A DNA stretch of 41,218 nucleotides from a virus (taxonomy: Duplodnaviria > Caudoviricetes), in the IMG/VR virus record IMGVR_UViG_3300036802_000048, positions 1 through 41,218 of that record; one strand, given 5' to 3'. The notes below the pieces were generated by a model. It searched no databases and was not told where the DNA came from. It saw only the letters and a program-made list of their open reading frames with translations. How positions within the stretch are numbered: position 1 is the stretch's first letter; each line of letters starts with the position of its first letter. Positions 1-41,218 of this stretch are shown here, piece by piece. A program made the translations under genes and the position numbers.

Positions 1-18
1 CTCCACTCTCCATATAGC

Positions 19-46
19 AAAAAAACGGCATTTCTGCCGTTTCTTT
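19..46 (-). terminator. Intrinsic terminator after the tRNA pair
   Basis: AAACGGCA-tttc-TGCCGTTT inverted repeat; the A-run at 19-25 is the U-tract on the minus strand. Confidence 0.8.
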
Positions 47-50
47 AGGA

Positions 51-123
51 TGGACTCTCAGGGGCTCGAACCCTGGACAAATAGATTAAGAGTCTACTGC
101 TCTACCAACTGAGCTAAGAGTCC
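51..123 (-). tRNA. tRNA-Lys(CTT), CCA not encoded
   Basis: Reverse complement GGACTCTTAGCTCAGTTGGTAGAGCAGTAGACTCTTAATCTATTTGTCCAGGGTTCGAGCCCCTGAGAGTCCA folds as a cloverleaf with anticodon CTT. Confidence 0.95.
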
Positions 124-133
124 ATATGGAGTT

Positions 134-209
134 TGGTGGAGCCAAGGGGGATCGAACCCCTGACCTCATCGCTGCCAGCGATGCGCTCTCCCAGCTGAGC
201 TATGGCCCC
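134..209 (-). tRNA. tRNA-Ala(GGC), integration target, reconstituted copy
   Basis: Reverse complement GGGGCCATAGCTCAGCTGGGAGAGCGCATCGCTGGCAGCGATGAGGTCAGGGGTTCGATCCCCCTTGGCTCCACCA; 76 nt, G3-U70 pair, encoded CCA. Confidence 0.97.
172..209. repeat. att core, left copy (38 bp)
   Basis: CTGCCAGCGATGCGCTCTCCCAGCTGAGCTATGGCCCC, identical to 41080-41117. Confidence 0.97.
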
Positions 210-295
210 GCGAATTACTCCGTTATGTCAACGGTCAGTCAACGTACAATCCGCTCGTATCAACGGTTTTTAGCGTTCAGTCAACCCGCTCGTAT
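210..295. repeat. Candidate integrase arm/accessory sites, left
   Basis: CAGTCAACGTACAA (236-249) resembles CAGTCAACGT and CAGTCACCGTACAA at 41018-41043; 210-223 is a 13/14 inverted match to 41047-41060; CCGCTCGTAT occurs twice (251, 286). Confidence 0.6.
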
Positions 296-310
296 TCTTT
301 CCGCCTAAAT

Positions 311-340
311 AATATATCACACGGGAGCGCATCGCTGCAA
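311..340 (-). promoter_or_regulatory. Phage-borne sigmaA promoter pointing out into the tRNAs
   Basis: Minus strand TTGCAG-N18-TATATT with extended -10 TG and an A-tract upstream. Confidence 0.6.
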
Positions 341-458
341 CTATTTTTTACGCATATCTGCGTTTTTGTGCAATTACCGTATACTGACCCTCCATTCGTT
401 ATTTTTGAACGTCAGTAATCGGATATGCGCTCAGCGCAGTTCTAATCCGGGTTTGAGG

Positions 459-502
459 TTGCAACTTTCGCAATGCCACGATATAATACGAACATATATT
501 CG
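459..502 (+). promoter_or_regulatory. sigmaA promoter with LexA (SOS) box-like site
   Basis: TTGCAA-N17-TATAAT (459-487), then CGAACATATATTCG (489-502), one mismatch to CGAAC-N4-GTTCG. Confidence 0.75.
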
Positions 503-523
503 CGTGTGAACGGAGGAAATCGA

Positions 524-880
524 ATGTCCACAGTACCCGCAAGTATTACCGAGAAAGACCGCGCGCTCATTAAGCCATACGTAATACTCCCGATGATTCA
601 GACCGCATTCGAGCGTGATTCTAACGTGTTCCTTCATTTAAAAACGCCGGACCCTTACGTAGACTGGTTGACGCAAGCCCGTGAACGATTAGCTGGGGAA
701 GCCCGGAAGATTAAAAACGAAGCGTATCGACGGGGCATACGGATAGAAAATCAGCATCGAGTAGATAACTTATTCCTTATCCGATTTCAATGCCGAGGGA
801 ATTTCGGAGACCTTACGCTAAGTGATGCCGAGGTCGCGGAAGAGGCGACGGGGATTATGCGTAGGGTGCTCATGTTTTAA
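524..880 (+). CDS. Small SOS-regulated protein, resembles the B. subtilis YhjD family
   Basis: GGAGG RBS before ATG 524; D..LI...LPM....ERD...LK...PY pattern; downstream of the SOS box. Confidence 0.65.
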   Translation: MSTVPASITEKDRALIKPYVILPMIQTAFERDSNVFLHLKTPDPYVDWLTQARERLAGEARKIKNEAYRRGIRIENQHRVDNLFLIRFQCRGNFGDLTLSDAEVAEEATGIMRRVLMF

Positions 881-882
881 CG

Positions 883-910
883 TTGACAGAATATGGACTG
901 TCCGTATAAT
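883..910 (+). promoter_or_regulatory. Consensus sigmaA promoter of the moron
   Basis: TTGACA-N16-TATAAT. Confidence 0.75.
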
Positions 911-944
911 TGGTAATATTGTGTAATGCGATAGGAGGTTAATT

Positions 945-1874
945 GTGGGCCCATTGAGCGCAAAAAGTACGGAAATAATTTATGATAAAACATTTCAAGA
1001 AGTAACTGGGATCGACCCTTCACTCGATTTTTCAGAGATACTAAAACATAGAGAAGAGGTCATTATTAAACCGTCATTAGAAAAGCATCTAAGGGACGCT
1101 ATAGTTTTGTTTGACAGTTCTTTAGCAGTATTCCAATCTGTTTTTGAGATTTTTAAATATGCTACGGAGAAGGATAATGAAAATATAACCTTTCTAGTAT
1201 TAAGCTCCAAGATTTTCTCTTTAATGCTCGGCATGCGAAAGCTGTTATACTCCGGGTCCGCCGATTCCTATAAATGCTTACTACGACCTCTTCTAGAATC
1301 TTATGACACCTTCTACACAAGTCTTGTTAATTCAGATTTTTCGAAAGAGTACGGGGACATTACCGCCTTATATGATAATAATGAGTTTTGGTACAAAAAA
1401 GGTAAGGGCAATAAAATTAAGAAGTTCATTCACGAGCTCTACAGAAATCTAGGAGCAGACAATGACTTTATAAAGGCTTTTGATGATAGACGTGACCATC
1501 AACAAAGGTATCTTTCCGAGTCTTTGCACTCATCCTTCAATGCTTCCTTTTCAACTTACCTCACACCAACCCTAGACGGTGACTTGCGGCATATGTATGG
1601 AGACGTAACCGTCGCATTTCCCAACCTTCTTCTCGACACTATTGACGAAGCAAGTCATTTTCACTACATTCTACATACTGTGTGCGAAAACGAATCTCTT
1701 CTAAATCTATCCTTCATCACTTATTTTAAAGAAAACAAATTATATAATTATAGATGTGATAAGTTCGCACATCTTTATCAAGACTATCGTCCGGCTCTGG
1801 CCGAGCTACAGGAAGAGACAACTGCCGTCCTCCGCCAAGCTTACGAAGATTCGGTTTTCAATTTAACAGAATAA
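945..1874 (+). CDS. AT-rich moron, DUF5677-like helical protein
   Basis: 309 aa, AGGAGG RBS, LRPLLE and YLSESLH motifs, own promoter and terminator. Confidence 0.6.
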   Translation: MGPLSAKSTEIIYDKTFQEVTGIDPSLDFSEILKHREEVIIKPSLEKHLRDAIVLFDSSLAVFQSVFEIFKYATEKDNENITFLVLSSKIFSLMLGMRKLLYSGSADSYKCLLRPLLESYDTFYTSLVNSDFSKEYGDITALYDNNEFWYKKGKGNKIKKFIHELYRNLGADNDFIKAFDDRRDHQQRYLSESLHSSFNASFSTYLTPTLDGDLRHMYGDVTVAFPNLLLDTIDEASHFHYILHTVCENESLLNLSFITYFKENKLYNYRCDKFAHLYQDYRPALAELQEETTAVLRQAYEDSVFNLTE

Positions 1875-1926
1875 AAAAAAGGCGCAGCCCCTACGGTATT
1901 TTCCCCGTAAGAACTGCGCCTTTTTA
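1875..1926. terminator. Bidirectional terminator
   Basis: AAAAAAGGCGCAG...CTGCGCCTTTTTT between convergent genes. Confidence 0.85.
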
Positions 1927-1929
1927 TTG

Positions 1930-2151
1930 TTAATTTTCCATCGTATCCCCGTTCGTACTCCGCGTACTATCCGCAATTCCCTCCGCCAACATATACGCAA
2001 CGCACGCACCGACCGCACCAATGACGCCGGTTACATGCAGCACAGTATTGTCGCCCGCACCGCTCGCCGTAAGTACCGAAGTAGCTAGCGCGGCCAGTAG
2101 CGCCCAAAACTTCCGCGATGATAATTTGCGTAAGATATCGTTTTTGTTCAT
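1930..2151 (-). CDS. Holin
   Basis: 73 aa, KLSSRKFW motif, two hydrophobic segments, next to the endolysin. Confidence 0.8.
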   Translation of the reverse strand: MNKNDILRKLSSRKFWALLAALATSVLTASGAGDNTVLHVTGVIGAVGACVAYMLAEGIADSTRSTNGDTMEN

Positions 2152-2155
2152 CGTA

Positions 2156-2854
2156 TTATTTCGCCTCCTTCGTAATAGTTGCGGTCTTCGTTACGTTATC
2201 CCACGCGATTGCCGCGCCAAACTGATCGGACATCTCACGCAATGGAACGTACACTGCTCCGTCAATCAATACGCCGTCCTTGGTTTTACATCCGTTAACT
2301 ACTACGTTCGCTTTATATACGATCATATCGTTGGCCTCCCTTTTCGGATTAACTAACGCCATTATTACGTCTACCTGCGCCTGTGTCGGACATTTACCCG
2401 CGCGATATTGAGCGGTGGATAATCCGAATGTCATTTCGAAATGCGGCAGATCAAGGAACGTTTTCCAATCGCCGCCCCACGTAAAGCCGAGCGCTTTTGC
2501 CAGCGTAACGACTTCGTTCCAATCCGCTTTACCGTTCCGATTACCGTCGAGCTTCGTATCCCAAGATACTGCGCGACCATCGTTCGTAAGTAACGCGAAG
2601 TCAATCGCGACGCCGAAGTTGTGGTTCGAATAACCTCCGCGCGCATTCGTTACAATAGCGCCAGGCTTCGAGCGTCCTTGTTCGTAGAGTGCGTTCTGTT
2701 CCGCAAATGTCCGTAAGCCTTGCGTTACGACGATCGGAATACCAAGCGCATATGATCGGTCGATAAGTTTTTCACTCGCCGCTTTGACACACGGAATAAG
2801 CCCGACCAATTTAGCGGTGGACTTCGCACGTACCTGTTCGATTGTGAGCGTCAT
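2156..2854 (-). CDS. Endolysin, M15 (L-Ala-D-Glu) peptidase with small C-terminal domain
   Basis: SNHNFGVAID and WGGDW...DLPHFE zinc-peptidase motifs. Confidence 0.92.
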   Translation of the reverse strand: MTLTIEQVRAKSTAKLVGLIPCVKAASEKLIDRSYALGIPIVVTQGLRTFAEQNALYEQGRSKPGAIVTNARGGYSNHNFGVAIDFALLTNDGRAVSWDTKLDGNRNGKADWNEVVTLAKALGFTWGGDWKTFLDLPHFEMTFGLSTAQYRAGKCPTQAQVDVIMALVNPKREANDMIVYKANVVVNGCKTKDGVLIDGAVYVPLREMSDQFGAAIAWDNVTKTATITKEAK

Positions 2855-2856
2855 TA

Positions 2857-3168
2857 CTACGCAACATCCTTTCCGTTAATACTCGATTTAATTTCGTGTA
2901 CATCTTGCGCCAGCCCTTCGTATTGACCCGCGAGTGCTTCGAACCGCGCCGTTAAACCTTCCGCCAGCCTCATTAAGCGATCCTCACGCGTAATTGCCTC
3001 GCTGTGCATCCGTTCGCGCTCCGTCTTGGCTTCCGTGCTAATGCGCTGCTCGCGTTCTTTAGCTTCGTCAGATATCCGGTTCATCTGCTTCCATAGCGCG
3101 TATGCAATGACCGCAGCGGCAAGCGCAAATATTCCGTTCTTGGCGACTTCCGCCCATAGCGTTTCCAT
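2857..3168 (-). CDS. BhlA/UviB-like holin-type protein
   Basis: N-terminal transmembrane segment (GIFAL...), REQR/REDRL coiled coil, upstream of the lysin. Confidence 0.7.
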   Translation of the reverse strand: METLWAEVAKNGIFALAAAVIAYALWKQMNRISDEAKEREQRISTEAKTERERMHSEAITREDRLMRLAEGLTARFEALAGQYEGLAQDVHEIKSSINGKDVA

Positions 3169-3363
3169 CTACGCGACCGCCTCCGTTTCAGGCGCGAGAT
3201 AATCCGCGAGTGCCCGTCCGATTTCGTCGTCTAACGTTTGGAGTACGGTTAGGCGGGATTCGGCGTTTGGCAGAACGGCTAAGACTGCGCTAATGGTTGC
3301 GGCTAGTTCAGCGGCGGGATTGGCGGTATCTATCGTACATTCGAGTAATGCGCGTGCTTTCAT
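3169..3363 (-). CDS. Small hypothetical protein
   Basis: AAAGGGG RBS before ATG 3363 (MKARALLEC...). Confidence 0.65.
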   Translation of the reverse strand: MKARALLECTIDTANPAAELAATISAVLAVLPNAESRLTVLQTLDDEIGRALADYLAPETEAVA

Positions 3364-3436
3364 ATTAAAACCCCTTTCAAAAGAAGGACTTTTGTCCTGT
3401 AATGTAGAATTTTGGAAATATAAGGAGGTGATTCTA

Positions 3437-3661
3437 TTGTCTAGCGTAGACGTTACTAAAATCGCAGGTGAGGTAAGCAAGAGGCTCGACCCGCTCTACT
3501 TAGAGTCTGTTAAATCAGGGTTAGCAGCTGTAGCCGACGAAGACGGCAGCATTAGTCGTACCGGCTTAGTAACCGTAGAGATTGAAATGCTTCGTCGACA
3601 CCTGGAGCAGTATGTCACTGAGCTTGTTAGCGAAGTTGTCCGTCAGATTGACGCAACCTAG
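3437..3661 (+). CDS. Small antisense-oriented moron with sigmaH-like promoter
   Basis: AAGGAGGTG RBS and TTG start; AGGA-N18-GAAT at 3385-3410. Confidence 0.6.
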   Translation: MSSVDVTKIAGEVSKRLDPLYLESVKSGLAAVADEDGSISRTGLVTVEIEMLRRHLEQYVTELVSEVVRQIDAT

Positions 3662-3773
3662 TCACCATCTTCTCGCGTTCCTCTATATACTTGGACACCG
3701 ACGCCCTATCCGGCAGCGTCGGTTCTTTGCGTTGTTCTTCAACAATTCCGTGCTCATTGATTCCCGTTGTCAT
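3627..3773 (-). CDS. 48-aa hypothetical protein
   Basis: GGAGGG RBS and ATG (MTTGINEHG...); overlaps a convergent ORF. Confidence 0.35.
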   Translation of the reverse strand: MTTGINEHGIVEEQRKEPTLPDRASVSKYIEEREKMVTRLRQSDGQLR

Positions 3774-3880
3774 ATTCGTATCCCTCCGTTAATTAAAAAG
3801 AGCCCCGATGCGTAGGACATTACGTCCGTAGCACGAGACTCTTCGTTATTTTGTGTATACTATTCGTTATTTTGCGTATA

Positions 3881-4414
3881 CTATTCTTTGAGCTGAGCCT
3901 GGATCTGCGATAACTTTTCTTGAAGGTAGGCAAGCTCAGTTTTTCTCTGCGCAAGCAATGCCTTGTACTCGTCCGCGGATGCTTGCGCTCGTTTTCCTAA
4001 GTCTCCGTTTGTTGCCATCTCTTTTGCCATGACCTCGTACGGAGGTATTACGTTAGTTTCTATATCCGCGATGTTAGCTTTTTTCTGTTCAATCTCTTCT
4101 ACTACTTTCTCACGCTCAGCCTTTAGTTTTGCAGTAGTTTCCCCGCTGGAAACTGATGCCACTGTGGTGTTCTCGCCCATAACAATCTTCTTCCCTTCCA
4201 CCGTCAATTTAGCGCCCGTCGCCTCCGCAACTGAACGAACGGGCGCAAACGCTGTGCCGTTGATAATTATGGCGTCGTCTACCTTCTTACCGCTCTTTTC
4301 TATCGTAAATAACCCTTGGACTTTTTGACCAATTAGGCTAGCTGAATCAGCAAAGACAGACACGCCCGAAAATAGTAACGCGCCAACAATGACGCCGGAA
4401 ATAAACTTTTTCAT
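3881..4414 (-). CDS. Secreted protein with copper-amine-oxidase-N-like domain and coiled coil
   Basis: GGAGG RBS, signal peptide MKKFISGVIVGALLFSGVSVFA, INGTAFAPVRSVAE motif. Confidence 0.75.
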   Translation of the reverse strand: MKKFISGVIVGALLFSGVSVFADSASLIGQKVQGLFTIEKSGKKVDDAIIINGTAFAPVRSVAEATGAKLTVEGKKIVMGENTTVASVSSGETTAKLKAEREKVVEEIEQKKANIADIETNVIPPYEVMAKEMATNGDLGKRAQASADEYKALLAQRKTELAYLQEKLSQIQAQLKE

Positions 4415-4451
4415 CTGATAACCTCCGTAATAGTTTTTCCTAATAGTACCA

Positions 4452-6623
4452 TTACGAAGCAGATGTCGTAAACGCTCCGCCGCCACTTGTTGCGTTAGCT
4501 GGATTTCCGTGATTATGATTCGGCACGCTAACGGTATGCGTATGTCCTCGATCGGCTTTTCCGTTCAGTGCAGTCCACAGAGCGTCAAACTCTTGCTGTA
4601 AGGTTCTACCTGTAGCTTCTGCGAACAGCTTACCCCAAACAGGTATGCGTACGTAATCGCCCCCGGGGTCTAATTTAACCCCCGTGCCATTTATCATCGC
4701 TAAACCATAAGCGCTAAATATAAATCCCGCTCCTGGCGAGTTATATATCGTGGACTCGTTACCATTCGCTAGAAACCTGATTTTACTAACGCCGCCATCA
4801 TACGCGGGGATAAGTATCCCATCGTTAGGCCCTGCGTAAACGCCGAACGCAACGCTAGCCGGATCGATCACTACGCGTGGGTATACGGAGTCTGACGTTT
4901 GTATCTTAGCGCCTATTATCGTACCTCCCGATATCGTTGAAGCGCTTATATGTCCGCTAAAGTTACCATCGACCGCGCTCATGATCCCGCCACTTGTTAC
5001 GGTAAACATTCCGTTACCAACGTTAATCGACGAACCGACAATCGCGCCGTCTTTGAAGCTAGACGATAAGATATTCGCAGAGTTAGCGGTCAGCTTGTTT
5101 AGTACGACGTTGCCCGCCATATCTAAGCGGAAGGGCGCGCTGCCGAAATCCGCATGGCCGGCGCTAATACCGTTCGTATTAATCTTAACGATATCATTCC
5201 CGCTGCCGATTACGAGGCTGACGAAGCTACCGAGCTGCCCACTGATTACTTCCGCGTTGATGTATCCCGCTGTAATCGCAGTCCGTGCGGTTGCGCCTCC
5301 GTCCGTTGTGATGATGATACCGTTCGAAGTTAGGATAACTTGGTCGTTCGCATCCACGCGGCTCTGCAGTACGATTCCTCGCGTATCATATTTAATCTCC
5401 GTTTTCGACTCGTTGATCTCAATGACCGCCAACCGCGCGAACTCTTCGAATACTTCCGCTCTGATTCGCCCGCCGCTAAATACGTTCTCTATCGCGCGCC
5501 GTCCCGCCTCCAAGTCCGCTAGTATCTGCGTATAATCACGTTTCATTACGTTCGCTACCGTAAGTTGCGTATGTTTATCGGGCGCATACGGATACTCCGT
5601 CATTTCCGTTATCCGCGCTGTGATGCCCGTTAAACCGAGCGCTGGATCAACGAGCGTAACCGTATCGCCGAGTCCGGGGCGCGCTTCTTGCTTATCGATC
5701 TTAAATAAATCTGCGGCACTAACGGATACTTCAAGCGCCGGCACCTCGCGTTCAGCTAAGCGCAGTCTCGCGGCAGCTACGAGTTTAAGCGGATCGGTTA
5801 CGTCTTGCTCCGTTAACAAGTCGTCGTAAAACGGCACACTATCCGAAGCCCACGCGTCAGCATACGGAGATACGAGATAGTTAACGCGAAGGATTCCGTC
5901 AGTGATTGCGCCAGGTATCACGCTAAGCCGCGCCTGTTCCTCCGCGGTTAATATCGACGCAGGCTGACCGATCCATGTCCGCGAATCTTTCATTTCCGCA
6001 TAAATCCGCGTACATAATGACGCCGCGCTATCCGTGAAGGACGCCGCGATCAAATTGCGCGTTACTTGAATCCGGTAGTCAGACGCGGGATTGCCGATCT
6101 TTTTGCGCAGATGGAGCGTAAAGTTATCTGGCTCAACCTCCGCGCCGTACAAGTTGATTACGGCATTCAGCGCTTCGAGACAGTTTCCGCCGCCGAACGC
6201 TTTAACGTCCGCGAGATCGAACGTATCATCAACCGCAATAGAAAAGCGCCCACCGGTTGCCTCCGAGATGAGCGCTGTTAATTGCGTAATATGAATTCCG
6301 TAGCCTTCCTTTATATATGACGCGTACGGAAATTTATAATCCGCGAGTTTAAACATGACGTGTGCACACGATATCTGCGCGGTCAACTTGCGGTCTTCGC
6401 GTGATCGTTCGCGCTTATTAATTACGTAATATTGACCGCGTTCGTCCATTACGTGACCTTTCAGCGGCAACTTATCGCGGAAATCATCGGACGTCATTGG
6501 TACGGTGAAAGTCAGCGTATAATCTGCGTTGGTCCGGCGGACCCGCGTAATATCGTAAGCATCGCGCAGAATACCGATGCGCTTACGGAAACGGTCGTAC
6601 GATTGTAGGTATTGCGTTGACAT
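4452..6623 (-). CDS. Tail tip/baseplate hub protein (Tal, prophage tail endopeptidase-like)
   Basis: 723 aa; N-terminal hub pattern, LGDTVTLVD motif, beta-rich C-terminus. Confidence 0.8.
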   Translation of the reverse strand: MSTQYLQSYDRFRKRIGILRDAYDITRVRRTNADYTLTFTVPMTSDDFRDKLPLKGHVMDERGQYYVINKRERSREDRKLTAQISCAHVMFKLADYKFPYASYIKEGYGIHITQLTALISEATGGRFSIAVDDTFDLADVKAFGGGNCLEALNAVINLYGAEVEPDNFTLHLRKKIGNPASDYRIQVTRNLIAASFTDSAASLCTRIYAEMKDSRTWIGQPASILTAEEQARLSVIPGAITDGILRVNYLVSPYADAWASDSVPFYDDLLTEQDVTDPLKLVAAARLRLAEREVPALEVSVSAADLFKIDKQEARPGLGDTVTLVDPALGLTGITARITEMTEYPYAPDKHTQLTVANVMKRDYTQILADLEAGRRAIENVFSGGRIRAEVFEEFARLAVIEINESKTEIKYDTRGIVLQSRVDANDQVILTSNGIIITTDGGATARTAITAGYINAEVISGQLGSFVSLVIGSGNDIVKINTNGISAGHADFGSAPFRLDMAGNVVLNKLTANSANILSSSFKDGAIVGSSINVGNGMFTVTSGGIMSAVDGNFSGHISASTISGGTIIGAKIQTSDSVYPRVVIDPASVAFGVYAGPNDGILIPAYDGGVSKIRFLANGNESTIYNSPGAGFIFSAYGLAMINGTGVKLDPGGDYVRIPVWGKLFAEATGRTLQQEFDALWTALNGKADRGHTHTVSVPNHNHGNPANATSGGGAFTTSAS

Positions 6624-6651
6624 TGCGACACTCCTTTCCGCACCGAAACCG

Positions 6652-7170
6652 TTAATAGAGATAACGGTCCCGATGCGTAATACGTGTTAGTATATTCCGG
6701 CTGGCTTCCGCGTCCTTGTAGGTTATCGTATTTAGGCCATACGCCAGGTCGAAGAAGTCTCCATTAAATAGGTGAAGAACGTTAACGCCATTGAGCGTAA
6801 CCGTCTGCTTGCGTGTATCTATAACGAGTCGGTCGCCCGGCGCAAAATTTCCCGTATAGGAAACAACATTAACGTGTGATAGCGTCACATTTACGTTAAA
6901 CTCTGTCACGGACTCAACCGTTGCCGCTCTAAGCATCTCGCGGACCATTTGCGTCAGTGTTTCCGTCGCCGACTCTATCGCGGCCGCTTGCGTGATCTCT
7001 CGGACCATAGCCGAATTAAACTCCGTCAGTGCTTCGCAGATTACTGTAACCGGCATATCGACGTTAATTCGCGAAGTGACTTCCGCCATCGAATCGATAC
7101 TTACGGTAAAAAGCGCATCAGTTGTAAATGAGCGGTCAAACGGCAGTCTTCCGAAAATGCCTCCGAACAT
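6652..7170 (-). CDS. Tail protein carrying a Dit C-terminal-like domain
   Basis: GDRLVID...VTLNG...GDFFDL..GLNTITY motif; directly before Tal. Confidence 0.7.
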   Translation of the reverse strand: MFGGIFGRLPFDRSFTTDALFTVSIDSMAEVTSRINVDMPVTVICEALTEFNSAMVREITQAAAIESATETLTQMVREMLRAATVESVTEFNVNVTLSHVNVVSYTGNFAPGDRLVIDTRKQTVTLNGVNVLHLFNGDFFDLAYGLNTITYKDAEASRNILTRITHRDRYLY

Positions 7171-7182
7171 GTAGCGCCCTCC

Positions 7183-7326
7183 TTAAGCCTCATATTCTAC
7201 GCCGGTAATCTCCGTAAACTCGGCCGGAGTGATGACGTTATATGCGACGTACTGACGTAGCTGCGTTTCCTTCGCCCATTTCTTAGCGTAGTAGTAAGAC
7301 AAGCGCTCAAAATCGTTATTAAACAT
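7183..7326 (-). CDS. XkdX-family small protein (not in ORF track)
   Basis: MFNNDFERLSYYYAKKWAKETQLRQYVAYNVITPAEFTEITGVEYEA with AAGGAGG RBS. Confidence 0.85.
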   Translation of the reverse strand: MFNNDFERLSYYYAKKWAKETQLRQYVAYNVITPAEFTEITGVEYEA

Positions 7327-7723
7327 TAGCTGCGCCTCCTTCAAGCGTTAATAATCGTAGTTCAAGTCCGACAATTTGTCCGCCAAGAGCTTCGTTTTGG
7401 TTGCGTAGATCGAGAGTCTCAAGTTCGCGTAAGACTAGCTCTGCACCGATGCGGTCGAGTTCAGACGGTGCGGGCGGATGTGATGCTTGGTACTGCTGCC
7501 ACAAGCTGGTGACCTCTGCATTTGTTCGTTCAGTTATTTCGTCTCCAGTTACATACCATCGTGGTATGACGCTGTTGTACCACAGGTCTAAATTAAAATG
7601 CCTACTACCGTTATCAGTTAATAGAATATCTCCGTCTTTTGTTGCCTGCTCGAAAGCATCAGAAAATGCGTGAATCACGTTTCCGTCAGCATCCACGCGG
7701 ATGTAGTGCTTATATCCGTCCAT
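7319..7723 (-). CDS. Tail-fibre associated protein (XkdW-like position)
   Basis: AAGGAGG RBS before ATG 7723; C-terminal coiled coil; precedes XkdX. Confidence 0.7.
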   Translation of the reverse strand: MDGYKHYIRVDADGNVIHAFSDAFEQATKDGDILLTDNGSRHFNLDLWYNSVIPRWYVTGDEITERTNAEVTSLWQQYQASHPPAPSELDRIGAELVLRELETLDLRNQNEALGGQIVGLELRLLTLEGGAANV

Positions 7724-7733
7724 AGCGTCCTCC

Positions 7734-8732
7734 TTATAATTCTGCGTCATAATAATATGGTGATGCACTCCCCGTAATCGTTGGAGAAATGCGCATCGAC
7801 GGTCTTATATCATAGGGACTTGCATTATTTATAGATCGCTGTTGAAAATACCGTTGACATAATGCCAACTCTGTTGAAAATGGTCGTGGTTGAAACGGCA
7901 AATCCGCGTCACCAGCGACAACTTGTATTTGAGCGATGTCTATATTTCCTGCGCCTCGGAATGACTCGGCTGTACCTCCACCGAATTGCGATGATGCGAC
8001 TGATGCGCCCCACAGCATAAAAAAGCCAATTTGAAAATAATCGTCATTGTTCGTTCCTAAAGTTTTACCTGCCAGTGTATTCGTATTAATCGTCACCTTA
8101 TATTTCGTCCATACTGCCGAAAGGTTGATGATCTGACCTATTATCGGCTCTGCGTCTGACGGAGACCCGCCGGAACCGTAACGCTGTGACAAAGATATAC
8201 CAATTCTCTTGCCTGCAATGCTAGAGCGCGCCAAGAAAGTTATTGTTAACTTCTTACCAGCGCCACAAAGATATGCTGTCCCATTTTCGATACGTTGGAA
8301 TATTCCGTATGATGCATTATCAGTATAGCCGCTCCCTGCACCGTCAGTATTTACTCTGTACGCGTATTTCGCATTCGGTATCTCGGACGGCGTTAGATCA
8401 AGCCTAAGGTGAGCAATGTTGGACGGAAAGTTGCCACCATCAGGCAGATAGCTTATCAAGTACCGATCTGCCAAGAATGCACCAAAAGCAGGGTTGTTTT
8501 TAACAGTCCCTCTTTGCCAGATGTCAAAGTTTCCATTAATCATGGCATTAGCATTTAACCCATATCGAGCTTGCGCCATATCGGCCAACTGCTCAGATGT
8601 GGCAATCCCTATGTTCCCATTAGCGTGACCAATAAATAACTCTTTGGTATCTGTTGTGAGTCCAGGTTCTCCGACAGAAAGCGTAGGCAACTGTGCTTTT
8701 AAGCCACGCTTAATTTGTATTTTGTTAGACAT
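7734..8732 (-). CDS. Tail fibre / receptor-binding protein
   Basis: Mtd-N-like IQIKRG...GEPG.TTDT.ELFIG start; INGNFDIWQRG and ELALCQRYF...DAEL motifs. Confidence 0.85.
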   Translation of the reverse strand: MSNKIQIKRGLKAQLPTLSVGEPGLTTDTKELFIGHANGNIGIATSEQLADMAQARYGLNANAMINGNFDIWQRGTVKNNPAFGAFLADRYLISYLPDGGNFPSNIAHLRLDLTPSEIPNAKYAYRVNTDGAGSGYTDNASYGIFQRIENGTAYLCGAGKKLTITFLARSSIAGKRIGISLSQRYGSGGSPSDAEPIIGQIINLSAVWTKYKVTINTNTLAGKTLGTNNDDYFQIGFFMLWGASVASSQFGGGTAESFRGAGNIDIAQIQVVAGDADLPFQPRPFSTELALCQRYFQQRSINNASPYDIRPSMRISPTITGSASPYYYDAEL

Positions 8733-8743
8733 AATGCACCTCC

Positions 8744-9775
8744 TTAAAATGTACCGCCATCAATGATGTCAGATGTCTTCAGATAGCCTTGAGCCTGTAC
8801 GAAAGCCGTTGTCGCTATCTGAGTATTGTTCGTTGCTGTAGCCGCAGTTGGCGCCGTTGGTGTACCAGTCAATGCCGGGGATGCTAACGGAGCTTTTAAC
8901 GAATCAGCTGTAGCTAATGCAGCTCTTACAGCTTCGACAAATGCAGTTGTTGCTAGTTGCGTCGAATTAGTACCAGCAGCTGCTGTAGGTCCAGTTGGCG
9001 TGCCAGTTAATGCAGGACTTGCGAACATTGTAGCCTTACTCTCATTGGTTACGTTACCTAGCCCTACGTCCGCAGCAGCTAGCGTTACAGCCCCTGTCTT
9101 ACCTGCCACGCTGGACACCGCTGCTGTCGGAGTAAGAATTTCCTGCCAGTTTGCAAGTGTAGATGTCCCCGCCACTCTCAAGATAAACGTTTTGTTAATA
9201 TCTGTTCGAACAGCGATGTCACCTACCTCAGCTGTCAACGCCAGCATTGCAGCCTGTGAAGCTACAGGAAAGGTATCTGTGATAGCAAGCGCTGGCAATA
9301 GATTGGGATTGATTTTCCCGTCAGATTCAACTCCAACTACGTTTCCTACCGCAACACCTACGTTTTTAGAGGCTGCTGTTCCTGCATCCGATATCTTCGC
9401 TAACGTAAGATTCGGAATGTCTGCGGCTGTGATTGTCGTAGCCGAAGTAATCCTCCCCTTAGCATCTACCGTAAATTTAGTAAATGTCCCAGCTGCGACT
9501 CCGGTATTAGCAAGAACCAATGTAATAGAAGCGTTTGCTGATCCGTCAAAACCGCCGCTCGTGCCGGTACCGTCCCCTGTAATTGCAATTGTGCGCGGCG
9601 TTTTAAGTTTAGTAGCTGTCTCTACGTTAGCCTGATCAGGATTGATTAAATCCTTGTCAGTACCATTTCCTGCGTAAAGTTTTCCGGTATCTGTTGCAAG
9701 CGCGAGTTCCCCCGCTTCCAATGTTAAGCTTGGTATATTTGTTGATAATCCCCGTTTAATCTTAATAATCGCCAT
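8744..9775 (-). CDS. Tail fibre protein
   Basis: Mtd-N-like start; TVDAKGRIT, VSSVAGKTGAV and duplicated SPALTGTPT.PT...TQ.ATTAFV fibre repeats. Confidence 0.85.
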   Translation of the reverse strand: MAIIKIKRGLSTNIPSLTLEAGELALATDTGKLYAGNGTDKDLINPDQANVETATKLKTPRTIAITGDGTGTSGGFDGSANASITLVLANTGVAAGTFTKFTVDAKGRITSATTITAADIPNLTLAKISDAGTAASKNVGVAVGNVVGVESDGKINPNLLPALAITDTFPVASQAAMLALTAEVGDIAVRTDINKTFILRVAGTSTLANWQEILTPTAAVSSVAGKTGAVTLAAADVGLGNVTNESKATMFASPALTGTPTGPTAAAGTNSTQLATTAFVEAVRAALATADSLKAPLASPALTGTPTAPTAATATNNTQIATTAFVQAQGYLKTSDIIDGGTF

Positions 9776-9789
9776 TTATTAATTCCTCC

Positions 9790-10194
9790 TCAATAAGTGC
9801 CGCCATCAATTACTGGTCCAGCCGAATCATTTCCGTCAAAAGTACCACCATTAATCGGCATATACGCGAGGTAGTCGATAAGGTCCAGAATATTTGTGCG
9901 GAACGTATCATGGTCGTACGCGGTAAAATACCGAGCTACTTTCGACGCTATTACCCAACTCCTCGCTGTCGTTCCACCATGCCCGCGCGTACATCCTGTC
10001 AAACTGTTTCCGCTTTTGCCTGTATACAGCACCGTCTCTGCCGTCTCATCTACACCTATTGTCGCTACGTTCGGCGCTGCCGGTAGTGCTGCCGCATTAA
10101 CAACGGGTATAGTCGTCACTGCTGCCGTAATTGCCGCGGATAATTCCGTACCTGGCGAATTTGCTATCGCAGGATACATCGTTTGTTGCGCCAT
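9790..10194 (-). CDS. Tail-associated structural protein
   Basis: NSPGTEL...LTGCTRG..GT motif; IDGGTY end shared with the neighbouring gene. Confidence 0.7.
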   Translation of the reverse strand: MAQQTMYPAIANSPGTELSAAITAAVTTIPVVNAAALPAAPNVATIGVDETAETVLYTGKSGNSLTGCTRGHGGTTARSWVIASKVARYFTAYDHDTFRTNILDLIDYLAYMPINGGTFDGNDSAGPVIDGGTY

Positions 10195-10214
10195 CGGTTA
10201 TGCCTCCTCTCCGC

Positions 10215-10619
10215 TTACTGTGCGAATCGTACAAGCGTACTTCCCGCTAAAAACTTCGCTTTATCGCCGCTCTGGATCGTACGCGGATTCGTAAGTGCTT
10301 GCGTCCACAATAGATTCCCGCCAGTCGCCGCAGTCCTTAATCCGATATGAGTTACGAGTCCCCAATCCGCTGTCGCAATCGCAAACTCTACGTCGGCTGA
10401 CATTTTTACCGTCATCTTGCCTGATTCGATCGCGGCTGCAGCGAAGGTAATCGGTCTTCGAGCGTACGCGCCTCCGTTTACCTCAGTACCTGTATCTGCT
10501 GCGGTTGGGTCTGATGTGTACAACGCGATATAGACCGTAGCTGGACTCGTAAACGCGGTATTCCGTAGAACTGCGTTAAGTAGCGCCGCACTTAAATAAT
10601 TCGAAATTTGCATCGCCAT
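10215..10619 (-). CDS. Tail structural protein
   Basis: SNYL...YIALYTSDP...EV.GG.YAR motif; GGAGGG RBS. Confidence 0.75.
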   Translation of the reverse strand: MAMQISNYLSAALLNAVLRNTAFTSPATVYIALYTSDPTAADTGTEVNGGAYARRPITFAAAAIESGKMTVKMSADVEFAIATADWGLVTHIGLRTAATGGNLLWTQALTNPRTIQSGDKAKFLAGSTLVRFAQ

Positions 10620-10688
10620 TATTCGTTCCCTCCTATTTTTGGACAACGCAAAAAGGACCGGCCATATTGACCGATCCCCAAGCGCTAT

Positions 10689-11237
10689 CTATTCAATTTC
10701 GTATTCGTTCGTTATCGTAAATCCGTGAACCGTCGATGACCCTGTATTCGTTAGCGTTATAATAGGCTGCGCTCGTACATCTGCTTTCGACTCAATAACC
10801 ACTGATTGTGGCGAAGCGCTCAGCGTATATTCCGTAAGCACTTCGCTGCCGGTCGGCCACGGATCATTCATGCGCAGATTAACGTCAATCAGCCGCGAGC
10901 CGGTCGCTCCGAGCGCCAGTGTTCCGGAATAAACTGCGCGATAATACTTGTCCGGCATGTCCGCAAACTGTAGCGTAATCTCGCCGCGCTTCGCGTTGAA
11001 TGTTCGCGCTAAATACGCGAGCGTCCGGTGAAACTCCGCGGCCGATGACGTTATTTCAAACGTTAAGCCGATCGTTCGCGCACCGTATGATCCGCCGAAA
11101 TCGACTACGCCGTCTGTTCCCGCGAGTTTAACGGTGTTATCGTCCATTTCCGGCAGGACCGGCAAGCGCCGCTCAAATAACGAAGCGCCCACCGTTGATA
11201 GCCATACGCCGTTTACCGCTACATCGTACGTAATCAT
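10689..11237 (-). CDS. Distal tail protein (Dit), N-terminal part
   Basis: Follows the tape measure gene; G.DG..D.G..YG.R.I, F.D.PDKYY and DP motifs. Confidence 0.8.
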   Translation of the reverse strand: MITYDVAVNGVWLSTVGASLFERRLPVLPEMDDNTVKLAGTDGVVDFGGSYGARTIGLTFEITSSAAEFHRTLAYLARTFNAKRGEITLQFADMPDKYYRAVYSGTLALGATGSRLIDVNLRMNDPWPTGSEVLTEYTLSASPQSVVIESKADVRAQPIITLTNTGSSTVHGFTITNEYEIE

Positions 11238-14200
11238 CCGCCTTTCACTCCCATCGTTTGCAGGCGTTCTATGGCGCGAGCTCTCTCGTCATAAACCGTT
11301 CGCATGTCCGCCTTATCTGCGATCTCTACGTCATTGACGCTCATGTCGATATGATTCGTAATATTCGTAGGAGTCGCCGGTGCAGATGGCGCTATATTAG
11401 GACGCGCGATCATTCCGAATAGCGTCGCCTGTTGCTGCGGATTTAAATACATCTCGCTCGCGTGCGCTATAACCGGAACAGCCGCGCCAGGTGCGCCCTT
11501 AACGATGCCGCCGTCCTTAAACGCCTGTAATGCGCCGGTGTCCGCCGATACTCCGTAGAGTTTACGCAGCTCTTCGTTACGTGCGTTTAGCCGCGCCATT
11601 TCCGCCGTGTTACCGCTAGACTTCGCCGCTGTCCACGCGGTTTTATTAGCGTTATACTCCGCAAGATCAGCCGCCTTCTTGGCCTCCGCATTAATCTGCG
11701 TAACTTGCGCCATCTTTGCGTTATACTGCGCAACGAATGAATCGAGCTCCGTAAGAATCGCGCTATTCGCGGAACCACTTGCGCTAACTCTATACGCCGC
11801 GATTCCGTCCTCTATCGATTTAATGTCGCCTGAGTACGCATCAAATGCCGCCGTGAGTACGTCATATTGCGCTTCGGCTGCGGTCTTCTCCGCTTCGTAC
11901 GCCTTTGTTTGCGCATCCTTTTCGTCCTTGAGCGCGTCTTGTTGATCCGCGAGCGTACGGTCGGTTAATTCGCGGTCATGTTCGAGTTGCATGCGCGCGA
12001 TCTCTTTTAGCAGCGCGTCACGTTCCGCAATTCCCTCCGGACCGACTGCGCTTGCCAATTCCGCTAAGCGCGCTTGCTTCTCCGCGAGTTGCGTTGCGTA
12101 ATCCGCGTCAACATTGAGTTCTTTGTTGGCGTCACGTAAGCGTTGAATCGCGTCAATCCGCGCGTCATAATCGTCGAGTGCCGCCTGCTTGCGCGCTTCG
12201 ATCGCTTTAATTTCCGCATCCTTCGCGTCCTTAATCGCGGCTTTCTGCTTCTTAACGAGATCGTCCGCGAGATCCTTCGTTAGCTTCGTAAGTGACTTGC
12301 GGAGATTGTAGAGTTGCTCGTCAGCCTGCGCATAATACTCCGAGTCCTTGGCGTATCGATCCCGTACACGAGTCCACGCGTCGATCTTCATTTGCGCGAT
12401 CTCTGTTTCGGATTTGCCTGCGTCAGACATGCGGCGTTCCTCTGCGCTGATCCACTTGGACGATGCGCTATACTGAGCGCGCGCTTCCGCTTCGGTTGCG
12501 GTGGCTACGTTCTTGCGTGATTGGCGGACTTGATCGTCGGCGGCGATATACTCTGCGCTGTCCTCCGCGTAACGATTACGTAATCGCGTCCAGCTTGCGA
12601 GCTTCATTTCCGCGATCTTGAGTTCGGATTTACCGCTGTCTTCCATCCGTTTAGACTCCGCATCAATCCACGTTGTCGAAAAGTCATAGCGTGATTGGGC
12701 GCTGTCCTCTGATAACCGCTTAAGCTGCAACTGCAACGTACGCGCGTCGTCGATGGATTCCGCTAGAAACTTCGCGTGCTTCGCCTTGAGCGCGTCATAC
12801 TTTTTAATCTGCGCGTCGGCGGTCATATCGTAAAAGTCCGCTTGAAACTGGACAGTTTTAAGGTCGGCTTCATACGCAGCTTTACGCGCTTCGGCGGCTA
12901 GTTCCGCGGCTGACTTACCCTTCGCCTTCTTTTCCTTCTTGGCTTTCGGATCATCCTGCGGAATAATATCCTTCGTAAACGTCTGAGCTCCGGCTTCAAC
13001 TTCCGCCGCTAACTTCTCCATCTCGCGCGCTGCGTCCGAATATTTCTGCTGTTGTGCGAGCGCTAGATCCCGACCCTGCTTCGCTTCCTCCGTAACTTTA
13101 TTCGTTAGGTAATCGTTGAATACGAGATCCATAACTCCCGGCGTCTTACCGTTCATCTTCGCTTCGCCTTGCGCTACGGACTCCTCAAATGTTGCCGCCT
13201 TTGCTCCGGATACTTTCGCCATAGCTTCGATCAGCAGCGTATAGTTCTTAATCTGCGTCTTGACCGATTCCTCTTGCGCCTTATTTTCCTTCGCGAAGTT
13301 ACGAATACGTGCCGCAGCTTGGTCGGCAGCTAGGTCTGTAAACTTCTTGTCGGCGGCGATTTGCGCAATAATCACGTCGATATTGTCCGCACGAATACGT
13401 CCGTCTTCGCCTTGGCGCGCGTTGAGCTCCGGATACTGTTCGATCAACTTCTCCGTTACGTCAACGAGGCGTCCCTTTTGCGTGGCGTCCAGCGTTTGAG
13501 AACCGGATAACTCCTTAAACTGCGTCGCCAATGCGCTCATTTGTACGAGTGTTGCCTTCTTCGTTGCGAGTGCGGATGCTTCCGCTTTGTCTTGCGCGGA
13601 TATCGAATCTACGGAATATTTGAGCGCTTTGTTCATCTCTTCGAGTTTAGACGTTGCGGCCTCTACGCCGTCGAATCCCATATTACGCAGCTTATCGTCC
13701 ATTTCCGCGAGAGCTTTGTTAATGTCCATTGCTTCCGACATCATTGCGGGATTCCCTAAACCTTTTTCACCCGCCGCTTGTATTTCGTTAAGGCGATTTT
13801 CCATAGATGCGCGTTCGTTGAGCGCCTCCGTAAGTTCCTTCGTTTTAGCCGTGAGCGTTTCAATATCTGCGGCTGATTGGTCGACGGGCGCTTTATCAAG
13901 CAGCGTATTAAGTTCCTTTTGCGCCTTGATCATATCTTCCGTTGCTCTCGCGTCTTCTCCCTTTTTCGCAACTAGTGCGCCGATACCGCCTGCCAGAGCG
14001 CCGATAGCAACGATTGCTAATCCGATCGGGCCAGCGGAAGCTCCTAGCGCCATCATACCGGTCTTAATCAGCGCAAATAGCGGTGGTAGGGCTGCAAGGC
14101 CCGTTACAAATAGTAGGACTCCGCCCGTTGCGGTAGCCAGTCCGGAAACGAGCGCTTTATTCTCCGTTACAAAATCCGCAAGTCCGATTATTGTCGGAGT

Positions 14201-15004
14201 CAGCGCTTCGAGCGTTTTTTGTACAACGGGAGTAAACGCTTCGCCTAGCGCTACGGCAGCGGTATTCGTTGCTTGCGTAAAGCGGTTTTGTGATCCCGTG
14301 AATCCTTGCATCGCCTCGTCCGCGTTCCCTGTAAAGATCGCGCCTTCATTAACAAATCCGTTATATGCGGCCTGAATCTTCTGCGCATCCGTTAATCTGC
14401 CTGCCGTTGTTCCGATTGTCCGCGCATACTCTGCCTGCATAACGGATAGGTTTTTCGTAACTCCGACCGCATCTGATAGCGTAGAGTTACCGTTCTTGAT
14501 ACCGTCTAATGACGCTTGAATAGCGCCGCCCATCGTATAGAAGGATTGGCGGTTATACGCGGCTGAGTCCGCAAGTGAGTTAATAAGCTTCGTAGACTCT
14601 TCGAGATCAAGTCCAGTAGACATCGCAGTCTTGAACGCTAGAACCGATTCAGTGAGCGTTAAAAACCCGCGGCTCGCTAAGTCCTGCGCAGCCTGTTGTG
14701 CGTCTTTTGTTTGAATGCCGAAGCCCTTCGCAACAGCGTTAAGTCCCTGGAACGCGTTATACAGCTTTGTGGCTTCCGCAACTACCGACTGCATCTCGCG
14801 TACAAGTTTCGTCAGACCTGCGCCTGCGCCAAGTCCCGTAAGTGCGGAACCTAAATTCCGCATCCCGTCCGCACCGCGCCTGCTCTGATCTTCGAGATCC
14901 TGTATTCTACGTCTGGCTTCGTCAATATTCCGTCTAAACTCCGCAATGTCGAGGATAATCCGCGCTTGTATTTCGCCGACACTCGATGCGCCGCCCGTAC
15001 TCAT
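11234..15004 (-). CDS. Tape measure protein
   Basis: 1256 aa, Ala-rich helical, hydrophobic stretch, F..GG.V.G...A..EM.L...Q C-terminal motif. Confidence 0.92.
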   Translation of the reverse strand: MSTGGASSVGEIQARIILDIAEFRRNIDEARRRIQDLEDQSRRGADGMRNLGSALTGLGAGAGLTKLVREMQSVVAEATKLYNAFQGLNAVAKGFGIQTKDAQQAAQDLASRGFLTLTESVLAFKTAMSTGLDLEESTKLINSLADSAAYNRQSFYTMGGAIQASLDGIKNGNSTLSDAVGVTKNLSVMQAEYARTIGTTAGRLTDAQKIQAAYNGFVNEGAIFTGNADEAMQGFTGSQNRFTQATNTAAVALGEAFTPVVQKTLEALTPTIIGLADFVTENKALVSGLATATGGVLLFVTGLAALPPLFALIKTGMMALGASAGPIGLAIVAIGALAGGIGALVAKKGEDARATEDMIKAQKELNTLLDKAPVDQSAADIETLTAKTKELTEALNERASMENRLNEIQAAGEKGLGNPAMMSEAMDINKALAEMDDKLRNMGFDGVEAATSKLEEMNKALKYSVDSISAQDKAEASALATKKATLVQMSALATQFKELSGSQTLDATQKGRLVDVTEKLIEQYPELNARQGEDGRIRADNIDVIIAQIAADKKFTDLAADQAAARIRNFAKENKAQEESVKTQIKNYTLLIEAMAKVSGAKAATFEESVAQGEAKMNGKTPGVMDLVFNDYLTNKVTEEAKQGRDLALAQQQKYSDAAREMEKLAAEVEAGAQTFTKDIIPQDDPKAKKEKKAKGKSAAELAAEARKAAYEADLKTVQFQADFYDMTADAQIKKYDALKAKHAKFLAESIDDARTLQLQLKRLSEDSAQSRYDFSTTWIDAESKRMEDSGKSELKIAEMKLASWTRLRNRYAEDSAEYIAADDQVRQSRKNVATATEAEARAQYSASSKWISAEERRMSDAGKSETEIAQMKIDAWTRVRDRYAKDSEYYAQADEQLYNLRKSLTKLTKDLADDLVKKQKAAIKDAKDAEIKAIEARKQAALDDYDARIDAIQRLRDANKELNVDADYATQLAEKQARLAELASAVGPEGIAERDALLKEIARMQLEHDRELTDRTLADQQDALKDEKDAQTKAYEAEKTAAEAQYDVLTAAFDAYSGDIKSIEDGIAAYRVSASGSANSAILTELDSFVAQYNAKMAQVTQINAEAKKAADLAEYNANKTAWTAAKSSGNTAEMARLNARNEELRKLYGVSADTGALQAFKDGGIVKGAPGAAVPVIAHASEMYLNPQQQATLFGMIARPNIAPSAPATPTNITNHIDMSVNDVEIADKADMRTVYDERARAIERLQTMGVKGG

Positions 15005-15402
15005 CTAAGCGCCCTCCTTATCGCATCCGCTATAAAGCGTTTATATAATCGTTCATTTGTTCGGAGAGGCCTCGTTAAGAACTTCGGACGCGTCCCCGGC
15101 GTTGTTGGATTCTTATACTCGCCCATTTCGTGTACACGTAGCGCATAGTTAAAGCGCGCTCCACTTGCGCCTGTTTCCGTTGCGGAGAAAAAGACCTCTC
15201 CGTATATTTGCCCGTTCCTATTCACGACTTCCTTGCCGGCTGTCATCCGCAAAGTACCGGTATCTAACGGAGCCTCATTACGCGATGCCGCGAGTAAGTG
15301 GTCGGTAGCGTCGTGTAATCCGATAGTCGCCCCGTCGAGAACGCGCGTTTTCTGACGCTCTAAAAACTGACGTAGCGCCACCGTTTCCATCCGAAAATCC
15401 AC
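15001..15402 (-). CDS. HK97 gp10-like tail completion protein
   Basis: APLDTGTLR, YALRVHE and PKFLTRP motifs. Confidence 0.8.
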   Translation of the reverse strand: MDFRMETVALRQFLERQKTRVLDGATIGLHDATDHLLAASRNEAPLDTGTLRMTAGKEVVNRNGQIYGEVFFSATETGASGARFNYALRVHEMGEYKNPTTPGTRPKFLTRPLRTNERLYKRFIADAIRRALR

Positions 15403-15408
15403 CGTTAA

Positions 15409-15780
15409 TCACCTCATCCCCGCGGTCATTTGATCGCGTAATAGATTGAATCCGGCCTCGTCAAACTTAGTCTTACTCTGCGTTGTGAATCCCGCCTCAC
15501 GTTGTAGCCCCGTTGTAAACTTGCGGTAATCCTCAACGTTAGTTGTGTGCGACATGACGTTAACGTTTAGCGCGTCCAATGTTTCGCCAGCCTTGCGCCG
15601 CTTATCCGCATCCAGTACGTCGAGCAAGTCCATAACGTAATAGCCGCGCTCGAACTCGACCTGCGTTTTGCCGAGGCGGACTGCTGCGTCAATGAAAAAT
15701 TCGTCTATCGTTACTCGGCGCTCGCTTCCGCTGTCCCCGTCTGCAGGTTCGTTAGTTGCAGAGCGCCTTGCACGTTTTTT
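15409..15780 (-). CDS. Tail assembly chaperone GT extension (-1 frameshift frame)
   Basis: The -1 frame from slippery A AAA AAC (15774-15780) is open into ORF 15409-15633. Confidence 0.8.
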   Translation of the reverse strand, partial: KKRARRSATNEPADGDSGSERRVTIDEFFIDAAVRLGKTQVEFERGYYVMDLLDVLDADKRRKAGETLDALNVNVMSHTTNVEDYRKFTTGLQREAGFTTQSKTKFDEAGFNLLRDQMTAGMR

Positions 15781-16145
15781 AAGAGTCCGCCAAAATTGTT
15801 AACGCGCGCAACGGCGGTAAAATACGCCATCAATTCGTCCGGCGCTACGTTTGCTTCGAGCCACTCCGGTTCGAACTCCGTTAGGATACTGACTACGCGC
15901 ACGATATCGTTTAACGCGTGATCGATAAACGCAAATAAGTAAGCTACGCGGTTGTCAGCCGGCGCCGCCATTACGCCCATAATTAATTCCGGCAGCATAT
16001 TAACCGCGGCAAATAGTTCGCGCCATTGGCCGACCGCTACCTTTCGTACGATTACCGTTCTATCTCCGAGCTTAACTACGTTAGGGTCAATAACGATTTC
16101 TGGCGCGGGTAGTTCCGCTTTATCTGAACGCTTGAAAATCGGCAT
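15711..16145 (-). CDS. Tail assembly chaperone G
   Basis: Between major tail and tape measure genes; LKN slippery codons near the end. Confidence 0.8.
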   Translation of the reverse strand: MPIFKRSDKAELPAPEIVIDPNVVKLGDRTVIVRKVAVGQWRELFAAVNMLPELIMGVMAAPADNRVAYLFAFIDHALNDIVRVVSILTEFEPEWLEANVAPDELMAYFTAVARVNNFGGLLKNVQGALQLTNLQTGTAEASAE

Positions 16146-16204
16146 TATATTCGCTCCTTATAAAGAAATAGAGGCGCAATTAAGCGCCCCTTTTAGCGTG
16201 ATAC

Positions 16205-16735
16205 TTACGGTGTTGCAGTAATCGTGTCGTCGCCCATGACAAGGATGACTCCATCTTCGTCCGGAGTTGAACGGAGTGTTACGTTCGTGATGCGTTCATT
16301 TTCGTTATTAAAAGAATAAGATACATCAGTCTCGCTGTACGCCAGAGGTAAGGTTAGCCAGAATTTAGGGTTTGTTCGGTGCGCAAGCGGTTTAATTACT
16401 GCGACCTTTGCTGTAGAAAGAAGACTTAAGCCTACGCCGGTTTTTACGACAACCTTCGAACCACCCGTACCCGTAACAATCTCTGCGCCGGTCATTATCT
16501 TCGGAATCGTGTCCAGGTCGTATTCACCGAACGGGACGGTTACGCTAACGTTACGGCCAGTAATGCGCTTATCGACGATAGTCTCTCCGGTCTGATCTGT
16601 CTTCTGTTCGCGGTATGTCGTTTCGGTAGTTAGTACTACACCGCCAATTGTCGTTTCGAACGTGACCATACCAATGCCCGTACCGTACTCAACGATTGCC
16701 GGACCTATTTCGATCTTTTTGAAATCTTGAGCCAT
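16205..16735 (-). CDS. Major tail protein
   Basis: IGP..V.Y, T.GGV, DQTGET motifs; position. Confidence 0.8.
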   Translation of the reverse strand: MAQDFKKIEIGPAIVEYGTGIGMVTFETTIGGVVLTTETTYREQKTDQTGETIVDKRITGRNVSVTVPFGEYDLDTIPKIMTGAEIVTGTGGSKVVVKTGVGLSLLSTAKVAVIKPLAHRTNPKFWLTLPLAYSETDVSYSFNNENERITNVTLRSTPDEDGVILVMGDDTITATP

Positions 16736-16798
16736 TCGTTATTTCCCCCTTTATTTTTCACAACAAAAAGAGCCGCCCGATTACGGACAGCCCTGCGT

Positions 16799-17179
16799 TT
16801 ATAGCGATGTTGTTAGCGTAAAATTAACGGAGTATAGCGCACGGTTATTCGCATCGAGACCGAGATACCAAGGCGCGCTCTGATCCGCCAGGCACTTGAC
16901 TACGCGCGTTGTTCCGATCGTAAATTCCGCCTTACCGTGCAGCGCTTCGAATACTGCGTTAGCCTTCGCTTCGGCAGTCGCGGTAGACTTCGCGCGTATT
17001 ACGACTTGTATTGACGGATAGGCAACGGATGACCACTCGCTAGGAGGCGGCCCGCCCGTTATCCGTGTATATGCGCAATCGTCCGGATTCGCCGCTACGA
17101 AATCGTTACCGACCACGGTAAATCCCGGAATTATTAAACGGATAGCTGCGTTAACATCCGCGACAGTTAAGAGCGCCAT
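16799..17179 (-). CDS. Tail terminator / minor capsid-family protein
   Basis: PSIQVVIRA and QSAP.YLG.D.N.R..YS.NF motifs. Confidence 0.8.
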   Translation of the reverse strand: MALLTVADVNAAIRLIIPGFTVVGNDFVAANPDDCAYTRITGGPPPSEWSSVAYPSIQVVIRAKSTATAEAKANAVFEALHGKAEFTIGTTRVVKCLADQSAPWYLGLDANNRALYSVNFTLTTSL

Positions 17180-17499
17180 TATACGTCCACCTCCGTTATT
17201 AGCGGCTTCCCGTTGAGCGCCCGTTTTACGCTGATTGCGATTGGCGTGTACGCTGTCTCCGCTAATAGTTCGTTGGTATACGTAAGGCGGTCTTCGACCT
17301 TTATGTCCGGTAGCTTATCGAATATAAACGTGCCGACGCTGGCGACTTCGGCTCCGTGCTGATTGCGTACGAGTTTAACGCCCTCACTAAAGCGGCATTT
17401 CATCGCGTATGGGACTCCGGGAATCGGCTCGTTATAATCCGGATCAAAGCCGCCGACGGGCGTTATAATCACGGTCTGACGCAGCGGTATGATCGCCAT
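17179..17499 (-). CDS. Head closure protein
   Basis: CRF.E..KLVRN..G.E motif; position. Confidence 0.7.
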   Translation of the reverse strand: MAIIPLRQTVIITPVGGFDPDYNEPIPGVPYAMKCRFSEGVKLVRNQHGAEVASVGTFIFDKLPDIKVEDRLTYTNELLAETAYTPIAISVKRALNGKPLITEVDV

Positions 17500-17885
17500 T
17501 ACATCGTCACCCACTTCGCTGTCTTGCGTCCGAGTTTAACTCCGCCATTTTCTGCGCTAATTAGGTCGAGCGCGATGTCCGGTATCCATGCGTCAAGGCC
17601 CGATTTCGCCCAATCCTTAAACGTAAAATTCGCGACGCCCGTTAATCCGAAGCTCGCTACGCCTTGTTGCTGCAGCGCGTTCGTATCGTTAAATGCCGTT
17701 GCCAATTCATTCGCATATTCGTACACAGCCGCGTCCGGTATCGTATATTGAGCGTATTTGTTCGTCAGCGTCCGTCCTGCCACATTAACTATCCGTAGTT
17801 TTTTGGCGTCGTCTGCGTCTGACCAATCGTCAATATTGATGCAATTAGCGCTGATATACGTTGTTGCGTCTTCTACCGAAACCAT
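17499..17885 (-). CDS. Head-tail connector protein
   Basis: SVEDA..YI, W......K and QGV.SF motifs; position. Confidence 0.7.
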   Translation of the reverse strand: MVSVEDATTYISANCINIDDWSDADDAKKLRIVNVAGRTLTNKYAQYTIPDAAVYEYANELATAFNDTNALQQQGVASFGLTGVANFTFKDWAKSGLDAWIPDIALDLISAENGGVKLGRKTAKWVTM

Positions 17886-17899
17886 ACGTCCACCTCCCG

Positions 17900-18115
17900 T
17901 TATTTTGAGGAGGTATTCGCGGCCTTTCGCGGTTTAGGCGCTGGCTTAACGGGCTCCTCCGGTACTTCTTCATCGATCCGTACAACGTCAGTTATCGTGT
18001 CGAGTACGGCTATCTCAGCGGGATCGTCCGTATGAAAAAGGCCCCCGCTAAATCTGCGGAAGCCTCCGTCTACGTAAAATCCGAGTTGTTGATAGCGCGA
18101 TTCGTATGTTGCCAT
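17900..18115 (-). CDS. Small virion-associated protein
   Basis: GGAGG RBS; follows the capsid gene. Confidence 0.7.
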   Translation of the reverse strand: MATYESRYQQLGFYVDGGFRRFSGGLFHTDDPAEIAVLDTITDVVRIDEEVPEEPVKPAPKPRKAANTSSK

Positions 18116-18130
18116 CGTTTACCTCCGTTC

Positions 18131-19219
18131 TTACGACAGACCTTTCAGACGGCCGTGAGCTTTTTCTTGTTCGAGAGCCAACGTGTACTCGCCTACGATT
18201 TGACCCTTCATGGAGTCACCAACCAATCCGAGATAGGTGTGTCCGAACTCGCGAGTAGCCAGCGGATGGATCTTGATCCGATTGGAATCAACAAGGAGCA
18301 GTTCATCCGGCGCAAGGTTTTGATTGAGTGCAACCTCAAACTCTCCGAAATCAGTAACGATCTTGTCTACAACCTGACCTCGTGTATTTTCGCTGCGAGT
18401 CAGCGTAATTTTGTTGCTGTCGGTTCCGGAAAGAGCCATTTTCTGCTTAGCAGCTACCATAACCTTGTAGTCGCCGCCGTTAGCAAATCCGCCAGCCTCA
18501 TAGATAGTCTGAGCCAGGGTATTGATCGCACCAAGAGTAAGTGCGCCGCCCACGTTAGTAACGTTGGTCTGAATGAACTGGCGGATACCGCGCATCTGGC
18601 GAACCTGGCCGTTTTCGTAAGCGATACCGTTGATTGCGGCCTTTTCGAGCTGCAGCGCGAGCTCAAGCTGCTTCTTCTGCTTTTCATGCTCATACAGGTT
18701 GTCGATGCCGTACTGTGCAATTGCTTGTGCAGTACCTGAAAGGTCTACTGTATCCGTAAAAATCTGTGTTAGGTTGGACTTACGTACGCGTGCTTTGTAG
18801 CGAGCAGCACGTGCGTCAGCGCCTTCAACTCCCTCGTCGAACTGGAACTCTACGCGCGCGCCAGAAGCTACCGCAGCCGCTGTCGTTGAAGCATATCCCC
18901 GGGTAACTGTCAGCGTTTTTGTGTCCGCGTCGATTGCGGTAACTTTCAGCATTTCGTCCACAATTTTGATTACGGAACCAACGCGGAAAGGCGTTACGTC
19001 GGCGACTACGATTGAGGTCGCGCCTACAAGCGCAGACGCAGTAGCTGAGGTTTCGTCCGGGAACATTTCATCCTCGTACCATACGTGTTCTACCGCAGTA
19101 ATTGGCTCAGCAAATCCTAGCAAGTTCAAAAGCGGAGTTTGGTGCGGATTTAGCAGCAGGATTTCATCTACTACGGACTCGCGTTTTCCCACAATTGAAG
19201 AATTGTAAACTTTAGTCAT
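18131..19219 (-). CDS. Major capsid protein (DUF5309/SU10-like)
   Basis: P..TP.L, HVWYED, N.TQIF, RQM.G, TDFG and GEYTL motifs; AGGGGG RBS before ATG 19219. Confidence 0.88.
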   Translation of the reverse strand: MTKVYNSSIVGKRESVVDEILLLNPHQTPLLNLLGFAEPITAVEHVWYEDEMFPDETSATASALVGATSIVVADVTPFRVGSVIKIVDEMLKVTAIDADTKTLTVTRGYASTTAAAVASGARVEFQFDEGVEGADARAARYKARVRKSNLTQIFTDTVDLSGTAQAIAQYGIDNLYEHEKQKKQLELALQLEKAAINGIAYENGQVRQMRGIRQFIQTNVTNVGGALTLGAINTLAQTIYEAGGFANGGDYKVMVAAKQKMALSGTDSNKITLTRSENTRGQVVDKIVTDFGEFEVALNQNLAPDELLLVDSNRIKIHPLATREFGHTYLGLVGDSMKGQIVGEYTLALEQEKAHGRLKGLS

Positions 19220-19317
19220 GTTTGTATTTCCCCCTGTAATTTGAGTGCTACGGATAAATCCGCGCAATAAAATAAGCCGCCAACTGCTCGCGACTTCATC
19301 TCTTTTATTAAATGTGG

Positions 19318-19923
19318 TTATTTCGTTAATTTTTCTTTAAGTGCCGCATACGCCATCCGGTCTTCAATCCGCCCCGTTTTCCGCGCCTTGTCTGCAGCTT
19401 CCTTAAGCAGTTGCTCCTTCGTCTTGTCCGGTGGATCAGATTTTCCGCCACTCGCGCCACCAATCGGTTTCGGCTGCGCCTTTTCAATGAGATAAGTATT
19501 AGCACTGACCAACGCCTCGACCGCTTCCTTAACGCCGACTGCGTTCCCCTCACCATCCAGCGTAACATCCGTCAAATCCGCTAGTTTTAGCGCTGCGGCC
19601 AGTCGGTCAGTAGGAATATTCGCCTCGCGTGCCAGCGACCTAAATTCCGCGTCAATCAAACGTTGATTTGCGGTAGTAAGCGCCTTGTCCCGATCAACCT
19701 CCGCCTGCTCCAGCGCGGTCAGCTTCGTTTTGATATCGTCGTAATCCTCGCGGCCTTTACGGTCCCTCGCAAGACGGTCGGCAACAATGCGGTCTAGATC
19801 CGCCTGCGTGAACGTCTTATCGGGCGTTGGGTCCGGTGTTGGGTTCGGATCGGGATCGGCGTCGCCTTCCGCAAATAACTGCAGATTCATCGGATATCGT
19901 GAGCGATTAATTTCGTTTTCCAT
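19318..19923 (-). CDS. Capsid scaffolding protein
   Basis: MNLQLFAE and FTQADLDRIV..RL.R motifs. Confidence 0.88.
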   Translation of the reverse strand: MENEINRSRYPMNLQLFAEGDADPDPNPTPDPTPDKTFTQADLDRIVADRLARDRKGREDYDDIKTKLTALEQAEVDRDKALTTANQRLIDAEFRSLAREANIPTDRLAAALKLADLTDVTLDGEGNAVGVKEAVEALVSANTYLIEKAQPKPIGGASGGKSDPPDKTKEQLLKEAADKARKTGRIEDRMAYAALKEKLTK

Positions 19924-20011
19924 CGTTGTCCTCCGTCCGTTTTGAGCCCGTCGGCTATCGTATGCCTAACCGTCCAGTTTATCGCGTCTTATACGTTTGG
20001 GACGCGGAGCC

Positions 20012-20851
20012 TTATTGCTCCAATAGCTTCGGATCACGTATCGCAGTTACTACGTGGGCACAACATGGGTGGAAAATTTCATTGCGCGGTAGGTCCCCAA
20101 TATAACGGTAATTCCCAGGCGCATCCGGCGTAAGTTTAACGATCATTCCTTCATACTCGCGGCATTTATCGACCGCGTTATGCTTCGAAACGACTCCGTA
20201 ATAAGCGCCGCGCCCTACCGCTTCGTTAATCGTAGACTCGCGCTGTGTCGTCGCCATCTTTGTACGCGTCAGCATCTTAACGTAGTTTTCCGGAGCCCAG
20301 CGCCGCCCTGCAGCGTCAATAATTCCGGTATCAACTGCGCTGCCGAGCGTTTTCTGCATCCGCTGTAAGATATCTGCGCTAAGCGTTCGATTACCGTTAA
20401 TACCGCGCGTCAAATTCGCACGCATCGAATCAGCGGTAGCCTGGCGGATAGCGAGCTTAACGCGGCGGTCTACGTTTTGTGTTACCGCGAGCAAATCCGC
20501 CTGTGTATCCGCAACGGCTGACGCGACAAACTCGCGATTAATCCGGTTAAACTTGGCGATCTTCTGCGCTTCTTCTAACGTTTCCGCCACGCCGAGATTA
20601 ACGATGGCGAGCGCGACGCCATCCGTAGCCGCCAACGGTATGTGCTTCGCGACCCATTCGGCGGATTCGGCGTTTAGTCCACGCAAAATAGCCGCAACCT
20701 CGGCGAGTGCGGCGCGTGAATTAGCGCGTGACATTACGGTTAAATCTAAGCGTGATAGTTCGCCGGATATCGCGAGTATTGCGTTTTTATATGCGCGGAC
20801 AAGGACGGCGACTTCGTAATCGTACGTTGGCTCCGGGATTAGCGGCATCAT
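20012..20851 (-). CDS. Minor capsid / head morphogenesis protein
   Basis: D.AGRRW...Y..M..RT, C...EG and FHP.C.H motifs. Confidence 0.85.
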   Translation of the reverse strand: MMPLIPEPTYDYEVAVLVRAYKNAILAISGELSRLDLTVMSRANSRAALAEVAAILRGLNAESAEWVAKHIPLAATDGVALAIVNLGVAETLEEAQKIAKFNRINREFVASAVADTQADLLAVTQNVDRRVKLAIRQATADSMRANLTRGINGNRTLSADILQRMQKTLGSAVDTGIIDAAGRRWAPENYVKMLTRTKMATTQRESTINEAVGRGAYYGVVSKHNAVDKCREYEGMIVKLTPDAPGNYRYIGDLPRNEIFHPCCAHVVTAIRDPKLLEQ

Positions 20852-22407
20852 TCGTTAAATACCGTTGAGTTGACCGTGCCTAGTGTTCGCGTTTCGTCTG
20901 CGTCAATCCGCACTATAATTTCCTCCGCCATTGCGTCATCAACGCCGTCTAGCGTCTTGATTGCGTCGTGTACGGAGATCGTCGGCTTACCGCCCGTACG
21001 TATCTGCGCTACCTCTGCGGCTTCTTTTTCGTCAATAGGAACGCCATCGCGCCACTTGATACGCGGGTAGATCGGATCATACTTTTCGAAACCACTTACG
21101 CCTTCATTAGCGTAGTTTTCGAGCTGCATCGCGGTCCAAATAGCGTCACGTAAAGCGCGGTCAACGTGCGCGCGGATGCGGTTAACCTTCGCCAGGATCG
21201 GCATAAACCGCGCTTTGATTGCGCCGCTGTCCGTATGTGACGTGCCGGTTCCGCCTTTGTCCGAGGCGAGCGTTGTCCCGAATAACCATTGCGGCGTTTC
21301 CGACATCTGATATACGAGGCCGAGTAGTATATCGAGCTCCGTAAACGCGGATGATAACTGGCCCTCCCACGTCATATAGCCGGGAGTTGCGTCCTCTTTG
21401 CCGACCGGTATATAACGCCCGACTGAGCGTATCGTATTATTGGTGCTATCGTCGTCTCCGATATCTTCCGGACCGTACATCCATGGGTCGCTGTGCTTCC
21501 AAAGGATATAATCTATCTGCGCTAAGCGTTCGTTAATCGCGCTCAGTACGCTTTCTAATTTCTCAACGCCGTTAATACCTTCCCATCGGTCATCAACGCT
21601 TTTATACGGGATGTGGTGTATGAGCAATTGATCCGTACCCGTTGCCTCAACGTCTTCATCGCGTCCAGTCGCTACCTTTTCGCCGATTAAATACGTTGAG
21701 ATCGGCACGTCCCAGTCGTTGTTTACGCCAGCCTCCGAAAGTTCATAGCGTTCATGTACGATATAGCCTGGAATGTAGCGCTCTACTACGAGATAAGGTA
21801 CGTATGAGGCCGCCTTACCGTAGAGCCACCGTACGACCTTTCCGCCGGGTTCTTCGACCCAATCGACCCACGCGGCGTTAATCGCTTTGAATTTCTTACG
21901 TGAGCCCGTCGATAACTCCGGAAATACGATGTCCGCGCGTACCGATTCGATAATAGGTTCGAGCGTTGTTTCCGGCGCAGCTAAACCGAGTGCTTCCGTT
22001 TCGCTGACGTCGGCACGCGTATCATAGCGGACTTTAATAAACGAGTCGCCCCGGTATCCGCCGCCTATAACGAGTTCGTGCGTCATTAACGTAATATCGT
22101 TCTCTTCGACGATCGAGTCGAGGCGTTCCTGTTCGCGTGATCCCGGACCCTTTCCGCTTTCATATGCTGGGGGTTCCCCTGTCAGTAGGTCCGCCGGCTT
22201 CGTCAGCAATATGTCCATTAAGTTAACCGCGATGAATAGCGTTTTGAGCTGCGCGGCATGCGGCGTATCTTTTAATAGGGACGAGGCGCGATCGTAGATT
22301 TCCGGATGGCGGCCGTCGAATATCGTCTTGCCGCGTTTATAGCGTGCTAATCGCGGTGTGTGAGAAGGTGGTGGATAGATAGCTCCAGGTTCAAATAACT
22401 TCGCCAA
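20848..22407 (-). CDS. Portal protein (SPP1 gp6-like)
   Basis: 519 aa after terminase; YMTWEGQ, SGAIK and I.W.DG.P.D motifs. Confidence 0.88.
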   Translation of the reverse strand: MAKLFEPGAIYPPPSHTPRLARYKRGKTIFDGRHPEIYDRASSLLKDTPHAAQLKTLFIAVNLMDILLTKPADLLTGEPPAYESGKGPGSREQERLDSIVEENDITLMTHELVIGGGYRGDSFIKVRYDTRADVSETEALGLAAPETTLEPIIESVRADIVFPELSTGSRKKFKAINAAWVDWVEEPGGKVVRWLYGKAASYVPYLVVERYIPGYIVHERYELSEAGVNNDWDVPISTYLIGEKVATGRDEDVEATGTDQLLIHHIPYKSVDDRWEGINGVEKLESVLSAINERLAQIDYILWKHSDPWMYGPEDIGDDDSTNNTIRSVGRYIPVGKEDATPGYMTWEGQLSSAFTELDILLGLVYQMSETPQWLFGTTLASDKGGTGTSHTDSGAIKARFMPILAKVNRIRAHVDRALRDAIWTAMQLENYANEGVSGFEKYDPIYPRIKWRDGVPIDEKEAAEVAQIRTGGKPTISVHDAIKTLDGVDDAMAEEIIVRIDADETRTLGTVNSTVFNE

Positions 22408-22481
22408 TTTGCGTCCTCCTTTCGTATTTTCACGTGGTATAATTTAACTGATATATCAATATTTAAAGGGAGGCGTATTCT

Positions 22482-22835
22482 GTGAGTGATTTCGTTCAAA
22501 AGGTAGAGAAGTATATTGCTGATCGAAAGGATCGAGAGCAGGCTGAGCAAGATAAGATCAAAGCAATCAAAGAAAAGAAAGCTAAAATACACGCAACTTT
22601 ATTGGAGGTAATGTATGACCTTTTCAATAACAGCCCGTTAGAGACAAACTATAAGAACTTACTTCGCCTAACTGCGGACACAGATAGTTACTACATAGAG
22701 ATAGACACTATCACGTTTTTGGTCCATCGATCAGTTATCGAGAATAAAATTGATAGCAATCCAAAGCTTGATTTGAAAAAGCTTATTGAGCAAGAGCTCT
22801 TTAACGAGTTAGAAAATTCGGACTTACCATTTTAG
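22482..22835 (+). CDS. AT-rich moron between terminase and portal
   Basis: GGGAGG RBS, TGgTATAAT extended -10 at 22435-22443, opposite strand. Confidence 0.7.
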   Translation: MSDFVQKVEKYIADRKDREQAEQDKIKAIKEKKAKIHATLLEVMYDLFNNSPLETNYKNLLRLTADTDSYYIEIDTITFLVHRSVIENKIDSNPKLDLKKLIEQELFNELENSDLPF

Positions 22836-24623
22836 TTAAGCCCACGCAGGCTTGTTTCGTATCTTCTTACGCCCATTCTTCGCAATACTAACCGCCATCT
22901 CAAGCGCGTCCGGTAAGTCATCGTGAGTACCGGACGGATACATTTCGAATTGTTCGAGTAGTAACGCATGCTTCCGACTGAACTGTATCTCGCCGCTTTC
23001 GATCGCAGGCATCATCGCTTCTATCCGCAGCCCTTTTCGTGACCGTTGATGTATCTCTTTCACGCGTGTATGCGCCGGATATCCCGCTGCTTTTAGTGCG
23101 TCTTTAAGCTGCATAACGAAGAACTCTTGCGCTGCCTGCGCTTCGGCCGCGATCGCATTCGGCTGATACTTTAGCGCCTTCTCCACAATTACACGCAAAA
23201 AAGCGTCCGGCTTTATCCGTTCGCCGAACGCATCGATTACGTATTTTGTTCCGGTCTGTTTATGGCGCGCGATCGTTACAATGGAACTGTAGTCACCTCG
23301 CGTTTTGCCCATCGCGAAGTCAACGCCCATGTATATATCGTAAGCAGTGTCAGCCGGTCGCGGATACTGTGATAGCGCGTCTTTTAACTGTCCGCCATCC
23401 CAATACGTAAACGTCTCCGGATTAAATATCATCGACTCTTCATCAATCGGATTGTTCATATACTCCGTGTTGAACGCCTTACTTCCGTTATCCCATTTCC
23501 ACGTCATCAGCTTCCAAATCGGCTGTGCTTCCGGCCATAATACGACGCAGCCGCGATCCATCTCCTCGCGATTCATTTCGTACAAGGCGCGCGCTTCCTT
23601 AACGCGGTCTTCCTTCGATCGATCCGGATCTTTATATACGAGGCGACACGCTTCCCATAAGTCCATGCGTTCAGGCCATTCGATAACAGCGCGGTAAACT
23701 CGCGATTTAAAGTCTGACCGATTGTACAGTACGTCAACGAGTAACGCTTCATGATGGACCGTTGTTCCCATGTATACGAAAGCTGTGCGTTTACCTTTTG
23801 GCCCACCGAGCGGCATTACCGTTTGCGAGAACCAGTCCTTGAGCTTCCGGCGGAGTTCCGGCGTGGCGGCGTTCGATTTAATATCTTCGAGGTCATCGCA
23901 AATGATGAGATCCGGACGTTTTTGGTTCCAGTTACGTCCACGTATTGCCTGGCCGGTTGACGCAGCTTCTACTTTCGCAAGCATTCGTTTCGTACCATCT
24001 TCGCGCGATTCCCATGCGATAAACTCCGAGCTGTTATCCTTTGGATTCTCTTGCTGTTTCGCGCTCAATAGCGGTCCGAAGTCCTTCCGGAGCTTTTCGT
24101 TACTCTTGAGCTGTAGCGATATCCAATCGAGGTTAGCGCTCGAAACCGCCGGCGTCTCCGATATCGTAATCACATACCGCCGTTTACGGTAACAAATCTC
24201 ACGCAACGGAAACGCTTTGGATAAATACGTTGATTTACCGTGAGAACGGGGCGCAGCTTCCGCAACCTTATCGTTTATATGGACGTTTGAAACGTCGTCC
24301 ATTAACCCGCATATCTCGCGGTGGAAGTCGGGCGCTTGCGATACATCAGTAATGTCGAAGTCTTCCCAATTTCCGTCATTACCGGGGTTACGTGCTTCCG
24401 AGAAATATTCGATGGAAAATTCGAGCAGATCCGTTTCGCATCGTTGTATCCGCGCTAATCGTTCGTACTCGCTCACTGCACGATCAATCTCCGGAGCCTC
24501 CGCCGCGGTGACACTACCCCAATCGAAGTCTGAACGCTGGACAGCTTCGTATATCTCGCGGTAAGGAGACAGTATCTCCGCACGCGCTTCTCGTATGACC
24601 CACTTACCGTCAATCCATGCGAT
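22836..24623 (-). CDS. terL: Terminase large subunit (probable ATC start at 24623)
   Basis: APRSHGKST Walker A, IRG...RPDLIICDDLE, GVDFA and HDDLPDA motifs; frame open 49 codons upstream of GTG 24476. Confidence 0.93.
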   Translation of the reverse strand: MAWIDGKWVIREARAEILSPYREIYEAVQRSDFDWGSVTAAEAPEIDRAVSEYERLARIQRCETDLLEFSIEYFSEARNPGNDGNWEDFDITDVSQAPDFHREICGLMDDVSNVHINDKVAEAAPRSHGKSTYLSKAFPLREICYRKRRYVITISETPAVSSANLDWISLQLKSNEKLRKDFGPLLSAKQQENPKDNSSEFIAWESREDGTKRMLAKVEAASTGQAIRGRNWNQKRPDLIICDDLEDIKSNAATPELRRKLKDWFSQTVMPLGGPKGKRTAFVYMGTTVHHEALLVDVLYNRSDFKSRVYRAVIEWPERMDLWEACRLVYKDPDRSKEDRVKEARALYEMNREEMDRGCVVLWPEAQPIWKLMTWKWDNGSKAFNTEYMNNPIDEESMIFNPETFTYWDGGQLKDALSQYPRPADTAYDIYMGVDFAMGKTRGDYSSIVTIARHKQTGTKYVIDAFGERIKPDAFLRVIVEKALKYQPNAIAAEAQAAQEFFVMQLKDALKAAGYPAHTRVKEIHQRSRKGLRIEAMMPAIESGEIQFSRKHALLLEQFEMYPSGTHDDLPDALEMAVSIAKNGRKKIRNKPAWA

Positions 24624-24868
24624 CGATACCGCCTCCTTCCGTGTGGTTGATTTTAACCGTGAAATTAGCGTGTTTAATGCGTTACCCTAGCGCTAATACT
24701 CCGCAAGGATGAAACGCGCTAAATCAACGGTGATTCTACGTGTAAATTACGTGTGACTACGCTTGACTACCGAAATCCAAACATTAATTTTGATACGCGG
24801 ATTGTTGTAGTACCAGATTTCACTTACTTTTAGTAACCTCTTGGGGGTCAGGCAGTTTTCCCTCTACC

Positions 24869-24981
24869 AATGTATGATTTTGTATGTTTTCGTACATTCA
24901 AAACGTTGATTTTACTAGGTTTACGTGATATGATTACTCCGTGATAACGTAATCGTACATTCAACGTACTATTATGTATGA
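24869..24981. repeat. Candidate recombinase binding/resolution site
   Basis: TCGTACATTCAA twice (24890, 24953), each with an imperfect inverted ATGTATGA partner. Confidence 0.5.
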
Positions 24982-24996
24982 AAAGGACGTGTCAAA

Positions 24997-25557
24997 ATGG
25001 GCGAAAAGAAAGCTATATATGATGTCCAACCGCTTAGAACACGCGAGGAAATCGAGGATATGAAGCAATCACTCCGTCGTTGGTGCAGCGAGCGCGATCT
25101 ACTTATGTTTATCTGCGGAATTAATACCGGCCTTCGCGTATCGGATATAGTCGCGCTCAAGGTCGCGGACGTCAAAGATAAGACGCACGTACGAATCGTC
25201 GAACAGAAAAGTGGTAAGGTTCGCAACGTTAACCTCAAGGCGATACAGCCGGAAATCACCGAGTATATACGCGGTATGAGCGCGGATGATTGGTTGTTCC
25301 CCTCACGTAAGGGAAACGGTCATATCACGCCGACACAAGCGTACAGAGCGCTAGTAAAGGCTGGCGAGATGATCGACCGTACAGATATCGGTACGCATAC
25401 GATGCGCAAGACATTCGGCTATCACCATTACAAGCGTAATAAGGACGTAGCCGCGCTACAGGAGATATTCAATCACTCCGCGCCATCCATAACGAAGCGC
25501 TACATCGGCATCCGTCAAGACGAAATAGACGAGTCTCTCGAAGGGTTCAAGCTGTAG
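24997..25557 (+). CDS. Small tyrosine recombinase (catalytic domain only)
   Basis: TGLRVSD, HTMRKTF and NHSAPSITKRYIG catalytic motifs; 186 aa. Confidence 0.93.
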   Translation: MGEKKAIYDVQPLRTREEIEDMKQSLRRWCSERDLLMFICGINTGLRVSDIVALKVADVKDKTHVRIVEQKSGKVRNVNLKAIQPEITEYIRGMSADDWLFPSRKGNGHITPTQAYRALVKAGEMIDRTDIGTHTMRKTFGYHHYKRNKDVAALQEIFNHSAPSITKRYIGIRQDEIDESLEGFKL

Positions 25558-25563
25558 AAGCGT

Positions 25564-25591
25564 AGGGTACGTAGATGATGCGTACCCTTTT
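25564..25591 (+). terminator. Terminator of the recombinase gene
   Basis: AGGGTACGTA-gatga-TGCGTACCCT followed by Ts. Confidence 0.7.
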
Positions 25592-25707
25592 CGCCGTTTC
25601 AAAAATTCTCGGAGGGGCACGCGCCAGGTCAGCCGTGCAGGATATTCGCACCTAATCCGAAGGTTTCCGCAGTCTCTTTCGCGTCTTCCTTCATATAATA
25701 GCGCCGT

Positions 25708-26100
25708 TTACTCGCTCGTTTCGGATTGACGCTGTGATAGCGATGCTACACGCAGTCTCAACGCTTCGATATCCGTTCCTTCTCCGTCCTTGTTCGTTAC
25801 CTCGATGCTCTCCGTCAACACTCCGCCAACCTGCAGCGCAAGCTTCGCCATTGCTGCGTTACCGTCACGTATAGCAATGTCCGCCAATGATTGAAGCAGC
25901 TCCGGTAATCTTACGTCATTGTTACGCCGCAGTGCGCGTCTGAACTCCGCGTCAAACATTGCGTTCTTACGCCAGTTCTCCAGCGTACGCGCAGTTACGC
26001 CGCATAACTCTGCGATTTCCTCGTATGTCTTACCGCCCTTCTTTGGTTGCGCTAACCAGTCGATCGCGATTAACTGTTCCGCCGATAATGTGTTCGCCAT
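25708..26100 (-). CDS. phBC6A51-family HTH protein, probable terminase small subunit
   Basis: EQL.AI.WL..P..GGKT.EEIA..CGV..RTL..W HTH; upstream of terL. Confidence 0.8.
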   Translation of the reverse strand: MANTLSAEQLIAIDWLAQPKKGGKTYEEIAELCGVTARTLENWRKNAMFDAEFRRALRRNNDVRLPELLQSLADIAIRDGNAAMAKLALQVGGVLTESIEVTNKDGEGTDIEALRLRVASLSQRQSETSE

Positions 26101-26529
26101 TGTACCTTAATCCCTCCCGTATATTAGCGCCTTAACGACGCGTATAAGTATTTGTATTACCTTGCGTGTTAAACGCCTAATGTAACGTAATAAGTACGCA
26201 TATAAATAGCGCTATTCCTACGCCCAGGCAAAGCGTAAGAACAGCGCCTAAATATACGTTGCGTAACCGAAACCTAACGTAATATATTCGATACTTAGCG
26301 CATACAAGCGAAGTAAACTACGTTTATTAACATCCGCGCTATTCCTTGTCTTTGCCTACATGAGTTACTACTCTGATTAATCCTCATGAATAGGTAAGAG
26401 TTAGGTCCTTTGCTAAACCTATCTCAGTCACTACCGTTCCCTCGAAACTTTTTATGCGCGAATAATCTATCAGTCATTATATAAGCTCCGCGAGGATTCA
26501 TGAGCGTAGCGAATTAATCGGATGCGGTA

Positions 26530-26644
26530 ATGTTTTGTTTGTTCTTACATGTTCGTTATTATTACGTTTGTTCTTATTACCGTCACTCTCCGGTGATTTA
26601 GGTAATTCACTGCTGAGTGATTAAGCTAATTCACTCCTTGGTGA
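26530..26644. repeat. Iteron-like repeats plus AT-rich tract: candidate replication origin
   Basis: TCACT-N5-GTGA at 26583, 26607 and 26631 (24-bp period) beside TGTTC(T/G)T repeats. Confidence 0.65.
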
Positions 26645-27070
26645 ATGACCGTATAAAACGTCTAGCCGGCCGCGTATTTGCTCGTCAGTAAGCCCGCTAT
26701 AATACTGCGGATAATAGAGTTTATCGCGCTTATTCGACGTATAATCCATCGCAGACTTAACGAGTCCTACCGCCTCTAATACGTCACATAGCGGTTTGAT
26801 CCGGTTACGTCCAATACCCGTCTCGTCCGCGATCCGCTGTACGGAAGGAAATGCGCTCATGTAGCGGTCATTATCGTGCTGCCCGTTGACCATCGATAGC
26901 AGATACGTATAGACGGTCGCTATATGCGCGTTACTCTTATCGTATTCGCGCGCAATTGGCACTAATCTGCGGAATAAATCGTGCGGAACCGGAGCATAGT
27001 GCCCGCGGTCCAAACACGCTGATTTACGTCTAGCTGCTTCGTGCCCTATGTCTCGAAATTGTTTGCTCAT
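26621..27070 (-). CDS. HTH replication-initiator-like protein
   Basis: VY.YL...., AFPSVQRIADETGIGR..I......LE..GLV winged-HTH pattern. Confidence 0.7.
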   Translation of the reverse strand: MSKQFRDIGHEAARRKSACLDRGHYAPVPHDLFRRLVPIAREYDKSNAHIATVYTYLLSMVNGQHDNDRYMSAFPSVQRIADETGIGRNRIKPLCDVLEAVGLVKSAMDYTSNKRDKLYYPQYYSGLTDEQIRGRLDVLYGHSPRSELA

Positions 27071-27104
27071 ACTCCATACCACTCCACTCCATGTAATTTA
27101 CCTG

Positions 27105-27278
27105 CTAACTCCCCGCGCCATACTCATCTAGACTCCGTTTAACCGCGTCATCTTTAGCGTATAGCCAGAAGCGTCCGCCGGTTTTTTCGTTAAGTCCTAC
27201 GCAAATATATCGATGGCCGGCTGTCCGTAGAAAGTGGAACATGGCCGGTGAATAACAGTATAAATAAGCGTTCCCCAT
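27105..27278 (-). CDS. 57-aa DUF5659-like protein (not in ORF track)
   Basis: MGNAYLYCYSPAMFHFLRTAGHRYICVG...RFWLY..., GGAGGG RBS. Confidence 0.75.
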   Translation of the reverse strand: MGNAYLYCYSPAMFHFLRTAGHRYICVGLNEKTGGRFWLYAKDDAVKRSLDEYGAGS

Positions 27279-27291
27279 ATGTAAGCCCTCC

Positions 27292-27465
27292 TTAGTTAAA
27301 CTCGACTACAACGCTGCTCATTCCGTCTTCTAGGGACTGCTCGAAGTCATAGTTAAAGTCGTCTGCGTCCGCGTATTCCTCGAACATTTGAAACGAATCT
27401 TTACCTTCCTCACACAACAGGAACTCGTTTCCCTTAACGTCGATCACCTTGATAGCGTATTTCAT
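27292..27465 (-). CDS. 57-aa acidic protein (not in ORF track)
   Basis: MKYAIKVIDVKGNEFLLCEEG...VEFN, GAGGAG RBS. Confidence 0.7.
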   Translation of the reverse strand: MKYAIKVIDVKGNEFLLCEEGKDSFQMFEEYADADDFNYDFEQSLEDGMSSVVVEFN

Positions 27466-27558
27466 CTTTGCACTCTCCTCTTAGGTTTGTGGTACAACTT
27501 AAAAAGAGGGATTCCCGCGGTTTAGCGCGGATTTCCCTCAGGTTGTTAAACGTAGTCC

Positions 27559-28017
27559 TTAATCGTTGTCGTACCCACTCGCGACAATCATCGGACCTTC
27601 GCGCTTTCCGTTTATTGCGCAGGGGTTGTTACCTATCGGAACATCCTGCCCTTCCTCAATTGGGCGCTCACGATCGCGTTGTAGGCGAAGCTCCATCTCG
27701 GACAATATCGGATAATCACGCGGATCATATCCGGCCGATACCCATGCGTTAAGTCGTTGCCGTTGATCCTGCGGAAATTCCTCTCCGGTAATGTGCGTAT
27801 AGTAGCCTGCCAAGTCGTTAAGCGCTGTTCTGCGTTCGGACATCTGCAGAGCGGTCGTTGTCAAGCGGTCAACAGCGTGGGTTAAAAGTAGCTTATTGTC
27901 AGCGCCCTTTACGAAGAGATCGCGCCAGAAGTATCCACCGTTCCATACATCGCGAAGATTACCCGTAAGGTTAGCGCCAGGGCTCCGACTTTCGTACTCA
28001 TAAGCTAATGCTCCCAT
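27559..28017 (-). CDS. Hypothetical phage protein
   Basis: 152 aa, GGAGG RBS, DYPILSE motif. Confidence 0.7.
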   Translation of the reverse strand: MGALAYEYESRSPGANLTGNLRDVWNGGYFWRDLFVKGADNKLLLTHAVDRLTTTALQMSERRTALNDLAGYYTHITGEEFPQDQRQRLNAWVSAGYDPRDYPILSEMELRLQRDRERPIEEGQDVPIGNNPCAINGKREGPMIVASGYDND

Positions 28018-28075
28018 ATCTCATTCCTCCATTTGTTTAGTAGGTCAAAATTGACCCCTTTTGCTTTGTATCTCT

Positions 28076-28945
28076 TTAATATGCAATAGTAGGAACAATT
28101 TCGGCCGCTTTCCTCCGTATTTTCAAAAAACATTTTCGTAGATTATCCTCCTCAACGCCGAGTCTCCCCGCCATATACCGCATCTTAATCCGGTACTCTC
28201 CGCCCTCCGACACTTTATATTCGCTTAGTTGTCCGGACTCTATATCCGCAGCGACAACTTCATGCGCTTTCTGCACGTAATTGCGCTGTTTGGCGGTCAG
28301 TCTACGGATAATTAGCGCCGATTCTTCCGGAGTAACGGCTTTTTCGAAGAGGATGCGCCACGGCTCCGGTTTGTTTGGTACAACGTACACGTTGAGATAC
28401 TGCCCGTCTGCATCACGCCGCCCCAATCGTACTGTACCGTTCTGCGCGATTAGTAACCGGATGTATTCCGTTTGAAATGCGCGGTTTATATAGCGCACAG
28501 CCTCGCGTTCACTCCGATCATCTAGCTCTACGCGTGTAAATGCGTGTTCTAATGCGGGAACAATCGTTGTTCGTTCAAAATTGCGGTAATTCATCCAACA
28601 GGAGAGCGCGTACAGAAGTGCTTCGTAGTCATCCGCGCCTAAAAAGCGTCTTATTGCCGCGGCATTTACTCGGAAGTCCTCAAAATCCGTACCGCCGAAG
28701 ATGTCGACGCCGAGTGCTCGATAGACAGCTACGCGATAATCCGGAAGTGCCGCCGGATCGTATTTCAGCGCCAAGCGTTCCGCATATGTAATAGTAAGCG
28801 CGCGGATAGCTATGTAGACGGCCGCATCATCTTCCGGAAGCACAGCGCGGGATTCCGCCCGGTCGTGCATATAATCGAGCACTTGGTCAATCGCTGCCCG
28901 ATTGCCGTTGTATTTATACCTAGTCACTGCGTTCAGAAACGGCAT
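28076..28945 (-). CDS. Sigma-70-like transcription factor (putative)
   Basis: C-terminal LT.KQ...MA.RLGV.E...RK...IR.K region-4-like HTH; central region-2-like helix. Confidence 0.5.
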   Translation of the reverse strand: MPFLNAVTRYKYNGNRAAIDQVLDYMHDRAESRAVLPEDDAAVYIAIRALTITYAERLALKYDPAALPDYRVAVYRALGVDIFGGTDFEDFRVNAAAIRRFLGADDYEALLYALSCWMNYRNFERTTIVPALEHAFTRVELDDRSEREAVRYINRAFQTEYIRLLIAQNGTVRLGRRDADGQYLNVYVVPNKPEPWRILFEKAVTPEESALIIRRLTAKQRNYVQKAHEVVAADIESGQLSEYKVSEGGEYRIKMRYMAGRLGVEEDNLRKCFLKIRRKAAEIVPTIAY

Positions 28946-29010
28946 TTGCCGGCCACCTCCGTATATAAAGATAGGGCGCCACCAGTCGGCGACACCCTTC
29001 GTTAAGTAGA

Positions 29011-29808
29011 CTACGCGTCTAGTCGCAAACTAAGCGTTATTGAAGATGGACGACGCGACTCCAACGTAACCACGTTATCTAATGCGTGATAATCGTCCTG
29101 TTCAATTTTTCCTGCGATAAGCCGCTCAATATACGCAATACCCTCTGTCGTAACACGGGAGTATGGTCGCGCTACTCCACCAGGCGACACATACGGGATG
29201 ACTTCGAAATAGCGCGGAGTGAACCGCTGATAAGGGAGTCCGTCTTGACGAATCAGCTTACGGGCTCTCAATGTGTCACGCAACACTCTCGGCTTCATGC
29301 CGAGCATCTTCGCCACTTGATCGACGGTCATCGTTCCATCTGCGTCGATGAACGTATCGAACGCCTCGACCTTCGGTGCCATTGTTACGATCTGCGCCTC
29401 AGCTTCAAGACGAGCCCTCCGTTCCTCCGCAAGACGCGTGACTGTCTTAAGTAGTAAGTCTGGATCATCGAGTAGCGCATCGGTTGCATACATCCCCGTT
29501 TTACGGATCGACGGGATAACTTCGTGCGTGATCCAGCGCTTGAAGGCGCGGGCTTCCGGTTTACGACTACCGAGGATTAGCGAGTATAATCCGGACTCGT
29601 TTACAGTCTGTAGCGATTGCATTCCGCCAAGGGTGTCGGTTGAAACTACACCCTTTTCGTCATCGTCCAATCTACCAAGCGCGTCGCGGTTATTGGCTAT
29701 TCCCAACACAGCGCATACGTCTTTTGCAACAAACCACGGTTCCCCTTTCACCATTACCGTTCTCACTTCCGCCGATTCGTACGAAAATACTTTCGTTAGC
29801 TGCTCCAT
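29011..29808 (-). CDS. BRO-N / KilA-C antirepressor
   Basis: PWFVAKDVC, NESGLYSLIL.SRKPEA..FKRWIT.EV.PSIRKTG.Y motifs; PKV..FD C-terminal domain. Confidence 0.92.
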   Translation of the reverse strand: MEQLTKVFSYESAEVRTVMVKGEPWFVAKDVCAVLGIANNRDALGRLDDDEKGVVSTDTLGGMQSLQTVNESGLYSLILGSRKPEARAFKRWITHEVIPSIRKTGMYATDALLDDPDLLLKTVTRLAEERRARLEAEAQIVTMAPKVEAFDTFIDADGTMTVDQVAKMLGMKPRVLRDTLRARKLIRQDGLPYQRFTPRYFEVIPYVSPGGVARPYSRVTTEGIAYIERLIAGKIEQDDYHALDNVVTLESRRPSSITLSLRLDA

Positions 29809-29844
29809 TACGCTGCCTCCTTTTATTTGGGTTTATATAAACGA

Positions 29845-30207
29845 CTAAGCCACGGAAGGTAGCCGAGTCGGTATTCGATCCTCCATAACGCGAATCTCCC
29901 CACTATCGTCCCGCACGTTAACGTCTACACCCTCGCGTACTTTCCGTATAAGCACAACGCCGTCAGGAGTCACGCCTGTATAACGCATAATGAACGGAGG
30001 TTCTGGGGTCTCCAACACTTCAAACTCATGAATAACGAAATACTTCGGGGTGAAGCGATGTAGCGGCAGGCCAAACTTTCGTAGCACCTTGCGTCTATAC
30101 AGGAACTCGCGCATGGTACGCTCGTCCCATCCGAGCACTTGCGCTGTTTGCCCGAGCGTAAACGTCGCCGAGCCGAAGCTCCCGACAATGCAGCGATCAT
30201 CGTTCAT
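29845..30207 (-). CDS. Stand-alone KilA-C/ANT-like protein
   Basis: GLP..RFTP.YF.. and VT..G motifs shared with the C-terminus of the neighbour. Confidence 0.65.
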   Translation of the reverse strand: MNDDRCIVGSFGSATFTLGQTAQVLGWDERTMREFLYRRKVLRKFGLPLHRFTPKYFVIHEFEVLETPEPPFIMRYTGVTPDGVVLIRKVREGVDVNVRDDSGEIRVMEDRIPTRLPSVA

Positions 30208-30256
30208 ACTAGCGTCCTCCCTTATCGTTTGGATTTTTTATAGTTAAGCGGTATTC

Positions 30257-30623
30257 CGCCTATACTCTATTATTCGTAGTCAACCAGCGCTCCCGCACCG
30301 TAAGAGCGATATTTATTTTCGCTCCTACTTATATAGACACCGCTCGACGTCTCGCCGCACACTATCAGGGAAAATAATCTTCGCCTACTTAGATAGACGC
30401 AGTGAACGTAGCCTCCCGCACCATTTACGGTATTACACTTTCGATTGATATAACGTTGTCCGATTGCGGACTGTACAGCGCCCTCATAAATAAAGCCGAC
30501 ATACTCAAGCGATCCGCACCATCTGCGGAAAAACACGCCTATACTAGAGGTAGGGACGTTAATTCTACAAACTGAGACATGCGTTATGTAAAATTATTGG
30601 TAGTCAACGCAGACTCCCGCACC
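30257..30623 (-). repeat. Five tandem GTGCGG-anchored motifs
   Basis: CCGCAC at 30293, 30355, 30416, 30514 and 30617, with shared flanks. Confidence 0.65.
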
Positions 30624-30634
30624 TTTAGCACATA

Positions 30635-30666
30635 AAAAAGACGCTCCCTTCTTCCGATAGCGCCTA
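30635..30666 (-). terminator. Intrinsic terminator
   Basis: Minus strand AGGCGCT...AGCGTCT followed by a T-run. Confidence 0.6.
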
Positions 30667-30768
30667 TATATACTATATATAGTTTCTTTAGATAAAAATA
30701 ACCCGATATATAGTGTTTGTAAACAGTTTTATAAACAGGAACTATTATTTATAAATATTCGGAACTTA

Positions 30769-30797
30769 TTGAACATATGTTCGTATTAGTGTATCAT
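30769..30797 (+). promoter_or_regulatory. sigmaA promoter overlapped by a LexA box
   Basis: TTGAAC-N17-TATCAT; perfect palindrome GAACATATGTTC at 30771-30782. Confidence 0.8.
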
Positions 30798-30799
30798 AA

Positions 30800-31285
30800 A
30801 GGACAAGCAACCCCGGATGCCCCCGAAGCTGCCCGTAATAAAAGGCGGTTGCCATCCGCTATATGTTAACGTAGCTTTGGACGGCCAAGTCCGGACTACA
30901 GTGATTGGCGAAGTAAAATCCGGTCACATATTGGACATTGGCGTGTCCTTTGGTGAGTGACCGGAAGATTCGCAAGCATTTGGCGCTACCTGCGTTGTTA
31001 CCAGAAGTATTAGCGTACTTAGTAAATCGACCCGCATGGCGATCCGTGTTCAAGCACGGTACGGGGTTAGGTTCACGTTGAACCTGAGTTATCCGAGTGG
31101 CGGTTCCGGCGACTGTAACCGCAGGACACGGACGTTGGCTTAGCGGCTGACCGGCGCGATCAATACTTTCCGCGTGAGATACCTTCCGACTACAATCGGT
31201 AGGCGCGGAATTTACGTGGTACATAACCCTAGATTGAAACTAGACTTCTCCGGCGTTCGAGCGCCATCATCGAAGGTAATGTAAT
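30800..31285 (+). ncRNA. Candidate large structured non-coding RNA, family unknown
   Basis: About ten hairpins, long-range helix 30862-30874/31212-31225, G-U pairs favour the plus strand, dedicated promoter; ends approximate. Confidence 0.6.
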
Positions 31286-31291
31286 AGAGTG

Positions 31292-31405
31292 TTAACCCAG
31301 GCGTACACCTACGGGATTAATCTTAATTACGGCCCATGTATTATTAACCTCGCGGATGTACAGTCTGCGGCGGTCTTTACGGGCAAGTCTACGGTCCCAT
31401 TTCAT
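31292..31405 (-). CDS. 37-aa basic protein
   Basis: AAGGAGGTGA RBS before MKWDRRLARKDRRRL... Confidence 0.6.
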   Translation of the reverse strand: MKWDRRLARKDRRRLYIREVNNTWAVIKINPVGVRLG

Positions 31406-31418
31406 CAAATCACCTCCT

Positions 31419-31628
31419 TCATAGTGTTCCGCGATATCGGAAACCAACCGGAGCATACTCGTCCGGTAGCGCAGTGACTCCGAGAGCCCGCGCGTGTACG
31501 ATCGCTTTATCAACGGCCAGCGGTAATAACTCCTCACCGGTTAGCGTCCGGTCAGTGTATACGTTGGTCGTAATGCGCAAGCCCTCGCGGTCGAGTACGC
31601 AAGAGTACCAGTGTTGGCCCGGCATCAT
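31419..31628 (-). CDS. Hypothetical early protein
   Basis: 69 aa, fits operon packing. Confidence 0.55.
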   Translation of the reverse strand: MMPGQHWYSCVLDREGLRITTNVYTDRTLTGEELLPLAVDKAIVHARALGVTALPDEYAPVGFRYRGTL

Positions 31629-31646
31629 ATCGGCATCTCTTTAATA

Positions 31647-31919
31647 TTAAGCTGTGATTGCGAAGTCATGGGTGGCAGCCTCCGTTTTTGCGCGGACGAT
31701 GAAGCCAAGCTCATTCGCCTGGTTAACGCTAATTTCAATGCAATTTGCAACGGATCTTCGATCAACGGAAGGTAATGCACGGAAGAACGCGCCAGGAAGG
31801 ACGCATATCTGTTGGCGACGGAATTTACTACTTGCGGGGAAGATGTTATCGAGTTTAGTGACGATGAAATTGCCGGTTCTGCGGTCGAGGGCGTATCCAA
31901 TTTCAATTGTTTGTGCCAT
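31647..31919 (-). CDS. Hypothetical early protein
   Basis: 90 aa, GGAGG RBS. Confidence 0.7.
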   Translation of the reverse strand: MAQTIEIGYALDRRTGNFIVTKLDNIFPASSKFRRQQICVLPGAFFRALPSVDRRSVANCIEISVNQANELGFIVRAKTEAATHDFAITA

Positions 31920-31969
31920 GAATGACCTCCGCGTTTAAAGTCCGACGACTATTGTATGAGTGCGGTAAT

Positions 31970-32037
31970 CCGCGACGGACCGCTCAAGTTTGAGCACTCC
32001 GTTTCAACCCGCGCCGCGGCGGGCCATCTTCAGGCGG
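31970..32037 (-). ncRNA. Hammerhead ribozyme, type I topology
   Basis: CCGC-CUGAAGA-U-[GGCCCGC..GCGGGUU]-GAAAC-GGA..UCC-GUC-GCGG: conserved core plus three stems. Confidence 0.8.
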
Positions 32038-32041
32038 TAGT

Positions 32042-32362
32042 TTATATCGTCAACCCCAATTCGTCGCAAACAGCTCCAACCATATCCCGCACGATGAAAT
32101 CCAGCGCAGTCATAGCCTGCCAACGTCCGACTAATGGCGGAACGACGTCGTCGGTCGTACCGGATATGTCATCCGCTATCATTACAGAATCATCGCCGTT
32201 ATTGCTCTCGTAGAAGCCTGCTTGAGTTGCGCTCTTACGTACTACCTGCGCCCATAGTGCGCCTTCAAAGACGAAGATAGCGCGGTCGTTATCGACTAGG
32301 AAAGCCGGAATTGTTTCAAACTCGTCGGGATCGAACGGCCCGAGTAGGGTAATCATCTTCAT
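32042..32362 (-). CDS. Hypothetical acidic protein
   Basis: 106 aa ORF in the early operon. Confidence 0.65.
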   Translation of the reverse strand: MKMITLLGPFDPDEFETIPAFLVDNDRAIFVFEGALWAQVVRKSATQAGFYESNNGDDSVMIADDISGTTDDVVPPLVGRWQAMTALDFIVRDMVGAVCDELGLTI

Positions 32363-32381
32363 AAATAAAACACATCCGTTG

Positions 32382-32540
32382 TTATAGGAATAATTCCTTT
32401 GCGATAATTGCGCTTAGAGTAACGATGGCTTTTACGAACGGCCAAATAGCGTACTTAAGCATCGAGCGACGGCTTCGAATGGCGCTCCTAGATAGTGCGC
32501 GGCTTGGGTACGGGTAGACTTCAATGATATTAGTAGACAT
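32382..32540 (-). CDS. 52-aa protein with hydrophobic C-terminus (not in ORF track)
   Basis: AAAGGAGG RBS; MSTNIIEVYP...IWPFVKAIVTLSAIIAKELFL. Confidence 0.6.
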   Translation of the reverse strand: MSTNIIEVYPYPSRALSRSAIRSRRSMLKYAIWPFVKAIVTLSAIIAKELFL

Positions 32541-32553
32541 ATATGAATCCTCC

Positions 32554-32677
32554 TTTATAATAGTGAAACCATATGTTATAATCTGCGTATATTTATTAAC
32601 TAGGCATCATGTAAACTAGATTACTTCTTAACTAGTACTCATCTTAACCTCCTTATGTAATGATGTCAACTAGTTAA
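32554..32677. promoter_or_regulatory. Immunity switch: face-to-face promoters with AACTAG repeats
   Basis: Plus strand TTTATA-N17-TATAAT with TG (32554-32582); minus strand TTGACA-N17-TAAGAT (32669-32641); AACTAG at 32598, 32614, 32630 and 32668. Confidence 0.65.
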
Positions 32678-32701
32678 CAAGAATTTATTGGAGGAATTTT
32701 T

Positions 32702-33058
32702 GTGATTAGATTCTCTTTGAATAGAATAATGGAAGAACGGGGATTAGATCAGAAGACCATCGTAGATATTTCCGGAATAAATCGTAATACAATTAAGGCG
32801 CTCGCTAATAACGCGAACAACCGAATTGACTTCCCAACGCTAGACAAGCTGTGCCGCTCGCTAAACGTTGTTCCCGGCGATTTAATCGAATACATTGACG
32901 AGGGCGATGAAGGTCTCAAGGATAGTGAAGGCACTTTGTCTTCAATAAGAGAGTCTAAAATGGATGCGGAGGGTTTTATAGTAGTTGGGCCCACTGGTGC
33001 TGGCAAAAGAGAAATTATTCAAGCCCTTTTAAAGGGTGGAGTACGATTAGAAGAATAA
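32702..33058 (+). CDS. Cro/C1-type HTH repressor
   Basis: L..IM.ERG......SGI.RNTI..L......RID..TL.KLC..L...PGDL.EY pattern. Confidence 0.88.
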   Translation: MIRFSLNRIMEERGLDQKTIVDISGINRNTIKALANNANNRIDFPTLDKLCRSLNVVPGDLIEYIDEGDEGLKDSEGTLSSIRESKMDAEGFIVVGPTGAGKREIIQALLKGGVRLEE

Positions 33059-33165
33059 TAGCAACTCGCCGCGAAGTTAGCGCCGTACAAGCTTACCCTA
33101 ACGAATACACTCCGGAGGGGTTAGCGCGGCTAATTCAACGGTAAATCAACGATAATATAACGACG

Positions 33166-33205
33166 AAAAGCGCCCGATCCGTAAAAGGACCGAGCGCTTA
33201 TTTTT
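33166..33205. terminator. Terminator between repressor and lipoprotein genes
   Basis: Minus strand AAGCGCTCGGTCC-TTTTAC-GGATCGGGCGCTTTT. Confidence 0.7.
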
Positions 33206-33288
33206 ATATAACATTTGGACAAGTATATATCTGATACTAGTTTTCATAACCGTTTAGTACAAATATTCATCGGGTCAATAATTCGCCT

Positions 33289-34161
33289 CTATTTACTATT
33301 AAGATATTTCTGAACATCAATTCTTTTTTCGTTATACTTATCATTCTCAGTTAGTGTTATAACCTCATCCATAACAGACTTGGTATACTCAGATTCCTCT
33401 ACTTTGATTAAGTTTAAACCAGCTAAGTAGAAATAGTTAATATAATTCAATGTATTATCTTTATACGCATCCTCCAAATTTTCGTATAGAAGCTGCTCAA
33501 GCGCGTACTGTCTTACATCACTAATCTCCGAATCTGTCGGGATTGGATATCCGACATCCTTAAAAAAAGAGAGATCCTTGGAAGGTGAAGTAACTGTGGA
33601 TTTAAATTTTAGTCCGTCCAACTCTTCCTCTAAGTGCTCTTTGTAGCCAGTCAGTATATGTACAGTAGATTCTTTAAATTCTTTCAATAATTCTTGTTCT
33701 CTCTCATGATGCTCGGTTAAAACCTCCTGAAGTCTATCTATATCATCCTTTTCCACTAAACTACTTGCGATATTGTCAATCCCTTTTGCTAAAGAATTGA
33801 GTATGTATGAATAACTTTGGCACTCCGATGCTAAGATCGTAGACTTTATAACTGACGCCGTAAAGGCTGCGTCTGTTCCTTTAAAATCACTTATAGTCAA
33901 GTCTAAATAAGTTTTCGCCCGGTCTATGTTACCTAGATTCAACTGGTCCGCAGCAAGTCTAAGCGGCTCCGGTAATGCATTGCTCTCCACTTTTGTTTCC
34001 TTGATCGATGGGCTGTGAACAACGGCTGTTTCAGTAGGCGACGCTGTCTGCTTCACTGTATCCTCAGATTGGGCAGTAGTCGTATTATCGGACTTACCGC
34101 AACCTGAAACTGCTATAAACGATGTTAGAAGTAATACTATAAGACTGTTTTTATTATACAA
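33289..34161 (-). CDS. Lipoprotein moron
   Basis: Signal peptide with VSGC lipobox, Ser/Thr-rich linker, AT-rich. Confidence 0.8.
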   Translation of the reverse strand: MYNKNSLIVLLLTSFIAVSGCGKSDNTTTAQSEDTVKQTASPTETAVVHSPSIKETKVESNALPEPLRLAADQLNLGNIDRAKTYLDLTISDFKGTDAAFTASVIKSTILASECQSYSYILNSLAKGIDNIASSLVEKDDIDRLQEVLTEHHEREQELLKEFKESTVHILTGYKEHLEEELDGLKFKSTVTSPSKDLSFFKDVGYPIPTDSEISDVRQYALEQLLYENLEDAYKDNTLNYINYFYLAGLNLIKVEESEYTKSVMDEVITLTENDKYNEKRIDVQKYLNSK

Positions 34162-34366
34162 TATATGACACCCCCACTCCTAAATATACCATATATCTAC
34201 AATTAAGGACATTAGAACTATCGATAGTCAAACGTAATACAGAAAATCATAGTTAATTTGACCTGATTTTGAGTTTATACTCAGACGGCCGTTAAACTTC
34301 CGCGCCAATTCCTCGGAAGGAACTAGCCCTAATTTGGCGAATATTAACATAAAGCAACGTAGAAAG

Positions 34367-34570
34367 GTGGCTATTATTCGCATAGAAACGGATATCGAGT
34401 TATTTACGGCAGCCTTAACACAGGCTTCCGTAACCGTATGTGAAGAAGACGGGAGTATCGCGGACTATGGCGGACCAATCGAAAGGTATACGCCGGATTC
34501 TGTTAAGATTGGCGGTGCCTATTATGTACGCGCTTCGTATGAATTTCACGTAAAGGAGGCTACGAAATGA
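34367..34570 (+). CDS. Small beta-rich protein, paralogue of 36284-36478 (start uncertain)
   Basis: G.IE..T..SVK..G.YY.R....F shared motif. Confidence 0.65.
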   Translation: MAIIRIETDIELFTAALTQASVTVCEEDGSIADYGGPIERYTPDSVKIGGAYYVRASYEFHVKEATK

Positions 34571-34770
34571 CAGATCCACAAGTGCAAGCGCTGCAGGAGG
34601 CTATCTCAAAGATGTCCGAAGAACACGCGAAAAACACGCTCTATCGCATATTCGCGAAACTAGAACGCGTAGGTCGTAATAACTATACTAAAGCGGATGC
34701 ACAGCGTGATATAGAAGAAATTCACGCAACGGAAATAGGACGCCCTCAAATATTTGATGGTAACAGATAG
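34567..34770 (+). CDS. Hypothetical protein
   Basis: AAGGAGG RBS, 67 aa. Confidence 0.7.
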   Translation: MTDPQVQALQEAISKMSEEHAKNTLYRIFAKLERVGRNNYTKADAQRDIEEIHATEIGRPQIFDGNR

Positions 34771-34779
34771 AACTTATCC

Positions 34780-35067
34780 TTAAACGATAAACTCCGTAAA
34801 TACCGGACTCCGTAAAAGCCCCGCGCGAGTCCAATTTCGTATCTTCACGCGCGCTCTAATCCGCGGCTCCACGTACACGAAGTCGCTGTCCTCGCCGGTA
34901 ATCAGCGCCTTACTCACGCCGTAGAACGCCTGTTTATGCGTAGGAGACACGCCGAACTCTATAACGCCAGCTGGACGCATTTTACCGCTATCTGTAAGCA
35001 CAGACGCAAGCCATCCGAACTCCGCCTTCTTATATCCGCTCAAATAAACGTCGGCATATGTCCAGTT
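34780..35067 (-). pseudogene. C-terminal fragment of an ATP-dependent DNA ligase
   Basis: NWTYADVYLSGYKK.EFGWL...VEP...ARVK.RNWTR.G.LR.PVF OB-fold end; no catalytic domain or RBS. Confidence 0.7.
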
Positions 35068-35154
35068 ATCGGACGCTAAGAGGGATTTGTTATGATTTGG
35101 CGAATTCCTACATTTATGTTCTATATTAAATGTTAAATTAGGGAGTTGGGCTTA

Positions 35155-35745
35155 ATGACAGTGGTCAATAGGCAAGTTGGAGTGTGGAGGGGTAGTACAA
35201 CAATAACTCAGCAATCTTACTCTTGCGGATATTGTGGGGCACAAGCTGCACCTGCTTCGGGGTATAAAGCTACCGTTATAGATGGCGGGGGTGGTATCGC
35301 ATATATACTTATTTGCCCATCGTGTAATAAGCCTACTTACATGAATGTTGAGGATGAGCAGCATCCTGGACCCGTTATTGGAAAGGATGTCCTTTATGTC
35401 CCCAGCCTGGTATACGCTCTCTATCAAGAGGCGCGGAAATGCATTACAGTTGGTGCTTATACTTCTGCGGTGTTAGCCTGTAGAAAGGTCTTAATGAACG
35501 TTGCAGTTCAGGAGGGAGCGTCAGAAAATCTAAGGTTTATCCAATACGTGGATTACTTGGACAGTAACGGGTTTCTTCCACCAAAGGGTAGAATATGGGT
35601 TGATAAAATCCGTCAGAAAGGTAACGAAGCGACACATGAGATCCTCCCAAGCTCCTTAGAAGACGCTTCACAGTTGCTAATATTCTCGGAGATGCTCATC
35701 CGCTTCGTCTACGAGTTTGCCGGTCCGCCTTTGACCTCGGAATAA
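35155..35745 (+). CDS. DUF4145 (HEPN-like) protein with N-terminal zinc ribbon
   Basis: CGYC and CPSC; Y.EA..C......A....R; IRQKGNEATH. Confidence 0.85.
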   Translation: MTVVNRQVGVWRGSTTITQQSYSCGYCGAQAAPASGYKATVIDGGGGIAYILICPSCNKPTYMNVEDEQHPGPVIGKDVLYVPSLVYALYQEARKCITVGAYTSAVLACRKVLMNVAVQEGASENLRFIQYVDYLDSNGFLPPKGRIWVDKIRQKGNEATHEILPSSLEDASQLLIFSEMLIRFVYEFAGPPLTSE

Positions 35746-35844
35746 TTGCGGAGCATTCTATGAATAGAAAGACTCTAATACTAAGGGAAAATCAGCGTCT
35801 TTCTTTCGATAATCTCCTCAGTATCAATTCCAGACTCGCTCGGC

Positions 35845-36200
35845 TAATCAGTTTATAAACGTGATTGCGATACGGCAGCAGCTGATAACGTCGCCAGCGC
35901 TAACGGTCATACTCCGGATTAGCGCGGAGCCGAGCGCTATTTTTATTTTCGAAATTCTCAACCGCACGCTCTCCGCTTATACCGCAGCGCCTTCCATTCC
36001 GCCAGTGCCTCCGAATACGCGTCGTGAAACAGACCAACGGGAGAAAATACGCTCTCCTTCGGCAATCCTATCCGCAGCCAGCTCGATAATGTCCGGCTAT
36101 AGGCGTCCGCTAAACCTTCACGGCTGCATTTCGTGCAGAAGCCTATAAGAAATAGCGATGCTACCGCCAGAAGAACGTACACAATTCCGTCAACAAGCGT
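35845..36200 (-). pseudogene. Probable degraded phage gene
   Basis: Phage-like composition and protein-like segments in shifting frames; no clean start. Confidence 0.3.
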
Positions 36201-36283
36201 AACAAAATAGCGCCACCTCCCCGGAAGGAAATGGCGCTATTTTGTCGAAAGTGTACGCAATCCTATGCGAAAGGACTACGCTT

Positions 36284-36478
36284 ATGAGCCGTTTTATGAA
36301 GCCGCTAACCTCTAACGTTCACCTTTATACCGCGCAGCTTGAGCGCGTTCCGATCGTCGTGTTCGTCGACAACGAACTTATGGGCAGCGGAGTAATTGAA
36401 GATATTACGAAGGTTTCCGTTAAGGTACGCGGCGAGTATTATATGCGCGATACCTGCACGTTTAAATACGCAAGCTAG
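36284..36478 (+). CDS. Small beta-rich protein, paralogue of 34367-34570
   Basis: AAAGGA RBS; GSGVIEDITKVSVKVRGEYYMR. Confidence 0.7.
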   Translation: MSRFMKPLTSNVHLYTAQLERVPIVVFVDNELMGSGVIEDITKVSVKVRGEYYMRDTCTFKYAS

Positions 36479-36595
36479 ACGTAAAGATTGCGGATTGCTA
36501 CGGTGTGGCCGAGAATTATACGCCTTGTAGCGTAAGGTTGTCGGAGCGTATTAACTGCGACAATTTCTATTTTACTTCGGTGGAGGACAACAATC

Positions 36596-37204
36596 ATGAG
36601 CTTTTCTGAAGTTGTTTTAAAATCGTACATACACAGGATACGTGATTTGCAGGGTCAGTCGCGGTACCTCTATGATCATTTTAAATCTAACATTAATGAA
36701 CATGTGGCGCAGTCAGAAGTAGATTACATATTTGAAGTCGATGACAAGTCTGTTCCTGAACTGGTACTGAAATCGTTGTTCCTAGTAACGTATTCTGAGT
36801 TAGAAAATTGTCTCAATGATTTCGCAAACAGTATACAAGTGGAACGCTCCTTAAATATTTCATACGAAGACATAAGGGGCAGCGGATTAAAGCGATACAT
36901 TTTTTACTTTGAAAAAATCGCGGGAATGCATCTTACAGGAAAATTACGCTATTTGGAGGAGTTACAGCATCTTAACAAATTAAGGAACCACTACGCACAC
37001 GACGGTAGAAGTTTGATATCTCACAAAGACCCGGTCTATAAATCCGCTAGGTTTTTTAAACTTACTGACGATAGGGATATTTATAAAGAAGGCCATACCA
37101 GAATCGCTTTATCATACGATTTTTTATCTACCGCTTTGTTTACTGTCTTTCTTTTCTTGGAGGACCTCAAGGACTTGGTTGGAGAGTTTTACGCTGAACG
37201 ATAA
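36596..37204 (+). CDS. HEPN-like protein
   Basis: YS.LE..L N-terminal helix and LRNHYAHDG (R-X4-H) motif; AT-rich; GGAGG RBS. Confidence 0.75.
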   Translation: MSFSEVVLKSYIHRIRDLQGQSRYLYDHFKSNINEHVAQSEVDYIFEVDDKSVPELVLKSLFLVTYSELENCLNDFANSIQVERSLNISYEDIRGSGLKRYIFYFEKIAGMHLTGKLRYLEELQHLNKLRNHYAHDGRSLISHKDPVYKSARFFKLTDDRDIYKEGHTRIALSYDFLSTALFTVFLFLEDLKDLVGEFYAER

Positions 37205-37275
37205 ACTCCGTAAATACCGGACTCTGCAGCATACCTGCGCGAGTCCAATTTCGGATTTTTACGTGTGCTCTTATC
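37197..37275 (-). pseudogene. Second remnant of the ligase 3' end
   Basis: 28-bp exact match to 34783-34810; similarity continues to about 37275 (RAHVKIRNWTRAGMLQSPVFTEF). Confidence 0.75.
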
Positions 37276-37371
37276 TGTAAGGATCGCTAAAAAGAGCGCC
37301 AGTTCCACGGACTTTCCCTCCGTTTTCCTGGCGTTCCCTGTTGTGTCTGACGAGAAATAAGCGTACAATAG

Positions 37372-37444
37372 CGTTGAATAAATACAGCGGAGTGATAACC
37401 GGAATCTTTGGTCGGATGGTCGGTTATCTTAACTCCGCTTTTTT
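37372..37444 (+). ncRNA. Putative antisense antitoxin RNA
   Basis: TTGTGT-N17-TACAAT promoter (37341-37369); AGCGGAGT-GATAACCG...CGGTTATC-tta-ACTCCGCT hairpin with T-run overlapping the toxin 3' end. Confidence 0.6.
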
Positions 37445-37512
37445 CTGTCAATAACTAATACCAATGAAGCGAATGATATCATTAACGTTAAAGCTTCGTT
37501 AATAGTCAACAT
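37429..37512 (-). CDS. Putative holin-like type I toxin (27 aa, not in ORF track)
   Basis: MLTINEALTLMISFASLVLVIDRKKRS with AGGAGGTGA RBS. Confidence 0.8.
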   Translation of the reverse strand: MLTINEALTLMISFASLVLVIDRKKRS

Positions 37513-37609
37513 CTTTCTCACCTCCTCTCACTAGCGTGAATCTTCGTTGTTACTTGAAACCTGCGCTTGTTCCAGCGAACATAATTCGACAATACTGTAG
37601 TACTTCATG

Positions 37610-37711
37610 TTAAGCACTGACAAAAGTTGGGAGGTCGCTGGCGTAAAGGAGATTGCGCCAAGGGCAGCGTTCGACGGTCGCGAGAAAGATTTCGTGATTA
37701 ATAGAGTTCAT
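37610..37711 (-). CDS. 33-aa peptide
   Basis: AAAGGAGGAG RBS; MNSINHEIFLATVERCPWRNLLYASDLPTFVSA. Confidence 0.45.
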   Translation of the reverse strand: MNSINHEIFLATVERCPWRNLLYASDLPTFVSA

Positions 37712-37755
37712 ATATTCTCCTCCTTTTGTGCAGACTAATTGTGAAAACGCTGCAC

Positions 37756-38322
37756 TTAACTTCCCCAACGTCCTGGGTATTCTTTTCTATATAACGGTTC
37801 ACAAAGATCAAAGACGACCTGCATGTCTGTGACAGCCTTTTCTAGCAAAACGGCGGCCTTCACATGTTCATGGGTTAGTTCTTTAGCGTAATTTGTAAAT
37901 AACCTCGCCTGAGGAAAGAGCATAGTTTCCTCCATCTTTCTGTATACCGAAAAGAAGTCTCGAGCAACAGCAATAAACATACTACGAGCCTCATCCTCCA
38001 GAGTTTCTTCGTACACCTCATCATCGTAAATTATATCTTCACTTGCCCCTTCTTCTAGATCGAAAGAAACAGTATCTAGTAATTCCTTAGTTGGGAAGAG
38101 TATTACGTGTTTATTTGATTTCTTCACTTTTGTTACGCTCTCCGGTAATATATCAGGTAAATCCCAAAGAGCGTTCTTTATTAAGCTTTGGTCAATATCA
38201 TAACTACTTATCATGCTTCTTTCCACTTGCTTCCATAATTCTGATTGTTTTACTCCCTGTGGGCAGAACCGTAGAACGTTAAGCGCAGCACTTCGAACTT
38301 CATCATGAGTAGGTCTTTCCAA
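37756..38322 (-). CDS. AT-rich moron of unknown function
   Basis: GGGGTGG RBS and TTG 38322; TTGACA-N17-TAATAT promoter from 38397. Confidence 0.65.
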   Translation of the reverse strand: MERPTHDEVRSAALNVLRFCPQGVKQSELWKQVERSMISSYDIDQSLIKNALWDLPDILPESVTKVKKSNKHVILFPTKELLDTVSFDLEEGASEDIIYDDEVYEETLEDEARSMFIAVARDFFSVYRKMEETMLFPQARLFTNYAKELTHEHVKAAVLLEKAVTDMQVVFDLCEPLYRKEYPGRWGS

Positions 38323-38410
38323 TGTATCCACCCCGCAGAAAAGATAATATAGTCTTTCTTCTACCCACATATTAATTCTATAAAATGGAAATGTCAAGAG
38401 TATTTAGGAA

Positions 38411-38559
38411 TCAAGCAACAAAATGCGCAGCCTCATCCGCTAAATCCGTCTCCTGCACGATGCCCCAATTCGGCAGGTATACGATCTCAACGCGCATCCT
38501 CAGACATTGACTGCCAGCGCACACTGTGCGGGTAGTATGCAGTTTTTAGCGTGTGCCAA
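38411..38559 (-). pseudogene. Deletion scar: possible helicase-loader N-terminus joined to helicase C-terminus
   Basis: GGGAGG RBS + MAHAKNCIL...C, then out-of-frame MRVEIVYLPNWGIVQE...; family assignment from memory. Confidence 0.4.
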
Positions 38560-38755
38560 TTGCGTTCCTCCCTTCGTATAAACAACATATCATCTAGCAA
38601 TCGATTTGTCCTCTTACAAAAACGATTGAAAAATGTTGTGTTTTAGGTACTTGAATTACGCAGGTAATTGTGATATTAAAAACACAAAAACCTTGTCGAA
38701 TGCGACCTATTTTATCTTTTATTTCCAAAATAAGTGTAATCCTAAAGTATGTCTA

Positions 38756-39181
38756 TTATAAAAACTCCGCCAATTCCTCCGCAGTCATCCCGCCGTTTAC
38801 TACCGCTTGCTCCGCCCGTTCCTTACGTTGCCCGTTCGCAAGGGACTTGCGGCATTATTCTCGGCAGCATGTACGTTATCAAAAAGCCCGTCGTTAACTG
38901 CGGATTTTTCGGTGTTACGTGATGTTCTGCGAAGGCACGTTCGATCGTTTCGCGTAAAGGACCCGCACCGTACAGCGTGAGTTCACGTTTGATTACGCCT
39001 TGTTCGAAGCGATAACCCCCCGCAGCCGGAATATACGTTTCCACTCCGTAGCGCTCGCGATTTAGCTCCGTAATCATTACCCGGACGGTTAGCGTATTCC
39101 AATCCGCAAGAGGTAGCGTTCGCCAGTCTTACGTTGCTCGGCGGTGATCTTCGGTTTAGGCGGCGTTTTTTTCGTCACCAT
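38756..39181 (-). pseudogene. Doubly frameshifted replication-region gene
   Basis: GAGGTG RBS and ATG 39181; single-base frame corrections near 39128 and 38842 give one continuous protein (..WRTLPLADWNT..MITELN..EELAEFL). Confidence 0.6.
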
Positions 39182-39878
39182 CTGTAGTTCACCTCACAAT
39201 AGTATCATCATAAAACTTGGCATTGTGTACTGTCTTTGTACTCTCTTTTGTCGCAACCACATAGTGTCATTGATGAAAATATAATACCATTCAGCAACTA
39301 CCCCGTGTGCATCCTCTTTGCAACCTCTTTTCAAGACTAACACGATTTTAAATAGATGTGCGTTACCTCTTTGTTACTTATTTTTTGTAAGTACTCGCAC
39401 TCGCCGTTCGTTCATTGTAAACCATCAACACCTCCGATTATATATTTGATAATTACGTATCGCACCCGCCAAATTCGGCGATTACGTGATCTAAGCGTGG
39501 TTTACGTAATTGCGGAAAATACCCATATTTGTACGGTTTATGCGACATTTTCGTCGTATAAAAGTTAAATTTGTTCGCTTATTCGTGCAATTAGCGTAAT
39601 GAACGATTTTGCGCTCATCTCCCGTTTCCTCGCGTTTTCTACGCCACTCTCACGTTTTCATTTTTATGCGGTACTTGGAATATGGCGACCGCACCCCGCC
39701 AGCTTAACATTTGATAGCGCGGATCTCTTCGTTAGTTATACACGACATCTTCACATTAATTAGGTGGCCAACAGCACGTCTTTTCCCACCGCACTTTTTA
39801 CGGAATTTATTTACACTAGTTACAACGCAAAAAAACGTCAATCCTCCGGAAGTTACTCCAAAAAGATCGACGTTATGT

Positions 39879-40922
39879 CTAGCGTATTATTTTGCGCGGC
39901 TTCTCCGACTTATTGAGCACCGCATTAATAGGAGAGAACTCTTCATGATTCTTTTTAACGTTCTTATCCGAGAGATGCGTATAGTGATTCGTCATCCGTC
40001 CGTCAGAGTGCCCGAGTATTACCTGCAGATGGCGCTCAGACCCGCCTTCTTCTAGAAATAACGTAGCTCCTGAGTGACGCAATAGATGCGGATAAACTCG
40101 TTTCTTAATTCCAGCGCGATCAGCATACTTTTTCAACTGATGACGGAAATGGTTAGGGAGTAACCGTTCACCGTAGTTGTTTAAGAAAATGTATTCACTA
40201 TCAAATTCGGTTGTCTCACGTATTAATTCCGCCAATAATTTCGCTGTCCGCTTAGTGATAGGTACAATGCGTGGTTTACGTGTCTTCGTTATCTCACGGC
40301 GTAATGAAGCGTAGCAGGCGGATAAATCAACGTCTCCCTTACGTAAGGTCAGAGCCTCATCTACGCGTAACATCCCGTCAATTAAAAGATTGAGTACGAC
40401 GTAATCGCGGAAATCACTATATTTGCGTTGGTTCGGCGCATTTATGAGTCGTCTCAGTTCTTCCGAAGTAAGTACGTTTATATCGCGACCGATATCCTGC
40501 ACGTTTTTCAAATAAACAAAAGGGTCAGCATCGATGACGTTCTCTTCCTTAAGAAATTTAAACATCGTTTTTAAATTCTTTGTGCGAGTATTAATCGACT
40601 TCGGCAACAATCCGACTGTCCTAGCGGAATCTGGCACGTTACATCTATCGCTAAACTTCGTTTTTTCATCACGTAACCATATGATATACTCGCGGCCTGT
40701 CTCTACCGTGACATTACGAATGTCGCGAATAATTCCACGCATGTCCAAAAACTCGCAAAAGTAACCGTAGTTAAGCTTGTACGTCTTTAGCGTATTCTCC
40801 GCGCGCCCCTCCGATTTCTTCGCCTGGTAGTAATAATCGAATAAATAGTCGAGTGAGTAGCGCAGGCGATCAGATGTCCTATCGCTTTTCCTCGCGCGTC
40901 CTTTACTTTTATCTCCGCTCAA
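39879..40922 (-). CDS. int: Tyrosine integrase
   Basis: GMLRVDE, HLLRH and LGHSD..MT.HY motifs; adjacent to att. Confidence 0.95.
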   Translation of the reverse strand: MSGDKSKGRARKSDRTSDRLRYSLDYLFDYYYQAKKSEGRAENTLKTYKLNYGYFCEFLDMRGIIRDIRNVTVETGREYIIWLRDEKTKFSDRCNVPDSARTVGLLPKSINTRTKNLKTMFKFLKEENVIDADPFVYLKNVQDIGRDINVLTSEELRRLINAPNQRKYSDFRDYVVLNLLIDGMLRVDEALTLRKGDVDLSACYASLRREITKTRKPRIVPITKRTAKLLAELIRETTEFDSEYIFLNNYGERLLPNHFRHQLKKYADRAGIKKRVYPHLLRHSGATLFLEEGGSERHLQVILGHSDGRMTNHYTHLSDKNVKKNHEEFSPINAVLNKSEKPRKIIR

Positions 40923-41079
40923 ACTAAAAAACCCCTCCCGTATTATTACGGAAAAGAGCCGATTGTATAACGCATATCTTCGTTTTATTGGAGCGTATAT
41001 CTGCGCATGTTAGCGCACAGTCAACGTTACAGTCACCGTACAAAATACGGAGTAATTTGCGGGATTTTCATCCGCCAAT

Positions 41080-41117
41080 CTGCCAGCGATGCGCTCTCCC
41101 AGCTGAGCTATGGCCCC
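41080..41117. repeat. att core, right copy (orphaned 5' half of tRNA-Ala)
   Basis: Identical to 172-209. Confidence 0.97.
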
Positions 41118-41218
41118 AAACTTAATTTTCAGATGTATGTAAGCACATATTCTAAAATTCAGTTCGGTGTATTTGAGTCATTCTGACAAACTCAAGCGCC
41201 GTAGGCGACTCCTATATA

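Follow-up and report, generated by a model that had tools for sequence, protein, structure and literature searches.

How does a prophage respond to DNA damage when its repressor cannot cleave itself? Many Bacillota prophages carry short repressors without self-cleavage, and the route by which they sense damage is often unknown. The question is raised by a 41 218-nt stretch of viral DNA (IMGVR_UViG_3300036802_000048, analysed in full and here called the window), a 41-kb record with SPP1-type portal, terminase, tail, lysis and integrase genes (54 ORFs scanned against Pfam). Left of its repressor-like gene, among genes that nearly all point leftward, lies a non-coding region rich in inverted repeats. 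An earlier note on this DNA proposed a large structured RNA, transcribed rightward from an SOS-controlled promoter, and remarked that the repressor has no self-cleaving peptidase domain. The remark about the repressor holds: it matches HTH_26 only and has no S24 domain, and an ImmA-type protease was absent from the 54 ORFs scanned in a search that covered the window only. The repressors of the family are short and HTH-only; of the 17 other loci that carry the element, 10 have a first RBS-led plus-strand ORF of 69–77 aa. The window repressor has 118 aa, versus ∼ 70–77 in most relatives, and a P-loop-like stretch in its extra tail. Since the repressors are of this kind and a BRO/KilAC gene lies near the element in only 8/18 loci, the LexA-boxed promoter described below is the one SOS input that we see in common across the family.

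As the earlier note had suggested, homologues were collected from related prophages, giving 19 distinct elements, all in a Paenibacillus-type prophage context (the window, L063, L064, L066–L072, L076, L082, L101, L129, L131, L146, L147, L149 and L177). They came from a BLAST search of 116 genomes from the genus, protein-led loci, sequence patterns, two models and a promoter-only pattern. Duplicates were dropped (L062 = L082, L065 = L063, L102 = L072, L136 nearly L129), and a match in G127 (L148) and a weak opposite-strand match in G020 (L142, no promoter motif) were not counted. Joint analysis used 18 loci; L177 entered last and was checked alone. The elements measure 215–520 nt, with ends that were partly set by hand. 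The loci are related (pairwise identity median 0.55, maximum 0.82), so counts over loci are not independent events. One genome (G051) holds L129 and L136 as near-identical prophage-region copies 1.9 Mb apart, and another (G173) holds two different family members, L147 and L149.

A class-wide search with a model of module D (Table 1) returned the seed genome alone (1 of 151 genomes); the array was thus not found outside Paenibacillaceae among the genomes searched. Rfam gave no match over the element in the window or in 10 homologous loci, in agreement with the earlier note, which had not recognized the RNA. Left of the element in L147 (550–626, minus strand) is an int-alpA match just below the gathering score (35.3 versus 35.8). 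BLAST against phage and plasmid records yielded no real match, a sequencing-run search listed no RNA run holding the element, and the open-access literature (main texts) contained no description of such a locus that we could find. The best-matching DNA sequencing run may be the one from which the window derives, and short related pieces are present in a second. Protein-led viral scans returned nothing or one locus already known, and two further pattern scans had zero matches. Of other pattern scans, one gave 61 matches, none of which extended beyond 29 nt; one gave a single match inside a coding region, which was rejected; and one gave 14, of which five were already known and six others, on inspection, were chance matches in coding DNA.

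The earlier note read the promoter as a sigmaA promoter, TTGAAC-17-TATCAT. These hexamers are in place and agree with the consensus at 9 of 12 positions; the conserved part, however, is an ECF-type motif, G[A/G]AAC-N16/17-CGTA, present in 18/18 loci (spacer 16 in 15 loci, 17 in three). The −35 and −10 elements of sigmaW promoters are spaced by 16–17 bp. In the first 13 loci the motif lies 15–22 nt before the first stem, with ∼ 0.003 occurrences expected per stretch. For sigmaW, a passage in PMC5758882 gives the elements TGAAAC and CGTA and notes basal activity. The LexA box GAACATATGTTC is where the earlier note placed it and is conserved over the ECF promoter with at most one mismatch in 17/18 loci (perfect in five, offsets 1–18); L076 has no box (three mismatches). 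In five loci the left half-site simply coincides with the −35 AAAC. The box is always within or touching the promoter core, as expected for repression, and we predict that LexA represses the ECF-type promoter motif. L131, L146, L147 and L149, which were found by promoter-blind models, have both promoter motif and LexA box, and L177, the one locus among 16 matches to the promoter-only pattern that carried an array, has six loop hairpins. The window contains two perfect LexA boxes, the second inside an ORF. The second LexA-like box, at 484–501 (17/18 nt identical to 30771–30788 reversed), stands at the start of plus-strand cargo ORFs 473–880 and 945–1874.

What might read the ECF-type motif? A 289-aa phage protein has its best Foldseek matches among sigma factors (E 0.036 or worse, none significant); it belongs to no Pfam or PHROG family, and a protein search gave 11 relatives, the named ones from Paenibacillus. 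Because such a weakly sigma-like gene is near the element in only 6/18 loci (two of the 18 with short flanks), a host ECF sigma factor is the likelier reader. All five hosts tested had sigW above the cut-off. The same motif recurs before the repressor gene, which is the first plus-strand gene past the array, 1.1–3.1 kb away; there it is found in 14/18 loci by the strict pattern and in 15 with one mismatch, mostly without a LexA box.

The selected fold lies on the minus strand. The earlier note had seen wobbles that read as G-U only on the plus strand and took the folded RNA to be the LexA-driven plus-strand transcript; across homologues both statements are reversed. In aligned stems, A.C on the plus strand (G.U on the minus strand) outnumbers G.T by 14:1 for module D and by 18:1 for module B; the ratio is 10:2 if each distinct column type is counted once (p = 0.039). 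The bias weakens to 27:13 when all TTGGCG loops are taken with uncorrected register, and to 36:24 when every variant is included (p = 0.16). Module D pairs to 96.7% on the minus strand, with four pairs changed on both sides, versus ≤ 45.5% in all slid controls; its shuffle test is inflated by the relatedness of the loci. The folding z is lower on the minus strand in 17/18 loci (means −2.32 versus −0.88 on the plus strand), compared with 5/18 for the flank control, and L177 gives −4.86 (minus) versus −2.58 (plus). With DNA energies the bias falls to 10/18 loci, so the signal leans to RNA. Taken alone, the window (30800–31290) folds modestly better than shuffles and alike on both strands (z −2.33 plus, −2.26 minus). 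G-U pairs in single-sequence folds are equal between strands (235 versus 238); such folds therefore cannot settle the strand.

The large multibranch domain of the earlier note gave way to local hairpins in series, modules that some loci have gained and others lost. Its long-range closing helix (30862–74/31212–25) has a pairing probability of 0.0 on both strands, and the 3′ arm is present in one of the four homologues having the 5′ arm. The short stems that we checked (30814–19/30853–58, 30919–27/30957–65 and 31069–85) are present as described, and the view of a conserved, structured, non-coding locus stands: none of the plus-strand ORFs is conserved in the element across 18 loci, and seven loci lack any plus-strand ORF of 25 aa within the initial 150 nt.

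Both ends of the element bear on what the folded RNA is. On the right, a minus-strand ORF stops within ∼ 40 nt in 17/18 loci. On the left, a hairpin with a U-rich tail (P1) occupies the matching place in 17/18 loci; the terminator scan was loose, and it is the shared position that counts as evidence (the window tail is weak, three U's). Given an ORF stop at one end and a terminator-like hairpin at the other, the folded RNA is most simply, we infer, the 3′ part of a leftward early transcript, with P1 as its predicted 3′ end. In most single-sequence folds P1 is already present with no antisense partner, and an antiterminator was not seen. Between these ends the array is modular; stems vary and the loop is kept as CGCCAA, UUGGCG on the other strand. 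In L066 module F (1169–1203) is separated from the array by the 37-aa ORF, on whose far side it lies. The 37-aa protein of the window matched neither Pfam nor PHROG; basic peptides of this family (37–41 aa) adjoin the array in 9/18 loci and are absent in the other half.

Table 1. Features of the array locus and its surroundings in the window. Promoter, terminator and repressor assignments are predictions.
Feature	Position	Strand	Remarks
ECF/sigmaW-type promoter motif, GGAAC-N16-CGTA	30761–30785	+	Predicted antisense promoter; inferred start ∼ 30791–30793
LexA box, GAACATATGTTC	30771–30782	.	Overlaps promoter core
Terminator-like hairpin P1 and U-rich tail	30793–30836	-	Hairpin 30836–30803, UUCG loop, many G-U pairs
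Optional module A/A2	30844–30965	-	5/18 loci; loops CGUUAA (30866), CGCCAA (30905, 30938)
Core module B/B2	30968–31030	-	CGCCAA hairpin (30980–85, G.A-closed), CGCUAA hairpin (31010–15)
Module C, stem with AUCGCCAU bulge	31031–31065	-	5/13 loci examined
Core module D	31090–31134	-	Stem, 7-nt CGCCA-containing bulge, stem, GUURC loop
Hairpin with CGCUAA loop (31140–45)	31134–31151	-	Six closing pairs
Module F, 5′ end of structured region	31245–31280	-	
37-aa basic ORF, last gene before structured RNA	31292–31405	-	Family ends beside element in 9/18 loci
Second ECF-type promoter motif, upstream of repressor gene	32565–32589	+	No LexA box
SigmaA-like leftward early promoter, TTGACA-17-TAAGAT	32641–32669	-	Consensus match only; ACTAG repeats overlap
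HTH repressor-like gene, no S24 peptidase domain	32702–33058	+	Pfam HTH_26
289-aa protein, weak sigma-factor likeness	28076–28945	-	AlphaFold model pLDDT 87.8

The loop motif TTGGCG occurs 51 times in 6091 nt of elements versus 11 times in 36 018 nt of flanks, and CGCCAA does not occur on the plus strand inside elements. Pairs flanking TTGGCG in the elements are Watson–Crick in 64% of cases (173/270), compared with 23% (56/246) elsewhere in the window, and fully paired closing dinucleotides are of at least six different kinds. An unbiased hexaloop scan put TTGGCG at the top (19 of 65 hairpins; the next had four). Each element has 1–6 UUGGCG loops plus variants and bulges, and the variants TTAGCG, TTGACG and TTAACG all keep Y-U-N-R on the plus strand. 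TTRRCG hexamers are over-represented throughout the window on both strands (237 sites, ∼ 3 times the uniform expectation); three plus-strand sites have five closing pairs, all within the element. Within 1 kb of the element there is no conserved same-strand target (CGCCAA occurs on the plus strand four times in 36 kb of flanking DNA, never at a position common to the loci), and the only partner seen is thus the opposite transcript. Fold predictions leave the loops accessible on the minus strand; on the plus strand they are often paired, so kissing would be slowed.

This hexaloop is familiar from enterobacterial plasmids. The ColIb-P9 replication-control hairpin, used as control sequence, has UUGGCG on top and an A-run before the hairpin, as P1 has here, and the title of a 1998 paper by Asano et al. 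reportedly names the 5′-rUUGGCG-3′ loop motif. UUGGCG/CGCCAA on a variable stem is common to ColIb-P9 Inc RNA/repZ SLI, R1 CopA/CopT, IncB/IncK RNAI and the array, as is a terminator hairpin with an A-run on the opposite strand; the opposing promoter motifs predict that the convergent overlapping transcripts of the plasmids would have a counterpart here. The plasmid systems have one loop, whereas the elements here have one to six. They belong to enterobacterial plasmids and are constitutive, whereas the array sits in Bacillota prophages and, by its motifs, would be gated by LexA and an ECF sigma factor. They control rep translation, whereas no overlapped RBS was seen here; a rep-gene leader with leader peptide and pseudoknot was not found as target, the first plus-strand gene being the repressor. 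The polarity is the opposite of the one that we assign: ColIb-P9 and R1 carry the UUGGCG/YUNR loop on the target and its complement on the regulator. Passages in PMC10798244 and PMC4485353 describe the YUNR U-turn loop on CopT and its general role in the speed of RNA–RNA pairing, and one in PMC10724649 places specificity in the loop and upper stem.

Phage and attenuator systems supply the other ingredients. Lambda OOP is a prophage early-region antisense RNA with a LexA box in its promoter that favours lysis, the wiring that we propose here; part of PMC5869508 describes it as SOS-linked and acting on cII mRNA. OOP is short and targets the coding end of cII, whereas here the target would be a 215–520-nt non-coding array with terminator, and the promoter is of ECF type. 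In P4 (CI RNA) and Gifsy-1 (IsrK), replication or antirepressor genes are held off by premature termination under the control of RNA pairing, as proposed here; for P4, lysogeny held by RNA-controlled termination is described in part of PMC4825925. The P4 CI RNA, however, is cut from the same strand and causes termination at seqA/seqC, whereas here the partner would be an opposite-strand, SOS-gated RNA; neither same-transcript target sites nor an Rfam model match to the P4 CI or P1 c4 immunity RNAs was found for the array. In pT181/pIP501 attenuators and STARs, loop–loop pairing with a nascent transcript decides a terminator, as we propose, and here too an intrinsic terminator is predicted downstream of the pairing loops (17/18 loci). 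The pT181 type switches genes off, whereas STARs switch them on but are synthetic, the RNA blocking termination (activation, in a passage of PMC9980294); the sign of control here is a prediction. GOLLD and ROOL, which the earlier note had mentioned, are also long structured non-coding regions in Bacillota prophages. A kinship was not borne out: the array matches no Rfam covariance model in the window or in 10 homologous loci, its local modules are freely gained and lost, and no long-range helix is supported.

We propose, with a probability that we put at roughly 40%, that the locus is a DNA-damage-gated antisense switch, in which a damage-induced RNA would stop the early transcript from terminating. 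The leftward early transcript would normally end at P1, and the replication, antirepressor and late-regulator genes beyond it would stay silent. SOS would remove LexA, and sigmaW holoenzyme would then make a fully complementary plus RNA, starting in the U-run and spanning P1 and every loop; the LexA-controlled ECF promoter would thus make the antisense partner. The UUGGCG U-turn loops of this RNA would make kissing contacts with CGCCAA loops on the nascent transcript, and several loops ahead of the terminator would give several chances to pair in time. The duplex would zip into P1, whose plus copy is weakened by A.C mismatches, and the polymerase would read through. Antisense RNA would in this way replace repressor self-cleavage as the SOS input. 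Among the roles that the earlier note listed for the plus RNA, ‘antisense regulator’ survives as a plausible SOS input, although not with that RNA as the folded product. A fuller statement of the idea would make RNA the SOS trigger, in place of repressor cleavage or an antirepressor protein: a LexA- and sigmaW-gated antisense transcript would override a terminator by means of a kissing-loop array. Such a transcript would be a naturally occurring RNA activator of transcription that responds to DNA damage and to envelope stress; in this complete form we hold the idea tentatively and with considerable doubt.

Some features would complicate such a switch. In lysogens the leftward promoter may be inactive, and a repressor that shut it fully would leave no nascent target there. 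A separate leftward promoter motif past P1 (5/18 loci) could bypass P1, and the ECF motif shared with the repressor gene (14/18 loci) hints at a pro-lysogenic output. The reversed polarity relative to the plasmids, the often paired plus-strand loops and the weak U-tail of the window also count against it.

Other readings have to be weighed against the antisense switch. The minus-strand RNA could be a protein-binding array or a trans-acting RNA (a sponge, a nut-like antitermination site or an immunity RNA), which SOS antisense would remove by duplex formation and RNase III in the manner of lambda OOP and cII. We consider this unlikely, though deserving of weight: selection acts on the minus-strand fold, in which the loops are accessible; many identical short loops on interchangeable stems are the layout of a protein sponge, as in CsrB; the loop motif is also present in bulges; a basic 37–41-aa peptide gene adjoins the array in half of the loci; and OOP provides a precedent with a LexA box. 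No binding protein was identified, however, the peptide family is missing from the other half, the hexamer is identical to the known kissing motif, and all variants seen here keep YUNR on the other strand. Control might also have the opposite sign, with antisense making the early transcript more prone to terminate or decay (pT181/pIP501-type or lambda paQ-like) and thereby damping or delaying lytic growth. Natural antisense attenuators do switch genes off, and the ECF motif before the repressor gene would fit. We regard it as decidedly unlikely, as LexA control would switch an anti-lytic RNA on during SOS, P1 needs no antisense to form in most single-sequence folds, with no antiterminator in sight, and the antisense covers P1 itself.

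Closest to the earlier note is a reading in which the SOS-induced plus RNA is the effector (a repressor decoy, a scaffold or a long establishment-type transcript that extends into the repressor gene) and the minus RNA a CopA-like antidote. The polarity of ColIb-P9, with the UUGGCG hairpin after an A-run on the target strand and the terminator on the regulator strand, speaks for it, as does the lack of a position-conserved plus-strand terminator before the repressor gene. It is nonetheless improbable given the weak plus-strand fold (mean z −0.88 versus −2.32) with its A.C mismatches, the lack of a conserved plus-strand ORF and loops that are unlike the ACTAG repeats. Very improbable, in our estimate, is a replication element (single-strand origin, primosome site or RNA II-like primer region by the putative origin). 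Several loci have CGCAC repeats and an AT-rich tract immediately to the left, no helicase or primase was found among the 54 window ORFs scanned, and a 10-mer is common to pTA1060 ssoT and L066/L072. Against this, the repeats are absent in several loci, there is no plasmid match, and the strand bias of 17/18 with RNA energies shrinks to 10/18 with DNA energies. Moreover, ssoT and the pAMbeta1 ssiA region (controls drawn from parts of PMC4595007 and PMC5703833) have no such loop-hairpin arrays; the array shows neither their sequence nor their hairpin layout, and the 10-mer is in a stem in ssoT. Finally, the 47-codon ORF (30817–30960) that the earlier note offered as an alternative product is an open frame downstream of the promoter, but it is complete in 1/18 loci, absent from the nearest relative (L066) and without a Pfam match; this non-conservation effectively refutes it. 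Three other ideas were dropped: a T-box or tRNA-end decoy (UGG is not kept in the variants of the loop), an anticodon mimic (the loop has 6 nt) and LexA as a roadblock (the box varies in position yet stays in the promoter core).

Each ingredient of the proposed antisense switch is known; the combination of arrayed loops, a Gram-positive prophage setting and a LexA-plus-ECF gate appears to be new. The family offers a testable, RNA-based answer to how damage could be sensed with non-cleavable repressors. The UUGGCG kissing loop, a textbook feature of enterobacterial plasmids, here occurs in Gram-positive phages and in arrays, and prophage control is linked with an ECF-type promoter motif under a LexA box. 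If our reading is correct, such a natural antisense activator, with stems that can be exchanged, would supply parts for Gram-positive RNA circuits.

Several further features of the window deserve mention. At 32565–32675 the repressor promoter and the leftward promoter face each other, and ACTAG repeats with a 16-bp period extend over both; these are candidate operators. To the left of the array (30270–30760), five CGCAC-core repeats (30294–30618) are followed by an AT-rich tract, a candidate replication origin; about half of the loci have similar repeats. A leftward promoter motif in 30667–30733 (TTTACA-17-TATTTT, 30723–30695) closely matches a host chromosomal promoter upstream of nrdD and recurs downstream of P1 in 5/18 loci. 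It is accompanied by two boxes ∼ 31 bp apart, which we take to be NrdR-like, and the arrangement suggests dNTP-sensing control of the phage replication-side genes. At the two ends of the window, positions 41080–41117 (minus strand) copy the first 38 nt of a tRNA-Ala(GGC) gene (137–209, minus strand), and this repeat is likely the attachment site.
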